Source: a virus. Taken from it: a stretch of 38,807 nt of DNA. The stretch lies in the IMG/VR virus record IMGVR_UViG_3300012931_000042, positions 1 to 38,807 of that record; one strand, given 5' to 3'. The translations under genes were made by a program, and so were the position numbers. The notes beneath the pieces were generated by a model, which did not search any database, had not been told where the DNA came from, and was given only the letters and a program-made list of their open reading frames with translations. Below are positions 1-38,807 of this stretch, one piece after another (position 1 is the stretch's first letter; every line of letters begins with the position of its first letter).

Positions 1-123
1 AATTTTTATACAACGACTGAGCTTTTTCCGCGATTAGTTTTAACGGACTGTTCTTTAAAGCGCCCAAAACTGCTCCTCCAACTCCGCCCGCAACTCTTAA
101 CGGAGCTTCAATTGCCGCAGAGC
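1..123. repeat. Terminal direct repeat (left copy). Identical to 38685-38807, so this is the assembly overlap of a circular or circularly permuted genome.
   Basis: Read directly: aatttttatacaacgactgagc...attgccgcagagc occurs at both window ends, 123/123 identical. Confidence 0.95.
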
Positions 124-610
124 CTAGTCCCATTAGCGCCGCGTTTTTTAATTTGTCTTCATCAGACGCTATGCCTTCATAGCCTGCCGCTAGCGCTGAA
201 TTTCTTGCAATGCTAGGGATTGTCTTGCTTGACCCTAAATAATTCGCTAGAGACGCTGCGCGAGGGCCTATTTTTCCAGCTGATCCGATTAATGTTTTAA
301 TAGCCGGGGCGCCTAAGGCAGTTGAGAGCAAAAAGTCTAATCCTGATCCGAATGCTCCTCCAGTTTTGTACGCGATGTCATTTTGCTCTGGTCTTCTTTC
401 TACTTTCATCCCTTTCGCCCAGCTCATGCCCGGTAGAATGCCAATGGCATTTGCAAAAAAGTTTCGCATCTCATCTCCAGCTCCGAGTGTTGCCAAGACT
501 TGCGGAGAATTTACAATCTTGTTCAAAAGAGTTTGACGTACTTTTGGGCCGGAATCTGGGATAAAACCGAGGTCTTCTTCTGGCGTATCGTCTGGGATAA
601 AATCTATCAT
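1..610 (-). CDS. N-terminal part of a ~603-aa internal virion/ejection protein (P22 gp16-like by size and position). It continues across the junction into 37483..38684.
   Basis: ATG at 610-608, 2 nt after the TAA (613-615) of the upstream gene. Hand translation MIDFIPDDTPEEDLGFIPDSGPKVRQTLLNKIVNSPQVLATLGAGDEMRNFF... has no stop down to base 1. It is in frame with track ORF 37483..38751 through the repeat (610-67=543). The track start at 38751 is an internal TTG. Confidence 0.6.
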   Translation of the reverse strand, partial: MIDFIPDDTPEEDLGFIPDSGPKVRQTLLNKIVNSPQVLATLGAGDEMRNFFANAIGILPGMSWAKGMKVERRPEQNDIAYKTGGAFGSGLDFLLSTALGAPAIKTLIGSAGKIGPRAASLANYLGSSKTIPSIARNSALAAGYEGIASDEDKLKNAALMGLGSAAIEAPLRVAGGVGGAVLGALKNSPLKLIAEKAQSLYKN

Positions 611-612
611 GT

Positions 613-2010
613 TTAAACCTTTTCATATCCTTTTTCCAAAGCTTCTCGCAGGTTTGCTTCAGAGATTGTTCCGGATTTTCCGTTCGGTCCGATAACCTTT
701 ACTCTTTTTTGCCCTTGATCTCTCGGGGTCAAATAGTCAACTTTCGTATAGTCCGGATAATCTCCGTGCTTCTTTTTTTGAATTCGTTCATAAACTCCTT
801 GGACTTTTGGCTCGGCCGCGCTTTGAGCGGCTTTGCCTTGTTGGTAAAGCATCTTAACACTTCGATTGAACAATTTTTTTGCTGTTTCTGGGCTGAGTTC
901 ATCGGCGTGCTCAATCGCATATAGAAGATTTCTCATTTCCTCTCTCTGTTCGTTGGTTGCGCCGAGCCCCTCTTGTTTTTTTATCATATTTACTATTGAA
1001 GTTACGAAGTCATTCTTCGCCCATTTGTACAAGTCGTAGTCTTTTTGAGAGAAGCCTGCCATTTCTTCTCCAGCTTCAATTTTTCTCTTTATCTCTTTTG
1101 GCAAAGATGCGAATTTGTCAAAATATCGATTTATATCTTCCGAATGAGCGGCCTGGTTCTCAATTAACCAGTCTTCAAGAGCGATTGCTCCTTCTGCTTT
1201 CATTCTGGTGTTTGTCGTTACAGCTCTTTTGTTCAAGTCATACTGAGTGTTCAGAGCCATATCTTCTGATTGTTCTTTTGACGACGCAAATTTTTGAGTT
1301 GATTCGGTGACAGGTTGTTCAATATCTTTTGAGATTTTCGCGTCTTCTTTTAATCTTTCTTGATTTTTTTGTTCTTTCGCTGGAGGTTGATAACCAGGGA
1401 TTAAATCTGAAATAGATTTTGTTATCAAATCTTGCATGTCTCCTTCATTTCCGGCCTGTTCTCCGGATCCTTTTTCGCTTACAAGTTGATTCGCCATCTC
1501 ATCTACTAATGAGTTATACTGTTCTTGATTATTTGCAATATATTGTTGACCTTGATCTTTCATCAAAGATAACATCTTAGACAGTTCGTATGCTTTTCCA
1601 AACCTAGATGTTTTTCGTTGAGATTCTTGCGAGTCTAGAAGAGCTCTCAACGGAGACAATCTATTTTGTATTTCTTTCCCTACAACGTTTGCTTCGGCTT
1701 GGCGTCCGGCAAAAGGTAACTCGGCTTGAGCTCGTTGATTCTCGATTTGCGTCCGAAGAATTTGGGACTTTTGATCTTCGTCTAAATTTTCGCTAGTGAT
1801 TGTTTGAATCAAGGCTTCTGCTTTTGCTTTTTGGTCCCAATACGGTTGCTCAGTTTGAGCCTTCTGGTTTTGGAGTTGCCCTTGCAAGACTTGATTGCGC
1901 AAAAGATCTCCGAGATATCTGTTTCGAACACTGTTCTCAACACCTTGTTGCGCGCCCTGCAATCCTGAAATTAAAGGACTTCTACTTATATCAAAATCTG
2001 GTAAAACCAT
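613..2010 (-). CDS. Internal virion/ejection protein (P22 gp20-like by size and order), 465 aa
   Basis: Q/E/K-rich, largely helical-looking sequence. It is the middle gene of a 213/465/603-aa trio placed after the tail-hub genes, as in P22 genes 7-20-16. Confidence 0.45.
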   Translation of the reverse strand: MVLPDFDISRSPLISGLQGAQQGVENSVRNRYLGDLLRNQVLQGQLQNQKAQTEQPYWDQKAKAEALIQTITSENLDEDQKSQILRTQIENQRAQAELPFAGRQAEANVVGKEIQNRLSPLRALLDSQESQRKTSRFGKAYELSKMLSLMKDQGQQYIANNQEQYNSLVDEMANQLVSEKGSGEQAGNEGDMQDLITKSISDLIPGYQPPAKEQKNQERLKEDAKISKDIEQPVTESTQKFASSKEQSEDMALNTQYDLNKRAVTTNTRMKAEGAIALEDWLIENQAAHSEDINRYFDKFASLPKEIKRKIEAGEEMAGFSQKDYDLYKWAKNDFVTSIVNMIKKQEGLGATNEQREEMRNLLYAIEHADELSPETAKKLFNRSVKMLYQQGKAAQSAAEPKVQGVYERIQKKKHGDYPDYTKVDYLTPRDQGQKRVKVIGPNGKSGTISEANLREALEKGYEKV

Positions 2011-2019
2011 ATACTACCC

Positions 2020-2661
2020 TTAAAATCCAAGCAACAAAGAAGAAACCATATCTCCTGCTGTTCCTCCAAGGAAGGAGTTTGCCTCTTGGTTTTGCAGAGC
2101 TTCTTTCCATGCCATGTTCCCTTGGGTTCCAAGCAATGATGCTAAATCTTCTGCCAATGTTCCGGAAGCCTTAAAGCCCATTTCGTTTAACCCGCTTAGT
2201 CCGTTAAGACCTGTTTGATAAAGACCCAATTGTTGGGAAAGATAGTTATAAAAATCTTGGTTAGACAAATTTGTTGCAATAGATGCTGAGTTTTGTTGGG
2301 CTTGAGGCGTTCCGGCCATCCCACCTGCCGATGCGGCTTGATTCGCTGCTTGCGTTCCTTGGTTCAGCTGCCATTGATATCCTGGAGATTGCTGAAAATT
2401 CTGCCCAAGCTTTGAAAGCATTTGAGACGGATTCGAAACAAGATTGTTATATTGGGTATTGAGCGTGCCTAAAGCCTGAGTTCCGGTGTTAACATAAGGA
2501 TTGTAGTAAGATTTCAACGTGTCAGGAATCTTGTTTAAATATTTGTTTGCCTCGTCTGATGCATCCGAAGAAAGCATATATCCAAGGTATGCCCCAACAT
2601 TCCCTAACCCAGATGATGAACTTTTGTACAAAGATGACGAATTGTTCGTTGAGTTTTGCAT
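2020..2661 (-). CDS. Internal virion/ejection protein (P22 gp7-like by size and order), 213 aa, Q/N/S/G-rich
   Basis: Low-complexity Gln/Asn/Gly-rich ORF, first gene of the trio. Confidence 0.4.
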   Translation of the reverse strand: MQNSTNNSSSLYKSSSSGLGNVGAYLGYMLSSDASDEANKYLNKIPDTLKSYYNPYVNTGTQALGTLNTQYNNLVSNPSQMLSKLGQNFQQSPGYQWQLNQGTQAANQAASAGGMAGTPQAQQNSASIATNLSNQDFYNYLSQQLGLYQTGLNGLSGLNEMGFKASGTLAEDLASLLGTQGNMAWKEALQNQEANSFLGGTAGDMVSSLLLGF

Positions 2662-2662
2662 A

Positions 2663-2929
2663 TCATTCGACCTTTATCGTTTTGATTTCACCGTTTATGT
2701 TAACTTTTAGCGCATGGTTTGTTTTGTCGTAAAACGTTGCGCCGAGAGAGTTCTCTCCTGTAAATTTATCTATGTCTTCTGAGGCCTGTTGAGGGAAAAC
2801 AACGCCAGAGTCGTTTGATGCGTTTTGTTGCAACTCTGAAAACAATTGATTTAACGTGTTTTTCCACACATCTGTTAACTTTCCTTCCTTGTCTACCATC
2901 TCAGTATCGATAAAATTAGGTATATTCAT
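2663..2929 (-). CDS. Small virion-module protein, 88 aa (sits where P22 has gp26/gp14)
   Basis: Its start overlaps the stop of the upstream gp10-like gene by 4 nt (2926-2929), and its own stop lies 1 nt before the start of the downstream gene (2661). Function is inferred from position only. Confidence 0.35.
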   Translation of the reverse strand: MNIPNFIDTEMVDKEGKLTDVWKNTLNQLFSELQQNASNDSGVVFPQQASEDIDKFTGENSLGATFYDKTNHALKVNINGEIKTIKVE

Positions 2930-4467
2930 TGTTGTACACTCACAGTTCCATCGCTGATGACAAAACGGCCAAAGCCCCAGAATCTAAATTGAGGTATAAA
3001 GTCGTTACCCCACCCTAACTGATAGTAGCTGAATCTGTTTCTTCTGTACGTTTTTTTGTTCAAATTTTTACCAAGTGAATTTCCGAAACTTTCTCCTCCA
3101 TCCTTTGACATAGAGAGATCAATCCTTGGCATTTCTGGATTTTCCAAGACAAACGTTTGATTCATCGTGTCTAATTCCAGATTTAGTGGAAATCCATCTT
3201 CTTGCAACAAAGGCGATCCATCCTCTAACAAAATTGAATACATATCTTGCTGTTGAGAAGGGAAATCAATCATTCCTTGCTCTAACGTGAATGTTAATCT
3301 CGGAACCGAAAAAAAAGATGAATCTGGGAATCTTATACTTTCGCAAATCCTAATTCTTGGGATCTCTTGCCCATCGCAATCGGTATAACTTGGGTCGAGG
3401 GAATATAAACACCCATCATTAAGACTTACGAAAACATAAGATTTATTAAAAAAAACCAATGATCTCACCGGATGATAATTCATGTCCGGATCTGTCAAAT
3501 TGAACAACATGTCTGTTGTAAAATCGTAAACAAATGAGAAGTTATCTTTGTAAAACGAGACTTGATAGAGCAGATGACCATCTTGTTTGAACAAAAAACC
3601 ACAACTCTTCTCAGGATACGACAGTTGGGACAACTTAAAGTTAATTCCATCTTTTGTTATTTGTTTTATCGTTCCTCCATCGCTAACCATTAATGCTGGG
3701 CCAGACTTTTCGTTCGTTCCGATCCATGCAACGAAGGTATCTGAACTTGCAATTGTTGCCGGAGAAAGACACCCATAATCTATATTGAAAGCTCCAGTTC
3801 GTTTATAGGGAAACAATGTGTTCCCAACATCGACCCATAGCTCAGTCACTTTTTGACCGAAGATTAAGAGATTGCTACCCTTTCCAGGAATGCGAACGCA
3901 AGCCATTGTTACATCAGGCTTAGATTGAAATCCTCCAACATGTTGAGTGTCGTAAGTCCAAGTTAGTCCGTCATTGAGCCCGGAAAGCCTCCATTGATGG
4001 GCTTCGCTTACCGTCGCAATAAAATATCCATCTTGAAAACAAACGTATCCAGGGATGAAATCTAGTTCAGCCTTCTGAAACGTACTGTATTCATAATTGT
4101 AAATCCAAATGTCTTTCTTATCGCAAATGGCGATTTCAGAGTTGTTGTTTTCGTCGACAAAAACATCTCCAGCCGTTGTTTCCAATGTCCCTAATTTGAC
4201 AAAATTGTAATTTGTATCGACGAGATATACTGTGTTGTAAATAACAACGATTAATTTTTCCAATGCAGAACTCAAAAAACAACAACGTCCTTTACCAGCT
4301 GAAGTTATTTCGACGATCTTTTTATATCCGGAATAAGGAACCAACCATCCGTCAGAAATGATCATGTTATAGGTTTTTGCGGACGAAATTTTTGGATATC
4401 TACCAAAAGTAGAAGATCCTGTGAGTTTCAATTCCAGTTCTTGCGCATTAGCTGAATGCCCTCTCAT
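2926..4467 (-). CDS. Packaged-DNA stabilisation / tail hub protein (P22 gp10-like), 513 aa
   Basis: Size and sequence pattern recall P22 gp10 (about 472 aa). The N-terminal '...DGWLVPYSGYKK...' resembles 'SGYLRSFPGITK', and the C-terminal '...RRNRFSYYQLGWGNDFIPQFRFWGFGRFVISDGTVSV' resembles the gp10 tail. It follows a gp4-like gene. Confidence 0.5.
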   Translation of the reverse strand: MRGHSANAQELELKLTGSSTFGRYPKISSAKTYNMIISDGWLVPYSGYKKIVEITSAGKGRCCFLSSALEKLIVVIYNTVYLVDTNYNFVKLGTLETTAGDVFVDENNNSEIAICDKKDIWIYNYEYSTFQKAELDFIPGYVCFQDGYFIATVSEAHQWRLSGLNDGLTWTYDTQHVGGFQSKPDVTMACVRIPGKGSNLLIFGQKVTELWVDVGNTLFPYKRTGAFNIDYGCLSPATIASSDTFVAWIGTNEKSGPALMVSDGGTIKQITKDGINFKLSQLSYPEKSCGFLFKQDGHLLYQVSFYKDNFSFVYDFTTDMLFNLTDPDMNYHPVRSLVFFNKSYVFVSLNDGCLYSLDPSYTDCDGQEIPRIRICESIRFPDSSFFSVPRLTFTLEQGMIDFPSQQQDMYSILLEDGSPLLQEDGFPLNLELDTMNQTFVLENPEMPRIDLSMSKDGGESFGNSLGKNLNKKTYRRNRFSYYQLGWGNDFIPQFRFWGFGRFVISDGTVSVQQ

Positions 4468-5174
4468 TACTCTCCTCTCCAGCCTTTCCCAATATTAATG
4501 TCACCATAATTAAAATATAGGGTTGCGCCCATCGTTGAAATGGTCTTAATCGAAAGATCCATCTCGCTCATGTTAGATCGAATTTGCAATTCTAGAGATT
4601 TAAGCCTGTTTTTTGCTTGAGTAGGGAAGGTTGCGTTTATTTCATCACAAATAAATTCAGCCAACGCATATCGGAGATACGTTAAATAGACTCGGTCATA
4701 TGTCAAAGACATATCAGTATTAAGAGTCACATTTGATAAGGCAAATTTCCCCCAAAGTTTCATTGGATAGATGTCTCCAGGAGAAAAATATAGATAGATA
4801 TTTGTTCCTCCAAGGACTCTCTCGGCCCTAAATTTTACAGGTAATGCATTAATACCATCAATTCTTCCTCCTCCGAAATAATCATATCTTGTCGATTTTA
4901 TCGAAGGAAATCTTGCTGAATCAATGTTGAACGTCAAAAATTCGGTAGAAACCAAGTTTTGGACAAAATACATTTCTTGGCCAATAACGCTATTGAAATC
5001 ATATTCCTTGAAATAGCTGATTAGTCCCTGGTCTGCGACTTTCATTTCTAATAAGTCATTCAGCAGGCTCAAGCCTATTGCAATATCGTCTTTTGTTGGT
5101 TCTTCAGCACCTCTCGAGATCTTGTTTGAGAGATATAGGCTTTGAATGATTAATTCACGAGCTGTATAGGCCAT
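4467..5174 (-). CDS. Head-to-tail adaptor (P22 gp4-like), 235 aa
   Basis: N-terminus 'ARELIIQSLYLSNKISRGAEEPTKDDIAIGLSLLNDLLEMKVADQGLI' parallels gp4 'DLVRAALRKLGVAS...[21 protein letters not shown]'. It lies immediately upstream of the gp10-like gene. Confidence 0.45.
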   Translation of the reverse strand: MAYTARELIIQSLYLSNKISRGAEEPTKDDIAIGLSLLNDLLEMKVADQGLISYFKEYDFNSVIGQEMYFVQNLVSTEFLTFNIDSARFPSIKSTRYDYFGGGRIDGINALPVKFRAERVLGGTNIYLYFSPGDIYPMKLWGKFALSNVTLNTDMSLTYDRVYLTYLRYALAEFICDEINATFPTQAKNRLKSLELQIRSNMSEMDLSIKTISTMGATLYFNYGDINIGKGWRGE

Positions 5175-5175
5175 A

Positions 5176-7503
5176 TTAGTTGTTCACTTGCCAATGAAAT
5201 GAGGATTTTTCGATGGTTATAGAATTTGACCCCGGAGCAAAAGTTCCTGCGCTCGTTGTGCTAACGATAGTGATCGCGCCGGCAGAAGATACTTTAAATC
5301 TAGCCCAAACATAGGTAGATGAAAAATAGAGCATCACCGGGAACGATCTATCTGTTGTTGGGTAAAATCTACTTGGGATCGTTGTTACAACTGCAATTGA
5401 AGTAGTCGATGCATTTCCAGTCATTGAAGCTAAGGTCGGAAAATCGCAAAAGCATATCTGGCCAATTTGGTGGAAATTTAAATAAATAGTGTATGTGCTA
5501 CTCGCAAAAGGGCCTGTGAGATAAGAAGAAAACGAGGTTGCTCCTTCGTATCTGTTGAGAAGAGTTTGAGTTCCTCCGGTTGCTACTGGCAAATATATTC
5601 CAGTGCCTGCATAAAGGCTCTTTGCTGCTGAAACGCCTCCTAGAGTTTCAATGGCTCCCGCGCCACTTGCGGCATCCGTTGCATCGTTAACATATATTTT
5701 TTTTGCAGCAGTTAATCCGCCAGCGGTATAAATTGAACCAGCAGAGCTTGTTGCTTCAGTCGTCGAATTTACATATACATTTGAAGCAGTAGTGATTCCG
5801 CCAGCGGTATAAATAGCTCCAGCAGAACTTGTTGCTGCTGTTGTCGAATTCACATAGATATTTGAAGCAGTAGCGATTCCGCCAACGGTATAAATAGCTC
5901 CAGCAGAGCTTGTTGCTTCAGTTGTCGAATTTACTGTAACTGAATCACCTGATGTTTTCGGGCTCAAAACTGTAGATGATCTAGACCATTGAGCATATTC
6001 GGAGATTTCGTTTACGGCGCCGACAATAGTTTTATTTGTTGTTGTAAATGAAGTATTTGAAGTATCTCCGAGCAAAATTGCTGTTGTAACATTTGGATCT
6101 TTTAATCCACTTGTTATCGTTAATGCTGAACTTAATGTTTTTGCGCCAGCAATCGTTTGAGCTGAATCATTAATGTGCCCGAAGGTTACTCCGCTTGCGG
6201 CCTCGACAAAGTGATCGGTCCACGTTATACCAGAAGAAATCGTCGAAAGATCGTCTACTCCAGTCAACAGCCTTGATTGAGGATCTATGTAACAATTACT
6301 TGTGTTTGAAACAGTAAAATATGGTGGAAGCTGAGTGTTTGTTATTGAAACAATGTTGTTTTCGGAACTCGATAGCATTTGCGTTGTGACATTGCTATTA
6401 AATATGCAATTGTCGATTCGACCAAAAGCATATGTGATAACTGTTGTTCCAAAATAACACTTTTCGGCTGCAGTAAAAAATACCGATCCGTAAACATCAG
6501 ATCCCGATGTATATGGAAAATTAATTGTTCCGCCACTATGAATCGACGAAAAATAACAGCCATAAAGCGAAACTCTAAATTGAGATTCGTTATTTGATTC
6601 AGATGAATATGCGAAATTTCCGAGTAAATTAACGTTTTGGAGAGTTATGTAGGCATAGTGCATTGTGCTATTGCTTACATCTCCGATTAGGAAGTCACCT
6701 GTTATTGTCCACGATGATTTTTTATTAAAAGTAGACGACCCAAACGGTCCATCATTTGCATATTCGTTTTCGACGAGAAATGATAGGGCCGGAGAGGAAA
6801 TAAGAGTTGAATATTCTTCTGGACGATTAAGGTTATAAGTTATGTTTCGATCTGTACCTCCCATGAGGCCTAAATAAACAGGGCCTCTCGCAATAAAATG
6901 GATAATTCTTGGTGTTATCGACCCAGGGAAGGTGATGTCTTCGTCATAAAACCCACTATAAACGTAGATCTTGTATGCGACATATTTATCGGTAGAAGAT
7001 GAAACATCTAAAGCAGGGATTGCATTAATTGCGTCCATGATCGAAGTGTAAGGACTGTTTTGCGATCCGTTTTGAATCGTTCCTGTATATGAAATATCAA
7101 CGAAAATAGTGTTAACTACTGAAGTCAAAGGCGCTTTATCGGAGTCAAGAGTATCAAGATCTGTTTTTAACTCATTGATTCCTCCAACGATTGTTTTATT
7201 TGTTGTTGTTAAAGAGGTATTCGATGAATCGCCGAGCAAAATAGAAGTTGTAACATTTGCGTCTTCGAGTCCTCCTGTGGCAATAATTGGAGCGCTGAAA
7301 GTTTTAATTCCAGTAATAGTTTCAGCGCCATCCAGATGGACAACATCATCGTCTAATCCACCAATAACCAAAGAATAGGTTATCTTTTTGCTAACTAGTT
7401 TCCCGGTCGTTGAGTCTGATTGAGAAATAACGAACAAATCCGTTGATTTTATTTCTGTTGCAGATTCAAGATTCGAGACAATCTTGCCATCTAGATTTGC
7501 CAT
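5176..7503 (-). CDS. Tail fibre / receptor-binding protein, 775 aa, with a beta-helix-like middle and 27-aa tandem repeats
   Basis: N-terminal anchor motif shared with the 899-aa protein. It has a duplicated shaft motif and four 27-aa repeats 'VNSTTEATSSAGAIYTxGGIxTASNxY'. The sequence is Ser/Thr/Asn/Gly-rich. Confidence 0.7.
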   Translation of the reverse strand: MANLDGKIVSNLESATEIKSTDLFVISQSDSTTGKLVSKKITYSLVIGGLDDDVVHLDGAETITGIKTFSAPIIATGGLEDANVTTSILLGDSSNTSLTTTNKTIVGGINELKTDLDTLDSDKAPLTSVVNTIFVDISYTGTIQNGSQNSPYTSIMDAINAIPALDVSSSTDKYVAYKIYVYSGFYDEDITFPGSITPRIIHFIARGPVYLGLMGGTDRNITYNLNRPEEYSTLISSPALSFLVENEYANDGPFGSSTFNKKSSWTITGDFLIGDVSNSTMHYAYITLQNVNLLGNFAYSSESNNESQFRVSLYGCYFSSIHSGGTINFPYTSGSDVYGSVFFTAAEKCYFGTTVITYAFGRIDNCIFNSNVTTQMLSSSENNIVSITNTQLPPYFTVSNTSNCYIDPQSRLLTGVDDLSTISSGITWTDHFVEAASGVTFGHINDSAQTIAGAKTLSSALTITSGLKDPNVTTAILLGDTSNTSFTTTNKTIVGAVNEISEYAQWSRSSTVLSPKTSGDSVTVNSTTEATSSAGAIYTVGGIATASNIYVNSTTAATSSAGAIYTAGGITTASNVYVNSTTEATSSAGSIYTAGGLTAAKKIYVNDATDAASGAGAIETLGGVSAAKSLYAGTGIYLPVATGGTQTLLNRYEGATSFSSYLTGPFASSTYTIYLNFHQIGQICFCDFPTLASMTGNASTTSIAVVTTIPSRFYPTTDRSFPVMLYFSSTYVWARFKVSSAGAITIVSTTSAGTFAPGSNSITIEKSSFHWQVNN
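5611..5934 (-). repeat. Four in-frame 81-nt tandem repeats inside the fibre gene
   Basis: Units at 5934-5854, 5853-5773, 5772-5692 and 5691-5611. They are nearly identical at DNA level (…ccgccagcggtataaatagctccagcaga…). Confidence 0.85.
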
Positions 7504-7514
7504 ATTTCATAACC

Positions 7515-8255
7515 TTATAGAGAATCTCGGTACCCACTGACAAAAATTGTCACAGCATCCGAAGAGGATGTAACGTGATAGTAAATCGCTCCAACGCTAT
7601 TGCACGGGATCATAACTTCGCCAACCGTTGCTTTCGTGGCCACATCTCCTTGGACTGCCGCAATAGAAGGAGTCGTTGTGTCCGTCGCCAAGTAAACCGC
7701 GTCCGCCGCAGTGGCAGGAGTCAACGAGCATCGAACACGGACTTCAGTAGACCAAGCTGGGACACAATCTGTTAAGTCAACTGCTGTTGCGCTCGTCGAT
7801 GCACCAGACGACAAGACAGAAACAGGAGAGGTGTAAACCATCGATCTTTCGAAAGAGTTACCGACTTGGAAAAACGGAGCCAAGCTACTAGAAATATAAT
7901 AGATAGACCCAATCCTCTTAAAAACATCATAATTAGATGGAAGAGTTGGAGCATCGTCAGACAATGAAGCTAAAACAGCAGGATCTTGGGCCAAAGTAGA
8001 ATCATTAATCACAAAAACGTGATACAAATTTGGTCCGGAAACTGTTCCAGTATCTAATCCATTGATCACTCCACTCTGGGTTAAATCCAACGTTAGCGCC
8101 GCATCCAAAGTGATATCATAATTGTTCAACGAATCTCTCGTTGTTCCGGCAGAAACCGTGATTTTTGACGAGGAAACATAGGCTAATTGCAATCCTGTAA
8201 TATTAGGATAGACAAAATTGTAGGCTTGAACTCGAGGGCCAAGAGAATTTGACAT
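7515..8255 (-). CDS. Hypothetical virion protein, 246 aa (directly downstream of the capsid gene)
   Basis: Strong RBS (aaggagaaaaaaATG). Ser/Thr/Val-rich, beta-type sequence. It lies in the structural operon. Confidence 0.5.
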   Translation of the reverse strand: MSNSLGPRVQAYNFVYPNITGLQLAYVSSSKITVSAGTTRDSLNNYDITLDAALTLDLTQSGVINGLDTGTVSGPNLYHVFVINDSTLAQDPAVLASLSDDAPTLPSNYDVFKRIGSIYYISSSLAPFFQVGNSFERSMVYTSPVSVLSSGASTSATAVDLTDCVPAWSTEVRVRCSLTPATAADAVYLATDTTTPSIAAVQGDVATKATVGEVMIPCNSVGAIYYHVTSSSDAVTIFVSGYRDSL

Positions 8256-8275
8256 TTTTTTCTCCTTATAGAGTT

Positions 8276-8295
8276 AGGCCTCTGAAAAGAGGCCT
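8276..8295 (-). terminator. Perfect hairpin aggcctc-tgaaaa-gaggcct between the capsid gene and the next gene
   Basis: 7-bp GC-rich stem read directly. There is no clean U-run on the minus strand, so it may be an attenuator or mRNA-stabilising structure. Confidence 0.4.
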
Positions 8296-8310
8296 TTAAA
8301 ATTCGACTTA

Positions 8311-8372
8311 CCAAAACCGAATTCGGTTTTGCCTAAACCGAATCGGTTTTACCAAAACCGAATTCGGTTTTG
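8311..8372. repeat. Three tandem ~21-bp units, each a palindrome (AAAACCGAATTCGGTTTT)
   Basis: Perfect 18-nt palindromes at 8313-8330 and 8354-8371. Between them is an imperfect copy (aaaccgAATcggttt) at 8335-8349. Confidence 0.85.
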
Positions 8373-8383
8373 ATCTCTTTTAT

Positions 8384-9631
8384 CTAATAGATTGGGAAAC
8401 AGAGTTTCATTCCATATTCTGAGATTAGTTTTGCTCCGGTTATCCCGTCATAGACAAGACCTCTAAAGTCTTCTCCGTATTTGCAACCATACGTTAATCG
8501 AATGGCCGCTCCCGTTTCTTTGTCTACCTTATTCGACGTTGGAAAAGGCATTTGGTCAGGAAGATTTGGCATTGCCAAATAAAACGCGTCAGCGCAATAA
8601 ATCAATCCAGCCATGTGTGTTCCAACAGCTTTGATTTGCATGCCCGAAACAATATTCATATTTATGTTTTGATTCGGGTTTTTTTGGCTACAAAGCGCGG
8701 GGTAAATATTAAGAGTAATAGTTCCGCCTGAGGTGGCCGATGCTGAGGTCGCTCTCATTTGGACTTTTGACGAGGACAAACCGTGCCCAGTCCATTGCAA
8801 CGCTCTCAGTTTCGCTTCTCCGGAAACGTCGATAAAATATAAACTATCGTTTTCGTGGATGGCATCAGAGTCCGAAGAAGAGCCGGCTGAAGTGCAAACA
8901 ATTTGAGTGATGTTCGCTCCAGTAGGATCATCCGTCGAAACGACTGTTAAGACTGTTCCCTCATTCCCAATCGTTCCTGCTTCATGAGTCCAGATTTGGT
9001 TTGAATTGAACCAATCACAGTTTGAGAACGTGCCAACATACCAGTCATTACTGATCTTTTCGTTTCGTTTTAGAGCGAATTCTGTCAATCCACTAGTAAC
9101 GATTCCCGGTTGCCAAACATCAGGGAGAAATCCTTTTACTTTCCCCGTTGTCCCAAAGTTTCTGAATAGAGCAAGAGCTTGGGCGAGTTGACCATAGCTA
9201 TTAATTTCATCCAAGGATTCGTTATAAAACCTATATGTGTCCGTAATAGCGTGTTTTGCTAAATTTCTCTCAATAGTAGCGCCAATTTCGGAAATGGCTG
9301 CTTCACCGAATTTTTCGATGTATTGCTCGGTCGTATAAACAAATTGAGTTGTATCGAACGCAAAAGAAGTGCTAATCGCAGTATCGATAGTCAAGGAATC
9401 ATATAACATTGAGACCGGAGCGAACTGAGCAACGAGAGAGTCAACTGTTCTAGCTCTGAAAGGTCTTTCTATTTGTATCGTTGTTCCAAGGTTTGCGGGG
9501 AATTGCTCGAAATCTCTTAATTTCTTATTTGCCTGATCTAGGAAACAACATTGATTTTGCAACGATGCAAGGGATGCATCGTGATACGTTTGTACTGCAT
9601 ATAGTACGTTTTCTGGCACAATATTAGCCAT
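8384..9631 (-). CDS. Major capsid protein (P22 coat-like HK97 fold), 415 aa
   Basis: ATG at 9631 is preceded by gaggtggtaaaa, and the track GTG at 9640 lies inside that RBS. The size is close to P22 gp5. It sits downstream of the scaffold gene, and its C-terminal region pattern resembles the P22 coat. Confidence 0.75.
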   Translation of the reverse strand: MANIVPENVLYAVQTYHDASLASLQNQCCFLDQANKKLRDFEQFPANLGTTIQIERPFRARTVDSLVAQFAPVSMLYDSLTIDTAISTSFAFDTTQFVYTTEQYIEKFGEAAISEIGATIERNLAKHAITDTYRFYNESLDEINSYGQLAQALALFRNFGTTGKVKGFLPDVWQPGIVTSGLTEFALKRNEKISNDWYVGTFSNCDWFNSNQIWTHEAGTIGNEGTVLTVVSTDDPTGANITQIVCTSAGSSSDSDAIHENDSLYFIDVSGEAKLRALQWTGHGLSSSKVQMRATSASATSGGTITLNIYPALCSQKNPNQNINMNIVSGMQIKAVGTHMAGLIYCADAFYLAMPNLPDQMPFPTSNKVDKETGAAIRLTYGCKYGEDFRGLVYDGITGAKLISEYGMKLCFPIY

Positions 9632-9695
9632 TTTTACCACCTCTGTTAAAAGAGCTGATAATGACTATGCCGTGTTAGATTATTAAAAAAGCTCT

Positions 9696-10430
9696 CTAGC
9701 GTTTAAAGAGTTTTTTTCGCCAATCTTGGACGGACATCGAGCCACTACCGCTCAAACCGTTTGCTGATTGGTTAATTTGGGTCAAAGGTGGATTCGGATT
9801 TTTTTTCTTTAACGCTTCTTCATTCGCTTTTATTGCCTGGCTTAACGATGCCATTTCGGCCTGGACGAATCCAGGATTAATTAACGATTGCGTTTGAAAC
9901 GCTGTCAATTTATTAACATCTTTACTTAATTCGTACAAAACATCTGCAGTGTTGTCAAAATTGTTCGCCCATTCTACCAAGTGTGGGAATTTCTCCAGAC
10001 TCATGTTTCGTAGACGAATATCCATATCATTGTATTTTGATTTTGCCGCTTCGACTTTTTTTTCGAATTGGGTAAAAATTTGTTGCGCTTTAAATTCTTC
10101 TGTTTTGTTTTTTAAAACATCTTCAACTAACTTCGCAAGTTCTTCCTTTGTTTGACCAACTACATTTGAATTTTGCGCGGGAACATTTGAAGAAACTTGT
10201 TCTGGTTTCTTTAACTCTTCCATTAATTCTCTTCGAATCCGGTTTGAATTCGCGTTCATCATTTTTGCGACTTCATCACGAGAAAATTTCTTTTCTTCTT
10301 GATGTACTAGATTCGGTTCTGAACTTGGAAGACTTTCTGATGCATTAACAGAAACAGGAGCACTTACGCTTTCAGCGTTTGAACTTTGAGCACTTGAAGA
10401 AGAATCAACCGATTCAACCATTTCATCCAT
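9696..10430 (-). CDS. Scaffolding protein, 244 aa
   Basis: Acidic Ser-rich N-terminus followed by charged helical sequence. It lies immediately upstream of the capsid gene and divergent from the portal gene. Confidence 0.6.
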   Translation of the reverse strand: MDEMVESVDSSSSAQSSNAESVSAPVSVNASESLPSSEPNLVHQEEKKFSRDEVAKMMNANSNRIRRELMEELKKPEQVSSNVPAQNSNVVGQTKEELAKLVEDVLKNKTEEFKAQQIFTQFEKKVEAAKSKYNDMDIRLRNMSLEKFPHLVEWANNFDNTADVLYELSKDVNKLTAFQTQSLINPGFVQAEMASLSQAIKANEEALKKKNPNPPLTQINQSANGLSGSGSMSVQDWRKKLFKR

Positions 10431-10582
10431 ATTAACCTCTTGTTTTTATTCCGCATCAAAAAGATGGTAAATCTCGTTCTCTGTTGAGTTACAGGGAAAT
10501 TTAAGTTTTTCCAACTAGTATCTCTGTATAAAATTGTTTAATTTTTGTACAGATATGTTATGTTTAAATTGCCCGTCTTTAA

Positions 10583-12751
10583 ATGTCAAGCTTTTTTGGA
10601 ATAAAACAGCCAATGTCTAGAAACAAAGACACAAAAAAAGGATTGGAAAAAGAGCAGGAAAAGCTAAAATCAATAAAAGAAAACATTGAGAATGCATACG
10701 ATACGTTTTCAGACAATTATAAGCGGTGGCATCGTGGCAAATATTTCGCCATGGTTTCGTCTTTAAGCCCAGAAGAAAAAACAACTCTTCAACGTCTAAA
10801 AAAGCCTCCACTAGAATTCAATATTTCTGAGCCTTTTGTTAATCGCCAATTAGGCGAATTCTATCAGTCCGAGCCTTGTTTCTATGTCTCTTCAGTTGAA
10901 GATGAAGAGAAAATCAACCCAAAAATTTTAGATGTTGTTTCAGGAAATCTACGCCAAATAGAATTTGAATGCCGACAACGAGGCGTTCAACAAGAGGTTT
11001 TTAAGGACCAGGCTTTTGGCGGTTGGGGCGTGATGAAAGTCAGGACGGGCTATATTCATCCAAAAACGTTTCAACAACATATAATTCTAGAACGGCGAGA
11101 ACCAACTATGTGTGGGTTCGATCCTTTTGCGAAAGAAATGACAAAAGGAGATGGAAGTTTTTGTTTCGAGATTTTTGTTCAAAGCAGAAAATTGTTTGAA
11201 GAAGAAAACCCAGATGTTAATTTGAGCGATGTTTCTTTTTCTAGGTCTAGAATCGAAGGGTTTAACTGGTCCTATAAAAACAACAAAGAAGAAATGATCA
11301 GCGTCGTCGATTATTATGAAAAAAGAAGAGAACGCACAAAATTTGTCTTATTAAGCACAAATCAAGCGTTAACCGAAGACGAGTATAAATTATTTATTGA
11401 TACTTGGAATCAAAGCGGGTTTATTGAACCTCCTCCGGTTATAACAGATGAAAAAATTGATTTTCTAGAGACAATATATAGATATAGAGTGATAGAAAAT
11501 CAGATAATTGAATCTGTAAAAACCGATTATACTGGATTACCTCTTGTCTTTTTTGACGGGTCATCTGCAATTGTAAAAAAACAGGATGAAGATGTTGCCC
11601 AATTCACCCGCTCAATGTTGCACAACACGCAAGATCTGCAAAGGCTAAAGAACTTTGCAGGGCAAACGCTCGCGTATGAACTCGAAAACATTAGTCAACA
11701 AAAGTTAAACGTTCCACTCGAAGCAATTCCGACGAACGCGTATAAGGATTTGTATACAGATGTTCAAAAAGCTTCAGTTTTGGTTTACAACCAATTTTTA
11801 AATGGAGATCCAAATGTAAGATTGGATCGTCCAGAAGTCATGCAAAGGCAAGCAATACTTCCTGAAGTGTCAAATACGTTTATTGTTTCTGATCAAATGA
11901 TCCAAAACATTCTGGGGTCGTATGATGCGGCAATGGGGATAAACGGTAATGATGTAAGTGGAAGCGCAATCGCGCTCGGCACATCTCAATCAAACATGGC
12001 CTGTAAGACATATATTATTAATTTTATGCAAGGGTTAAACCGAATTGCAGAACTAATCGTTGGATTGATGCCGAAAATATATTTGAACAAGACTTCTGTA
12101 AAAATACGAAACAGCAAAGGAGATGCAGAAACTATCGATCTCAAAAAAGAAGAGATCGCTTTTAACTTCAAGCCTCGTCAATTAAAGGTAAATGTCGAAG
12201 CCGGAGTTAACTTCGAAATGCAGCAAAAGATGGCTCTTACAGCTTTAATTTCTATCGTTAAAGATCTTCCAAATTCTGAAATATCAAGATTCATTTGCGA
12301 TCGAGGCACATTGTTCTTGCTCAACAATCTATCGATTAAAGATAAAGATCAATTGAAATCGGAATATGAACCGTGGAAGAAAGAACAAGATGAAATAGCT
12401 AGAAAACAAGCTCAAACACAACAAATGGCATTGCAGAATGATCCGAGTTATATCATCGCTCAAAATGATCGCGTGAGATTGCAAATCGAGGAAGAGAAAA
12501 ACAGAGCAAGAAATCAACTCGATGCGGCAAAAATTATTATAGATAAAGAATCCGTTGATACGGACCGAATAAAGGCTATTTCCGGAATAAAAGAAAGCGA
12601 AAGGAAAGGCGTTCTTGCAATGCAGGAATCGGAAACTGACGATTTCGCGAAATCTGTAGATGTTGCGCTAAAAGTTAGTGATCACCTAAACAAAAAAGTC
12701 GAAGAAGAAGAACATGAATGGCAAAAAGAGGAGATGATTGATGGCTATTGA
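10583..12751 (+). CDS. Portal protein, 722 aa, with a long C-terminal charged helical extension
   Basis: Size is close to the P22 portal (about 725 aa). It is adjacent to the scaffold/capsid genes. The C-terminal ~130 aa are E/K/Q-rich and helical, like the P22 barrel. Confidence 0.75.
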   Translation: MSSFFGIKQPMSRNKDTKKGLEKEQEKLKSIKENIENAYDTFSDNYKRWHRGKYFAMVSSLSPEEKTTLQRLKKPPLEFNISEPFVNRQLGEFYQSEPCFYVSSVEDEEKINPKILDVVSGNLRQIEFECRQRGVQQEVFKDQAFGGWGVMKVRTGYIHPKTFQQHIILERREPTMCGFDPFAKEMTKGDGSFCFEIFVQSRKLFEEENPDVNLSDVSFSRSRIEGFNWSYKNNKEEMISVVDYYEKRRERTKFVLLSTNQALTEDEYKLFIDTWNQSGFIEPPPVITDEKIDFLETIYRYRVIENQIIESVKTDYTGLPLVFFDGSSAIVKKQDEDVAQFTRSMLHNTQDLQRLKNFAGQTLAYELENISQQKLNVPLEAIPTNAYKDLYTDVQKASVLVYNQFLNGDPNVRLDRPEVMQRQAILPEVSNTFIVSDQMIQNILGSYDAAMGINGNDVSGSAIALGTSQSNMACKTYIINFMQGLNRIAELIVGLMPKIYLNKTSVKIRNSKGDAETIDLKKEEIAFNFKPRQLKVNVEAGVNFEMQQKMALTALISIVKDLPNSEISRFICDRGTLFLLNNLSIKDKDQLKSEYEPWKKEQDEIARKQAQTQQMALQNDPSYIIAQNDRVRLQIEEEKNRARNQLDAAKIIIDKESVDTDRIKAISGIKESERKGVLAMQESETDDFAKSVDVALKVSDHLNKKVEEEEHEWQKEEMIDGY

Positions 12752-15455
12752 TCCGAAATATATTCCATTAAATTATCTTCAAGAGTTCTTTGTCGACAAG
12801 AGTACAGGATTACCATTGGCAGGCGGATCTGTTGCTTTCTATAAAGACACATCGAGAACAGAACTAAAAGATATTTACACGATATCTGGTGATGGGACAA
12901 GTTATAGCTACGTTCAGCTTCCAAATCCTTGCCCTTTAGGAATTAATGGTGGATTCGTCGACAACACAGGCAATGATACTATGGTCTATGCCTATCCATA
13001 TGACTCTGAAGGCGAAATAGAATTATATTTCTTAAGAGTACTCGACGAAGATGGGGCATTACAGTTTACTCGGCAAGGCGTTCCGAACATTTCGACAGAA
13101 ACGGCGACTACAGATACTGAGTTCACAAATTATATTCCGAACGGACAGTTTTTGATTCACACAGACATCGTTGAAACTCCTACAAATGATGAAGGAGAAA
13201 TAACGAACGCGATAACTGAGATCGCTCAGGGAGGATGGACGTTTGAACGGCCGTCTGCAAGTTCCGCAACGGACTTAGTTACTTTTGAACGCTATGCCAG
13301 CTATGTCGAAAATCCTTCCGGTTCTCCGAGATATTCTTGCAGAATTAGATGCACTAGCCCGAATTTAGGAGATTCATACAAAGGAATTAGGATTAAATTC
13401 GATGATGTAAACAAGTTTTCTTCTGTTTCAAAACAATTTACTTTCGCCTTTGCGGCAATATCCGAAACTGAAGGAACCGAATTAACAATAAACTTGATAA
13501 AGAACTATGGTACTGGGGGAAGTGACGAAACTTCAGAAGTTTTAGCCGTAAAGGCGTTAACAACAGAAATGGTCATCTATAATACTCAATTTATCTTCGG
13601 AGAAAATGAAGACAAAGTAATTGGGGAGGATGACGACGATTATCTTCAATTAGATATTGAAGTCCCACCAACATCTGTCGTCGACGTTTATTTGACGGAT
13701 TTTATTCTGAGCGAAGGTGCTCTAACAATTTCAGCGTTCCCTGAAACTCCGAATTCGGAATTTTCATACCAATCAATTACTGCTCCTGTTCCGGCTCATG
13801 ATGGATCGGATCTTTACTGTTCTTTGCGTCTTACTCCTAGCGGACTTGAGTGGGACCATTCAGACGTTGGTTCTGTAATGACTAAAAGTAGTTCGGAGGT
13901 CCCTGTCGGATATCTATTGGCAGATGGATCGACTTACGAGACAGAACAATATTCTTCCGATGGAATCCCGTATTCGAGATTACAATCCGTCTACTGGCTT
14001 TCTTCATTGAACCTTCCTTTATATGGGACTGGGTTAAATCGATTCACTGCCGCGTACCCCGACACCGGAACATTAGTGCCAGTAATCAACAATTCAGCTG
14101 GTGTTGTTACGGCAACAGCAGATGGATCTATTCCGACAGGGTTCACTTTTGCGACAATTCACAAAGGTGACGCTGGATACGATGTAAAAAGTTATCTAGT
14201 CGGAAACAGTACTTTTGTTATCGAACCAAATTATTCGTATGAACTAACGCAAAGTTCGGCTGGGACGACTCCTTTCACGGTAACAAGCATCCAACATGGA
14301 TACACTCCTTCTGGTCAATATAAGACCGCAGTTGTGGCTTGCGCGACCGGAAGCGTCGCATCGCTTTCCGGAGAAAAGACAATCGATGGAATTTTAACCT
14401 CTACGTCTCGTGTTTTGCTCGTCAACCAATCATCGTCGAAAACAAACGGTATTTATGTTACGAGTTCTGGGTCGTGGACAAGAGCATCGGATGCAGACAC
14501 AGAAGCTGAATTGCTGGCCTGCATTGTTCCAGTTAGCTCTGGAGAAACGTATGGAGGAAAAACATTTTACAACACAGATGAGTCCATTACAGTCGGAACA
14601 ACGGGGATACATTTTTCCTTATATTCAGGGACTGCTATCGGAGCGAAAGAAATAACTCAAGTTCAATGCTCGGCGGCTTCCGAATTAAGCGCCGGGGAAT
14701 ATATGTTATTTTATTCTTATGATCCCGCGACAAATACGGTAATAAAATATTACATATGGATAAAAATAGACGGAGTCGGAACTGATCCGGCCGTTTCAGG
14801 AGCGACTGGAATTGAACTCGATTTATTATCAACCGATTCTGCGTCGACGAATGCTGCCAAATTTGTTTGGGCAATAAATGGATTCAATGTAACAACGATA
14901 ACGGTAACTGCTGGAAGCGCGATTACCGCCGGGTCTTATTTTTTAGTTCACTCTACTGACACCAATTTTTATGTGTTGATGACTGTAAATGGAGTCGGAA
15001 CTGATCCAGAAATCTCGGGCTATATTAAGATTTTATGCCCTATCCTATCGACTGATACTGCAAACGGAGTTGCTCTAAAATTGCAGACCGCAATTAATTC
15101 AAAATATTTCGCAGTGCCGAAATACAACGGAATGTTCTTGCGAGGAGTTGATAATGGAGCTGGAATTGATGTTGACGCTGGCTCTCGATACTCGATGGTC
15201 ACTGGGATCTATGGAGATCAAGTAGGAACGTCTCAACTTGACGCGTTGAAAGCGCATACGCATTGGCTCGCGAACGGAGATCATCCAGAAGATACAAGAT
15301 CAATTTTTGGAGCGAATAGCGCAATTGGGTCAAGTTACACTGTTAGTACTACTACCCCGTGGTCTGCGGGTGTAGTTCCGCTCGTCGAAATCACTGGAAA
15401 CAGCGAACAAGCCTATCCAATAAACATGAGTGTACAATTTTTGATCAAATATTGA
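12741..15455 (+). CDS. Tail fibre / receptor-binding protein with a C-terminal phage tail-collar-like domain, 904 aa
   Basis: ATG at 12741 (the track TTG is at 12738). N-terminus is 'GLPLAGGSVAFYKD'. C-terminus 'NGMFLRGVDNGAGIDVDAGSR...GDQVGTSQLDALKAHTHW' matches the tail-collar motif. There are two ~75-aa internal repeats containing 'NGVGTDP'. Confidence 0.7.
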   Translation: MAIDPKYIPLNYLQEFFVDKSTGLPLAGGSVAFYKDTSRTELKDIYTISGDGTSYSYVQLPNPCPLGINGGFVDNTGNDTMVYAYPYDSEGEIELYFLRVLDEDGALQFTRQGVPNISTETATTDTEFTNYIPNGQFLIHTDIVETPTNDEGEITNAITEIAQGGWTFERPSASSATDLVTFERYASYVENPSGSPRYSCRIRCTSPNLGDSYKGIRIKFDDVNKFSSVSKQFTFAFAAISETEGTELTINLIKNYGTGGSDETSEVLAVKALTTEMVIYNTQFIFGENEDKVIGEDDDDYLQLDIEVPPTSVVDVYLTDFILSEGALTISAFPETPNSEFSYQSITAPVPAHDGSDLYCSLRLTPSGLEWDHSDVGSVMTKSSSEVPVGYLLADGSTYETEQYSSDGIPYSRLQSVYWLSSLNLPLYGTGLNRFTAAYPDTGTLVPVINNSAGVVTATADGSIPTGFTFATIHKGDAGYDVKSYLVGNSTFVIEPNYSYELTQSSAGTTPFTVTSIQHGYTPSGQYKTAVVACATGSVASLSGEKTIDGILTSTSRVLLVNQSSSKTNGIYVTSSGSWTRASDADTEAELLACIVPVSSGETYGGKTFYNTDESITVGTTGIHFSLYSGTAIGAKEITQVQCSAASELSAGEYMLFYSYDPATNTVIKYYIWIKIDGVGTDPAVSGATGIELDLLSTDSASTNAAKFVWAINGFNVTTITVTAGSAITAGSYFLVHSTDTNFYVLMTVNGVGTDPEISGYIKILCPILSTDTANGVALKLQTAINSKYFAVPKYNGMFLRGVDNGAGIDVDAGSRYSMVTGIYGDQVGTSQLDALKAHTHWLANGDHPEDTRSIFGANSAIGSSYTVSTTTPWSAGVVPLVEITGNSEQAYPINMSVQFLIKY

Positions 15456-15464
15456 AGGTGAGAT

Positions 15465-15800
15465 ATGTCATTTGTAATGTTAACGGACACTGGTGGTCGA
15501 AACACGTTTGCGACTCCTTTCAACTGCAAAAAGTATTCGACAACTCTTTCTTTGGGAATTGCTCAAACAATTACTGTCCCCGCTGAATATAGCAGATATA
15601 TTGCGATTTTCGCTTTTGAGCCCGGTGCAATGGTTTGGGTTGCAGATAATGAAACGGCCGCAGTCCCTGGATCTTCTTTTGCGGAGACAACCTCGTTTCT
15701 GAATCCTGTTGCAAAATTAGTAAAAGGCGAAGATGTTTTGAGCCTGATAACGAATAGCGATTCCGCTGAAGTTGGAGTCAGTTTCTATGACATTCCATAA
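15465..15800 (+). CDS. Hypothetical protein, 111 aa (possible fibre accessory/chaperone)
   Basis: Sits between two RBP genes. No motif recognised. Confidence 0.4.
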   Translation: MSFVMLTDTGGRNTFATPFNCKKYSTTLSLGIAQTITVPAEYSRYIAIFAFEPGAMVWVADNETAAVPGSSFAETTSFLNPVAKLVKGEDVLSLITNSDSAEVGVSFYDIP

Positions 15801-15981
15801 CGAAAATTTTCAGGAAACTCCGACAGAAGGATTAACGCAAAGTGTCTTTCACTATAAAGACTCAGGATCTTCTGTGTTCTTGACTCCATTTTTTCTAAAA
15901 GGTATTGGATCAGAGGGCAACGAATATGCCTTAAGCGATTCCGAAACATATTTTTTATGCATGGCTAAGGAAGACGTATGA
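15787..15981 (+). CDS. Hypothetical small protein, 64 aa
   Basis: In-frame ATG at 15787. It shares an ATGA overlap with the downstream tailspike gene start at 15978. Confidence 0.3.
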   Translation: MTFHNENFQETPTEGLTQSVFHYKDSGSSVFLTPFFLKGIGSEGNEYALSDSETYFLCMAKEDV

Positions 15982-18677
15982 CAGTTGAAGGTAAATTATT
16001 TTCGCAATTAACTGAGGCCACAAACATTTCCGGATCTCTTGGAGTCGTTGAAAACGCATCAACAGGTTTAGGGAAGAAATTCACATATTCGAATGATTCG
16101 ACCTTTGCGTCGTCAACAGACGCTATGGTTTCGACGTCTTTAGCTGTCTCAACTGCTTTGGCAGGGAAATCTGATGCAATAACTCCCTCTGAGAATCTGA
16201 TCTACTACGTTAGTGCGGTTTGCGGTGACGATTCAACTGGAGATGGATCATATGCGAAACCGTTTGCAACGTTAATGCATACCATGAGCATGATTACAGA
16301 TTCCGGAAAAAGTAAATGGTATACCATTCAACTGTTATCTGATATCAATGAAGATAACGGTCCTCTACTTGTAAAACCGTTTGTTTGGATCTTTGGTCAA
16401 CAAATCTATAAAACTGAAGTTAACATTTACGATGGAATTAAACCTTCGTCTGGCCACACTGTCACTTCATTAAATGGATTCAAAAACATTTCCTTTAGTG
16501 ACAATGTCTTGTGGGAGCTTCCCGTTGCAACCGAATCGGTTTACAACACTGTTATTTTCGAGAATTGTACTTTTTTTAATCTGCTTACAGCAGAAGGAAG
16601 AGATAGTTCAATAGGTGATTACGTAAGGTTGTATAATTGTGGATTCTCCAATTCAGTCGAACTCTCGAACGTTGTTTGCATCGCTCGTAGTTGCGAATTC
16701 GAATTGGACGTTTCGTTTGTTGACACCGAAACAACGAACAACAAGGCTCAAATAGAACTTTCAAACAGCGTTATAGAAGTAAGCGTTACTGTTGATAATG
16801 CCACGGTAAGTTTAAGAGACATTACATATCCAACGGACCCGGAAGGATTAGATAATTTCACATCTTTAAATACATGTACCATTTCCTCGTTCAGAGGATT
16901 GCCAGCAACAACTGCATGCAATTTTTCGTCCGGATCGACAATTCATTATTATGACAATGCAACAATGATTAGATACGGGTCAACGAACGTTGATTCAGCT
17001 CTCGACGATTTATATTCCCAAATTGCTGGAGTTGTTAATCAATTCTCGAGCGATGGCAAAGCATTCTATGTCGCTAAATTCGGTGACGATCTCGCCGAAC
17101 AGCACTATTACACCCTAGATCAAGGGATTATCTCGTCTTCTTCAGATTTTCCAACAACAGCGGAGGTTGCCGACGGCGACTGTTATATGGTCGCAATCTA
17201 CCAAACTGTCACTGACAATGACTCGTCAAAAACGAACACAGGACAGACCTTTAGCGGACCGGTTCAAATCGCGTGGTACGCGAAAGATTCCAAATGGATA
17301 GAAAGAAATGGATTAACTCCGGAAACCTGCCTTTGTTCTATTGGCGCAGCTCAGTACATTGCGAATTATCTATATCAATACTACGCAAAAGAATATTGCA
17401 TTATATGCCTTGATTCGAGTTCTTATTATTTCGAATCGTACGAAGAAACTTATGTTTCTGTTTTTGCGCCGTTAGCGACGTTCCATATCTACGGTTATTA
17501 TTATTTCAAGCCGAACACTGGAATTATGTCGATCGACAAACTCTATTCGTATAGTTCGAATGGGTTCTACGGAATGTCGACGGCGGCTTCACATTTATAT
17601 GTGAATTTTGCCCAACTTTCGAGCTCGAGTTATAGCGGATTGTTCTTCAAATCCGGATCTGGAGAATTCCATTTGCATGCAAATAAGATTGATGGACAGA
17701 GTACAGCGAATCAGGTTATTTCGTGCCTGCAATCCGGTGGAGATGCTTTCTACGTTTACGCAAACAAAATCATAGGGACAATCTATTCGCTCGGCGATTC
17801 AATCTACGTCAACACATTAGATTTGACCGATATCGTCCAGAATCCTTTGCTCGGAAGCATATACATTAACGGTCCTGCCGGGAAATGGTATAAAAAAGAT
17901 GAGAGGCCTGCTTTAACTCCGCAATGGTTTGAATTCGCGCAAACATCTAGTATTTCTAATGTTTCTTTCAACTTTTCAGCTGAAAGCATTAACGTGTCGA
18001 CAGGAGAAAAGGCAAGAGTTATTTGTCGAACAGCTTTAGATTCGTCCGGCGATCTCGGCAATGTAATGTATGCAATAGAGCAAGGCTCTCAAACTTTCGC
18101 GGGAAAAGTAAGAATATACAAAGACCCCGAAAATACAGTGCATTATTATATTTTGTTCATCGCTACATCGTATAATTTGATCGAGGCCGATACGACGAGC
18201 GGGACAGGATTGAACATTGTTAATGTTTGGAATTCTTGCGGGACAGGAACTGATCCGTCAGGTGTATCGACATACACATTATTGTACGACTCGTCTACCG
18301 ATTCAGGAGCTATGCCGGTAACCGGAACGCTAGCCGGACCGATTTCAGATGTGACTGTGTATTTTGATTTCGTGCGAGGAGAAGGAAAGACGTGCACAAT
18401 GACGTGTAGAGGATTCGATTCGACTGGGAATGGTACGGCAGCAGCAATTTCGTGCTCAAGTCTTGTCCCTGAAATTCTTCGCCCTTCAATCGCTGTCAAC
18501 GGGATTTTTCAATTGAAATCCAACAACTCGTCATATAGTAGTAATCTCAGCATATGCACGATTGATACCTCCGGAAATCTTGTAATGAAGCCGGTAGCCT
18601 CGACAACATATACGATCACGTCAGGATATGCGGTGAATGTACCGTCATTTACAATGACTTGGCAATTGCCGTTTTAA
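15978..18677 (+). CDS. Tailspike / receptor-binding protein, 899 aa
   Basis: N-terminal 'EGKLFSQLTEATNISGS...KKFTYS' parallels the 775-aa fibre N-terminus. The rest is long and Ser/Thr/Asn/Tyr-rich, typical of beta-helix tailspikes. Confidence 0.65.
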   Translation: MTVEGKLFSQLTEATNISGSLGVVENASTGLGKKFTYSNDSTFASSTDAMVSTSLAVSTALAGKSDAITPSENLIYYVSAVCGDDSTGDGSYAKPFATLMHTMSMITDSGKSKWYTIQLLSDINEDNGPLLVKPFVWIFGQQIYKTEVNIYDGIKPSSGHTVTSLNGFKNISFSDNVLWELPVATESVYNTVIFENCTFFNLLTAEGRDSSIGDYVRLYNCGFSNSVELSNVVCIARSCEFELDVSFVDTETTNNKAQIELSNSVIEVSVTVDNATVSLRDITYPTDPEGLDNFTSLNTCTISSFRGLPATTACNFSSGSTIHYYDNATMIRYGSTNVDSALDDLYSQIAGVVNQFSSDGKAFYVAKFGDDLAEQHYYTLDQGIISSSSDFPTTAEVADGDCYMVAIYQTVTDNDSSKTNTGQTFSGPVQIAWYAKDSKWIERNGLTPETCLCSIGAAQYIANYLYQYYAKEYCIICLDSSSYYFESYEETYVSVFAPLATFHIYGYYYFKPNTGIMSIDKLYSYSSNGFYGMSTAASHLYVNFAQLSSSSYSGLFFKSGSGEFHLHANKIDGQSTANQVISCLQSGGDAFYVYANKIIGTIYSLGDSIYVNTLDLTDIVQNPLLGSIYINGPAGKWYKKDERPALTPQWFEFAQTSSISNVSFNFSAESINVSTGEKARVICRTALDSSGDLGNVMYAIEQGSQTFAGKVRIYKDPENTVHYYILFIATSYNLIEADTTSGTGLNIVNVWNSCGTGTDPSGVSTYTLLYDSSTDSGAMPVTGTLAGPISDVTVYFDFVRGEGKTCTMTCRGFDSTGNGTAAAISCSSLVPEILRPSIAVNGIFQLKSNNSSYSSNLSICTIDTSGNLVMKPVASTTYTITSGYAVNVPSFTMTWQLPF

Positions 18678-18683
18678 CTGCAT

Positions 18684-18768
18684 GGAGGGGTTCCCGAGCG
18701 GCCAAAGGGGACAGACTGTAAATCTGTTGGCGTTGCCTTCGTAGGTTCAAATCCTACTCCCTCCACCA
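18684..18768 (+). tRNA. tRNA-Tyr(GTA): tRNA-Tyr (anticodon GTA), class II with a long variable arm and encoded CCA
   Basis: Acceptor GGAGGGG/TCCCTCC. Anticodon stem acaga/tctgt with loop cTGTAaa. T-arm gtagg-ttcaaat-cctac. Discriminator A followed by CCA. Confidence 0.9.
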
Positions 18769-18841
18769 TTGAGGAGCGGCTGAGCTCCACTATTCCTTTT
18801 GTGTAGCGCAAAACATAATCCACACTCCACAAAAAACGCTT

Positions 18842-18883
18842 AAAAAAAAGAAGAGATCAAACACTGCTTTTTGACCTCTTCTT
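18842..18883 (-). terminator. Intrinsic terminator closing the leftward operon
   Basis: 14-bp stem (aagaagagatcaaa / tttgacctcttctt, one mismatch). On the minus strand it is followed by a U-run (the run of eight As at 18842-18849 on the plus strand, the last two of which also pair in the stem). Confidence 0.65.
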
Positions 18884-18926
18884 GCGCATTTGCGCGCCGG
18901 AGATACTTTTTGCGCGCGAACAAAGA

Positions 18927-19517
18927 TTACTGACTCTGACTTTTGTTATCAAATGTTCCACGTGAAACATCAGAAATATCTTTTTGCATTCTCTTGTCCA
19001 AAATTTTTTGAATTTCTTCGATAATTCCGATAGATACTCTTTGATTGAACAGGTTTTCTGATTCTTCTAACAAGAAGAGGCATGATTTAATAGAAGAATA
19101 ATCTCTTACAATATCGACTAAATCGATTCCGTTACTCAACGAAAGAACTTGCTCTATTTGTAGATGCAGATCTTTTTCTTCTGTTGCAGACAATCTTTCT
19201 TTCAGAGAATCAAGAGTTTTCACTTTTAACACAGAGTTATCACTCTTTATTGTTTTTCTATTTTCAAATAAAAGCTGAAACTTTTTAACTACATAGTTTC
19301 TTCTTGTCTCATCAAAAAAATTCAGAGCTCTTTTTATACTAAACTCACAAGAAACTACATTGCTCACTTGTTTCAATATATTATAAAGATATAATGAGTC
19401 ATCGATAGATAAGGCTCCGTCAACGATCTTTATAGCAATAGGTTCTTCTTCTTTTTGTCTTACCCATATATCCGAAATTAAATCATTAAATTGTTTAAAA
19501 GAATAAAGCAAAATCAT
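18927..19517 (-). CDS. Hypothetical protein, 196 aa (paralogue B)
   Basis: Similar to 19552..20112 in its N-terminus (MILLYS/MLLLYK) and in a repeated 'IVSCxF...EIQKxxxxR' motif. Confidence 0.6.
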   Translation of the reverse strand: MILLYSFKQFNDLISDIWVRQKEEEPIAIKIVDGALSIDDSLYLYNILKQVSNVVSCEFSIKRALNFFDETRRNYVVKKFQLLFENRKTIKSDNSVLKVKTLDSLKERLSATEEKDLHLQIEQVLSLSNGIDLVDIVRDYSSIKSCLFLLEESENLFNQRVSIGIIEEIQKILDKRMQKDISDVSRGTFDNKSQSQ

Positions 19518-19551
19518 TTCTTTTCTCCTATCTTTTCTGTTTTCTAAACTC

Positions 19552-20112
19552 TTAGTTTAGTTTGGCGATATTATCTAAAAATCTAGAATTTATAACTTTT
19601 TGAATTTCATCTCGAACACGAAGAAAAACATAAGAAACAAAATCATTCGGAGATTCTGTTGTTTCATAAAAACAAGAAACAATGTTAGCGTTTTTGCTGA
19701 CAAGATCTACTAATCTTATTCCTTCGTCGAGAGATATTGGTTTCTCTATTTTTAATACGACATTCATATTTGAACTTTGTTTTATTTTTTTCGAAATCTC
19801 GTCGAAATCTCGAGAGAAAAGAAACAATTCTTTTTTGCTTATCCCAGATTGATCTCTCTTGCTAAATATTCTTTGAATTTCTTTTAAAACATTTGTTCTT
19901 CTGTTTGCGTCAAATAAGTTTCTTGCCATTTTTGTCTTAAACTTCAAAGAGACAATCCGAGCAATTTGTTTTGAAAGCGCCAACAAATTTATTGTGTCTT
20001 GGATAGAGAGTTCTCCAACGATTTCAATTTCTATCTTTTCGTCAGACTCGCTTTCTTTTACTAATTTCTCCGAAAGAAAACAGAGCTCATCACTTTTATA
20101 TAGCAATAGCAT
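19552..20112 (-). CDS. Hypothetical protein, 186 aa (paralogue A)
   Basis: See paralogue B. Each protein appears to be two copies of a ~85-aa domain. Confidence 0.6.
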   Translation of the reverse strand: MLLLYKSDELCFLSEKLVKESESDEKIEIEIVGELSIQDTINLLALSKQIARIVSLKFKTKMARNLFDANRRTNVLKEIQRIFSKRDQSGISKKELFLFSRDFDEISKKIKQSSNMNVVLKIEKPISLDEGIRLVDLVSKNANIVSCFYETTESPNDFVSYVFLRVRDEIQKVINSRFLDNIAKLN

Positions 20113-20148
20113 TTTTTTGCCTCTTATTATTATTATAAAAAATAAAAA

Positions 20149-20310
20149 CTAATCATCCCCTAAAAAAATGGAGATAAAATACACGACGACAATAATTAGA
20201 CATAGAGGATGAATCGCCGCGAAGGAAAAAAATATTCCGGCAATTAATCCGTAATAGAAAAGTAATGAAATTGTTTCAGAAAAAGATGACTTTCTGTTTT
20301 TGTTTTCCAT
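20149..20310 (-). CDS. Possible small membrane protein, 53 aa (below the ORF-track cutoff)
   Basis: Hand translation MENKNRKSSFSETISLLFYYGLIAGIFFSFAAIHPLCLIIVVVYFISIFLGDD has two hydrophobic stretches. The RBS is weak. Confidence 0.3.
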   Translation of the reverse strand: MENKNRKSSFSETISLLFYYGLIAGIFFSFAAIHPLCLIIVVVYFISIFLGDD

Positions 20311-20334
20311 TTTTAATACGTTCCAAACTTAAAA

Positions 20335-21897
20335 TTAAAACTTCTCTATATTACTAAATCCTTTGTCAAGTCGCAATCTATTCGACAATTTTTCTGCTAA
20401 TTCGTCTGTTCTTTTGTTATTGTTCCAATTAAACCCTTGAACGATCTTGTTAACTAGTGCCGAATCAATTGCCATTTCTAATGTGTCTGCAATGTCATCG
20501 TGAGAATGCGAATTGGTAAGGGTAATTCTTATCATATGTTCAATGCACATTTCGGCGTGCTTTGCATATTTGTGAATACTGATTAGTTTCTTTTTTATAA
20601 ACGGCTGCATTGCAAGAAAACGAGTGACTTTTGAATTTTGTTTGTGAACGATTGGTAGAACAATTAATCCTTGAACCTTGCCAAGTACTGAAAGTAATGT
20701 AACTCCAGTTGATGCTTTTTCGATGCAGGCGGCGACGGGAGGGCAAGGACTGCGTTTGATCCTGAAAGTACAAGCTGATGAATAGAAGGACCAAAAATAT
20801 TTTTCTAAATCACAAGGCTCAACCGCAATTTCCATGCAATCGATCCACACCAGGCCGTAAACGTCTGTTTCAATATTATTTTGAATAATTTTGTGGACGC
20901 CCCAAAGAGAAAAAACTGTTTTGTCGTTGAATGTTTTTGCTGTCTCGGCTGTGTCGCAAGTTATGAATGTAAATTCTATATTTTCAGGGAATTTGTCGAT
21001 AAATAAGAAATCTTCTTTCTTGAAAATAGAACCGCCGACAGGAATTGGCTCTTGTTGCATTTGAGACCAAAAAACAAAATCATTTACTTTTTTTTCTATT
21101 TCTAATCTTTCGGCAGGGTAGAGATCGGGGTCAAATGAGTTTCCAGCGTCATCCAATGCCTTTATTTTTATGTGTTCCCATTTTTGCCCGTCTCCTCCTT
21201 TTAAAAGAAACCCAGCAAGATCGTCTTCGTGAACTCTCTGACCGATGAAAACAATGGGTATTTTCATGTTAGGGACTCGTGTCTTTAGAGTGGTATTATA
21301 AATCTCAATTGAGTGCCGCCTGACCGGTTCGCTCAAGATTTCTCCAGGCTTATGAGCGTCATCAATTATTAGCGCTCCTGTTGGTCTTTCTTGTAAGGGG
21401 ATGCCAACGTCTAATCCTACGATTGTGCTATCAAGTCCCGCCGCAAAAATTTTGCCTCCATAATTCGTTTCAAATGACTTTCCTTTCGAAATCTTTGGAT
21501 TGACTCGCACCCCGAAAAGCTCTTCGTAATAAGGCAAAGACATGATATCCTTTATCATTCGAGTTTTTGTTAGCGCTAAATCCATTGATATTGAAACGTA
21601 ACTAAAATTTGAATCAGGGAATTGTGAAAGAACCCAGGTGATCCAAAAAACGACATCCGTGCTTTTCCCCGAACGTGGAGGAACATTAATGACTACTCGA
21701 GGCAGTAGTCCTTGCGTGACCTTGGTAAGTGTCCTGGATATTATTATTGTATGACTTTCTCTTCCGACCGGACGAGAAATTGTAAATTCTCTGTTCGTGT
21801 ATAATTTATAGAAGAGTTGGGTGTACTTTAAAAGAGATCCCCATAGTTCTTTTTTTATTTCGTTTTTTTCTTCCTTCGCATTTGGCAAATAAATCAT
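20335..21897 (-). CDS. terL: Terminase large subunit, 520 aa
   Basis: Walker A 'PPRSGKST', Walker B-like 'GALIIDDAHK', and nuclease-domain acidic motifs 'FITCDTAET' and 'HDDIADTLEMAI'. Confidence 0.85.
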   Translation of the reverse strand: MIYLPNAKEEKNEIKKELWGSLLKYTQLFYKLYTNREFTISRPVGRESHTIIISRTLTKVTQGLLPRVVINVPPRSGKSTDVVFWITWVLSQFPDSNFSYVSISMDLALTKTRMIKDIMSLPYYEELFGVRVNPKISKGKSFETNYGGKIFAAGLDSTIVGLDVGIPLQERPTGALIIDDAHKPGEILSEPVRRHSIEIYNTTLKTRVPNMKIPIVFIGQRVHEDDLAGFLLKGGDGQKWEHIKIKALDDAGNSFDPDLYPAERLEIEKKVNDFVFWSQMQQEPIPVGGSIFKKEDFLFIDKFPENIEFTFITCDTAETAKTFNDKTVFSLWGVHKIIQNNIETDVYGLVWIDCMEIAVEPCDLEKYFWSFYSSACTFRIKRSPCPPVAACIEKASTGVTLLSVLGKVQGLIVLPIVHKQNSKVTRFLAMQPFIKKKLISIHKYAKHAEMCIEHMIRITLTNSHSHDDIADTLEMAIDSALVNKIVQGFNWNNNKRTDELAEKLSNRLRLDKGFSNIEKF

Positions 21898-21899
21898 TT

Positions 21900-22343
21900 T
21901 TATTTTGATACATATTTGAAAATTGAGTCAAAAAAATTCTCAGAATAAGGAAGACAAATAACTTTCACCGAATCTTCTTCTGCGTAAACCTTTTGAAGAA
22001 CATGGAAGACAATGTCTTTATCATTTTCAAAAAAAATTCCTTGCAGGGCGTCTTCCAGCGGCTTTAGCATGTTGGAGCTATCCGGTTTAACCATAGGTAG
22101 ATTGTACTTTGGTTTCTTCGGCCTTTTTATAAAAAAGGTCACGCAGAGGATAATAGGTCCTTCTATCATTTTTTTATTTGATTCTTTTAGATACCGTTTT
22201 GCGTAGAAGGACAAAAGACGCTGATACCACTTTACGGTTTTTGATGAATATGCGGCACCGGTTTTCCGATTGAAAGAGATTTCTCTTTTCGGAAGAGGTC
22301 TCAATTTGAACACAAATTCGAGTTCAAATTGGGACGTCGTCAT
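21900..22343 (-). CDS. rusA: RusA-family Holliday junction resolvase
   Basis: 'KPDSSNMLKPLEDALQGIFFENDKDIV' matches the RusA D-x-DN-x-K...D-x-L...DD motif. The ATG at 22343 is preferred over the track TTG at 22349. Confidence 0.7.
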   Translation of the reverse strand: MTTSQFELEFVFKLRPLPKREISFNRKTGAAYSSKTVKWYQRLLSFYAKRYLKESNKKMIEGPIILCVTFFIKRPKKPKYNLPMVKPDSSNMLKPLEDALQGIFFENDKDIVFHVLQKVYAEEDSVKVICLPYSENFFDSIFKYVSK

Positions 22344-22722
22344 CGACAAACTCTACTGATATTTCTTTTTTTGCGTAATTTTTTGTGCGACCTGTTCCAG
22401 AATATTCGTCATTCAATTCCCATTCGAATGTTAAATCTTTTCCAACCAATTCATCTGTATCGTCGAAAGATTTTAACCCGACTGCCTTGCAGAGTTTACT
22501 CAGAATTTTTTTGGAAATTTGAACTGTGGCAGGATTTTCATTAACGATGTTAAATCGTTCCACCACGAATCTTCCTTTATAATTTCCATCGATGATCTCG
22601 ATGTTGACTTGTAGGTATTCTCCAGGATTCCGAGAACAAACTTTGATTTCCGCACTGCTTATCCTCCCATTATAAACTCCGGAAGGGAGGTTCGAGTCAG
22701 TCACGTCGAAATGATATCTCAT
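22324..22722 (-). CDS. DUF669-like protein (probable ssDNA-binding partner of Sak4), 132 aa
   Basis: Size, OB-like sequence pattern and synteny next to a Sak4-type ATPase. No decisive motif. Confidence 0.4.
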   Translation of the reverse strand: MRYHFDVTDSNLPSGVYNGRISSAEIKVCSRNPGEYLQVNIEIIDGNYKGRFVVERFNIVNENPATVQISKKILSKLCKAVGLKSFDDTDELVGKDLTFEWELNDEYSGTGRTKNYAKKEISVEFVDDDVPI

Positions 22723-23024
22723 ACTTTATCCTCTGCATTTATTCTAGATTTCAAAACAACACTTGGTCGAAAATAGATTTTTTTCTTTTTTGGCAAAAGC
22801 AAACGTTTCCCTTTCAAAATTACAGATCGTTCCTTCATTTCTCTAATGGAAAAAGCGCCAAAACCTCTTAAAAAAACTTCGTTTCCAAGAGATATTTTTT
22901 CGAAAACTTTTGCTAAAAATATATCTAAGTACTCTGTAAAAAAAAGTCTTTTCACTTTTTTTTGAGAATGTTCACAAACTTCGTCTATTGTTTCGCTAAT
23001 TAATTGCGATTTTGTTACTCTCAT
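22719..23024 (-). CDS. HU/IHF-family DNA-binding protein, 101 aa
   Basis: 'GNEVFLRGFGAFSIREMKERS...KKIYFRPSVVLKSRIN' matches the HU/IHF G-x-V-x-L-x-GFG-x-F...R...F-x-P pattern. Confidence 0.65.
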   Translation of the reverse strand: MRVTKSQLISETIDEVCEHSQKKVKRLFFTEYLDIFLAKVFEKISLGNEVFLRGFGAFSIREMKERSVILKGKRLLLPKKKKIYFRPSVVLKSRINAEDKV

Positions 23025-23877
23025 TTGTTTTTGCCCTTAAATACTCTAATATTTTTCTTGCTTCTTCTTCGCCTAAATCTGATAGAGCGTCGACTTCAGC
23101 TTTTTCGATCCATTTCTGAACAATTTCATCAGGAACGTTTAAACTTTTTACTAGGCTATTTATTTCTGCCAAATCTTTAGTAGACACAAAATGATAAGGC
23201 TTGGTTTCTCGAAGCAAATATTCTTTTTCGAATTTCTCAGAAAAAAGAGAAAAGTCAATAGGAATAATTTCTCCTCTTTCAAAATTTTCGAATCGGCTCC
23301 CTTCAACAACGGCAGTGTAGTCCTTTTGAGTTTTCAAAATCAAGTCAAACAAATAGTCTTGTTTCTTCCAGCAATCAAATGTCTCTCCGATTTTTGCCAT
23401 TCTATCATCGAATTTTTCCTTGATGTGAGAGGTCAAAATCACGTTCATGTCGAGACGAAGAAGGAGAAGAGTAAGGACCTTCATTTTCTTGTTTGTGTCA
23501 GCAAAAGGCTTCCCGAATGCATTCGGATTTGTTTTCTTTGCAGTTTCGGGGCTTAATTTCTTTGTCATTTCTGAGTTTAAGACGTTTTCGTATATTGTTG
23601 TAATTGGGTCAATAATTAATGTTTTGTAATCGTGTTTTTCGGAGATGAGCGATTTAACTTCAATAATTAAATCATCGTATGATGAGGTTTGATACCTAAC
23701 CCCATCTCTATCTTCTAATGCCTTCCTATATTTCGGACATTCTGATCCTCGTTCTGTGTCGATCAAGTACGGTTTTGGAAAATTAAGGCTGAAAAGAGTT
23801 TTTCCGCTCTTTGCAGGGCCAAAAATAAACAATTTCAATCGTCTTTCAACATCTGCAGGCTTTTTTGCACGCAACAT
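22996..23877 (-). CDS. Sak4-like (AAA_24) RecA-family recombination ATPase
   Basis: 'KLFIFGPAKSGKTLFSLNFPKPYLIDTERG' (Walker A followed by D-T-E-x-G) and 'TLIIDPITT' (Walker B). The ATG at 23877 lies 8 nt after aggag. Confidence 0.7.
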   Translation of the reverse strand: MLRAKKPADVERRLKLFIFGPAKSGKTLFSLNFPKPYLIDTERGSECPKYRKALEDRDGVRYQTSSYDDLIIEVKSLISEKHDYKTLIIDPITTIYENVLNSEMTKKLSPETAKKTNPNAFGKPFADTNKKMKVLTLLLLRLDMNVILTSHIKEKFDDRMAKIGETFDCWKKQDYLFDLILKTQKDYTAVVEGSRFENFERGEIIPIDFSLFSEKFEKEYLLRETKPYHFVSTKDLAEINSLVKSLNVPDEIVQKWIEKAEVDALSDLGEEEARKILEYLRAKTNESNKIAIN

Positions 23878-23882
23878 ACATA

Positions 23883-24233
23883 TCACTCCTTTTGCTTGTT
23901 ATTCAAATGCATTTCAATCCAAAATTTTGATTCGATTTCTTTTTTCGCTGTTTCGAATTGATCTGGGTTCTTTTTCAAATATCTGTATCGAATTCCATTC
24001 GCCCACTCTTTTTGTTTTAAACTTCCAATTAATTCCGGCAATTTAAGCTCGAGAGACTGTTGTTTTATTTTTTCTTTTTCGGCGAAAGAAATTCTTTTTG
24101 CCTTATTCCTCTTCGACTCTATCGTTCCAACTTTTTTTATCTCTTTTGTCACTCCGGTTGAGGATATTGTTATTAGATATTTGTCTAAATATCCTTGGTA
24201 TTTGTCGCTTTTTTTCAAAACGGTAAATTCCAT
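23883..24233 (-). CDS. Hypothetical protein, 116 aa
   Basis: ATG at 24233 is preceded by gaggtggcaa. Lys-rich. Confidence 0.5.
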   Translation of the reverse strand: MEFTVLKKSDKYQGYLDKYLITISSTGVTKEIKKVGTIESKRNKAKRISFAEKEKIKQQSLELKLPELIGSLKQKEWANGIRYRYLKKNPDQFETAKKEIESKFWIEMHLNNKQKE

Positions 24234-24287
24234 TTGCCACCTCAAAACAAAAGAAAACATTGAGAACTCAAAGCATTCTATCCGTTT

Positions 24288-24824
24288 TTATTTGAAAGTC
24301 AAGCATGAATATATGCGATTTAACCATCCGAGTAAAAATTGTCGATTGTGAGGTTCTGTTGCGATTCTTCGATAACGATCAGTCAACAGACAAAGATAAA
24401 TATAGGAGAGAGGGTTCTCCTTGCAGGAATTTATGGTTGCCATAGTCTTCGCCCCTATTATCCCATCAGAGTCTAATCCGCAAGCAGGGAGCAGGACTAA
24501 GCATGCCTTCTGCAAAAGAAGGTTGGCCGTATAGGCACCCATGTTTACAGCACATGAAAAGCATAAAAAACCAAGTTTTTTGGGGAATTTTTCATAGTTA
24601 TTTTTCTCCCAAAACTCTTCGAAATAAATCTTTTTTGCGTTTTCGCGCGTCAGGCAAATGATCTCATTTTCTGGCATGTCTCTTTTATAGTACGTGCCGA
24701 GGAATCTCTTGGAGAGCCCGAACTTCGTAGGCCCTCCAGCATCTCCTTCTATTTTGCAGAAGATTCCTTCCTGTTCCATAAGAAGAGCGAAGGCGTTTTC
24801 AAAAAACGAAGAGTAGACCACCAT
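24288..24824 (-). CDS. Endolysin, GH108-type lysozyme with a C-terminal PG_binding_3-like domain, 178 aa
   Basis: N-terminal 'LLMEQEGIFCKIEGDAGGPTKFGLS' fits E-x-G...D-x-GG-x-T-x-x-G. C-terminal 'DSDGIIGAKTMATIN' fits the peptidoglycan-binding motif. Confidence 0.7.
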   Translation of the reverse strand: MVVYSSFFENAFALLMEQEGIFCKIEGDAGGPTKFGLSKRFLGTYYKRDMPENEIICLTRENAKKIYFEEFWEKNNYEKFPKKLGFLCFSCAVNMGAYTANLLLQKACLVLLPACGLDSDGIIGAKTMATINSCKENPLSYIYLCLLTDRYRRIATEPHNRQFLLGWLNRIYSCLTFK

Positions 24825-25045
24825 TATCGATTCCCTTTTGTTTCCGAGTCAGATTCCGAGTCCGAACTTAAATTGAATGTCGAATTGAAAATAGTTGGAT
24901 CTAATTCGTCCCGACGAATTACTACGTCGATCGGAGCGTCGAATTGAATTTTAACCTGTGATCCTTGGATAGATTTTACTGTTATCTTGATGGTGTCATC
25001 AATCCAAATTGATTGTCCTACCTTTCTTCCTAATGTTAACCCCAT
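24824..25045 (-). CDS. csrA: CsrA/RsmA-family RNA-binding regulator homologue, 73 aa with an acidic Ser-rich tail
   Basis: 'MGLTLGRKVGQSIWIDDTIKITVKSIQGSQVKIQFDAPIDVVIRRDEL' aligns along its length with CsrA '[47 protein letters not shown]'. Its TAA overlaps the endolysin ATG (TAATG). Confidence 0.75.
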   Translation of the reverse strand: MGLTLGRKVGQSIWIDDTIKITVKSIQGSQVKIQFDAPIDVVIRRDELDPTIFNSTFNLSSDSESDSETKGNR

Positions 25046-25162
25046 GTTTGTCTTCCTTTTAAAAATGAAGCATTTTCCTTGAATGCCAAAGCATTCGCAA
25101 CGGTTTTTTAAAAAAAGCAGGGAAACAGTTTCTCTTTTTTAAAAAGGGATATACCATTCTTT

Positions 25163-25359
25163 AAATAGGTGCGAAAAGCCTGTGGATAACTTTTTATTCT
25201 AGTTTAAGCCTTAAAACATAATGATTCTTTGACAATACAAGGAGAAGCCTGTGGATAACTTTTGTTTTTCTGTGGATAACCCTGTGGATAACTCTGTTTT
25301 AAATAGGGGCGAAGAAAAAATAGAATGGGTGCAAAACAAAGAGGTAAATAGGGGGCGAA
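25163..25359. promoter_or_regulatory. Putative replication origin with four DnaA boxes and three iterons
   Basis: TGTGGATAA (the reverse complement of TTATCCACA) at 25181, 25250, 25271 and 25284, all in the same orientation. AAATAGG(T/G)GCGAA at 25163 and 25301, and a variant with an extra G at 25346. Further copies at 25612 and, degenerate, at 25863. Confidence 0.65.
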
Positions 25360-26018
25360 AGCAAATAAAGTTTGGCCTGCTCTTGCATCTATATCATACA
25401 GAAAAAGATCCGATAAAAAAGAAAGAAACGACAAGAGATCTGGCCAAGAAATTTGGTAACGTAGAATCGGTAAGAAGTGCAATAAAGCGGTTAAAGGCGG
25501 AGAAATTAATTCAGGTTTTAGAGTCAAAAAAAGGCAGAAACGGCTATACAGTTTTAGGAGTAACTATTGAAGGGAAAGAGTTTCTGATTGATCGATTAGA
25601 AGAGGAAAATAAAATAGGGGCGAAACCCACTCTATTTAGTAATTTAGATTTTATATATAAAAAGAAAACTAATAAAAGAAAAGATGAAAGAGCAAACGAG
25701 GAAACTCCAGCTTGGGACAGAATACGATTCGACCGTTTAATGCAATATGGGTTTAAGAAGGTTCATGTTCAGCAATTGAAGCACTCTCGGTTGACCCCAG
25801 ACCAGATTCAAGAATCCATTAATGCCTTTTCCTTCGATCTTGTACGAGGAAACAAACTAAGCAAAATTAGGGGCGGAGAAAAAGGAGTCCTTCGATATTT
25901 TATGGGAATTCTTATGAGATCTCGTGTATATTGTCCATCTGAAGATTTTTTGTTAGAGAAAGAACGCGTTTCTGGCGATTATTTTTCTTTGGGCAATGCA
26001 GACGCCAATTCTCTGTAA
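25251..26018 (+). CDS. Rep-like winged-helix DNA-binding protein (putative replication initiator). The start codon is uncertain.
   Basis: wHTH-like 'TRDLAKKFGNVESVRSAIKRLKAEKLIQVLESKKGRNGYTVLG'. The track start is a GTG inside a DnaA box. In-frame alternatives are GTG 25329 and TTG 25383. There is no in-frame ATG before about 25740. Confidence 0.5.
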   Translation: MDNFCFSVDNPVDNSVLNRGEEKIEWVQNKEVNRGRKQIKFGLLLHLYHTEKDPIKKKETTRDLAKKFGNVESVRSAIKRLKAEKLIQVLESKKGRNGYTVLGVTIEGKEFLIDRLEEENKIGAKPTLFSNLDFIYKKKTNKRKDERANEETPAWDRIRFDRLMQYGFKKVHVQQLKHSRLTPDQIQESINAFSFDLVRGNKLSKIRGGEKGVLRYFMGILMRSRVYCPSEDFLLEKERVSGDYFSLGNADANSL

Positions 26019-26075
26019 AAAAATCGAACCTTGATCGTCCTGGATGCCGTATGATTTATTTTTTATGGGGTTTCT

Positions 26076-26279
26076 ATGTTTAAAAAGCTGTTAAGCCTGA
26101 TTTCGAGAATAAGTTTTTTCGCGCGTAGATCGGAAAAACAAAAATCGGAGATAAAAGAACTCAACTCGATAAAAAAATGCGCCGGCAAACTCCAACTCGA
26201 ATTAGTAGATATAATCAACAATCTTGAAAAACTGAAAAAACTAATAAAAAGCGCGGCGCAAGATGTTTGCGAAAAATAA
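26076..26279 (+). CDS. Hypothetical small charged helical protein, 67 aa
   Basis: ATG ORF in the rightward cluster. K/E-rich. Confidence 0.4.
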   Translation: MFKKLLSLISRISFFARRSEKQKSEIKELNSIKKCAGKLQLELVDIINNLEKLKKLIKSAAQDVCEK

Positions 26280-26288
26280 AGAAGATTT

Positions 26289-26525
26289 ATGAAATTTGAT
26301 TTTATAACTTTAAAAATGAGATGCGGCCATAAAGAGAAAATTGCGTTTCGTCCCAATTTATTTAACACGAAAGAGGATGTCATTGATACAGCAAAAAGGG
26401 CAATATGTTTTGAGTGCGAACGGAAATTAAAGGCCGTTCCTCTTCTTGTAACCGATTTTATCATAACTAGAAAACACAGACTTGTTCGATATTTCGAGGC
26501 ATTAAAACCGATAATTATATTATAG
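26289..26525 (+). CDS. Hypothetical protein, 78 aa, possible zinc ribbon (C-x-H ... C-x-x-C)
   Basis: Contains 'RCGHKEK...AICFECERK'. Confidence 0.4.
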   Translation: MKFDFITLKMRCGHKEKIAFRPNLFNTKEDVIDTAKRAICFECERKLKAVPLLVTDFIITRKHRLVRYFEALKPIIIL

Positions 26526-26555
26526 ATAATTCTCCGTCAAAAAGGAAAAAACATC

Positions 26556-27113
26556 ATGGAATCTAAATGGATACCTTTCAGAGAATTTAAGCCGTTTGAT
26601 GCCGAATTTCTTGCTTTTCCTTCGCATTTTTTTAAGCCTAAAGATCCTTGCCATTTCGTCCATAACCCAAATATCATAACGAGCGTTTTTCGCTGGAGAT
26701 CAATATCAGAGGATGTATTACCAGATTTAGAAAAAATTGAAGAATGCCCTTTTCGCGCGCAAAAAAACAGAGATCTTCTGAAAGATATCTGTTTTGTTTT
26801 AAATGTTGAATGGATCAACGGAGAAATCTTTGTATCTGGTCTAATGAGACCAACCGATTATGATTTTATTGGTTTTCAATTTTTAGTTCCAAAGGTTTTT
26901 GTCGGAGAGTTCAAAAACATTAAAGATTTCTCCGAACACTATACAGAGTTTTTAAGAGAGTTTCTTGACGTTTTTTGCGTCTGTTTTGAAGACAAGTCTT
27001 TATTTGAAAATCGAGTGAAAATCGCTTCCAATGAAATAATGATCAAAATTTTATCTATGCTGAACGAAATAGAACGGAAGGAGAAAGAACATGGAAATGA
27101 AATGGGCTCCTAA
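26556..27113 (+). CDS. Hypothetical protein, 185 aa
   Basis: RBS aaggaaaaaacatcATG. No motif recognised. Confidence 0.55.
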   Translation: MESKWIPFREFKPFDAEFLAFPSHFFKPKDPCHFVHNPNIITSVFRWRSISEDVLPDLEKIEECPFRAQKNRDLLKDICFVLNVEWINGEIFVSGLMRPTDYDFIGFQFLVPKVFVGEFKNIKDFSEHYTEFLREFLDVFCVCFEDKSLFENRVKIASNEIMIKILSMLNEIERKEKEHGNEMGS

Positions 27114-27211
27114 CTTCAATGGTAGGACCGATTTTACATATATCTTTGCGCCTTATTGGTGTTTTAAAACTCCAGAGGAAACGAACTGACCTTTCTGGGA
27201 AAATTTTGTAG

Positions 27212-27922
27212 GTGTTTTTGAAAAAAACAAATATGGGAATTCATAATTTAAGCCTTGACGTTTCAACTGTTCCTTTTCTGTTTTTTTGGGCAGATAGTGA
27301 AGAAAAAGATCTAAAAATAAAAGCACGATGGCAAATAAATCCATTGTGTGCTTTCGAGGAGGTTCCGAAAGGATCAGAAACAGACACAAGTCAATTACAG
27401 ACTTGTTTCTTTCTATGGTACTCAGAAGATCTTTCTTCTATGGATTTACCCAAAAAGACCACTTACCAATCACAAAAGTCCGCCAAATCGACTTTGTTTG
27501 AAAAACTATATGGAACAGATGGGTTCCAAGACGAGATAGGCCCTGAAATTCGGTTGGCCGAAAAAAAAGACGGAACAATTTATGTCTCATTATCGCTTGC
27601 AAGCCGTTTTTTTCGTTGGTTTGAAGTCGCGCCCGAGTCATTGCTTATCGGTTTTTTCAGAAACAAAGAAATATTCGAAAAACAACTTATTAATTTCATT
27701 CTGTTCTTTGTGGAAAGATATAAAAAAAGACATAAAGACAAAGATGTGCTTCTTTTAGAAAAATATAAAAAATACGCTTTTTTGCCTTACTTTATAGAAA
27801 AATTAGAAAAACAAACTCTTTGCTCGTACGAAAAATACAGGAAAAATAGAATAAGAACTATCTTTAAAAAGATTTTAACTTTCTTCAGATTCCTCCGGTT
27901 TTCATGGATAAAGTCTCTCTAG
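27212..27922 (+). CDS. Hypothetical protein, about 229-236 aa (ATG at 27233 is more likely than GTG at 27212)
   Basis: Long open frame with a basic C-terminus. Confidence 0.5.
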   Translation: MFLKKTNMGIHNLSLDVSTVPFLFFWADSEEKDLKIKARWQINPLCAFEEVPKGSETDTSQLQTCFFLWYSEDLSSMDLPKKTTYQSQKSAKSTLFEKLYGTDGFQDEIGPEIRLAEKKDGTIYVSLSLASRFFRWFEVAPESLLIGFFRNKEIFEKQLINFILFFVERYKKRHKDKDVLLLEKYKKYAFLPYFIEKLEKQTLCSYEKYRKNRIRTIFKKILTFFRFLRFSWIKSL

Positions 27923-28493
27923 CATGTTTAAATGCTTTTTTCAGATCGCATAGCGGGAAAAAACGACCTACCTTTGTTTTGACGAATACGGTTGTATCAT
28001 TGTCATTTGAGTTTTTGTAAAGTTCTTTCTCCAAATAAACGATCCAGCCTAATGTACTTTGGATCCCTTGATCAATGTTTTCTTTTTCAAACGCTAAAAC
28101 TATTTCAATAGATTTTTCTTCGTTCTCAGGAAGACATACATGAAGACCTATCATCTCCCCTTCAAAGAGAAAGGTTTTTGGTATTGTTTTTATCCGAAGG
28201 CCTTCTGATTCGAATGACGGGATTTCTTTTAAAACAGAAACAGGATCAAAGATCTGTTTTAGAAGCTTTTCTTCTTTTTTTCCTTTAAGCCATTCCTTTC
28301 CAAACAGCCTTTTATCATATTCTTGTAGGCCTTTTACCTTTTCAATGAATTCCATCCGAACTTCGTTCATGAGCTTTTGATCAGGTTTAATTTTAGAGAG
28401 GGCTGATTCTTGCGCTTCTTTCGCTTCTTTAAGCCTCTGTTCCTCCGTTTTTATAACGCGTTTTTCGAATAATGATTTGATTTTTTCTAACAT
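27885..28493 (-). CDS. Hypothetical protein, 202 aa
   Basis: Charged helical N-terminal half. Convergent with the previous gene. Confidence 0.55.
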   Translation of the reverse strand: MLEKIKSLFEKRVIKTEEQRLKEAKEAQESALSKIKPDQKLMNEVRMEFIEKVKGLQEYDKRLFGKEWLKGKKEEKLLKQIFDPVSVLKEIPSFESEGLRIKTIPKTFLFEGEMIGLHVCLPENEEKSIEIVLAFEKENIDQGIQSTLGWIVYLEKELYKNSNDNDTTVFVKTKVGRFFPLCDLKKAFKHARETLSMKTGGI

Positions 28494-28506
28494 ATATATT
28501 CCTATT

Positions 28507-29142
28507 CTACATTATTTTTTTTCGAGAGATGGATAACAAAAAATTGTTGAATTGTTCTTCGGTTGGCATGCCAAACTTTGAGATTGGCATAGTAAAGTCC
28601 TGACCTCTATTATTGTTATACAAAGAAAGGATTTCACTCAAAATCGCAGAAAAAAGAAAAACAAAATGTTCATGCCTAGTTACAATTACGAATTGTTGTT
28701 CCGGGTCATCACTTTCTTCAAGTACATTATGGCCATCTCTTTCTTCATCGAAAAACCCTTTGTTAACAGCGACCTTTTTTGCTCTTTTCAAAGAGGTTCC
28801 AATGCGAAGTGTTTTAAAGGCATTTTTACCAACCTGTTGGCTTGTCTTTATTTGAAAGACTAAAACGTTTTTTCCTTCTTTTCTCACGAATTCTTCAAGA
28901 TAGATTACACATAGTTTTAAAAGATTGTTTTTTTCTATCTCTATAAGACCTAGCGAGTCCCGCTCTATTTCCTTAAACAGGAAATTATACAAAAAATTGG
29001 AAAAGGCTCCTTTGTCTGTAAAAAAAGTATCGTCCAGCAGAAACCGATTCCATAACTCATATGATCTATCAATTTTATCTTCTAAAGACTCTAATTCACC
29101 CTCAAACTGAAAATCTAAAACTTTATACATTTTATTCTCCAT
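28507..29142 (-). CDS. Hypothetical protein, 211 aa
   Basis: Co-oriented with the 202-aa ORF. No motif recognised. Confidence 0.55.
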   Translation of the reverse strand: MENKMYKVLDFQFEGELESLEDKIDRSYELWNRFLLDDTFFTDKGAFSNFLYNFLFKEIERDSLGLIEIEKNNLLKLCVIYLEEFVRKEGKNVLVFQIKTSQQVGKNAFKTLRIGTSLKRAKKVAVNKGFFDEERDGHNVLEESDDPEQQFVIVTRHEHFVFLFSAILSEILSLYNNNRGQDFTMPISKFGMPTEEQFNNFLLSISRKKIM

Positions 29143-29229
29143 GTCTCTTTCGTAACGATCTCAGAATATTCCGATTCCATTGACGACGCAACGATTTAAT
29201 GAAATAATTTGTCGTTATTGTTTTAAAAA

Positions 29230-29760
29230 ATGGAGAAAAATATGGAACAAAGCTTGGAACAGAATCAAAATAATGTTGTTTCCAACGAGCAACAAAGTCA
29301 ATCTCCTAATATGGGAGAGAATGCGACTCTATATTTCAAATACCCTGATATTGAGTCCCAAAGTCAATCTCCAACATATCTTCCGGAAGACGAGAAAACT
29401 AAAATTCGAAACGCTCTAGAAATGCAAATCCGAGTAGAGTCCCCTAATGGAACTATTCTAGGGAAAAAAGATGACAAAAATTATTTCGTTTGCTTTAATG
29501 ACGAAAGCGTTCAATCTTTGATAGTTGAAGCAAAGGCAACGTTAATGGATGATGTCTTTATCCGATTTTCGGCGCTTGCGCAACGGTATACGGTTTCAAA
29601 ACAATCGATCAAAAATTGGTACGAAAGAATTTTGAAACATATCCCAGATCTTTTTGTTCGGATCGGAAAAACTAAATTTATATCGGTAAAAAAACTTCGC
29701 GAATTGGAAAAATCTTTGATGGCTCAATTTAACGAAGATGTTAAAAACTCAAAAGTGTAA
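29230..29760 (+). CDS. Putative DNA-binding protein with a C-terminal excisionase/MerR-type HTH, 176 aa (start possibly 29242)
   Basis: Contains 'FIRFSALAQRYTVSKQSIKNWYER...VRIGKTKFISVKKLRELE'. Confidence 0.45.
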   Translation: MEKNMEQSLEQNQNNVVSNEQQSQSPNMGENATLYFKYPDIESQSQSPTYLPEDEKTKIRNALEMQIRVESPNGTILGKKDDKNYFVCFNDESVQSLIVEAKATLMDDVFIRFSALAQRYTVSKQSIKNWYERILKHIPDLFVRIGKTKFISVKKLRELEKSLMAQFNEDVKNSKV

Positions 29761-29823
29761 TAAAAAGGCCAGGAGAGATGATCTCACAGAGAGACTCTCT
29801 CCGAAATTTATCGAGAGAAAAAA

Positions 29824-30051
29824 ATGAAATGTCCTGTCTGTGACGGCAAAGGAAAACTATATAGCGAGTGCGCTCGCGCAAGATTGTGCCCAAAGTGCAA
29901 CGGAAAAAAAGAAATAGAAGAAGTTATTACCTTCTACGAAAAAACTCATAAGCCAAAAACTGCTCTCGACGAATCTGTGCCGGAAATGAAAAGCGTTTTT
30001 GAAAAATTGTTGAAGGAAATGGATGAGCGGGGAATTGATCGATATCGATAG
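29824..30051 (+). CDS. DnaJ-type cysteine-rich zinc-finger miniprotein, 75 aa
   Basis: Two CxxCxGxG-type motifs, 'CPVCDGKG' and 'CPKCNGKK'. Confidence 0.55.
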   Translation: MKCPVCDGKGKLYSECARARLCPKCNGKKEIEEVITFYEKTHKPKTALDESVPEMKSVFEKLLKEMDERGIDRYR

Positions 30052-30478
30052 TCACGTTTTTTTGACAGACTCAGAGCGATGCCTTTGTCAGAAAATTGTC
30101 GACAAAGGTTGTTCTCCGGTTTCAGCCGGAAAAATGCTCGGACTCGAAGCGGATACCGTAAAAAAAGCGATGGAAAATCCGCGAGTTAACAACTATATTT
30201 TCGAATTAAAACGAAATGCCGCTGAAGCGGCTGAAATCACATATGAATGGAAAATTCTTAAATTAAAAGAAATCATTAACATTGCAATGCCACAGGATAT
30301 TTCAGAAATCGGAATGACAGGAAATCTTGTTATTCGCGCGATCGAAGAACTCAACAAAATGCAAGGCGATTACGCCGCCGAAAAGAAATTGAATGTAAAC
30401 GCGTCCTTGAATCTATCTCCATGCATGTTGCATGTTAAAGAGGCCTTGGAAGAGCTGAAAAACAAGAAAGAGTTCTAA
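30023..30478 (+). CDS. Terminase small subunit-like HTH protein, 151 aa
   Basis: 'LTDSERCLCQKIVDKGCSPVSAGKMLGLEADTVKKAMENPRVNNYI' resembles the Terminase_2 N-terminal HTH pattern. Confidence 0.45.
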   Translation: MSGELIDIDSHVFLTDSERCLCQKIVDKGCSPVSAGKMLGLEADTVKKAMENPRVNNYIFELKRNAAEAAEITYEWKILKLKEIINIAMPQDISEIGMTGNLVIRAIEELNKMQGDYAAEKKLNVNASLNLSPCMLHVKEALEELKNKKEF

Positions 30479-30909
30479 ATGTTTATCGCCTTTTTCAACC
30501 ACCGCAAAAGCAATGGCTTTACACTTTTTAACGTCCCCATTCCAAGCAACAAATAGATTATATTTAACGAGTCTTCGCTATCTATTTGAGTGAAATTCGA
30601 TCCGAAAAAACTATTGCAAAACGGGATAATGAGCAAATTAAAGCATAGAGATAGCGAGCATATCCATCCTAGTATGCCCCACCATCCTGTCATGAGCAAA
30701 CTCTTTGTCGATAGAATCATTTCTGTTAATTCAATCTCTTTCGCCTGAAGATCTGTATTCACCTTTTCCAATAGCTCTGTTTTATCGATCTTGTTCCCTT
30801 CGCTTTCAACCGAGTTGATCAATTTTTGTACAGTTGACACAACGCCTGCGGGTTGAGTGCTTAAAAGAATGGACGCGATTTTCTGGAAAAATCCCACGAT
30901 AAATTTCAA
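30475..30909 (-). CDS. Membrane protein, possible holin (GTA/3TM-holin-like layout), 144 aa
   Basis: N-terminal amphipathic segment, then a helical linker, then hydrophobic segments 'WWGILGWICSLSLCFNLLIIPF' and 'IIYLLLGMGTL'. Confidence 0.35.
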   Translation of the reverse strand: MKFIVGFFQKIASILLSTQPAGVVSTVQKLINSVESEGNKIDKTELLEKVNTDLQAKEIELTEMILSTKSLLMTGWWGILGWICSLSLCFNLLIIPFCNSFFGSNFTQIDSEDSLNIIYLLLGMGTLKSVKPLLLRWLKKAINI

Positions 30910-30963
30910 CCTTTCTTTTGGAAAAAAAAGAGCAAGAAGAAATGTGTTATTTTAACAGATTAT

Positions 30964-31272
30964 TTAATCTTTTAAATTTTTCCGTATGACAATTTTTTGC
31001 TTAAAATAAAAAAGATCGTCAAACTTGCATTTTAAGATTTCTAATATCTTTTCCGCTTTTTCTACCGTCAAATTAGCTTGTTTTTTAGAAAAAGTCGATT
31101 TTCTAAAAGGAAAAAAGGAGGACTTCGCGATAGATATCCTTTTTTTGTCAAAAAAAGACAAATCTCGATATTTCGAGATAAACGTTTCAACGCTGTAATC
31201 CAAATCGATTAGTCTCTTTTTGAATTTTTTGTCGTCTAAAAAAATTTGGTTTACTATTTTGAAGAATTCCAT
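30964..31272 (-). CDS. Hypothetical protein, 102 aa
   Basis: RBS aaggaaataaATG. Lys/Phe-rich. Confidence 0.5.
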   Translation of the reverse strand: MEFFKIVNQIFLDDKKFKKRLIDLDYSVETFISKYRDLSFFDKKRISIAKSSFFPFRKSTFSKKQANLTVEKAEKILEILKCKFDDLFYFKQKIVIRKNLKD

Positions 31273-31352
31273 TTATTTCCTTTTCCAAAAGCTGGATTTT
31301 TTTAAAAACACAAGCCATTTCTTTCGCGAGCTCAATTCTTCGCGGGTCGATG

Positions 31353-31691
31353 TCAAAAAGCATATTCATAACTGATTTCCTTTGCAAGCTCGTCACGCAA
31401 AATCTCAAATTTGAATTCGATTTCCCAATCAACATCCTTCTCTAATAGTCGAAAAATTTCCGATTTTTCTTCTTCTTCTATTTTCTTTCTTTCGATATAT
31501 TTTTGCATTAACGCGGAGAGATTTCGCTCGCTCTTGTGAAAAGATATTGTGTTTGAAAACAACCATTCCTTTCTCAGGATCTTTTTCGTTTCTTCGGGAA
31601 TCTCGGCATATGTCCGATACATTTCGCATACGTTTTGCATTGTTTCACGAAATAAAACAGTTCCTAGAATTTTTAACATAAAATCCTCCAT
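31353..31691 (-). CDS. Hypothetical protein, 108-112 aa (second ATG at 31679 has the better RBS, ggaggatttt)
   Basis: Open frame in the leftward early-type cluster. Confidence 0.5.
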   Translation of the reverse strand: MEDFMLKILGTVLFRETMQNVCEMYRTYAEIPEETKKILRKEWLFSNTISFHKSERNLSALMQKYIERKKIEEEEKSEIFRLLEKDVDWEIEFKFEILRDELAKEISYEYAF

Positions 31692-31700
31692 TTTTATTGC

Positions 31701-31928
31701 TCAATCTTCGCTATCTTGCCCTTTCATCACATATATCCTGAACCATTTTTCTTTTCCATGGATATTGATTCGCCTCCAACAACCAACTATTTTTCCTTCT
31801 TTTGTTCGAGCAATTATCTCATGACCAGATGTGGCCTTGACTATAAATTCTATATCTTTGTTCCTGTAGGTGGCCGATGAATAAAATTCTTGCCCTGATT
31901 TTGATCCTACTACTTCTATTCTATACAT
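31701..31928 (-). CDS. Hypothetical protein, 75 aa
   Basis: ATG at 31928 is preceded by caaggaggaaac (strong SD). This replaces the 136-aa track ORF. Confidence 0.55.
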   Translation of the reverse strand: MYRIEVVGSKSGQEFYSSATYRNKDIEFIVKATSGHEIIARTKEGKIVGCWRRINIHGKEKWFRIYVMKGQDSED

Positions 31929-31953
31929 GTTTCCTCCTTGTCTCCTTGCTGAG

Positions 31954-32082
31954 TTAGTTCCCGAATGACCTGTCATCGTCTTGCTCTTGAGAGAGCAAGA
32001 GTTGATTGAGTTCCTCCATCTCTTCTTTCGTGTAATAACAAAGATTGTCCAGTTCTTCCCATACTTTGAATAATTCGTCCAT
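31954..32082 (-). CDS. Hypothetical acidic miniprotein, 42 aa (not in the ORF track)
   Basis: Hand translation MDELFKVWEELDNLCYYTKEEMEELNQLLLSQEQDDDRSFGN. RBS is ggagaggaaaaa. Confidence 0.35.
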   Translation of the reverse strand: MDELFKVWEELDNLCYYTKEEMEELNQLLLSQEQDDDRSFGN

Positions 32083-32111
32083 TTTTTCCTCTCCATGCGT
32101 AAAAAAGACAA

Positions 32112-32291
32112 CTAATTATATGTTCTTACGTTTCGTCTTTCAATCCATTTTTTTACATCTTCTATGTCATATCTAATGGATTTTCCAATCCTTTTATAGT
32201 TCGGTACCTTCCCTTCTTTCCTATATCTTCGAAGAGTTACGGCCGATTTCTTTATCATTTTAGCAAAGTCAACTTCTTTTATTAGTTCCAT
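32112..32291 (-). CDS. Excisionase/AlpA-family HTH DNA-binding protein, 59 aa (not in the ORF track)
   Basis: Hand translation MELIKEVDFAKMIKKSAVTLRRYRKEGKVPNYKRIGKSIRYDIEDVKKWIERRNVRTYN. RBS is ggagaaaatc. It shows the typical 'tl.R....G..P....iG...rY....v..Wi' pattern. Confidence 0.6.
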   Translation of the reverse strand: MELIKEVDFAKMIKKSAVTLRRYRKEGKVPNYKRIGKSIRYDIEDVKKWIERRNVRTYN

Positions 32292-32300
32292 GATTTTCTC

Positions 32301-33152
32301 CTACATGTTCTCTTCGTATTGCGCGATTGTGTAAAAAATTATGTTTCTAAAGACGTTTTCTAACTTTTTTATTTGCTCTGTTTTTTCGGAAATTTCGCCG
32401 AACAAAGAAAGAACAAACTTTTCTATTTGATCATAATTGTCCGATGCGATCGATCTCGCTATTTCCTTAATTTCTTCGTCTTCGTCCGCAGATAAATCGC
32501 AAATTTTTTCCCAGACATCTTTTGAAAGAGATGCATCAATGCATTCATGGTACCAACGGGCTTTAAGCATTTCAGAGACGCAAAAAATAAACGTTAATTT
32601 TTTTGTCTTTGTAGAAAGTTTTTCGCCGAATATTCTTTGCCTTTCTTCATTGTTGTTCGCTGATGCCCGGCCATACGCTTCTATTGCAGAATGATTCTCT
32701 TCGTTTTCTTTTTCATCTTTTAAAGCTTGAATTATTTCTGGAGTCATTTCTTTTTTTTCAATTCTACTGAGGATTTCAACGACCGTTTCCTTTATTGATT
32801 TATTTTCATTTTTCAATAAAAAAAGCAATTTTTCTGTAATTTCTTTTCCCGAAAAAAATCTCAACGCTCTTATCGCTCTCTCTTTCTCGAATTTTTCTGA
32901 TGTATCGCATTGATTTAATACATTTTTTAGTATTTTTTTTGTCAAAAAACGTGACGGAAATTTTTCGACACATGCTAAAATGTGTTCATTTGATTCTTTG
33001 TTGTTTTTCTCGGCGATTTGGTCTACTAAATCGGCATATGGTAATTTTTCAAAGTCTTCATAGTGGCAATTAACAATATATTTCAAGACTATATTGTGTT
33101 CTTCTGCATTGTTACTTTTTGAAAAGTTCACTAACTCACAGAACACGCTCAT
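32301..33152 (-). CDS. Diverged HEAT-like repeat protein, 283 aa
   Basis: Degenerate units such as 'ERAIRALRFFSGKEITEKLLFLLKNENKSIKETVVEILSRIEKKEMTPEIIQALKDE'. RBS is aggagataaaaATG. Confidence 0.55.
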   Translation of the reverse strand: MSVFCELVNFSKSNNAEEHNIVLKYIVNCHYEDFEKLPYADLVDQIAEKNNKESNEHILACVEKFPSRFLTKKILKNVLNQCDTSEKFEKERAIRALRFFSGKEITEKLLFLLKNENKSIKETVVEILSRIEKKEMTPEIIQALKDEKENEENHSAIEAYGRASANNNEERQRIFGEKLSTKTKKLTFIFCVSEMLKARWYHECIDASLSKDVWEKICDLSADEDEEIKEIARSIASDNYDQIEKFVLSLFGEISEKTEQIKKLENVFRNIIFYTIAQYEENM

Positions 33153-33212
33153 TTTTATCTCCTATTCGCTAAATATGAAAAATTGTTTTTATCGCTTTTC
33201 GTTCGGCTTTAT

Positions 33213-33923
33213 TCATTCTTCTCTAAAATGCGGCGTCGCCCAAATTATTTTGTCAAAATTGACTTTTCTCCCATCCAAGCGCTCTTTCATTCTTTTTTGT
33301 TGAGCTTTTAGCTTGATTTTTTTTAAAGCTTCTTTTGCATCACTTCTAACCCATTCATGTTTGTCTTTAGAAAGCTTAATCAGAACTTGAATGACTTCAG
33401 GAGTAGCTGCTTTCTCTCCTAAGTTTCCTAAAGCTTCTGTTGCATCACTTCTCACCCATGCAGTTTCATCTCCACAGAACTTAATCAGAGTTTGAATGAC
33501 TTCTGGTGTTGCTGCTTTCCCTCCTAAGCGTCCTAAAGCCCGTACAGCATATCCTCTGATCCCTTCATCCTCGTCTTCGCAGAGCTTAATCAGAGCTTGA
33601 ATAACTTCAGGAGTTGCTGCTTTCCCTCCTAGGTTTCCCAAAGAACACGTGGCACTTTTTCTCACCCATTCATCCTGATCTCCAGTCAGTTTCACCAGAA
33701 CTTGAATAACCTCAGGAGTTGCTTTCTCTCCTAAGTTTCCCAAAGCCCAAAAGGCATATCCTCTGAACAATTCATCCTCGTCTTCGCAGAGCTTAATCAG
33801 AGCTTGAACTACCTCTGGTGTAGCTGCTTTCTCTCCTAGGTTTCCCAAAGCCCTTGCAGCATTCTCCTTTGTTTGTTTGTCTGAGCTTTCGCAATCTTTT
33901 AAAAGTTCGCTAATTGGTTTCAT
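33213..33923 (-). CDS. PBS-lyase/HEAT-like repeat protein H6, 236 aa (6 units plus a basic tail)
   Basis: Cap 'MKPISELLKDCES' followed by repeated 'ATPEVIQxLIKLxxDxDEWVRxxAxxALGNLGEKA'. Confidence 0.8.
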   Translation of the reverse strand: MKPISELLKDCESSDKQTKENAARALGNLGEKAATPEVVQALIKLCEDEDELFRGYAFWALGNLGEKATPEVIQVLVKLTGDQDEWVRKSATCSLGNLGGKAATPEVIQALIKLCEDEDEGIRGYAVRALGRLGGKAATPEVIQTLIKFCGDETAWVRSDATEALGNLGEKAATPEVIQVLIKLSKDKHEWVRSDAKEALKKIKLKAQQKRMKERLDGRKVNFDKIIWATPHFREE

Positions 33924-34437
33924 TTTTCTCTCCTAAGTATCCTAAAGATTCTGTTGCATTCCATCTAACCCATTCATCTTTGTCTCCCGAGAGCTTAATC
34001 AGAACTTGAATCACCTCAGGTGTGGCTTTTTCGCCTAATTCTCCTAAAGCCCACGCCGAGCTTCCTCTAACCAATCTACCCTTATCTCCCGAGAGTTTAA
34101 CCAGAGTTTGAATGACTTCAGGAGTTGTTGCTTTCTCTCCTAAAATTCCCAAAGCATCTACAGCAAATTTTCTCACCCATTCATACTGATCTTCAGCGAG
34201 TTTAATCAGAGCTTGAATCACCTCAGGAGTAGCTGCTTTCTCTCCTAAGTTTCCTAAAGCCCAAGCGGAATATCTTCTCGCCGACCTATCCTCGTCTCCC
34301 GAAAGTTTCACCAGAGCTTGAATGACTTCAGGTGTAGCTGCTTTTTCTCCTAACTCTCCTAAAGCTAGCGCGGATTCGATTCGCTCTGATCTGTCCATGC
34401 TTTCGCAAGCTTTTAAAAGTTCGTTAATTGTTTTCAT
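33910..34437 (-). CDS. PBS-lyase/HEAT-like repeat protein H5, 175 aa (5 units)
   Basis: Cap 'MKTINELLKACES'. It ends 'LGEKNETN' with a 14-nt overlap onto H6. Confidence 0.8.
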   Translation of the reverse strand: MKTINELLKACESMDRSERIESALALGELGEKAATPEVIQALVKLSGDEDRSARRYSAWALGNLGEKAATPEVIQALIKLAEDQYEWVRKFAVDALGILGEKATTPEVIQTLVKLSGDKGRLVRGSSAWALGELGEKATPEVIQVLIKLSGDKDEWVRWNATESLGYLGEKNETN

Positions 34438-35296
34438 TTTTCTCTCCTAAGTATCCTAAAGATCCTGTTGCGTTGCTTCTAATCCATTCATCCTTGTCTT
34501 CTGAAAGTTTAATCAGAGCTTGAATAACCTCAGGTGTGGCTTTTTCGCCTAAGTTCCCTAAAGCCCACGCGGCACTTTTTCTCACCCATTCATCTTGGTC
34601 TCCAGATAGTTTAATCAGAGCTTGAATTACCTCAGGAGTTGCCGCTTTTTCGCCTAAGTTCCCTAAAGCCCACGCGGCACTTTTTCTCACCCATTCATCT
34701 TGGTCTCCAGATAGTTTAATCAGAGTTTGAATTACCTCAGGAGTTGCCGCTTTTTCGCCTAAGTTCCCTAAAGCAAATGCGGCACTTTTTCTCACCCATT
34801 CATCTTGGTCTCCAGATAGTTTAATCAGAGTTTGAATTACCTCAGGAATAGTTTGAATTACTTCAGGTATGGCTTTCTTTCCTAGGTTCCCTAAAGCAAA
34901 TGCAGAATTTTCTCTGACGAATTAATTTTGATCTCCAGCGAGTTTAATCAGAACTTGAATCACTTCAGGAGTTGCGGCTTTTTCTCCTAAGCGTCCTAAA
35001 GCTCCTGTTGCGTGGCTTTGAACCCATCCATTATAGTCTCCAGTCAGTTTCACCAGAGTTTGAATGACTTCAGGAGTCGCTGCTTTTTCTCCTAAGTGCC
35101 CTAAAGCCAATGCGGAAACTGTTCGAACACATGCATCTTTGTCTTTAGAAAGCTTAATCAGAGCTTGAATAACTTCGGGTGTGGCCGCTTTTTCTCCTAT
35201 CGTTGCAAGTGTCCACGCGGCTTTCCACTTTATTTTTTTGTCTGAGCTTTCGCAAGCTTTTAAAAGCTCGTTTAATCTCTCGCTAATTGTTTTCAT
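34424..35296 (-). pseudogene. HEAT-like repeat gene H4 (8 units) interrupted by one in-frame TAA at 34922-34924. Otherwise one 290-codon frame.
   Basis: Hand translation across the stop reads ...IKLAGDQN*FVRENSAFALGNLGKKAIPEVIQTIPEVIQTLIKLSGDQDEW... and stays in frame. Paralogue H3 has TAC (Tyr) at this codon. The track splits it into 34922..35347 and 34424..34795. Confidence 0.6.
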
Positions 35297-35820
35297 TTTT
35301 CCACTCCTAAATATTCCAAAGCTTCTGTTGCAACTCTTCTCACCCATCCTTTCTGGTCTTCCGATAGCTTAATCAGAGCTTGAATAACCTCAGGTGTGGC
35401 TTTTTCTCCTAAGTTCCCTAAAGCAAATGCGGTTCTTTCTCTGACGAAGTAATTTTGATCTCCAGCGAGTTTAATCAGAACTTGAATCACCTCAGGAGTT
35501 GCAGCTTTTTCTCCTAAGTGTCCTAAAGCTCCTGTTGCGTGGCTTTGAACCCATCCATTATAGTCTCCAGTCAGTTTAACCAGAGTTTGAATGACTTCAG
35601 GTGTTGCTGCTTTTTCTCCTAAGAGTCCTAAAGCTAATGCGGCAATTGTTCTCACACATGCATCTTTGTCTTTAGATTGCTTAATCAGAGCTTGAATCAC
35701 TTCAGGTGTGGCCGCTTTCTCTCCTATCATTCCAAGTGTCCACGCGGCTTTCCACTTTATTTTTTTGTCTGAGCTTTCGCAATTTTTTAAAAGTTCGTTT
35801 AATATCTCGATAATTTCCAT
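35293..35820 (-). CDS. PBS-lyase/HEAT-like repeat protein H3, 175 aa (5 units)
   Basis: Cap 'MEIIEILNELLKNCES'. Near-identical to the first four units of H4. It shares an ATGA overlap with the H4 start. Confidence 0.8.
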   Translation of the reverse strand: MEIIEILNELLKNCESSDKKIKWKAAWTLGMIGEKAATPEVIQALIKQSKDKDACVRTIAALALGLLGEKAATPEVIQTLVKLTGDYNGWVQSHATGALGHLGEKAATPEVIQVLIKLAGDQNYFVRERTAFALGNLGEKATPEVIQALIKLSEDQKGWVRRVATEALEYLGVEK

Positions 35821-35841
35821 TTTTTTCTCCTAAATTTAATT

Positions 35842-36066
35842 TTACAAGATCAATTGTATTGCTTCTTCCCCCAATCGTCTCAAAGCGAACATGGCTTTTA
35901 TTTGAATTCTGTCGGAGTTTTGATCTTCGCAGAGCTTAATCAGAGCTTGAACTACCTCTGGTGTAGCTGCTTTCTCTCCTAATCTCCCTAAATTCCGCAC
36001 AGCATTTCTGCGTTTTATACCACTTTTGCTTTCGCAATTTTTTAAAATCTCGTTAATTGTTTTCAT
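35842..36066 (-). CDS. Short HEAT-like repeat protein H2, 74 aa (2 units)
   Basis: Cap 'MKTINEILKNCES'. 14-nt overlap with the H1 stop. Confidence 0.65.
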   Translation of the reverse strand: MKTINEILKNCESKSGIKRRNAVRNLGRLGEKAATPEVVQALIKLCEDQNSDRIQIKAMFALRRLGEEAIQLIL

Positions 36067-37024
36067 TTTTCTCTCCTAAATTTTCTAAAGCATCCGCGGC
36101 ACTTTTTCTAACCCATTCATCTTTGTCTCCCGAAAGTTTAATCAGAACTTGAATCACCTCAGGAGTTGCGGCTTTTTCTCCTAATCTCCCTAAAGCCCAC
36201 GCGGACTCGCTTCTAACCCATTCATCTTGGTCTCCCGATAGTTTCACCAGAACTTGAATCACTTCAGGAGTTGCGGCTTTTTCTCCTAATCTCCCTAAAG
36301 CCCACGCGGACTCGCTTCTAACCAATTCATCCTTGTCTTCGGAAAGTTTAATTAGAGTTTGAATCACCTCAGGAGTTGCAGCTTTTTCTCTAAAGTGTCC
36401 TAAAGCTTCTGCGGAATTTGTTCGAACTTTTTCATCTTTGTCTCCCGAAAGTTTAATCAGAGTTTGAATCACCTCAGGAGTTGCAGCTTTTTCTCCTAAG
36501 TGTTCAAATGCCCATGTAGCTTTTTCTCTGACGATTTTATTCCGGTCTCCCGAGAGCTTAATCAGAACTTGAATCACTTCAGGTGTGGTCGCTTTTTCTC
36601 CTAAGTCTCCTAAAGCTTCTGCAGCACTTCCTCTAGCTTTTTTGTTCTTGTGTTCAGCGAGTTTGCTCAGAATTCGAATCACCTCTTGTGTTGTTGCTTT
36701 TTCTACCAATTTCGCCAAAGCTTCTGCTGCAGAAGAAATTACGAGAGCAGATTCAGTATCGTCTTCGCATCGCATAATCAGAGCTTGAATCACCTCAGGT
36801 GTGGCTTTCTCTCCTAATCTCCCTAAAGCTCGCGCAGCGTGGATTCGAACGTAGAAGTCTTCAAAGTCTTGATCTTCCGAGAGCTTAATCAGAATTTGAA
36901 TAACCTCAGGAGTAGCTGATTCTTTTGCTAAGTTTTCTATTGCTTTCGCAGCTTTAATCCGAGCTGATCTGTCCCCTCTTTCGAATCTTTCAATGTTTCT
37001 TTCTAATGTTTTTTGAACGTTCAT
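36053..37024 (-). CDS. PBS-lyase/HEAT-like repeat protein H1, 323 aa (9 units)
   Basis: RBS ggagagatatcATG. The units become progressively closer to the consensus toward the C-terminus. It ends 'LGEKNENN'. Confidence 0.8.
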   Translation of the reverse strand: MNVQKTLERNIERFERGDRSARIKAAKAIENLAKESATPEVIQILIKLSEDQDFEDFYVRIHAARALGRLGEKATPEVIQALIMRCEDDTESALVISSAAEALAKLVEKATTQEVIRILSKLAEHKNKKARGSAAEALGDLGEKATTPEVIQVLIKLSGDRNKIVREKATWAFEHLGEKAATPEVIQTLIKLSGDKDEKVRTNSAEALGHFREKAATPEVIQTLIKLSEDKDELVRSESAWALGRLGEKAATPEVIQVLVKLSGDQDEWVRSESAWALGRLGEKAATPEVIQVLIKLSGDKDEWVRKSAADALENLGEKNENN

Positions 37025-37064
37025 GATATCTCTCCATTTTTCTGATTAATCACATTCAGTCAAC

Positions 37065-37090
37065 GATCACATAGTATCACGTATGATCAC
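37065..37090. promoter_or_regulatory. Three (G/T)ATCAC repeats phased at exactly 10 bp, upstream of the HEAT operon (candidate operator overlapping a weak leftward promoter)
   Basis: GATCAC at 37065, TATCAC at 37075 and GATCAC at 37085. On the minus strand, TTGCAA (37098-37093), a 16-nt spacer and TACTAT overlap them. Confidence 0.3.
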
Positions 37091-37220
37091 GTTTGCAATA
37101 GTTGACGCATGTTTTTTTGAACTGATAGAGAGATATGTGTTGACTTTAAAAAGAAACGCGCTTCTGTTTCTGTAATTAAGGTTTCACGTGGAACACACCG
37201 TTGATTAGCTTTCACTACTC

Positions 37221-37248
37221 TTGACACGTCAAAGTTATGCGCTATAAT
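37221..37248 (+). promoter_or_regulatory. Near-consensus sigma70-type promoter TTGACA-N16-TATAAT
   Basis: TTGACA at 37221-37226 and TATAAT at 37243-37248, read directly. The -35 lies inside the inverted repeat CTTGAC-AC-GTCAAG. Confidence 0.6.
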
Positions 37249-37254
37249 TCATTT

Positions 37255-37323
37255 GTTTTTTTTACACAGAAAAAACGAAAGTCAGGTAAAGAGCGTATTC
37301 AAAACTGAAGACGCTCTTTTTTT
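37255..37323 (+). ncRNA. Candidate ~70-nt small RNA or terminated leader (promoter to intrinsic terminator)
   Basis: The predicted start lies about 7 nt after the -10 element. The transcript ends at the hairpin and U-run at 37288-37323. No convincing ORF lies within it. Confidence 0.35.
37288..37323 (+). terminator. Intrinsic terminator
   Basis: Stem aaagagcgtattca / tgaagacgctcttt (13 bp, one A-G mismatch) with loop aaac. It runs into a T7 tract at 37317-37323. Confidence 0.7.
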
Positions 37324-37339
37324 AGCAGAAGGAAAAAGT

Positions 37340-37477
37340 ATGTCGAGAAAGGTCTTTTCTTCCTTTATTTGCAGAGTTGTTGACTTTTTCTTGGCTGTTT
37401 ATTTTGGGGCCTGCTTGTTAGGGATTTCGATTTTTGGTTTTGACATTTTTTTAAAAACGCTTTCTGCTTTTTTTTAA
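37340..37477 (+). CDS. Possible small hydrophobic protein, 45 aa
   Basis: agaaggaaaaagtATG RBS. MSRKVFSSFICRVVDFFLAVYFGACLLGISIFGFDIFLKTLSAFF has one clear TM segment. It is convergent with the virion gene. Confidence 0.35.
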   Translation: MSRKVFSSFICRVVDFFLAVYFGACLLGISIFGFDIFLKTLSAFF

Positions 37478-37482
37478 AAAGA

Positions 37483-38807
37483 TCAGTCTGAAAGCAATCT
37501 AGCAAGAATAGTCTTCGCACTCGTTTCTGTCGCTTTTCCAGAAGATCTTCCTAATCTTGCCAGTATTTCAGCTAGCTTGTCAGCTCTAGAAGGACTAACA
37601 GCTGCGCGCGCAACATAATCAGACATTTTCGGTCCGATCTCGCCGAGTCCGAGTGCGAGCAGAGATGCAGCGCTCGTCGGAGTTAATCCACTTGTTAGCC
37701 CTGAGGCCGCTCCGGCTCCTGCCAAAATTTTTCCAAGTTTGCTACCGATTACTCTGTTGTACAGACTATGTGCTTGCGTGAGTTTCGAGCTCGCGATATC
37801 TTGCATTTCTTTGATCGCTGCTAGACTTTTTGGGGCGACAAGATCGAGCATCTCTTTCTCTGCGAGACGCCCAGGCCGGCGCAAAAGACCGGTTAGTGTT
37901 GTATTCTCTGGAGAGCCGAGAGCGAGATATTCAAGATTTTGGCGCAGTTTCGGATTCGCTGTTTTAAAAATTTCTTTGATTGAAGATCTTTCCTTCGGAT
38001 TTTTAAACGCGCTCAAAAATCTTGGCAATGTCACGTCTTGAGTGACCGGCCCTTCTTTCTCTTCTGTTATTGCTCTTATTGCTCTAGAGCCTCTGTAAGG
38101 ATTGATGTATTTGTCGAAGTATTCTTGATTTAACGCTCTGAATTTTTCTCCGAACCCTTTCTCTGGCACATATGTATCTAATGTGTCAGAGATATCTGAT
38201 CCTAGTTTTTTTAACATATAGTTTATTTTTTGTATCTTGTCTCGACTGTTCGGATCTTTTGCTGAAATATAACGTCTTTCAGCCGATAGCTGTTTGTGAA
38301 GCTCATGAGCGCTTTCCAAGGTCGGAGTCTTCAAATATTTGTGCAATCTTGTTTTGGTTTCTAAAGGCAAATCTTTTGTTAAGTCAGAACCTAGATCGCT
38401 GTAGACTCGTTTCTTTGCCGTCAATTCAGAAAGAGTGTCTTTTGGGATTATCTTTTGTAGCTTTTCTGGAGATACTCCACGGAACATTTTGGACAAACTC
38501 TCGTCATATTTTGTTGTTTCTTGCATCAGATCACTTCCGAGCGTATTGCTTATCATTTCTTTTTTTTTCAACTCAGGAGTGAAGATCTCGTTATATCTTT
38601 TTCCGAATTCTTCTCTTGTGTTCTTGCCGGCTTCAGCTACAAATCCTTTCGATTCTTTTAAAACGTCTTCTTGTGTTCCGCTGTAATTTTTATACAACGA
38701 CTGAGCTTTTTCCGCGATTAGTTTTAACGGACTGTTCTTTAAAGCGCCCAAAACTGCTCCTCCAACTCCGCCCGCAACTCTTAACGGAGCTTCAATTGCC
38801 GCAGAGC
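37483..38807 (-). CDS. C-terminal part of the same ~603-aa internal virion/ejection protein
   Basis: Track ORF 37483..38751 extended in frame to the window end. It is the last gene of the leftward structural operon and has a Gly/Ala-rich hydrophobic C-terminal segment. Confidence 0.6.
   Translation of the reverse strand, partial: SAAIEAPLRVAGGVGGAVLGALKNSPLKLIAEKAQSLYKNYSGTQEDVLKESKGFVAEAGKNTREEFGKRYNEIFTPELKKKEMISNTLGSDLMQETTKYDESLSKMFRGVSPEKLQKIIPKDTLSELTAKKRVYSDLGSDLTKDLPLETKTRLHKYLKTPTLESAHELHKQLSAERRYISAKDPNSRDKIQKINYMLKKLGSDISDTLDTYVPEKGFGEKFRALNQEYFDKYINPYRGSRAIRAITEEKEGPVTQDVTLPRFLSAFKNPKERSSIKEIFKTANPKLRQNLEYLALGSPENTTLTGLLRRPGRLAEKEMLDLVAPKSLAAIKEMQDIASSKLTQAHSLYNRVIGSKLGKILAGAGAASGLTSGLTPTSAASLLALGLGEIGPKMSDYVARAAVSPSRADKLAEILARLGRSSGKATETSAKTILARLLSD
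38685..38807. repeat. Terminal direct repeat (right copy)
   Basis: Same 123 nt as bases 1-123. Confidence 0.95.

Follow-up and report, generated by a model that had tools for sequence, protein, structure and literature searches.

A Divergent CsrA-Family Gene at the Front of a Leftward Operon in a Tailed-Phage Genome

The Locus and Its Genomic Setting

A csrA-like gene of 73 aa (24824..25045, minus strand) heads a leftward operon of the virus studied here and is followed by a gene for a 178-aa GH108 muramidase with a PG_binding_3 domain (24288..24824, minus strand). The remainder of the operon (18927..24260, minus strand) contains genes for a 125-aa protein of unknown function, an AAA_24 ATPase, an HU-like protein, DUF669, RusA and TerL, together with a 53-aa ORF and two paralogous orphan genes. 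The operon spans replication/recombination to terminase, with the csrA-like gene at its front. The sequence is the IMG/VR record IMGVR_UViG_3300012931_000042, positions 1-38,807, and this full stretch of DNA is referred to below as the window. The window is a complete virus record (38.8 kb) bearing terminal repeats, and it encodes a tailed-phage set: portal, major head, head-closure and TerL. The contig is present in the samples SRR6436070 and ERZ27227667.

Between csrA and a divergent gene, reading of the sequence and a repeat search identified DnaA boxes (TTATCCACA, minus strand) and iteron-like repeats (25163..25359). The csrA promoter must lie within this region. The divergent 255-aa ORF (25251..26018, plus strand) is Rep-like by position; it has a weak HTH match (HTH_41, E 0.0017, under the cut-off), and its Shine-Dalgarno (SD) sequence, AUACAAGGAG, agrees with the CsrA SELEX consensus at 9/12 positions. 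A minus-strand search of 25046-25250 for a sigma-70 consensus promoter found none. Two weak promoter candidates were picked by eye, namely TGGTATATC at 25156-25148 and TAGAAT near 25200.

Partners of the Csr system were looked for in the phage genome: FliW is absent, and an Rfam search found no CsrB/RsmZ-type sponge RNA. As for the host, a scan of genome contigs with the phage TerL and an exact search of genome contigs with the core of the phage tRNA-Tyr both gave no match, and a TerL cluster look-up (Atlas) returned viral clusters only.

The CsrA-Like Protein

The original prediction regarded the 73-aa ORF as a CsrA homologue along its RNA-binding domain, including the R-x-E of VIRRDEL, and this is borne out by the profile, the residues and the modelled fold. 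The PF02599 profile, whose match had been proposed as a check, recognises the protein at 56.4 bits (cut-off 27), with residues 3-48 lying on profile positions 2-47 of 53, and a six-frame search recovers the same match at 56.1 bits. Furthermore, the protein matches PHROG 9500, named "CsrA-like regulator" (E 1.3e-14), as well as PHROG 8397, likewise so named, and among PDB sequences it matches RsmE and CsrA (E 6e-8).

The residues through which CsrA contacts RNA, on strands beta1 and beta5, are taken here to be L2, L4, R6, R7, V40, V42, R44, E46 and I47 (E. coli numbering), a list based on alanine-scanning work and on the RsmE-RNA structure. When the phage protein is aligned with RsmE (2jpp), Geobacillus CsrA (5dmb) and P. 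aeruginosa RsmA (7yr6), its L3, L5, R7, K8, V41, I43, R45, E47 and L48 align with canonical L2, L4, R6, R/K7, V40, V42, R44, E46 and I47, respectively. The R-x-E of VIRRDEL corresponds to R45-D46-E47, equivalent to R44-E45-E46 of RsmE/CsrA. Among 54 relatives, L3, R7 and R45 are invariant, and L5, G10, A37, P38 and E47 are conserved in at least 90%.

Two parts of the protein can be distinguished: (i) the CsrA core, residues 1-49; and (ii) a tail rich in Ser, Asp and Glu, residues 50-73. In the AlphaFold2 monomer, pLDDT is 94-98 over residues 1-40, 89 over residues 41-50 and about 62 in the tail; this acidic, Pro-containing tail of low model confidence stands in place of the canonical C-terminal helix of CsrA. 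All Foldseek matches ranked 1-15 are CsrA/RsmA/RsmE chains, with E values from 1e-4 to 1.4e-2 (11 of them at 1e-3 or below) and a TM by target of 0.51-0.87. A two-copy complex prediction scored 0.34 (mark, 0.42) and was counted neither for nor against dimerisation.

The protein scores under the cut-offs of the NCBIfam csrA equivalogs (TIGR00202, NF002469 and NF001844; 52.2 vs 70.1, 48.8 vs 73 and 42 vs 106) and, in consequence, is not a housekeeping-type CsrA. The ORF is a genuine but divergent CsrA-family protein.

The csrA Leader

The proximal csrA leader (25046..25100, minus strand) carries the SD AAAGGAAG, with a GGA at 25056-25054, and an upstream CAAGGAA, with a GGA at 25078-25076. The two GGAs are 22 nt apart, and the spacing from AGGA to ATG is 8 nt. 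This arrangement had been read as an autoregulatory leader in which the upstream GGA is displayed in the loop of a hairpin, GCAUU/CAAGGAA/AAUGC (25070..25086, minus strand). The letters, coordinates and GGA positions of that claim are correct, but the display of the GGA in a loop did not survive folding of the leader: the proposed hairpin amounts to -2.7 kcal/mol, with a pair probability of 0.00-0.02, vs -7.7 kcal/mol and 0.8-0.98 for a competing hairpin, GAAUGC/UUUG/GCAUUC (25081..25096, minus strand), which occupies its 5' arm. The MFE structure agrees, and the pair probabilities hold for every transcript 5' end tried. The proposed hairpin is disfavoured in all transcripts but those that begin 3' of about 25091. 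The upstream GGA, directly 3' of the competing hairpin, is mostly unpaired (0.34-0.95 over its four bases, varying with the 5' end). In addition, the 101-nt leader folds no better than shuffled sequences (z = -0.25).

Two elements of a two-site leader are present: one GGA covers the SD, and another A(N)GGA stands upstream of it at a distance inside the range of 10-63 nt; in the folded leader, the upstream GGA does not lie in the loop of a stable hairpin. Counting A(N)GGA motifs over the SD of other phage genes, a check that accompanied the original prediction, turned out against it: they are found at 21 of 52 crude gene starts, so the csrA leader is not unusual. A GGA in the SD region is common to 26 of these 52 starts and, hence, its presence in the csrA leader does not discriminate. 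Furthermore, an A(N)GGA 10-60 nt upstream accompanies 40% of all minus-strand GGAs, and 17% of all GGAs can be drawn inside a loop closed by 5 bp or more. By hand count, the upstream site agrees with the 12-nt SELEX consensus at 8/12 positions, under the listing threshold of 9/12. What the leader offers is thus an SD of the ordinary kind and, upstream, a single GGA at chance level. The autoregulatory leader fits the known CsrA geometry but lacks statistical, structural or comparative support, and self-repression by this route may occur, but nothing here points to it.

At the level of the genome, matches to RUACARGGAUGU are not enriched, either at 9/12 positions or more (31 vs 29.7 +/- 5.5 in shuffles) or at 10/12 or more (7 vs 5.3 +/- 2.1). 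When window coordinates were compared with the ORF list, none of the densest GGA windows on either strand was non-coding. The csrA gene is second among 44 genes in GGA density, and 24759-25086 shares with two other regions the highest count of GGA-in-loop candidates. A perfect 8-bp hairpin, UAAUUCGU-CGGG-ACGAAUUA (24902..24921, minus strand; -6.1 kcal/mol), lies inside the csrA ORF over the codons for VIRRDEL.

The Lysin Gene and Its Junction With csrA

Both domains of the 178-aa protein exceed their Pfam cut-offs (59.1 vs 21.2 bits for PF05838; 32.5 vs 24.6 bits for PF09374), and the protein matches PHROG 315, endolysin (E 8e-30). No other ORF of the phage has a lysin match, the GH108 protein being its only recognisable peptidoglycan hydrolase, and no holin adjoins the gene. 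The GH108 protein is likely the phage endolysin.

The TAA of csrA (24826-24824) and the ATG of the lysin gene have A24824 in common, as read from the sequence and the ORF coordinates, which gives a TAATG stop/start overlap at 24822..24826 (minus strand). Overlaps of 1 or 4 nt are also found at no fewer than five other junctions (2926/2929, 4467, 15978/15981, 22719/22722 and 23883/23886). The lysin gene has its own SD, AAGGGAA. The idea that TAATG is a special coupling device was rejected because such overlaps recur in the genome; the one-base overlap is ordinary phage gene packing. Of the earlier claim of coupling to the endolysin, the overlap itself stands, but nothing beyond the routine gene packing of this genome does.

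Four GGAs precede the lysin ATG, at -39, -33, -21 and -10, inside the 3' end of csrA (24832..24863, minus strand). With these four in the interval from -45 to -1 (and seven from -45 to +60), the lysin start ranks first among 44 genes, and only 0.7% of 45-nt minus-strand windows reach four GGAs. A 12-nt tandem duplication (24842..24865; 92% identity), which corresponds to the codons SDSE SDSE of the CsrA tail, accounts for two of the four. The stretch around the lysin start is less structured than shuffles (z = +1.39) and, hence, accessible. Three of the four Ser codons that precede Asp or Glu are TCG, vs 13% in the rest of the genome; this test is not independent because the tandem duplication made two of the GGAs. 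The GGA richness of the csrA-lysin segment constitutes a post hoc hint, part of which is explained by the duplication. The suggestion that CsrA times translation of the lysis gene receives a weak post hoc hint from the GGA cluster, but the cluster is itself partly explained by the tandem duplication.

Relatives and Comparison With Known Systems

The 73-aa protein has no relative above about 60% identity and, at the 50% level, clusters with no other protein. An exhaustive HMMER search yielded 1033 CsrA proteins, none close to the phage protein, and a word-indexed protein search returned the query only. Scans of viral contigs with the phage CsrA or with the lysin detected no related locus, and megablast of 22000-27000 against phages and plasmids gave no match. 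Through its AAA_24 neighbour, the locus leads to two distant viral contigs (L002 and L003, 41% identity); these two most related phage contigs are both devoid of any CsrA, which indicates that csrA belongs to the accessory genes, and not to the core, of phages of this type. Identity to any copy from an isolated phage is at most 42%, the value for the annotated csrA of Vibrio phages. None of the other phage csrA genes looked at adjoins a lysin. Regarding the contexts of near CsrA proteins, two are chromosomal (P0079 and P0045), one is phage-like (P0151) and one lies beside four unannotated small ORFs on a 1.9-kb contig (P0080).

Phage csrA genes have already been catalogued: csrA was present in 30 of 2517 phage genomes (PMC7366521), GenBank and IMG/VR yielded many phage RsmA homologues (PMC8450108), and PHROG 9500 groups proteins of this type; the copy in the window is a further, divergent example. 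It resembles the known phage CsrA/RsmA homologues (PHROG 9500/8397, the RsmM type of Pseudomonas F116-like phages, the csrA of Vibrio phage 219E41; PMC7366521, PMC8450108) in being a small, single-domain tailed-phage CsrA, located among early or small regulatory genes and with conserved RNA-binding residues. Unlike them, it replaces the helix region by an acidic Ser/Asp/Glu tail, and its gene is operon-first, adjoins a DnaA-box/iteron region and shares a base with a GH108 lysin gene. Its low identity to isolated-phage copies and its singleton status also set it apart.

With bacterial CsrA/RsmA/RsmE (PF02599; PDB 2jpp, 1y00, 1vpz and 5dmb), the phage protein shares the modelled fold and the RNA-contact residues, R44 and E46 included. 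It differs from them in being virus-encoded, in its sub-equivalog scores, and in that neither a sponge RNA (Rfam) nor FliW was found in the phage. The leader resembles those of E. coli csrA and glgC (Yakhnin 2011; Baker 2002; Mercante 2009; reviewed in PMC7652899) in that one GGA lies over the SD and a second upstream, here by 22 nt. In contrast to those leaders, it has two candidate sites only, its upstream GGA is outside the loop of the favoured hairpin, and the two-GGA arrangement is no rarer than chance in its own genome.

Other mobile elements also possess a CsrA of their own. RsmQ, the homologue on plasmid pQBR103, seizes control of translation in its host (PMC9928087), and in pMBA19a, as cited in PMC7366521, csrA is placed within the replication region; the phage csrA is likewise near replication features, namely the DnaA-box/iteron region. 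Unlike RsmQ and pMBA19a csrA, the present gene belongs to a phage, and nothing here points to a global takeover of host translation.

Interpretation

Phage-borne CsrA genes are widespread, and to our knowledge none has a demonstrated role. The protein of the window belongs to the CsrA family, its RNA-binding residues are intact, its modelled fold is CsrA-like, and its gene stands at the front of the operon beside the DnaA-box/iteron region. Taken as a whole, the best explanation, which we consider reasonably probable, is that an uncultured tailed phage encodes a predicted functional, divergent member of the CsrA/RsmA family. The phage CsrA would be expressed from the onset of leftward-operon expression, and its dimer would bind GGA motifs in single-stranded or loop RNA. 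It may alter the translation or stability of host mRNAs and could compete with the Csr system of the host. A further target may be its own operon, in which the csrA-lysin segment is unusually rich in GGA.

Three more specific roles can be weighed against these data. Autorepression, with one subunit of the dimer on the upstream CAAGGAA and the other on the SD GGA, as in the E. coli glgC and csrA leaders, appears unlikely: a GGA in the SD is the normal SD of this phage, an upstream A(N)GGA at a similar distance is commonplace, the proposed hairpin has a probability close to zero and a competitor 5 kcal/mol better, the leader structure does not surpass that of shuffles, and the upstream site falls short of the SELEX listing threshold. 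These points count against a reading that does agree with the 22-nt spacing, inside the bridging range of 10-63 nt and optimal above 18 nt (PMC7652899), with the occurrence of the CAAGGA core in a RIP-seq-supported fliC site (PMC13418256), with the mostly unpaired upstream GGA in the ensemble, and with the place of the csrA region among the top three GGA-in-loop clusters. A different role is that CsrA gates the endolysin through the four GGAs from -39 to -10, alone or together with repression of the coupled csrA, such that the level of free CsrA would time lysis. The first rank of the lysin start, the rarity of windows with four GGAs, its accessibility and the TCG bias agree with this role, and E. 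coli iraD offers an earlier example of repression transmitted by translational coupling (Park et al. 2017, as cited in PMC7652899). Nevertheless, gating is improbable, as two of the GGAs are copies from one SDSE duplication, the cluster may be a by-product of the acidic low-complexity tail, and the GGA test is post hoc. Moreover, with no holin beside the gene, the timing of lysis is normally determined at another place; the overlap is of a common type, and the other phage csrA genes examined are not beside lysins.

The protein could also be a decoy or antagonist that mainly sequesters Csr/Rsm sponge RNAs of the host or one of its protein antagonists, or forms mixed dimers with host CsrA, thereby shifting the activity of the host regulator instead of controlling targets directly. 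A conserved core joined to a non-canonical C-terminus would suit such a role, given that host antagonists such as FliW work through the C-terminal extension of CsrA (PMC7652899); the phage lacks a FliW of its own, and CsrA presence is correlated between phage and host (PMC8450108). In any case, the RNA-binding residues are all intact, which favours ordinary RNA binding, and we hold the decoy role to be very improbable. Returning to a functional phage CsrA, a bolder version would make the GGA-dense junction a phage-owned CsrA operator: accumulating CsrA would shut off its own synthesis and that of the translationally coupled endolysin, and the supply of lysin, with it lysis competence, would be set by RNA-binding-protein feedback and not only by a holin clock. 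We see little chance that this is so. The operator reading draws on the cluster of four GGAs that takes up 32 nt ahead of the lysin ATG and on the GGA-in-loop candidates across csrA and its leader.

The csrA of the window alone leaves existing knowledge unchanged, and the autoregulation claim is not supported beyond chance. Through its CsrA, a phage could gain control over translation in its host, or over motility, the use of carbon or the expression of CRISPR-Cas (PMC8450108). To the catalogue of such genes, the window adds a divergent csrA copy in a complete genome, clearly operon-first beside an origin-like region, and the csrA-lysin segment, small and rich in GGA, could be used as a simple RNA for tests.

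The CsrA-Like Protein and Its Phage

The 38,807-bp IMG/VR virus record has direct terminal repeats, an estimated completeness of 100% and a G+C content of 34-43%, and encodes the following virion and packaging proteins: portal, major head protein, head-closure protein, fibre-like proteins, and large terminase. Its contig is present in two public samples, and no near-identical DNA was found in the phage and plasmid collections searched. The genome also carries one tRNA-Tyr (GTA) with a long variable arm (18684-18768, plus strand), the core of which has no exact match across 185,579 species genomes.

The 73-aa ORF at 24824-25045 (minus strand), hereafter csrA, begins at the earliest start codon available in its frame. 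That it encodes a CsrA homologue, as the original prediction held, is borne out by profile search, key residues and fold. The protein scores 56.4 bits against the Pfam CsrA profile (gathering score: 27) over residues 3-48, and matches PHROG 9500 and 8397, both of which carry the name "CsrA-like regulator". Since its scores fall under all three NCBIfam csrA equivalog cut-offs (52.2 vs. 70.1, 48.8 vs. 73, and 42 vs. 106), it is, judging from sequence, a member of the family but not a housekeeping-type csrA. When aligned by HMMER with solved structures (RsmE, 2jpp; Geobacillus CsrA, 5dmb; P. aeruginosa RsmA, 7yr6), residues L3, L5, R7, K8, V41, I43, R45, E47, and L48 lie opposite canonical RNA-contact residues. 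Aligning the protein with 53 single-domain relatives shows no variation at L3, R7, and R45 and conservation of 90% or more at L5, G10, A37, P38, and E47. AlphaFold2 pLDDT values are 94-98 for residues 1-40, 89 for residues 41-50 and about 62 for the tail, and the best 15 PDB matches to the model are CsrA/RsmA/RsmE chains (15/15). The tail, DPTIFNSTFNLSSDSESDSETKGNR, stands where a helix region is usual; similar ELxP ends, each with a variable tail that is acidic or Ser-rich, occur in several of its nearest relatives. Within the ORF, a perfect 8-bp hairpin, UAAUUCGU-CGGG-ACGAAUUA (24902-24921, minus strand; -6.1 kcal/mol), coincides exactly with the stretch that encodes the conserved VIRRDEL motif, and most of a GGA falls in its G-rich loop.

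Gene Neighbourhood

csrA opens a leftward operon and is followed in it by (i) a GH108 and PG_binding_3 gene (24288-24824, minus strand); (ii) an unknown 125-aa protein; (iii) AAA_24, an HU-like protein, DUF669, and RusA; and (iv) TerL, a 53-aa ORF, and two paralogous orphans. The GH108 protein is likely the endolysin, because none of the other ORFs scanned matched a peptidoglycan hydrolase. This sole recognisable lysin of the genome sits within a replication/recombination operon; no holin or spanin candidate was found next to it, the following 125-aa ORF being without a hydrophobic segment.

The csrA stop and the lysin start do overlap, as TAATG (24826-24822, minus strand), but the proposed coupling does not set this pair apart. 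Overlaps of 1 or 4 bases occur at no fewer than five other gene pairs (2926/2929, 4467, 15978/15981, 22719/22722, and 23883/23886) and the lysin has a Shine-Dalgarno (SD) sequence of its own, AAGGGAA, 7 nt ahead of its ATG; in consequence, the overlap is normal gene packing, which permits translational coupling without singling out csrA and the lysin.

The intergenic DNA upstream of csrA, about 205 bp long, contains one DnaA box; three further DnaA boxes and iteron-like repeats reach into the beginning of a 255-aa divergent ORF (25251-26018, plus strand), whose HTH match is weak. The GTG start of this Rep-like gene falls within a DnaA box, and its SD, AUACAAGGAG (25235-25246, plus strand), agrees with the CsrA SELEX consensus RUACARGGAUGU at 9/12 positions, the entire 5' part among them. 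Between the DnaA box and the csrA leader, several overlapping A/T palindromes of the TTTTTTAAAAA type and a GAAAC-N-GUUUC palindrome (25104-25145) may belong to the origin or to an operator. A search of the minus strand upstream of csrA (25046-25250) gave no sigma-70 consensus promoter.

Leader Structure and GGA Motifs

The csrA leader contains two GGAs on the minus strand, one at 25078-25076 and one in the SD (25056-25054). The former had been placed in the loop of a hairpin, GCAUU/CAAGGAA/AAUGC (25086-25070). The letters agree with that reading; the structure does not, as GCAUU, the 5' arm of that hairpin, is also the 3' arm of a competing one, GAAUGC/UUUG/GCAUUC (25096-25081), with energies of -2.7 and -7.7 kcal/mol, respectively. 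Partition-function folding from six alternative 5' ends gives the competing stem a probability of 0.8-0.98 where scorable, against 0.00-0.02 for the loop-presenting stem. The upstream GGA is then mostly unpaired, immediately 3' of the competing hairpin, a modelled fold that would not prevent CsrA from binding there. The SD GGA is mostly paired to an upstream U/C-rich tract when the 5' end lies beyond about 25130, and shuffling the 101-nt leader gives sequences that fold just as stably (z = -0.25).

The paired motifs are real, but the pair is within chance. Of 52 roughly defined gene starts, 26 have a GGA within -18 to -4 and 21 have an A(N)GGA there, the typical SD of this phage being (T)AGGAGA. 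An A(N)GGA precedes 40% of the minus-strand GGAs by 10-60 nt and 13% of them by 15-30 nt. Under a simple rule that asks for a stem of 5 bp or more (G-U pairs included) and a loop of 4-9 nt, 189 of 1141 GGAs (17%) would fit into a hairpin loop. The genome shows no excess of SELEX consensus matches (31 observed vs. 29.7 ± 5.5), and by hand count the leader site agrees with it at only 8/12 positions. Thus, the two-site leader fits the known CsrA bridging geometry (10-63 nt, with an optimum above 18 nt; PMC7652899), yet it carries no weight as evidence.

GGAs are also clustered around the csrA-lysin junction, as judged by tests all picked post hoc, with the data already seen. The GGA density of csrA (9 in 222 nt) is the second-highest of 44 genes. 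The 45 nt ahead of the lysin ATG hold four GGAs (24863, 24857, 24845, and 24834), the most of any gene start and a count reached by only 0.7% of minus-strand 45-nt windows, in a stretch less structured than its shuffles (z = +1.39). Likewise, just three regions (0.4% of 320-nt windows) reach the maximum of six GGA-in-loop candidates, namely 24759-25086, a HEAT-repeat array and 31370-31744. Weakening this hint, a 12-nt tandem duplication encoding SDSE-SDSE yields two of the four junction GGAs, so that the use of TCG in 3/4 csrA Ser codons before Asp/Glu (vs. 13% elsewhere) does not stem from independent events. Cis-regulation of the csrA-lysin segment is no more than possible. The second non-repeat region, 31370-31744 (minus strand), lies around and within a 112-aa ORF (31353-31691) and includes a 10/12 match to the SELEX consensus, AGAGAAGGATGT (31432-31443), and one start codon positioned in a hairpin loop.

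Relatives and Possible Roles

The csrA protein is a singleton: a word-indexed search returned only itself, and an exhaustive HMMER search yielded 1033 CsrA proteins at E ≤ 0.001, only four of them at E ≤ 1e-10. Single-domain matches reach 50-60% identity across the 47-aa core. Many of the best-scoring relatives (e.g., P0002-P0014 of that search) carry CsrA domains in tandem, two to four per chain (proteins of 101-310 aa), and could possibly be single-chain "dimers"; one of these tandem proteins, P0151 (126 aa; positions 6001-6381 of contig L006), has an HNH gene in its phage-like surroundings.

The nearest copies from isolated phages, annotated as csrA in Vibrio crassostreae phages (42% identity), are found among small hypothetical genes with no lysin beside them. 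As CsrA is missing from both viral contigs with a counterpart of the adjacent AAA_24 ATPase (41% identity), csrA is an accessory gene of this phage.

In summary, the gene, the overlap and the motifs of the original prediction are real, but its hairpin is disfavoured and its motif pair is within chance; of its interpretation, the phage CsrA stands, while csrA autoregulation and lysis timing are hypotheses only. Phage-borne CsrA is already known from earlier surveys and from the PHROGs family name: csrA was reported in 30/2517 phage genomes (Sobrero and Valverde; PMC7366521), and a profile of phage CsrA proteins retrieved many examples from IMG/VR and GenBank phages (Campa et al.; PMC8450108). 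The present copy is a new, divergent one. Phage CsrA has been proposed to manipulate the host, repression of CRISPR-Cas included (Campa et al.; PMC8450108), and RsmQ, a plasmid-borne homologue, is able to take over host translational control (PMC9928087).

Follow-up and report, generated by a model that had tools for sequence, protein, structure and literature searches.

A tandem family of HEAT-repeat genes in a P22-like podophage, related to the sensor domains of NACHT proteins

We analysed a 38,807-nt stretch of viral DNA (hereafter the window), the first and last 123 nt of which are identical, giving a circular length of 38,684 bp rather than 38,807 bp of unique sequence. The replicon is a P22-like podophage, and the finding of a P22-like portal, TerL, MCP, gp10-like and ejection protein bears out the phage identity proposed in a preliminary description. 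Six head-to-tail genes (g1 to g6) fill positions 33213-37024 on the minus strand and encode 35 HEAT units of 34-35 aa, distributed from g1 to g6 as 9+2+5+8+5+6; this count takes in the cap units, and two units are 37 aa long while the rest are 34-35 aa. The array spans 3812 of 38684 bp (9.9%), and the earlier estimates of about 35 units and a tenth of the genome thus hold. The locus, including both flanks, contains the following features.

32112..32291, minus strand: 59-aa HTH_17 / excisionase-like DNA-binding protein (Pfam HTH_17; phrog_66 8.5e-10)
32301..33152, minus strand: g7, 283-aa all-helical protein with one TPEIIQAL motif
33213..33923, minus strand: g6, 236 aa, 6 units, then a basic C-terminal tail of 35 aa; closes the array
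33910..34437, minus strand: g5, 175 aa, 5 units; 14-nt overlap with g4
33923..33937, minus strand: example of the conserved gene junction, TTAGGAGAGAAAAATG
34424..35296, minus strand: g4, 290 aa, 8 units; in-frame TAA at 34922-34924 in the window
35293..35820, minus strand: g3, 175 aa, 5 units (ORF and Pfam)
35842..36066, minus strand: g2, 74 aa, 2 units (cap plus one degenerate unit); 14-nt overlap with g1
36053..37024, minus strand: g1, 323-aa HEAT-only protein, 9 units, divergent N-terminal cap (ORF and Pfam)
37025..37482, no strand: 458-nt spacer from the ejection-protein gene to g1
37483..38807, minus strand: next gene upstream of the array, 603 aa (3' part; the 5' part is at window positions 1-610)

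Five of the six ORFs first described are exact on the minus strand, but g4 is broken by its stop codon (GDQN*FVRE). The twin ENA contig ERZ27227667:k141_51895 has TAC (Tyr) at that position, the sole difference across the array. Every array ORF passes the Pfam gathering score for HEAT_2 and/or HEAT_PBS (E-values 2e-06 to 8.6e-50), including g1 (HEAT_2 8.6e-50, HEAT_PBS 1e-31) and the short g2 (HEAT_PBS 32.4 bits, cut-off 20.9; HEAT_2 28.4 bits, cut-off 27.7), and TRF reports 105-nt (35-aa) periodic arrays across 33343-36704 with scores of 264-798. The LLKxCES cap had been ascribed to each gene; it is present in g2-g6, with additional residues in g3 and g4, but g1 begins with MNVQKTLERNIERFERGD in its place. 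No enzymatic, secretion or membrane domain was found in the array proteins. The junction module recurs at two further sites (34437-34451, 36066-36080), and another two (35820-35834, 35296-35310) carry a variant of it. At these junctions the L-G-E-K codons of the last unit serve in the +1 frame as the Shine-Dalgarno sequence for the ATG of the next gene, and on the minus strand GGAGR is found 13.3 times per kb within the array, compared with 3.3 times per kb over the whole genome. Because these SD-ATG junctions are conserved, we regard the array as an operon. It encodes six stand-alone HEAT-repeat proteins with 2 to 9 units each, a family amplified in tandem and coupled in translation.

Besides g1-g6 there is possibly a seventh family member, g7, previously put forward as a diverged copy. 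It is weakly HEAT-like: its HEAT_2 score of 27.2 bits lies slightly below the 27.7 cut-off, hhalign against a HEAT profile gives a probability of 53% over 62 columns, PADLOC returns an OloA-like match at 5.7e-08, and the single-sequence AF2 model is unreliable (pLDDT 49). These scores would make g7 at most a remote HEAT relative. The HTH_17 protein adjoins it on the downstream side.

The array is real, even though the complete array is known only from one metagenome assembly and this window, and all assemblies at hand are short-read. It is nevertheless very improbable that assembly inflated the number of repeats or fused a piece of host DNA to the phage contig. ENA contig ends do fall within 34480-34620, inside the three near-identical units of g4, and a k=31 Logan contig from SRR6436070, which confirms the g7-g6 junction, breaks at about 33426, inside g6. 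In dinucleotide signature, too, no part of the genome deviates more than the array (delta* 144), but the tail-fibre region still reaches 132. However, two assemblies that break at different points yield one and the same circle of 38,684 bp, with a single-base disagreement inside the array, the longest exact repeat (82 nt) is shorter than k=141, and synonymous changes between units are abundant. Phage genes lie on both flanks, the array genes have ribosome-binding sites like those of the phage genes nearby, and the GC content of the array (0.41) is inside the range of the genome.

The AF2 model of g5 (pLDDT 96.5, pTM 0.91) has ten helices and aligns with alphaRep 3ltj at TM 0.81 and rmsd 1.6 A (1.5-1.6 A across alphaRep; Foldseek), and the closest solved structures to g1 are likewise alphaRep proteins (phmmer vs PDB, E 4.8e-49). 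With g5 as the modelled representative, each array protein is predicted to be an alphaRep-like right-handed alpha-solenoid; strong Pfam matches, with AF2 and Foldseek in agreement, support the original assignment to the HEAT_2/HEAT_PBS alpha-solenoid repeat. The framework consists of helix A (TPEVIQxLIKL) and VR..A..ALG.LGEK, and unit entropy exceeds 1.8 bits only at positions 15-18, 21, 22, 25 and 29. In the alignment with alphaRep, phage unit positions 17, 18, 21, 22, 25 and 29 correspond to positions 18, 19, 22, 23, 26 and 30, which are the randomised, target-contacting ones (PMC3754942). The variation lies on a single face of helix B and on the loop before it, the target-binding surface in alphaRep, a pattern that matches the suggestion of a panel of binders made before this analysis. 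Values of pS 0.42 and pN 0.13 show purifying selection on the framework; in the variable columns (pS 0.56, pN 0.46) pN/pS is also below 1, and a variable surface over a conserved framework is usual for repeat proteins at large. Unit-to-unit identity runs from under 60% up to 99%. The first four units of g3 were recently duplicated into g4 (g3 vs N-terminal half of g4: 92% nt identity, pS 0.18, pN 0.046), and within g4 there is also a partial duplication of 7 aa, while three of its units (34541-34849) are 96-99% identical. The family is thus still expanding as single units and whole gene segments are duplicated, and the g3/g4 copies are maintained, since pN/pS of the recent duplicate is 0.25.

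The late genes before the array (513, 88, 213, 465 and 603 aa) are co-directional with it and end 458 nt upstream. The 603-aa gene is split because the window ends overlap by 123 nt, and the gene calls were made on the ENA contig. The 513-aa protein matches PF11134/phrog_578, and the 213-aa protein matches PHROG 'DNA ejection' at 2e-10. A homologue search with the 603-aa protein returned itself alone; from gene order and size, as the last of a P22-like series (213, 465 and 603 aa) after the gp10-like gene, we infer an ejection role for it. The sole strong signal in the spacer is a promoter-plus-terminator unit on the plus strand: a perfect sigma-70 promoter at 37221-37248, then two hairpins, then an intrinsic terminator reaching about 37325 (MFE -23.6, z -3.8). 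The predicted RNA, roughly 70 nt long, would be antisense to any read-through transcript entering the array; no Rfam family matches. Neither a canonical terminator nor a good minus-strand promoter was predicted in the 458 nt between the late genes and the array. The notion of a promoter-proximal early block is not borne out: as the array directly follows the ejection-protein genes, it is not demonstrably an early unit. This arrangement, co-directional and 458 nt downstream of the gp10-like, 213-aa, 465-aa and 603-aa genes, would also suit virion-associated products of a late operon, either packaged and ejected with the DNA or acting as assembly chaperones or scaffolds for the ejection proteins. 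We consider such a role unlikely, given that relatives with the same structural and ejection genes wholly lack the array, which places it outside the conserved virion, that no PHROG structural family was matched, and that six paralogues with hypervariable surfaces would be unexpected in a structural role.

Next to homologous genes in three related metagenomic phage contigs and 12 genome loci the HEAT array is absent, and it is therefore accessory. It is also nearly unmatched in phage databases, and as initially supposed it is highly unusual for a phage. PADLOC returned only generic HEAT-domain matches for the array proteins. An accessory repeat family could encode host take-over factors or eukaryote-directed effectors, the latter being 'eukaryote-like' repeat effectors if the host is an intracellular Legionellales-like gammaproteobacterium. 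Genomes with homologues of the gp10-like protein include one of Rickettsiella, a MAG of Coxiellaceae and MAGs of low-GC Gammaproteobacteria. Almost all matches of the phage CsrA homologue are CsrA paralogues on Legionella conjugative plasmids (13/15 records), one relative carries a Sel1-repeat gene, and phage WO and the 'ankyphages' of sponges, with their ankyrin-repeat genes, provide precedents (bioRxiv 10.1101/608950, PMC9203015). The host assignment is weak, however, with identities of 41-46% and unreliable MAG binning, and the gp10-like family is also found in 'Asgard', 'Saccharibacteria' and 'Flavobacterium' bins. As the genome Pfam lists hold no integrase or repressor, there is no indication of stable lysogenic conversion, and no secretion signal was identified; we judge these roles quite unlikely.

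Relatives were sought by exhaustive phmmer over 1.84 billion representatives. All seven top hits inspected combine NACHT with HEAT, some with added TIR or ART domains, and 98 of the 150 top hits match a NACHT profile (52 have no NACHT domain), in a bit-score ranking that tilts toward long, many-repeat proteins. Ranked instead by the most similar single unit, 20 of the first 25 proteins are NACHT proteins. P0160, P0163, P0154 and P0174 share with the array the 35-aa unit GE(K/A)AATPEV...VRxxAAxALGxxG. At the sequence level, then, the nearest relatives of the array are the HEAT sensor domains at the C-terminus of NACHT (NLR-like) STAND NTPases. Identity to NACHT-HEAT proteins does not exceed 49% over about 150 aa (single unit, 22/35), which gives no hint that a host receptor was captured recently. 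Bacterial NACHT proteins act in phage defence (bioRxiv 10.1101/2022.07.19.500537), and Avs/STAND sensors use the repeat domain at their C-terminus to bind structural proteins of phages (PMC13581612). This kinship shifts the most likely role toward interference with host immunity.

HEAT-only immunity proteins (Imm-HEAT, YibA/PRK09687-like) and tandem arrays of immunity genes, both on record (PMC3482391, PMC7400221), raise the further idea of a poly-immunity locus of antitoxin-like inhibitors of polymorphic (Rhs, T6SS) or abortive-infection toxins, in which different toxins would be countered by different paralogues. Partial PRK09687 matches reach 78 bits, far under the 275-bit cut-off, the genome Pfam lists contain no Rhs, PAAR or toxin gene, and the closest relatives are linked to NACHT rather than Rhs; this reading is distinctly improbable. 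The HEAT_PBS name, together with low NCBIfam scores against CpcE (89.8 bits) and NblB (65 bits), could likewise suggest cyanophage auxiliary metabolic genes for a phycobilin lyase (CpcE/F-type) or NblB-type phycobilisome degradation. That is almost certainly wrong: the scores are all far under the equivalog cut-offs of 330 and 300 bits, phage relatives and endolysin point to Proteobacteria rather than cyanobacteria, and the partner genes are absent. With NCBIfam CpcE, CpcF, CpeY and NblB far below their cut-offs, a phycobilin lyase or NblB identity is effectively refuted; of the 'PBS-lyase' label the repeat match survives, but the lyase meaning is that of the Pfam name only.

Tentatively, and with somewhat less than even confidence, we favour an array of accessory, actively duplicating solenoid binders in phage-host conflict, possibly acting as effector-less NLR-sensor decoys, the mechanism we prefer. 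The array proteins would be protein binders deployed during infection, and as copies of an NLR-type sensor domain lacking the effector they might bind phage proteins (or host co-factors) and so hide them from a putative host NACHT-HEAT receptor that otherwise recognises them, or alternatively poison receptor assembly. Their location behind structural and ejection genes would deliver them simultaneously with the usual NLR/Avs triggers (capsid, portal, terminase). If this is true, a small tailed phage invests about a tenth of its genome in HEAT-only binders or decoys against host immunity.

Among known systems, the phycobilisome-related proteins CpcE/CpcF/CpeY and NblB share the generic HEAT_PBS repeat with the array and gave rise to the name 'PBS lyase HEAT-like'; array scores are 3-5 times under their equivalog cut-offs and the cyanobacterial context is absent. 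Imm-HEAT and YibA proteins are also stand-alone and HEAT-only, and act by binding an antagonist, and tandem arrays of paralogues are known among immunity genes (PMC3482391, PMC7400221), but the array misses the PRK09687 cut-off (78 vs 275 bits) and has no linked toxin gene. The artificial alphaRep binders and their natural thermostable HEAT-like parents (Mth187-type, HEAT_PBS) match the array in fold and sequence, and the phage units vary at the target-contacting sites that alphaRep libraries randomise. The array differs in its period, 34-35 aa against 31 aa through a 4-residue insertion (ATPE) in the inter-repeat turn, and in being a natural, multi-gene, phage-borne family. NACHT/STAND proteins (TIR-NACHT-HEAT, ART-TIR-NACHT-HEAT, NACHT-HEAT) have in common with it the 35-aa unit, the inter-repeat GE(K/A)AATPEV and the helix-B VRxxAAxALGxxG, and in both strong internal conservation is combined with variable surface positions. 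In contrast, the phage encodes no NACHT NTPase or effector domain anywhere, and its units are spread over six short virus-encoded genes of 2-9 units, whereas the cell-encoded NACHT-HEAT proteins have one domain of 10-20 units. Amplified repeat-protein genes thought to bind host proteins are also known from viruses in the ankyrin families of poxviruses and giant viruses. Closer at hand are the likewise accessory, lineage-specific and amplified ankyrin families of phage WO and 'ankyphages', whose proteins are thought to bind host proteins (bioRxiv 10.1101/608950, PMC9203015). Unlike in that comparison, there is no evidence of a eukaryotic target for the array, which is built from HEAT rather than ankyrin repeats and whose genes are tightly packed in tandem, as an operon with translational coupling, in a podophage of 38.7 kb.

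The block running from 37024 down to 33213 on the minus strand consists of six HEAT-repeat genes (g1-g6), followed by a candidate seventh (g7), and TRF detects 105-nt periodic arrays across it. The six genes hold 35 units of 34-35 aa, counting as units the caps (the LLKxCES-type N-terminal starts of array genes), and take up 9.9% of the genome (12.2% if g7 is included), in agreement with the approximately 35 units and 10% given in the preliminary description.

36053-37024, minus strand: g1, nine units
35842-36066, minus strand: g2, two units
35293-35820, minus strand: g3, five units
34424-35296, minus strand: g4, eight units, interrupted by an in-frame TAA at 34922-34924
33910-34437, minus strand: g5, five units
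33213-33923, minus strand: g6, six units
32301-33152, minus strand: g7, candidate seventh gene

For five of the six ORFs the coordinates first proposed are exact, and these five are intact as described; g4, with its stop codon, is not. Nor does every gene open with the LLKxCES cap, which g1 lacks, and g7, put forward as a diverged seventh member, is at best a remote relative, with a HEAT_2 score of 27.2 bits against a cut-off of 27.7 (its AF2 model, made without an alignment, was too low in quality for use). With these three corrections the observation is essentially right. The Pfam check that had been suggested, with membership defined as a whole-protein score over the curated gathering score (27.7 for HEAT_2, PF13646; 20.9 for HEAT_PBS, PF03130), places g1-g6 all above the cut-offs (HEAT_2 28.4-167 bits, HEAT_PBS 32-106 bits, E-values down to 8.6e-50). 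A near-identical second assembly of the phage genome (ENA contig ERZ27227667:k141_51895) reads TAC (Tyr) at the 34922 codon, a one-base difference from the window, and the paralogous position in g3 is likewise TAC (Tyr); the g4 stop therefore appears to be a very recent (segregating) nonsense allele or a consensus error and not an old pseudogene. The phage also carries a tRNA-Tyr gene (anticodon GTA; 18684-18768, plus strand) directly after the gene for an 899-aa tail-fibre-like protein; the tRNA is of the ordinary, non-suppressor kind and so does not account for the g4 stop.

The unit has a 33-aa core, TPEVIQaLIKLsgDkdewVRssAawALGnLGEK, in which helix A and the VR/A/ALG/LGEK framework hardly vary among units, and the cap (TINELLKxCES...R..A...LG.LGEK) amounts to a unit cut short. 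Only unit positions 15-18, 21, 22, 25 and 29 have an entropy above 1.8 bits. At framework codons pS is 0.42 versus a pN of 0.13, and at variable codons 0.56 versus 0.46; the framework is kept by purifying selection, beyond mere recent copying, and the surface positions are almost free to change. Pairwise unit identity extends from below 60% up to 99%. Units 1-3 of g3 and units 1-3 of g4 form a segmental duplicate (89-97% identical; pN/pS 0.25, with replacements mostly at variable positions), and g4 units 4-6 are a fresh triplication. These copies mark the array as a birth-and-death family, one that goes on expanding.

When the solenoid geometry was checked by AF2, g5 was predicted to fold into ten helices in five hairpins (pLDDT 96.5, pTM 0.91), and the best Foldseek matches of this model in the PDB are alphaReps, artificial HEAT-like binder proteins (TM 0.81, rmsd 1.5-1.6 Å, 166 residues). 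Sequence comparison matches g1 to alphaRep (E-value 4.8e-49), with four extra residues in each phage unit. The Pfam scores, the AF2 model and the Foldseek TM score all bear out the original assignment to the HEAT alpha-solenoids. The alphaRep-type subgroup has a 31-residue period, whereas the phage units have 34-35 aa and a 4-residue gap per unit in HMMER alignments; the alphaRep pattern of a VRxxAAxALGxIG framework with hypervariable concave-face positions is shared by the phage units. AlphaRep libraries randomise positions 18, 19, 22, 23, 26 and 30, which contact targets (PMC3754942). These align with phage unit positions 17, 18, 21, 22, 25 and 29, where the entropy profile peaks, with additional peaks at 15-16, so the phage family varies on the known target-binding surface of the fold.

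When 1.84 billion representatives were searched exhaustively with phmmer, 45,689 relatives emerged, none more than 49% identical. Each of the seven top matches inspected is a NACHT NTPase carrying a long HEAT domain at its C-terminus, and in some the N-terminus is a TIR or ART domain; a NACHT profile is matched by 98 of the best 150, and for the most similar single unit 20 of 25 proteins are NACHT proteins. The phage unit, GEKAATPEVIQALIKLSGDKDEWVRKSAAWALGNLG, is of a 35-aa subtype common to the HEAT units of four NACHT-HEAT proteins from this search.

P0160 and P0163: GEAAATPEVLxSLLAALGDxxxxVRxSAAEALGxMG
P0154: GEKAATNEVINGLVKALNDExxxVRxxACEALxxIG
P0174: ATPEVIQALLTTLNDKDEWVRRNTADALGQLG

Where sources are named, they are metagenomes and bdelloid rotifers. 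The NACHT-HEAT combination is an established NLR architecture (PMC12258605), bacterial NACHT proteins protect against phage (bioRxiv 10.1101/2022.07.19.500537), and STAND/Avs receptors bind capsid, portal or terminase via C-terminal repeat domains (PMC13581612). The phage array has the same 35-aa AATPEV-type HEAT unit as the C-terminal sensor repeats of NACHT or NLR-like STAND NTPases, but their central P-loop NACHT module is absent from g1-g7 and from every other phage gene (the sole P-loop protein of the phage is Sak4/AAA_24), and their N-terminal effector (TIR, ART, nuclease and similar) has no equivalent in g1-g7. A word-indexed protein search with g5 missed these relatives and found only 26 distant 257-aa HEAT proteins (30-38% identical).

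Two other HEAT families were compared by score. The array as a phycobilisome AMG, on a cyanophage CpcE/NblB reading, is scarcely credible, all NCBIfam equivalog scores being below cut-off; CpcE/CpcF/CpeY lyase or NblB identity was rejected at 3-5 times under the cut-offs (best scores, with cut-offs in brackets: CpcE 89.8 (330), CpcF 44 (220), CpeY 37 (600), NblB 65 (300)). Imm-HEAT-like immunity proteins are distinctly improbable: against YibA (PRK09687) the array reaches at best 78 bits, below the cut-off of 275, no toxin gene is linked to it, and the genome's Pfam lists contain no toxin, Rhs or PAAR domain. PADLOC gave local matches only, to HEAT segments (for example, positions 836-947 of 1972) of the far longer defence profiles HEAT-ARM_XIII, HEAT_CxxC_PD-DExK, DRT UG22 and Olokun OloA, and none of the nuclease, RT or partner genes of these systems is present in the phage.

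The genome is that of a tailed phage, with a P22-like portal (PF16510, 1.9e-64) and genes for a large terminase, major head protein, scaffold, gp10-like 'Phage_stabilise' protein, 'DNA ejection' protein, Sak4, RusA, HU, GH108 endolysin and CsrA homologue; no integrase or repressor was detected in it. Positions 1-123 are identical to 38685-38807 (123 nt), so that the window represents a 38,684-bp genome assembled as a circle or with terminal redundancy, and because this overlap falls inside a 603-aa gene the window splits that gene in two. The ENA contig (38,825 nt, 141-nt end overlap) is opened at another point, and both close to the 38,684-bp circle. The whole window has no megablast match among 50,697 GenBank phages, the portal shares only about 23% identity with known phage portals, chiefly from Vibrio, Shewanella and Thalassomonas podophages, and an IMG/VR scan by TerL found no relative, only 21%-identity matches.

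The minus strand reads scaffold, MCP, then proteins of 246, 775, 235, 513 (gp10-like), 88, 213 ('DNA ejection'), 465 and 603 aa, followed by a 458-nt spacer, g1-g6, g7 and an HTH_17/Xis-like gene. A homologue search with the 603-aa protein returned only its self match. We take the 213/465/603-aa series to mirror P22 gp7/gp20/gp16; in P22, accessory genes (sieA, immI) occupy the place that follows gene 16. The position beside the ejection series could suggest that the array products are virion cargo or chaperones, a role that we consider unlikely. Further features of these regions are as follows.

5705-5934: 81-nt (27-aa) tandem repeat, 2.8 copies, 87% identity, within the 775-aa tail gene
8300-8372: some 3.5 copies of a palindromic tandem repeat of 20 nt (CCAAAACCGAATTCGGTTTTG), immediately past the downstream end of the major capsid gene; could be a hairpin terminator/stabiliser or a protein-binding site
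37036-37095, minus strand: four GTGAT motifs at intervals of 10-16 nt (acGTGATcatacGTGATactatGTGATcgttgactgaatGTGATtaatc), a short way upstream of the ribosome-binding site of g1; the cluster could be an operator
37221-37325, plus strand: 12/12 sigma-70 promoter (TTGACA-16-TATAAT), two hairpins and a canonical intrinsic terminator
37253-37477, plus strand: 74-aa ORF overlapping the preceding element, probably not a gene

The array had been read as the promoter-proximal block of a probably early unit. This is unsupported, since a promoter/terminator scan and folding of the 458-nt spacer gave no canonical terminator and no good minus-strand promoter, and the strong signal there is antisense. From the plus-strand element a transcript of about 70 nt (37255-37325) is predicted; it would be antisense to the stretch separating the ejection gene from the array, and it matches no Rfam family. 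Co-transcription of the array with the late genes is at least as likely as early expression.

Homologues of the gp10-like protein number 1,171, with identities of 45-53% for the best non-self matches, and many of them lie on contigs of 35-42 kb. In three of these contigs and at twelve genome loci the tail-fibre genes come after the ejection genes, and no HEAT gene or paralogue array lies within 10 kb. In the related phage contigs L008, L011 and a JGI contig, tail-fibre genes of ~900, 115, 60 and ~1000 aa lie co-directionally behind the ejection genes, whereas in this phage they (10583-18677) come after the portal gene and are encoded on the other strand, which places the HEAT array at a rearrangement junction. 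L008 (ERZ1649853 NODE_105) encodes in its non-structural region, at 3272-3895, a 207-aa Sel1-repeat protein, so that this phage family has another alpha-solenoid accessory gene. A tblastn search with g1 gave one weak match among 50,697 phage genomes, a BFVD structural search gave two at E 0.001 or better, PHROGs contained no matching family and no domain-level match to the HEAT genes, and IMG/VR scans with g5 and the degenerate DNA pattern for TPEVIQxL[IV]KL found nothing. The same pattern had no match in GTDB species genomes, and its one match in JGI metagenomes was due to chance, proving to be an ankyrin protein. Given its absence from the relatives examined and near-absence from phage-specific resources, the array is accessory and specific to its lineage, with hardly any counterpart among known phages.

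As to the host, gp10-like homologues occur in Rickettsiella, Coxiellaceae and 'Gammaproteobacteria 35_23' assemblies. The CsrA homologue (24824-25045, minus strand) adjoins the GH108/PG_binding_3 endolysin, a type typical for phages of Gram-negative bacteria, and its only relatives among 72,556 plasmids are paralogous CsrA sequences, 38-48% identical, carried by conjugative plasmids of Legionella (13) and Marinobacter (2). These are hints, weak because the MAG labels are inconsistent, of a low-GC gammaproteobacterial and possibly Legionellales-like host. If the host is intracellular, the array products could be effectors or take-over factors, which seems quite unlikely.

The array is probably not an artefact, and we rate that reading as very unlikely: the window and the ENA contig have different break points and agree to one base, the longest exact repeat (82 nt) is shorter than k=141, many synonymous substitutions separate the units, and phage genes with the same ribosome-binding site type flank the array on both sides. 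An independent Logan contig (k=31) also contains the g7-g6 junction and then ends within g6, the behaviour that repeats would produce. Least certain is the copy number of three 96-99% identical g4 units (34541-34849), where the ENA contig ends fall. The dinucleotide signature of the array is deviant, a measure that is uninformative for a 35-fold repeat.

Four array genes begin with TTAGGAGA(G/A)AAAAATG, with TTAGGAGTGGAAAAATG as the variant form at the g4 start. Every unit closes with L-G-E-K, and these codons (read as GGAGAGAAA) double as the Shine-Dalgarno sequence of the next gene, whose ATG lies in the +1 frame, with 14-nt overlaps at three junctions; the genes therefore appear to be translationally coupled. 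GGAGR density is 13.3 per kb in the array versus 3.3 per kb on the same strand genome-wide. Programmed frameshifting, which would fuse the genes at these junctions (+1 frame, A-rich GAGAAAAATG) and finds its support in sequence only, was rejected, ordinary coupling being simpler given a strong Shine-Dalgarno and ATG at each junction. Any unit boundary may be one or two mutations short of a gene boundary, and a repeat whose own codons supply ribosome-binding sites would give a long solenoid gene a way to break up into separate genes or to be assembled from them.

Sequence and model point to an accessory, expanding and selectively maintained operon of stand-alone alphaRep-like HEAT proteins, putative binders made of units of the NLR-sensor type, whose hypervariable face would bind proteins during infection. 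The earlier suggestion of binders aimed at host factors is plausible, and the NLR-sensor relationship sharpens it. A role in phage-host conflict is the reading that we favour, tentatively. To our knowledge, little is known of how phages escape NLR-like receptors beyond trigger mutation. Within the conflict reading, the array may, more speculatively and on balance improbably, be a self-diversifying repertoire of effector-less NACHT-HEAT sensor decoys or mimics, which would hide the phage's trigger proteins or disrupt the oligomerisation of the receptors.

Rapidly duplicating stand-alone solenoids of the sensor type, encoded by a phage, would offer a directly testable candidate for decoy-based counter-defence against STAND, Avs and bNACHT systems. 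Should the decoy idea prove mistaken, the array would still be useful as a natural equivalent of an engineered alphaRep binder library, its invariant framework varying at the same six surface positions. If the idea is right, the repertoire would be the bacterial-virus counterpart of viral decoy receptors and viral NLR homologues. Viral multigene families of solenoid binders are a known kind; new here are NLR-type HEAT repeats as the building unit.

Follow-up and report, generated by a model that had tools for sequence, protein, structure and literature searches.

The window analysed here (the whole 38,807-nucleotide stretch of IMG/VR record IMGVR_UViG_3300012931_000042) raises the question of what a small phage does with a tandem series of helical-repeat genes whose units differ from each other at only a handful of positions. 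The genome is that of a complete podovirus (38,684 bp), about 12% of which is devoted to this HEAT family. A first-pass annotation, made from the sequence, had proposed that the units form a natural binder library under diversifying selection, or a modular recognition code, rather than being redundant copies that drift.

The gene array and its history

The minus strand of positions 33213-37024 contained six tandem HEAT_2/HEAT_PBS genes, A to F, which with the diverged gene G make a total of seven neighbouring helical-repeat genes (Table 1). Genes A, C, D, E and F scored 65-167 bits with HEAT_2 and the truncated B 28.4 bits (Pfam cutoff 27.7), gene G being slightly below the cutoff (27.2 bits). 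HEAT_PBS was above its cutoff of 20.9 bits in all of A-F (32-106 bits), and Pfam Arm likewise exceeded its own cutoff in array proteins. Comparison of G with the A-F profile (hhalign) gave a probability of 91% (E = 1e-6), the alignment covering the N-cap and the first units. The array proteins are acidic (pI 4.9-6.3). Each gene has an AGGAG ribosome-binding site 6-8 nt upstream of its ATG, and overlaps of 14 nt were observed between the start of B and the stop of A, between E and D, and between F and E. Three GTGAT(C/A) repeats with 10-nt spacing (37065-37090), found nowhere else in the genome, precede a putative promoter of the array.

Table 1. Helical-repeat genes and associated features, with positions in the window.
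Feature	Position	Strand	Description	Basis
Gene A	36053..37024	-	323 aa; N-cap and eight units, the first three degenerate; C-terminal end GEKNENN	ORF; HEAT_2 E = 8.6e-50
Gene B	35842..36066	-	74 aa; truncated; N-cap and one degenerate unit	HEAT_PBS E = 8e-8
Gene C	35293..35820	-	175 aa; N-cap and four units	Identical ENA gene call
Gene D	34424..35296	-	About 290 codons; chimera; last unit (D8) is a terminal unit	
Gene E	33910..34437	-	175 aa; N-cap and four units	Same translation in ENA contig L019
Gene F	33213..33923	-	236 aa; N-cap, five units and a basic 35-residue C-terminal tail	
Gene G	32301..33152	-	283 aa; strongly diverged seventh paralogue	
Putative array promoter	37036..37090	-	TTGACT-16-AAAAAT at 37063-37036	Predicted by consensus scan
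Partial-unit duplication	34850..34870	-	21 nt, IPEVIQT; joins the two halves of D	Present in both assemblies
In-frame TAA in unit D3	34922..34924	-	TAC (Tyr) in the independent ENA assembly and in paralogue C	

Units D0-D3 resemble C0-C3 (89-97% nucleotide identity), and D5-D7 are three near-identical units (95-99%). As the 141-nt overlap that closes the ENA circle lies within D5-D7, their copy number is uncertain. The stop codon in D3 was the sole mismatch to the ENA assembly over 4,328 aligned nucleotides, and in ENA contig k141_51895 the reading frame of gene D is open over at least 272 residues. The PHI test for recombination was positive (p < 0.0005), and the phage encodes a Sak4-like annealase, a DUF669 protein and RusA. 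The family has grown by unit duplication, by duplication of whole genes and by recombination between units. No counterpart of the array was found in 50,697 phage genomes, in IMG/VR or in the sampled parts of four relatives, and no orthologous array in the searched collections. A search for the same HEAT type in phages yielded only weak matches in INPHARED, IMG/VR, BFVD and PHROGs.

Variation within the repeat unit

A unit HMM confined the repeats to positions 33318-36913 and gave 29 canonical internal units of 34 or 35 residues, six N-caps and one partial unit of 7 residues, so that the earlier count of about 35 units was right; the nine strings that had been quoted as examples of variable residues were all found. 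The repeat period is 105 nt, corresponding to 35 (at times 34) residues, and a unit is built of two helices, of 10 and then 13 residues, which are separated by a 5-residue loop and followed by a one-turn element of four residues (GEKA). The units differ by 1-25%, with reading frames that are coherent throughout, and the mean identity between units is 0.61. A block of 12 nt inside every unit is invariant at the nucleotide level.

Entropy was unevenly distributed along the unit. It was highest in columns 21, 22, 25, 29, 18, 17, 15 and 16 (2.0-3.15 bits), intermediate in columns 7, 12, 13, 23 and 24 (1.2-1.8 bits), and at most 0.72 bits in 15 columns. Half of the pairwise amino-acid differences fell in 8 of the 33 columns (24% of the unit), and 73% in 13 columns. 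This agreed with the earlier claim that the variation is limited to a few positions on a nearly invariant scaffold. Most of the sites that had been named as variable were also confirmed, but the inclusion of all three residues after VR and of both residues before ALG was a slight overstatement, since columns 23 and 24 accept small residues only (A/S/T/V). The variable positions number six to eight, and each of them accepts up to 11 residue types. Tryptophan made up 13.7% of the residues at the six variable columns of helix 2, as compared to 0.9% in ten long ORFs of the same phage, and the variable face is 27% aromatic.

The AlphaFold2 model of the gene A product (pLDDT 89.9, pTM 0.81) showed regular helix-loop-helix units, and the array proteins are predicted to be alpha-solenoids of stacked antiparallel helix pairs. 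The best PDB and Foldseek match of this protein was the alphaRep 4zv6 (Foldseek TM-score 0.81), and the best PDB sequence match was also an alphaRep (E = 5e-49). The phage units have in common with alphaRep, and with the natural thermostable HEAT-like (PBS-lyase type) repeats that were its source, a two-helix unit and the skeleton VRxxAAxALGxxG. The parallel with alphaRep libraries that had been drawn earlier turned out to be exact, as the six most variable helix-2 columns of the phage units (17, 18, 21, 22, 25 and 29; 2.4-3.15 bits), which lie within a 0-140 degree arc of the helix, correspond residue for residue to the six randomised positions of alphaRep (18, 19, 22, 23, 26 and 30). The positions varied in alphaRep are located on the concave binding face, and their choice followed natural variability (PMC3754942). 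Because the design copied these positions from natural repeats, the variation pattern belongs to the repeat family and is not special to the phage array; by itself, it is therefore no proof of specialised binding. The phage units differ from alphaRep by their length (35 vs 31 residues), with a four-residue insertion (ATPE) in the linker, by the additional variation of loop columns 15 and 16, and by a far higher Trp content, while the array itself is natural and split into seven separate genes.

A second resemblance was found with armadillo repeats. The helix-2 motif AAWALGNLG aligns with ALWALSNIA in H3 of designed armadillo proteins, and Trp25 and Asn29 land on the Trp/Asn ladder positions of armadillo proteins, a ladder that is reportedly functional in importin-alpha type repeats (Conti et al. 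1998). Trp25 is present in 8/28 units and Asn29 in 10/28; they occur together in four (D6, D7, E1 and F1), the positions being otherwise variable. Foldseek matches included dArmRP-peptide complexes, and designed armadillo repeat proteins bind K/R peptides in a modular manner (PMC10115654). In contrast with the 42-residue, three-helix unit of armadillo proteins (importin-alpha), the phage unit has 35 residues and an H1 reduced to one turn, and BLASTP alignment with armadillo proteins required a gap of seven residues per unit.

Selection on the variable columns

pS was 0.63 at variable codons and 0.47 in the scaffold, while the corresponding values of pN were 0.49 and 0.098. As synonymous divergence is distributed evenly, the difference between the scaffold and the variable columns is selective and not mutational in cause. 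In eight close unit pairs, dN/dS amounted to 0.10 in the scaffold and 0.97 in the six key columns (Fisher p = 3e-5). Purifying selection (omega about 0.1-0.25) acts on helix 1 and the linker as well as on the buried side of helix 2, whereas the six exposed helix-2 positions, and two more in the loop before this helix, diverge about as fast as synonymous sites.

At the hypervariable columns, omega was 0.97-1.35 and depended on the tree, recombination being present and confounding the test. With the all-codon tree, the six-column value (0.97-1.01) was indistinguishable from neutrality (p = 1.0 and 0.39). With a scaffold-only tree, it rose to 1.2-1.35, and columns 21, 22, 25 and 29 each gave about 1.5; the best single-column p values (0.03-0.05) were nominal and not significant once corrected for 33 columns. 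The earlier proposal of diversifying selection was thus borne out as regards the selective contrast with the scaffold, but not as regards a dN/dS above 1. An omega of about 1 is also what unconstrained surface residues would give and, the p values being nominal only, neutral drift of the surface stays compatible with the data. To oppose a binder library to drift, as the first-pass annotation did, was therefore too strong, all the more since the pattern is generic to the repeat family.

Relatives and possible roles of the array

Sequence comparison pointed to the C-terminal arrays of cellular NACHT proteins as the nearest relatives of the units. NACHT-positive proteins made up 94 of the 150 best matches and, when ranking was by per-unit score, 31 of the top 40, and Pfam NACHT was present in 6/6 top matches, the identity to any NACHT array being at most 49%. 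The entropy profile of cellular NACHT-HEAT proteins matches that of the phage units (Spearman 0.78), and their scaffolds are even more uniform (median internal unit identity 0.74, vs 0.61 in the phage). The phage mean is also below the 85% identity criterion of fungal NLRs (Dyrka et al. 2014), with only D5-D7 exceeding 94% at the nucleotide level. NLR repeats, including those of fungal HNWD proteins, are subject to unit duplication and recombination and have their variable sites on the binding face (PMC4986451); unit duplication and recombination are seen in the phage array as well. The HEAT arrays of bacterial NACHT proteins are considered to be 'antigen-receptor-type' sensors, and bacterial NACHT proteins that possess repeat sensors protect their cells from phages (Kibby et al., bioRxiv 10.1101/2022.07.19.500537). 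However, the repeat sensors of NLR/STAND proteins are fused C-terminally to a NACHT or NB-ARC NTPase, whereas the seven phage genes stand alone, with neither such an NTPase nor an effector attached, and the phage ORFs that were scanned showed no NACHT or STAND domain. PADLOC matches reflected similarity at the level of the repeats only.

On balance, we lean towards a family of solenoids that bind proteins or peptides, become diverse through duplication and recombination, and probably serve in host interaction or counter-defence. The products are predicted to be small, soluble, acidic solenoids of the HEAT/ARM class, similar to alphaRep, in which an N-cap is followed by 1-8 of the 35-residue units. 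Stacking of the units would align the variable positions as one stripe along a concave groove which, by analogy with alphaRep and the NACHT 'antigen-receptor-type' sensors, may be the ligand-binding surface, so that each paralogue would display a different Trp-rich surface and bind a different protein or extended peptide. The targets could be host or phage proteins, bound during infection for host takeover or counter-defence. What suggests a counter-defence role is the relatedness of the repeats (up to 49% identity) to NACHT sensor arrays; interference with NLR-like sensing is one possibility, because these arrays are the nearest relatives of the units. A more specific and rather unlikely version is that the phage has turned the repeat 'antigen receptor' of cellular NLR-type immunity to its own use. 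A diversifying, stand-alone repertoire of sensor-type HEAT repeats would then work against host NLR-like defence as traps or decoys, or capture host proteins in other ways, new specificities arising through recombination of units, possibly aided by the 12-nt block.

Several other explanations were considered. The genes could be redundant copies in neutral drift, with a generic, sequence-insensitive role (scaffold, chaperone) or none, and the variable columns could be unconstrained exposed sites. Such drift would account for the neutral-like omega obtained with the all-codon tree, for the variation of identical columns across the whole repeat family, and for the signs of decay (truncated B, highly diverged G, nonsense allele of D in the window). 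However, the maintenance of six or seven genes in a compact genome, with intact ribosome-binding sites and a constrained scaffold, argues for a function; the abundance of Trp and other aromatic residues would be unexpected at free exposed helix positions, and the scaffold-only tree lifted omega above 1. We consider drift to be unlikely. Very unlikely is an origin of the pattern in targeted mutagenesis (diversity-generating retroelement, local hypermutation) or in an assembly artefact. Assembly of such repeats is indeed difficult; there are breaks in Logan contigs at 36548 and 33426, and the point of closure of the ENA circle is within D7/D8. The two assemblies nevertheless differ by a single base over the array, the ORFs that were scanned included no reverse transcriptase, and synonymous changes are not focused on the variable codons; the degree of divergence between units and their coherent frames also argue against both origins.

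As to the modular recognition code proposed earlier, an armadillo-like reading of peptides is compatible with the data, while a nucleic-acid code of the PPR/PUF/TALE type, with one unit per base, is hardly credible. The 35-residue period is that of the PPR motif, and designed PPR proteins were among the weaker PDB sequence matches (E about 1e-10). None of their matching stretches was above threshold alone, however, in contrast with the alphaRep match, and no PPR family was present among the best 25 Pfam matches of gene A. Furthermore, the proteins are acidic, and their six to eight variable positions, accepting many residue types, are unlike the two or three restricted positions of such codes. 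Within the binder model, it is also conceivable, but quite improbable, that the phage captured a host NACHT repeat sensor without its NTPase or effector, and that this decoy sequesters the phage or host protein sensed by the host NLR, or poisons NLR assembly. The proximity of the units to NACHT-associated arrays, the lack of a fused NTPase in the arrays (and of any NACHT/STAND domain among the ORFs scanned) and the anti-phage action of bacterial NACHT proteins with repeat sensors would all fit. However, with at most 49% identity to any NACHT array, such a capture was not recent. The divergence of paralogue G likewise points to a long stay in the phage lineage, and literature searches brought up no earlier case of a phage that encodes a repeat decoy of this kind.

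A fixed scaffold with a few hypervariable sites is already known from alphaRep libraries and NLR-type sensors, and the sequence pattern is therefore not new. What is unusual is the setting, as a compact phage gives a sizeable part of its genome to seven stand-alone arrays of a type that cells fuse to NACHT NTPases. Should the products of our preferred binder family turn out to target components of host defence, or to hide the phage triggers, they would represent a new class of phage counter-defence derived from a host sensor architecture; the array would then also offer stable binder scaffolds of natural origin.

Other viruses, too, have multigene families that encode repeat proteins, such as the ankyrin host-range genes of poxviruses, MGF360/505 of ASFV and the ANK/F-box genes of giant viruses. 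They resemble the phage array in consisting of tandem paralogues that turn over by birth and death and are presumed to act in host interaction, but their repeats are of another type and the viruses belong to another kingdom.

The tandem HEAT genes and their assembly

Copies of a single 105-nt (35-residue) repeat make up nearly all of the six HEAT genes A to F. We counted 29 canonical internal units, six N-caps and one partial unit of 7 residues; units are designated below by gene and number (D3, for example, in gene D). At three junctions the genes share a 14-nt stop/start overlap ('GGAGAGAAAAATGAAAACAATTAA'), in which the 'GEKNENN-stop' end of one gene overlaps the 'MKTIN' start of the next, while the overlap at the C/D junction is similar but shorter. 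Each next gene has its AGGAG ribosome-binding site (Shine-Dalgarno) in the 'LGEK' codons of the preceding gene's final unit. Because of these ribosome-binding sites at the junctions, A to F each look separately translated. A programmed frameshift joining the genes was rejected, since the downstream frame is +1, a slippery heptamer is absent and there is a ribosome-binding site per gene. The AGGAGA motif was also found in every internal unit, there without an ATG after it.

The window is a complete circular phage genome. Its bases 1-123 recur exactly at 38685-38807, indicating a circular assembly with 38,684 bp of unique sequence. ENA has this genome too, as contig k141_51895 (38,825 bp, i.e. 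38,684 plus a 141-nt overlap). In the window, gene D is split by an in-frame TAA in unit D3, which reflects either a nonsense polymorphism or an erroneous base; the gene is intact in the ENA contig because TAC (Tyr), also present in paralogue C, replaces TAA. The 141-nt overlap through which the ENA circle closes falls within the near-identical D5-D7 units (D7/D8). The copy number of D5-D7-type units is therefore uncertain, and they could be under-counted. Where the C-like half of gene D meets its A/E-like half, both assemblies contained an out-of-register duplication of 21 nt ('IPEVIQT'), which falls within a nucleotide-invariant block of the unit.

Features of the HEAT array and of the rest of the window; (-), minus strand
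Feature	Position	Size	Remark
Genes A to F	33213-37024 (-)		six consecutive genes
Gene A		323 aa	
Gene B		74 aa	truncated
Gene C		175 aa	
Gene D		about 290 codons	
Gene E		175 aa	
Gene F		236 aa	
Gene G	32301-33152 (-)		after F; strongly diverged seventh paralogue (hhalign probability 91%)
Unit HMM matches	33318-36913		restricted to this range
A/B overlap	36053-36066	14 nt	
D/E overlap	34424-34437	14 nt	
E/F overlap	33910-33923	14 nt	
TAA in unit D3	34922-34924		
'IPEVIQT' duplication	34850-34870	21 nt	
ENA closing overlap	34480-34620	141 nt	
Ends of two Logan contigs	36548 and 33426		
Synonymous cold spot, codons 5-8 of every unit	33213-37024		e.g. 34732-34721 in D6
Putative gene-A promoter with GTGAT(C/A) repeats	37036-37090		
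TTGACA-16-TATAAT	37221-37248		perfect; opposite strand, directed away from array
P0289 gene	37483-38751, continuing at 124 to ~610	603 aa	cut by window ends
HTH_17 protein	~32112-32291	59 aa	directly downstream of G
CsrA homologue	24824-25045		
HU-like DNA-binding protein	22719-23024		
tRNA-Tyr	18684-18768		anticodon GTA
Tail-protein gene	5176-7503	775 aa	
Tandem repeat in tail-protein gene	5645-5934	81 nt	about three copies
Dispersed repeat in tail-protein gene	6020-6162 and 7184-7326	143 nt	
Palindromic tandem repeat	8300-8372	20 nt	CCAAAACCGAATTCGGTTTTG

Variability and selection along the unit

The first-pass annotation, made from the sequence alone, had claimed that variation between units is confined to a few positions on a near-invariant scaffold. 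Shannon entropies per column, determined in the register T1-P-E-V-I-Q-x-L-I-K-L-S-G-D-x-x-x-x-V-R-x-x-A-A-x-A-L-G-x-L-G-E-K33, bore this out. They were high (2.0-3.15 bits) in columns 15, 16, 17, 18, 21, 22, 25 and 29, intermediate (1.2-1.8 bits) in columns 7, 12, 13, 23 and 24, and low (≤0.72 bits) in 15 columns. Half (50%) of the pairwise amino-acid differences fell in eight columns (24% of the unit) and 73% in 13 columns. All the example strings quoted in the annotation were found in the array, and the residues after 'VR' and before 'ALG' did vary in general as it had stated, except that columns 23 and 24 accept small residues only.

Nei-Gojobori counts over all unit pairs gave a pS of 0.63 and a pN of 0.49 for the variable columns, and of 0.47 and 0.098, respectively, for the scaffold. 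In eight close, roughly independent unit pairs, the six key columns (17, 18, 21, 22, 25 and 29) showed 18.8 nonsynonymous and 3.2 synonymous differences (dN/dS 0.97), compared with 10 and 28 for the scaffold (dN/dS 0.10). The key columns differed from the scaffold (Fisher p = 3e-5) and showed no departure from neutrality (p = 1.0). A SLAC-like parsimony count on the unit tree led to an omega of 0.99-1.01 for the six key columns and of 0.25 for the 25 columns that remain when the eight hypervariable ones are set aside; on a tree built from scaffold codons only, the former rose to 1.18-1.35. Taken singly, columns 21, 22, 25 and 29 had an omega of ~1.5 with nominal p values of 0.03-0.05, which failed correction for 33 columns. 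The PHI (pairwise homoplasy) test detected recombination inside units (p < 0.0005), which confounds the omega tests and also points to a shuffling mechanism. These data show strong purifying selection on the scaffold, and diversifying selection at the variable columns is possible. The annotation's interpretation of the array is partly supported.

The units also contain a synonymous cold spot. The ATT-CAA-NNT-CTG block had 1 synonymous change versus ~21.6 expected, with flanking codons that were synonymously saturated. CTG was present in 28 of 29 units, yet it is the rarest Leu codon (5%) in ten long ORFs of the phage, and codon 7 switches among A, V, T and I via RYT codons only. The cold spot may serve as an anchor for recombination or as a signal at the RNA or translation level.

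Relatives and possible role of the HEAT genes

The array matched the Pfam families HEAT_2, HEAT, HEAT_EZ, HEAT_PBS and Arm, and its best solved-structure relatives by sequence were alphaRep proteins, which are artificial HEAT-like binders (4zv6, E = 5e-49). The alignment shows the phage unit to be an alphaRep unit (31 residues) with a linker longer by four residues, and the six key columns correspond to alphaRep positions 18, 19, 22, 23, 26 and 30. These positions, which sit on the concave face contacting targets, were randomised with frequencies from 'a collection of natural alphaRep-like motifs' (Guellouz et al., PMC3754942). The AlphaFold2 model of gene A (pLDDT 89.9, pTM 0.81) consisted of regular helix(10)-loop(5)-helix(13)-turn(4) units; its top Foldseek match was alphaRep (TM-score 0.81), followed by designed armadillo proteins, PP2A-A and importin-alpha. 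Residues were placed on the surface from the alphaRep register and a helical-wheel calculation. As the six variable columns (0-140 degrees) and the conserved V19, R20, A23, A24, A26, L27 and L30 (180-340 degrees) occupy separate arcs, the variable residues form one face of helix 2. Trp made up 13.7% of this face versus 0.9% of the ten long ORFs. When the phage consensus 'AAWALGNLG' is aligned with 'ALWALSNIA', from designed armadillo proteins whose crystals contain (KR)n peptides, Trp25 and Asn29 coincide with the armadillo Trp/Asn ladder; only four phage units (D6, D7, E1 and F1) have the Trp/Asn pair. Armadillo repeats bind peptides modularly (PMC10115654).

No orthologous array was found in 50,697 phage genomes (nucleotide and protein searches), in IMG/VR (two scans) or in genome and metagenome contigs, where the only matches were NACHT-type or generic HEAT proteins. 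Collections of 5.8 billion and 1.84 billion proteins held no close orthologue (best identity 49%); a full HMMER scan of the latter, made of representative proteins, yielded 45,689 matches, the best 150 of which were all long proteins (639-7,886 aa). There was no close structural match in the BFVD viral structure library, PHROGs gave weak matches only, to families of unknown function, and we found no report of phage HEAT paralogue arrays in the literature searched.

A NACHT domain (Pfam), the NTPase domain of NLR/STAND immune-type proteins, preceded the HEAT array in all six relatives examined, two of them with a TIR and one with an ADP-ribosyltransferase domain. A local NACHT profile matched 94 of the 150 best relatives, and NACHT proteins accounted for 31 of the 40 best when length bias was removed by ranking on per-unit score. 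Proteins with a P-loop NTPase and HEAT units also occurred in contigs of a Beggiatoa MAG, a Coxiellaceae MAG and an uncultured bacterium. The cellular NACHT-type arrays share the phage design (e.g. 'GEKAATNEVINGLVKALNDExxxVRxxACEALxxI' in P0025), and their within-protein entropies correlated with those of the phage (Spearman 0.78, p = 8e-8; 7 of 8 top columns in common), although their scaffold was more uniform (median unit identity 0.74 versus 0.61). C-terminal repeats of bacterial NACHT proteins have been classed as 'antigen-receptor-type' sensors (Kibby et al., bioRxiv 10.1101/2022.07.19.500537), and fungal NLR repeats combine high internal conservation, hypervariable and positively selected binding-face positions, and repeat shuffling (Dyrka et al.; Paoletti et al.). 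Since cellular NACHT arrays and fungal NLR repeats show it too, the variability pattern is an established feature of such repeats. As a sequence pattern, the array adds one more case to a design already known; as a phage-encoded HEAT gene family without the NTPase, it is a new variation on that design. The repeat subtype extends beyond bacteria, as two of the closest relatives (P0024 and P0047) are annotated as proteins of bdelloid rotifers (Adineta), with an ADP-ribosyltransferase-TIR-NACHT-HEAT architecture.

The best supported interpretation is that of a tandem family of stand-alone alphaRep-like HEAT/ARM solenoids, whose concave, Trp-rich, hypervariable stripe would bind proteins or extended peptides. 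The family would grow and diversify by unit duplication, gene duplication and recombination between units, some members decaying. The ORFs scanned included no NACHT or STAND NTPase, and PADLOC matches were limited to HEAT modules of defence proteins. From the relationship of the units to NACHT sensor arrays, the products would most likely interact with proteins of the host or the phage, in takeover or counter-defence; a sensor decoy is an attractive, if speculative, specific version of this role.

Neutral drift of exposed positions is a real rival to a selected binding surface, because omega is ~1 at the variable columns. A mutational origin is unlikely: synonymous divergence was not focused on the variable codons, and a DGR or other mutational source was rejected, as synonymous changes were evenly spread and no reverse transcriptase was found among the ORFs scanned. 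An assembly artefact is similarly improbable; the ENA contig and the window differ at one base in 4,328 nt across the array, inside which, near its edges, two Logan contigs of the same genome end. The annotation had also offered a modular recognition code; one of the PPR type, reading nucleic acid, was rejected as unlikely.

Other features of the phage genome

The genome encodes a P22-like portal, a large terminase, a major head protein and a GH108 endolysin, as well as a recombination set (RusA, DUF669 and Sak4-like). Hundreds of TerL relatives (44-52% identity, on contigs of 30-43 kb) make up a large uncultured podovirus clade. No HEAT unit was found in ~76 kb from four of these relatives, whose sampled flanks end short of the syntenic site downstream of the 603-aa gene (P0289); in the ORF list, a 422-aa ORF represents this gene by its C-terminal part only. 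A spacer of 458 nt separates the array from the structural genes that precede it. It contains a weak promoter-like site, the putative gene-A promoter, and, adjoining the -35 of this site, three GTGAT(C/A) repeats phased at 10-nt spacing, which are absent elsewhere in the genome.

Precomputed Pfam marks on the ENA copy indicated the CsrA homologue, the HU-like protein and the HTH_17 protein. The tRNA-Tyr was the sole RNA gene according to ARAGORN and Rfam. The tandem and dispersed repeats at 5-7 kb both lie within the same tail-protein gene, and the palindromic tandem repeat occupies the gap between a 246-aa gene and the major head gene.
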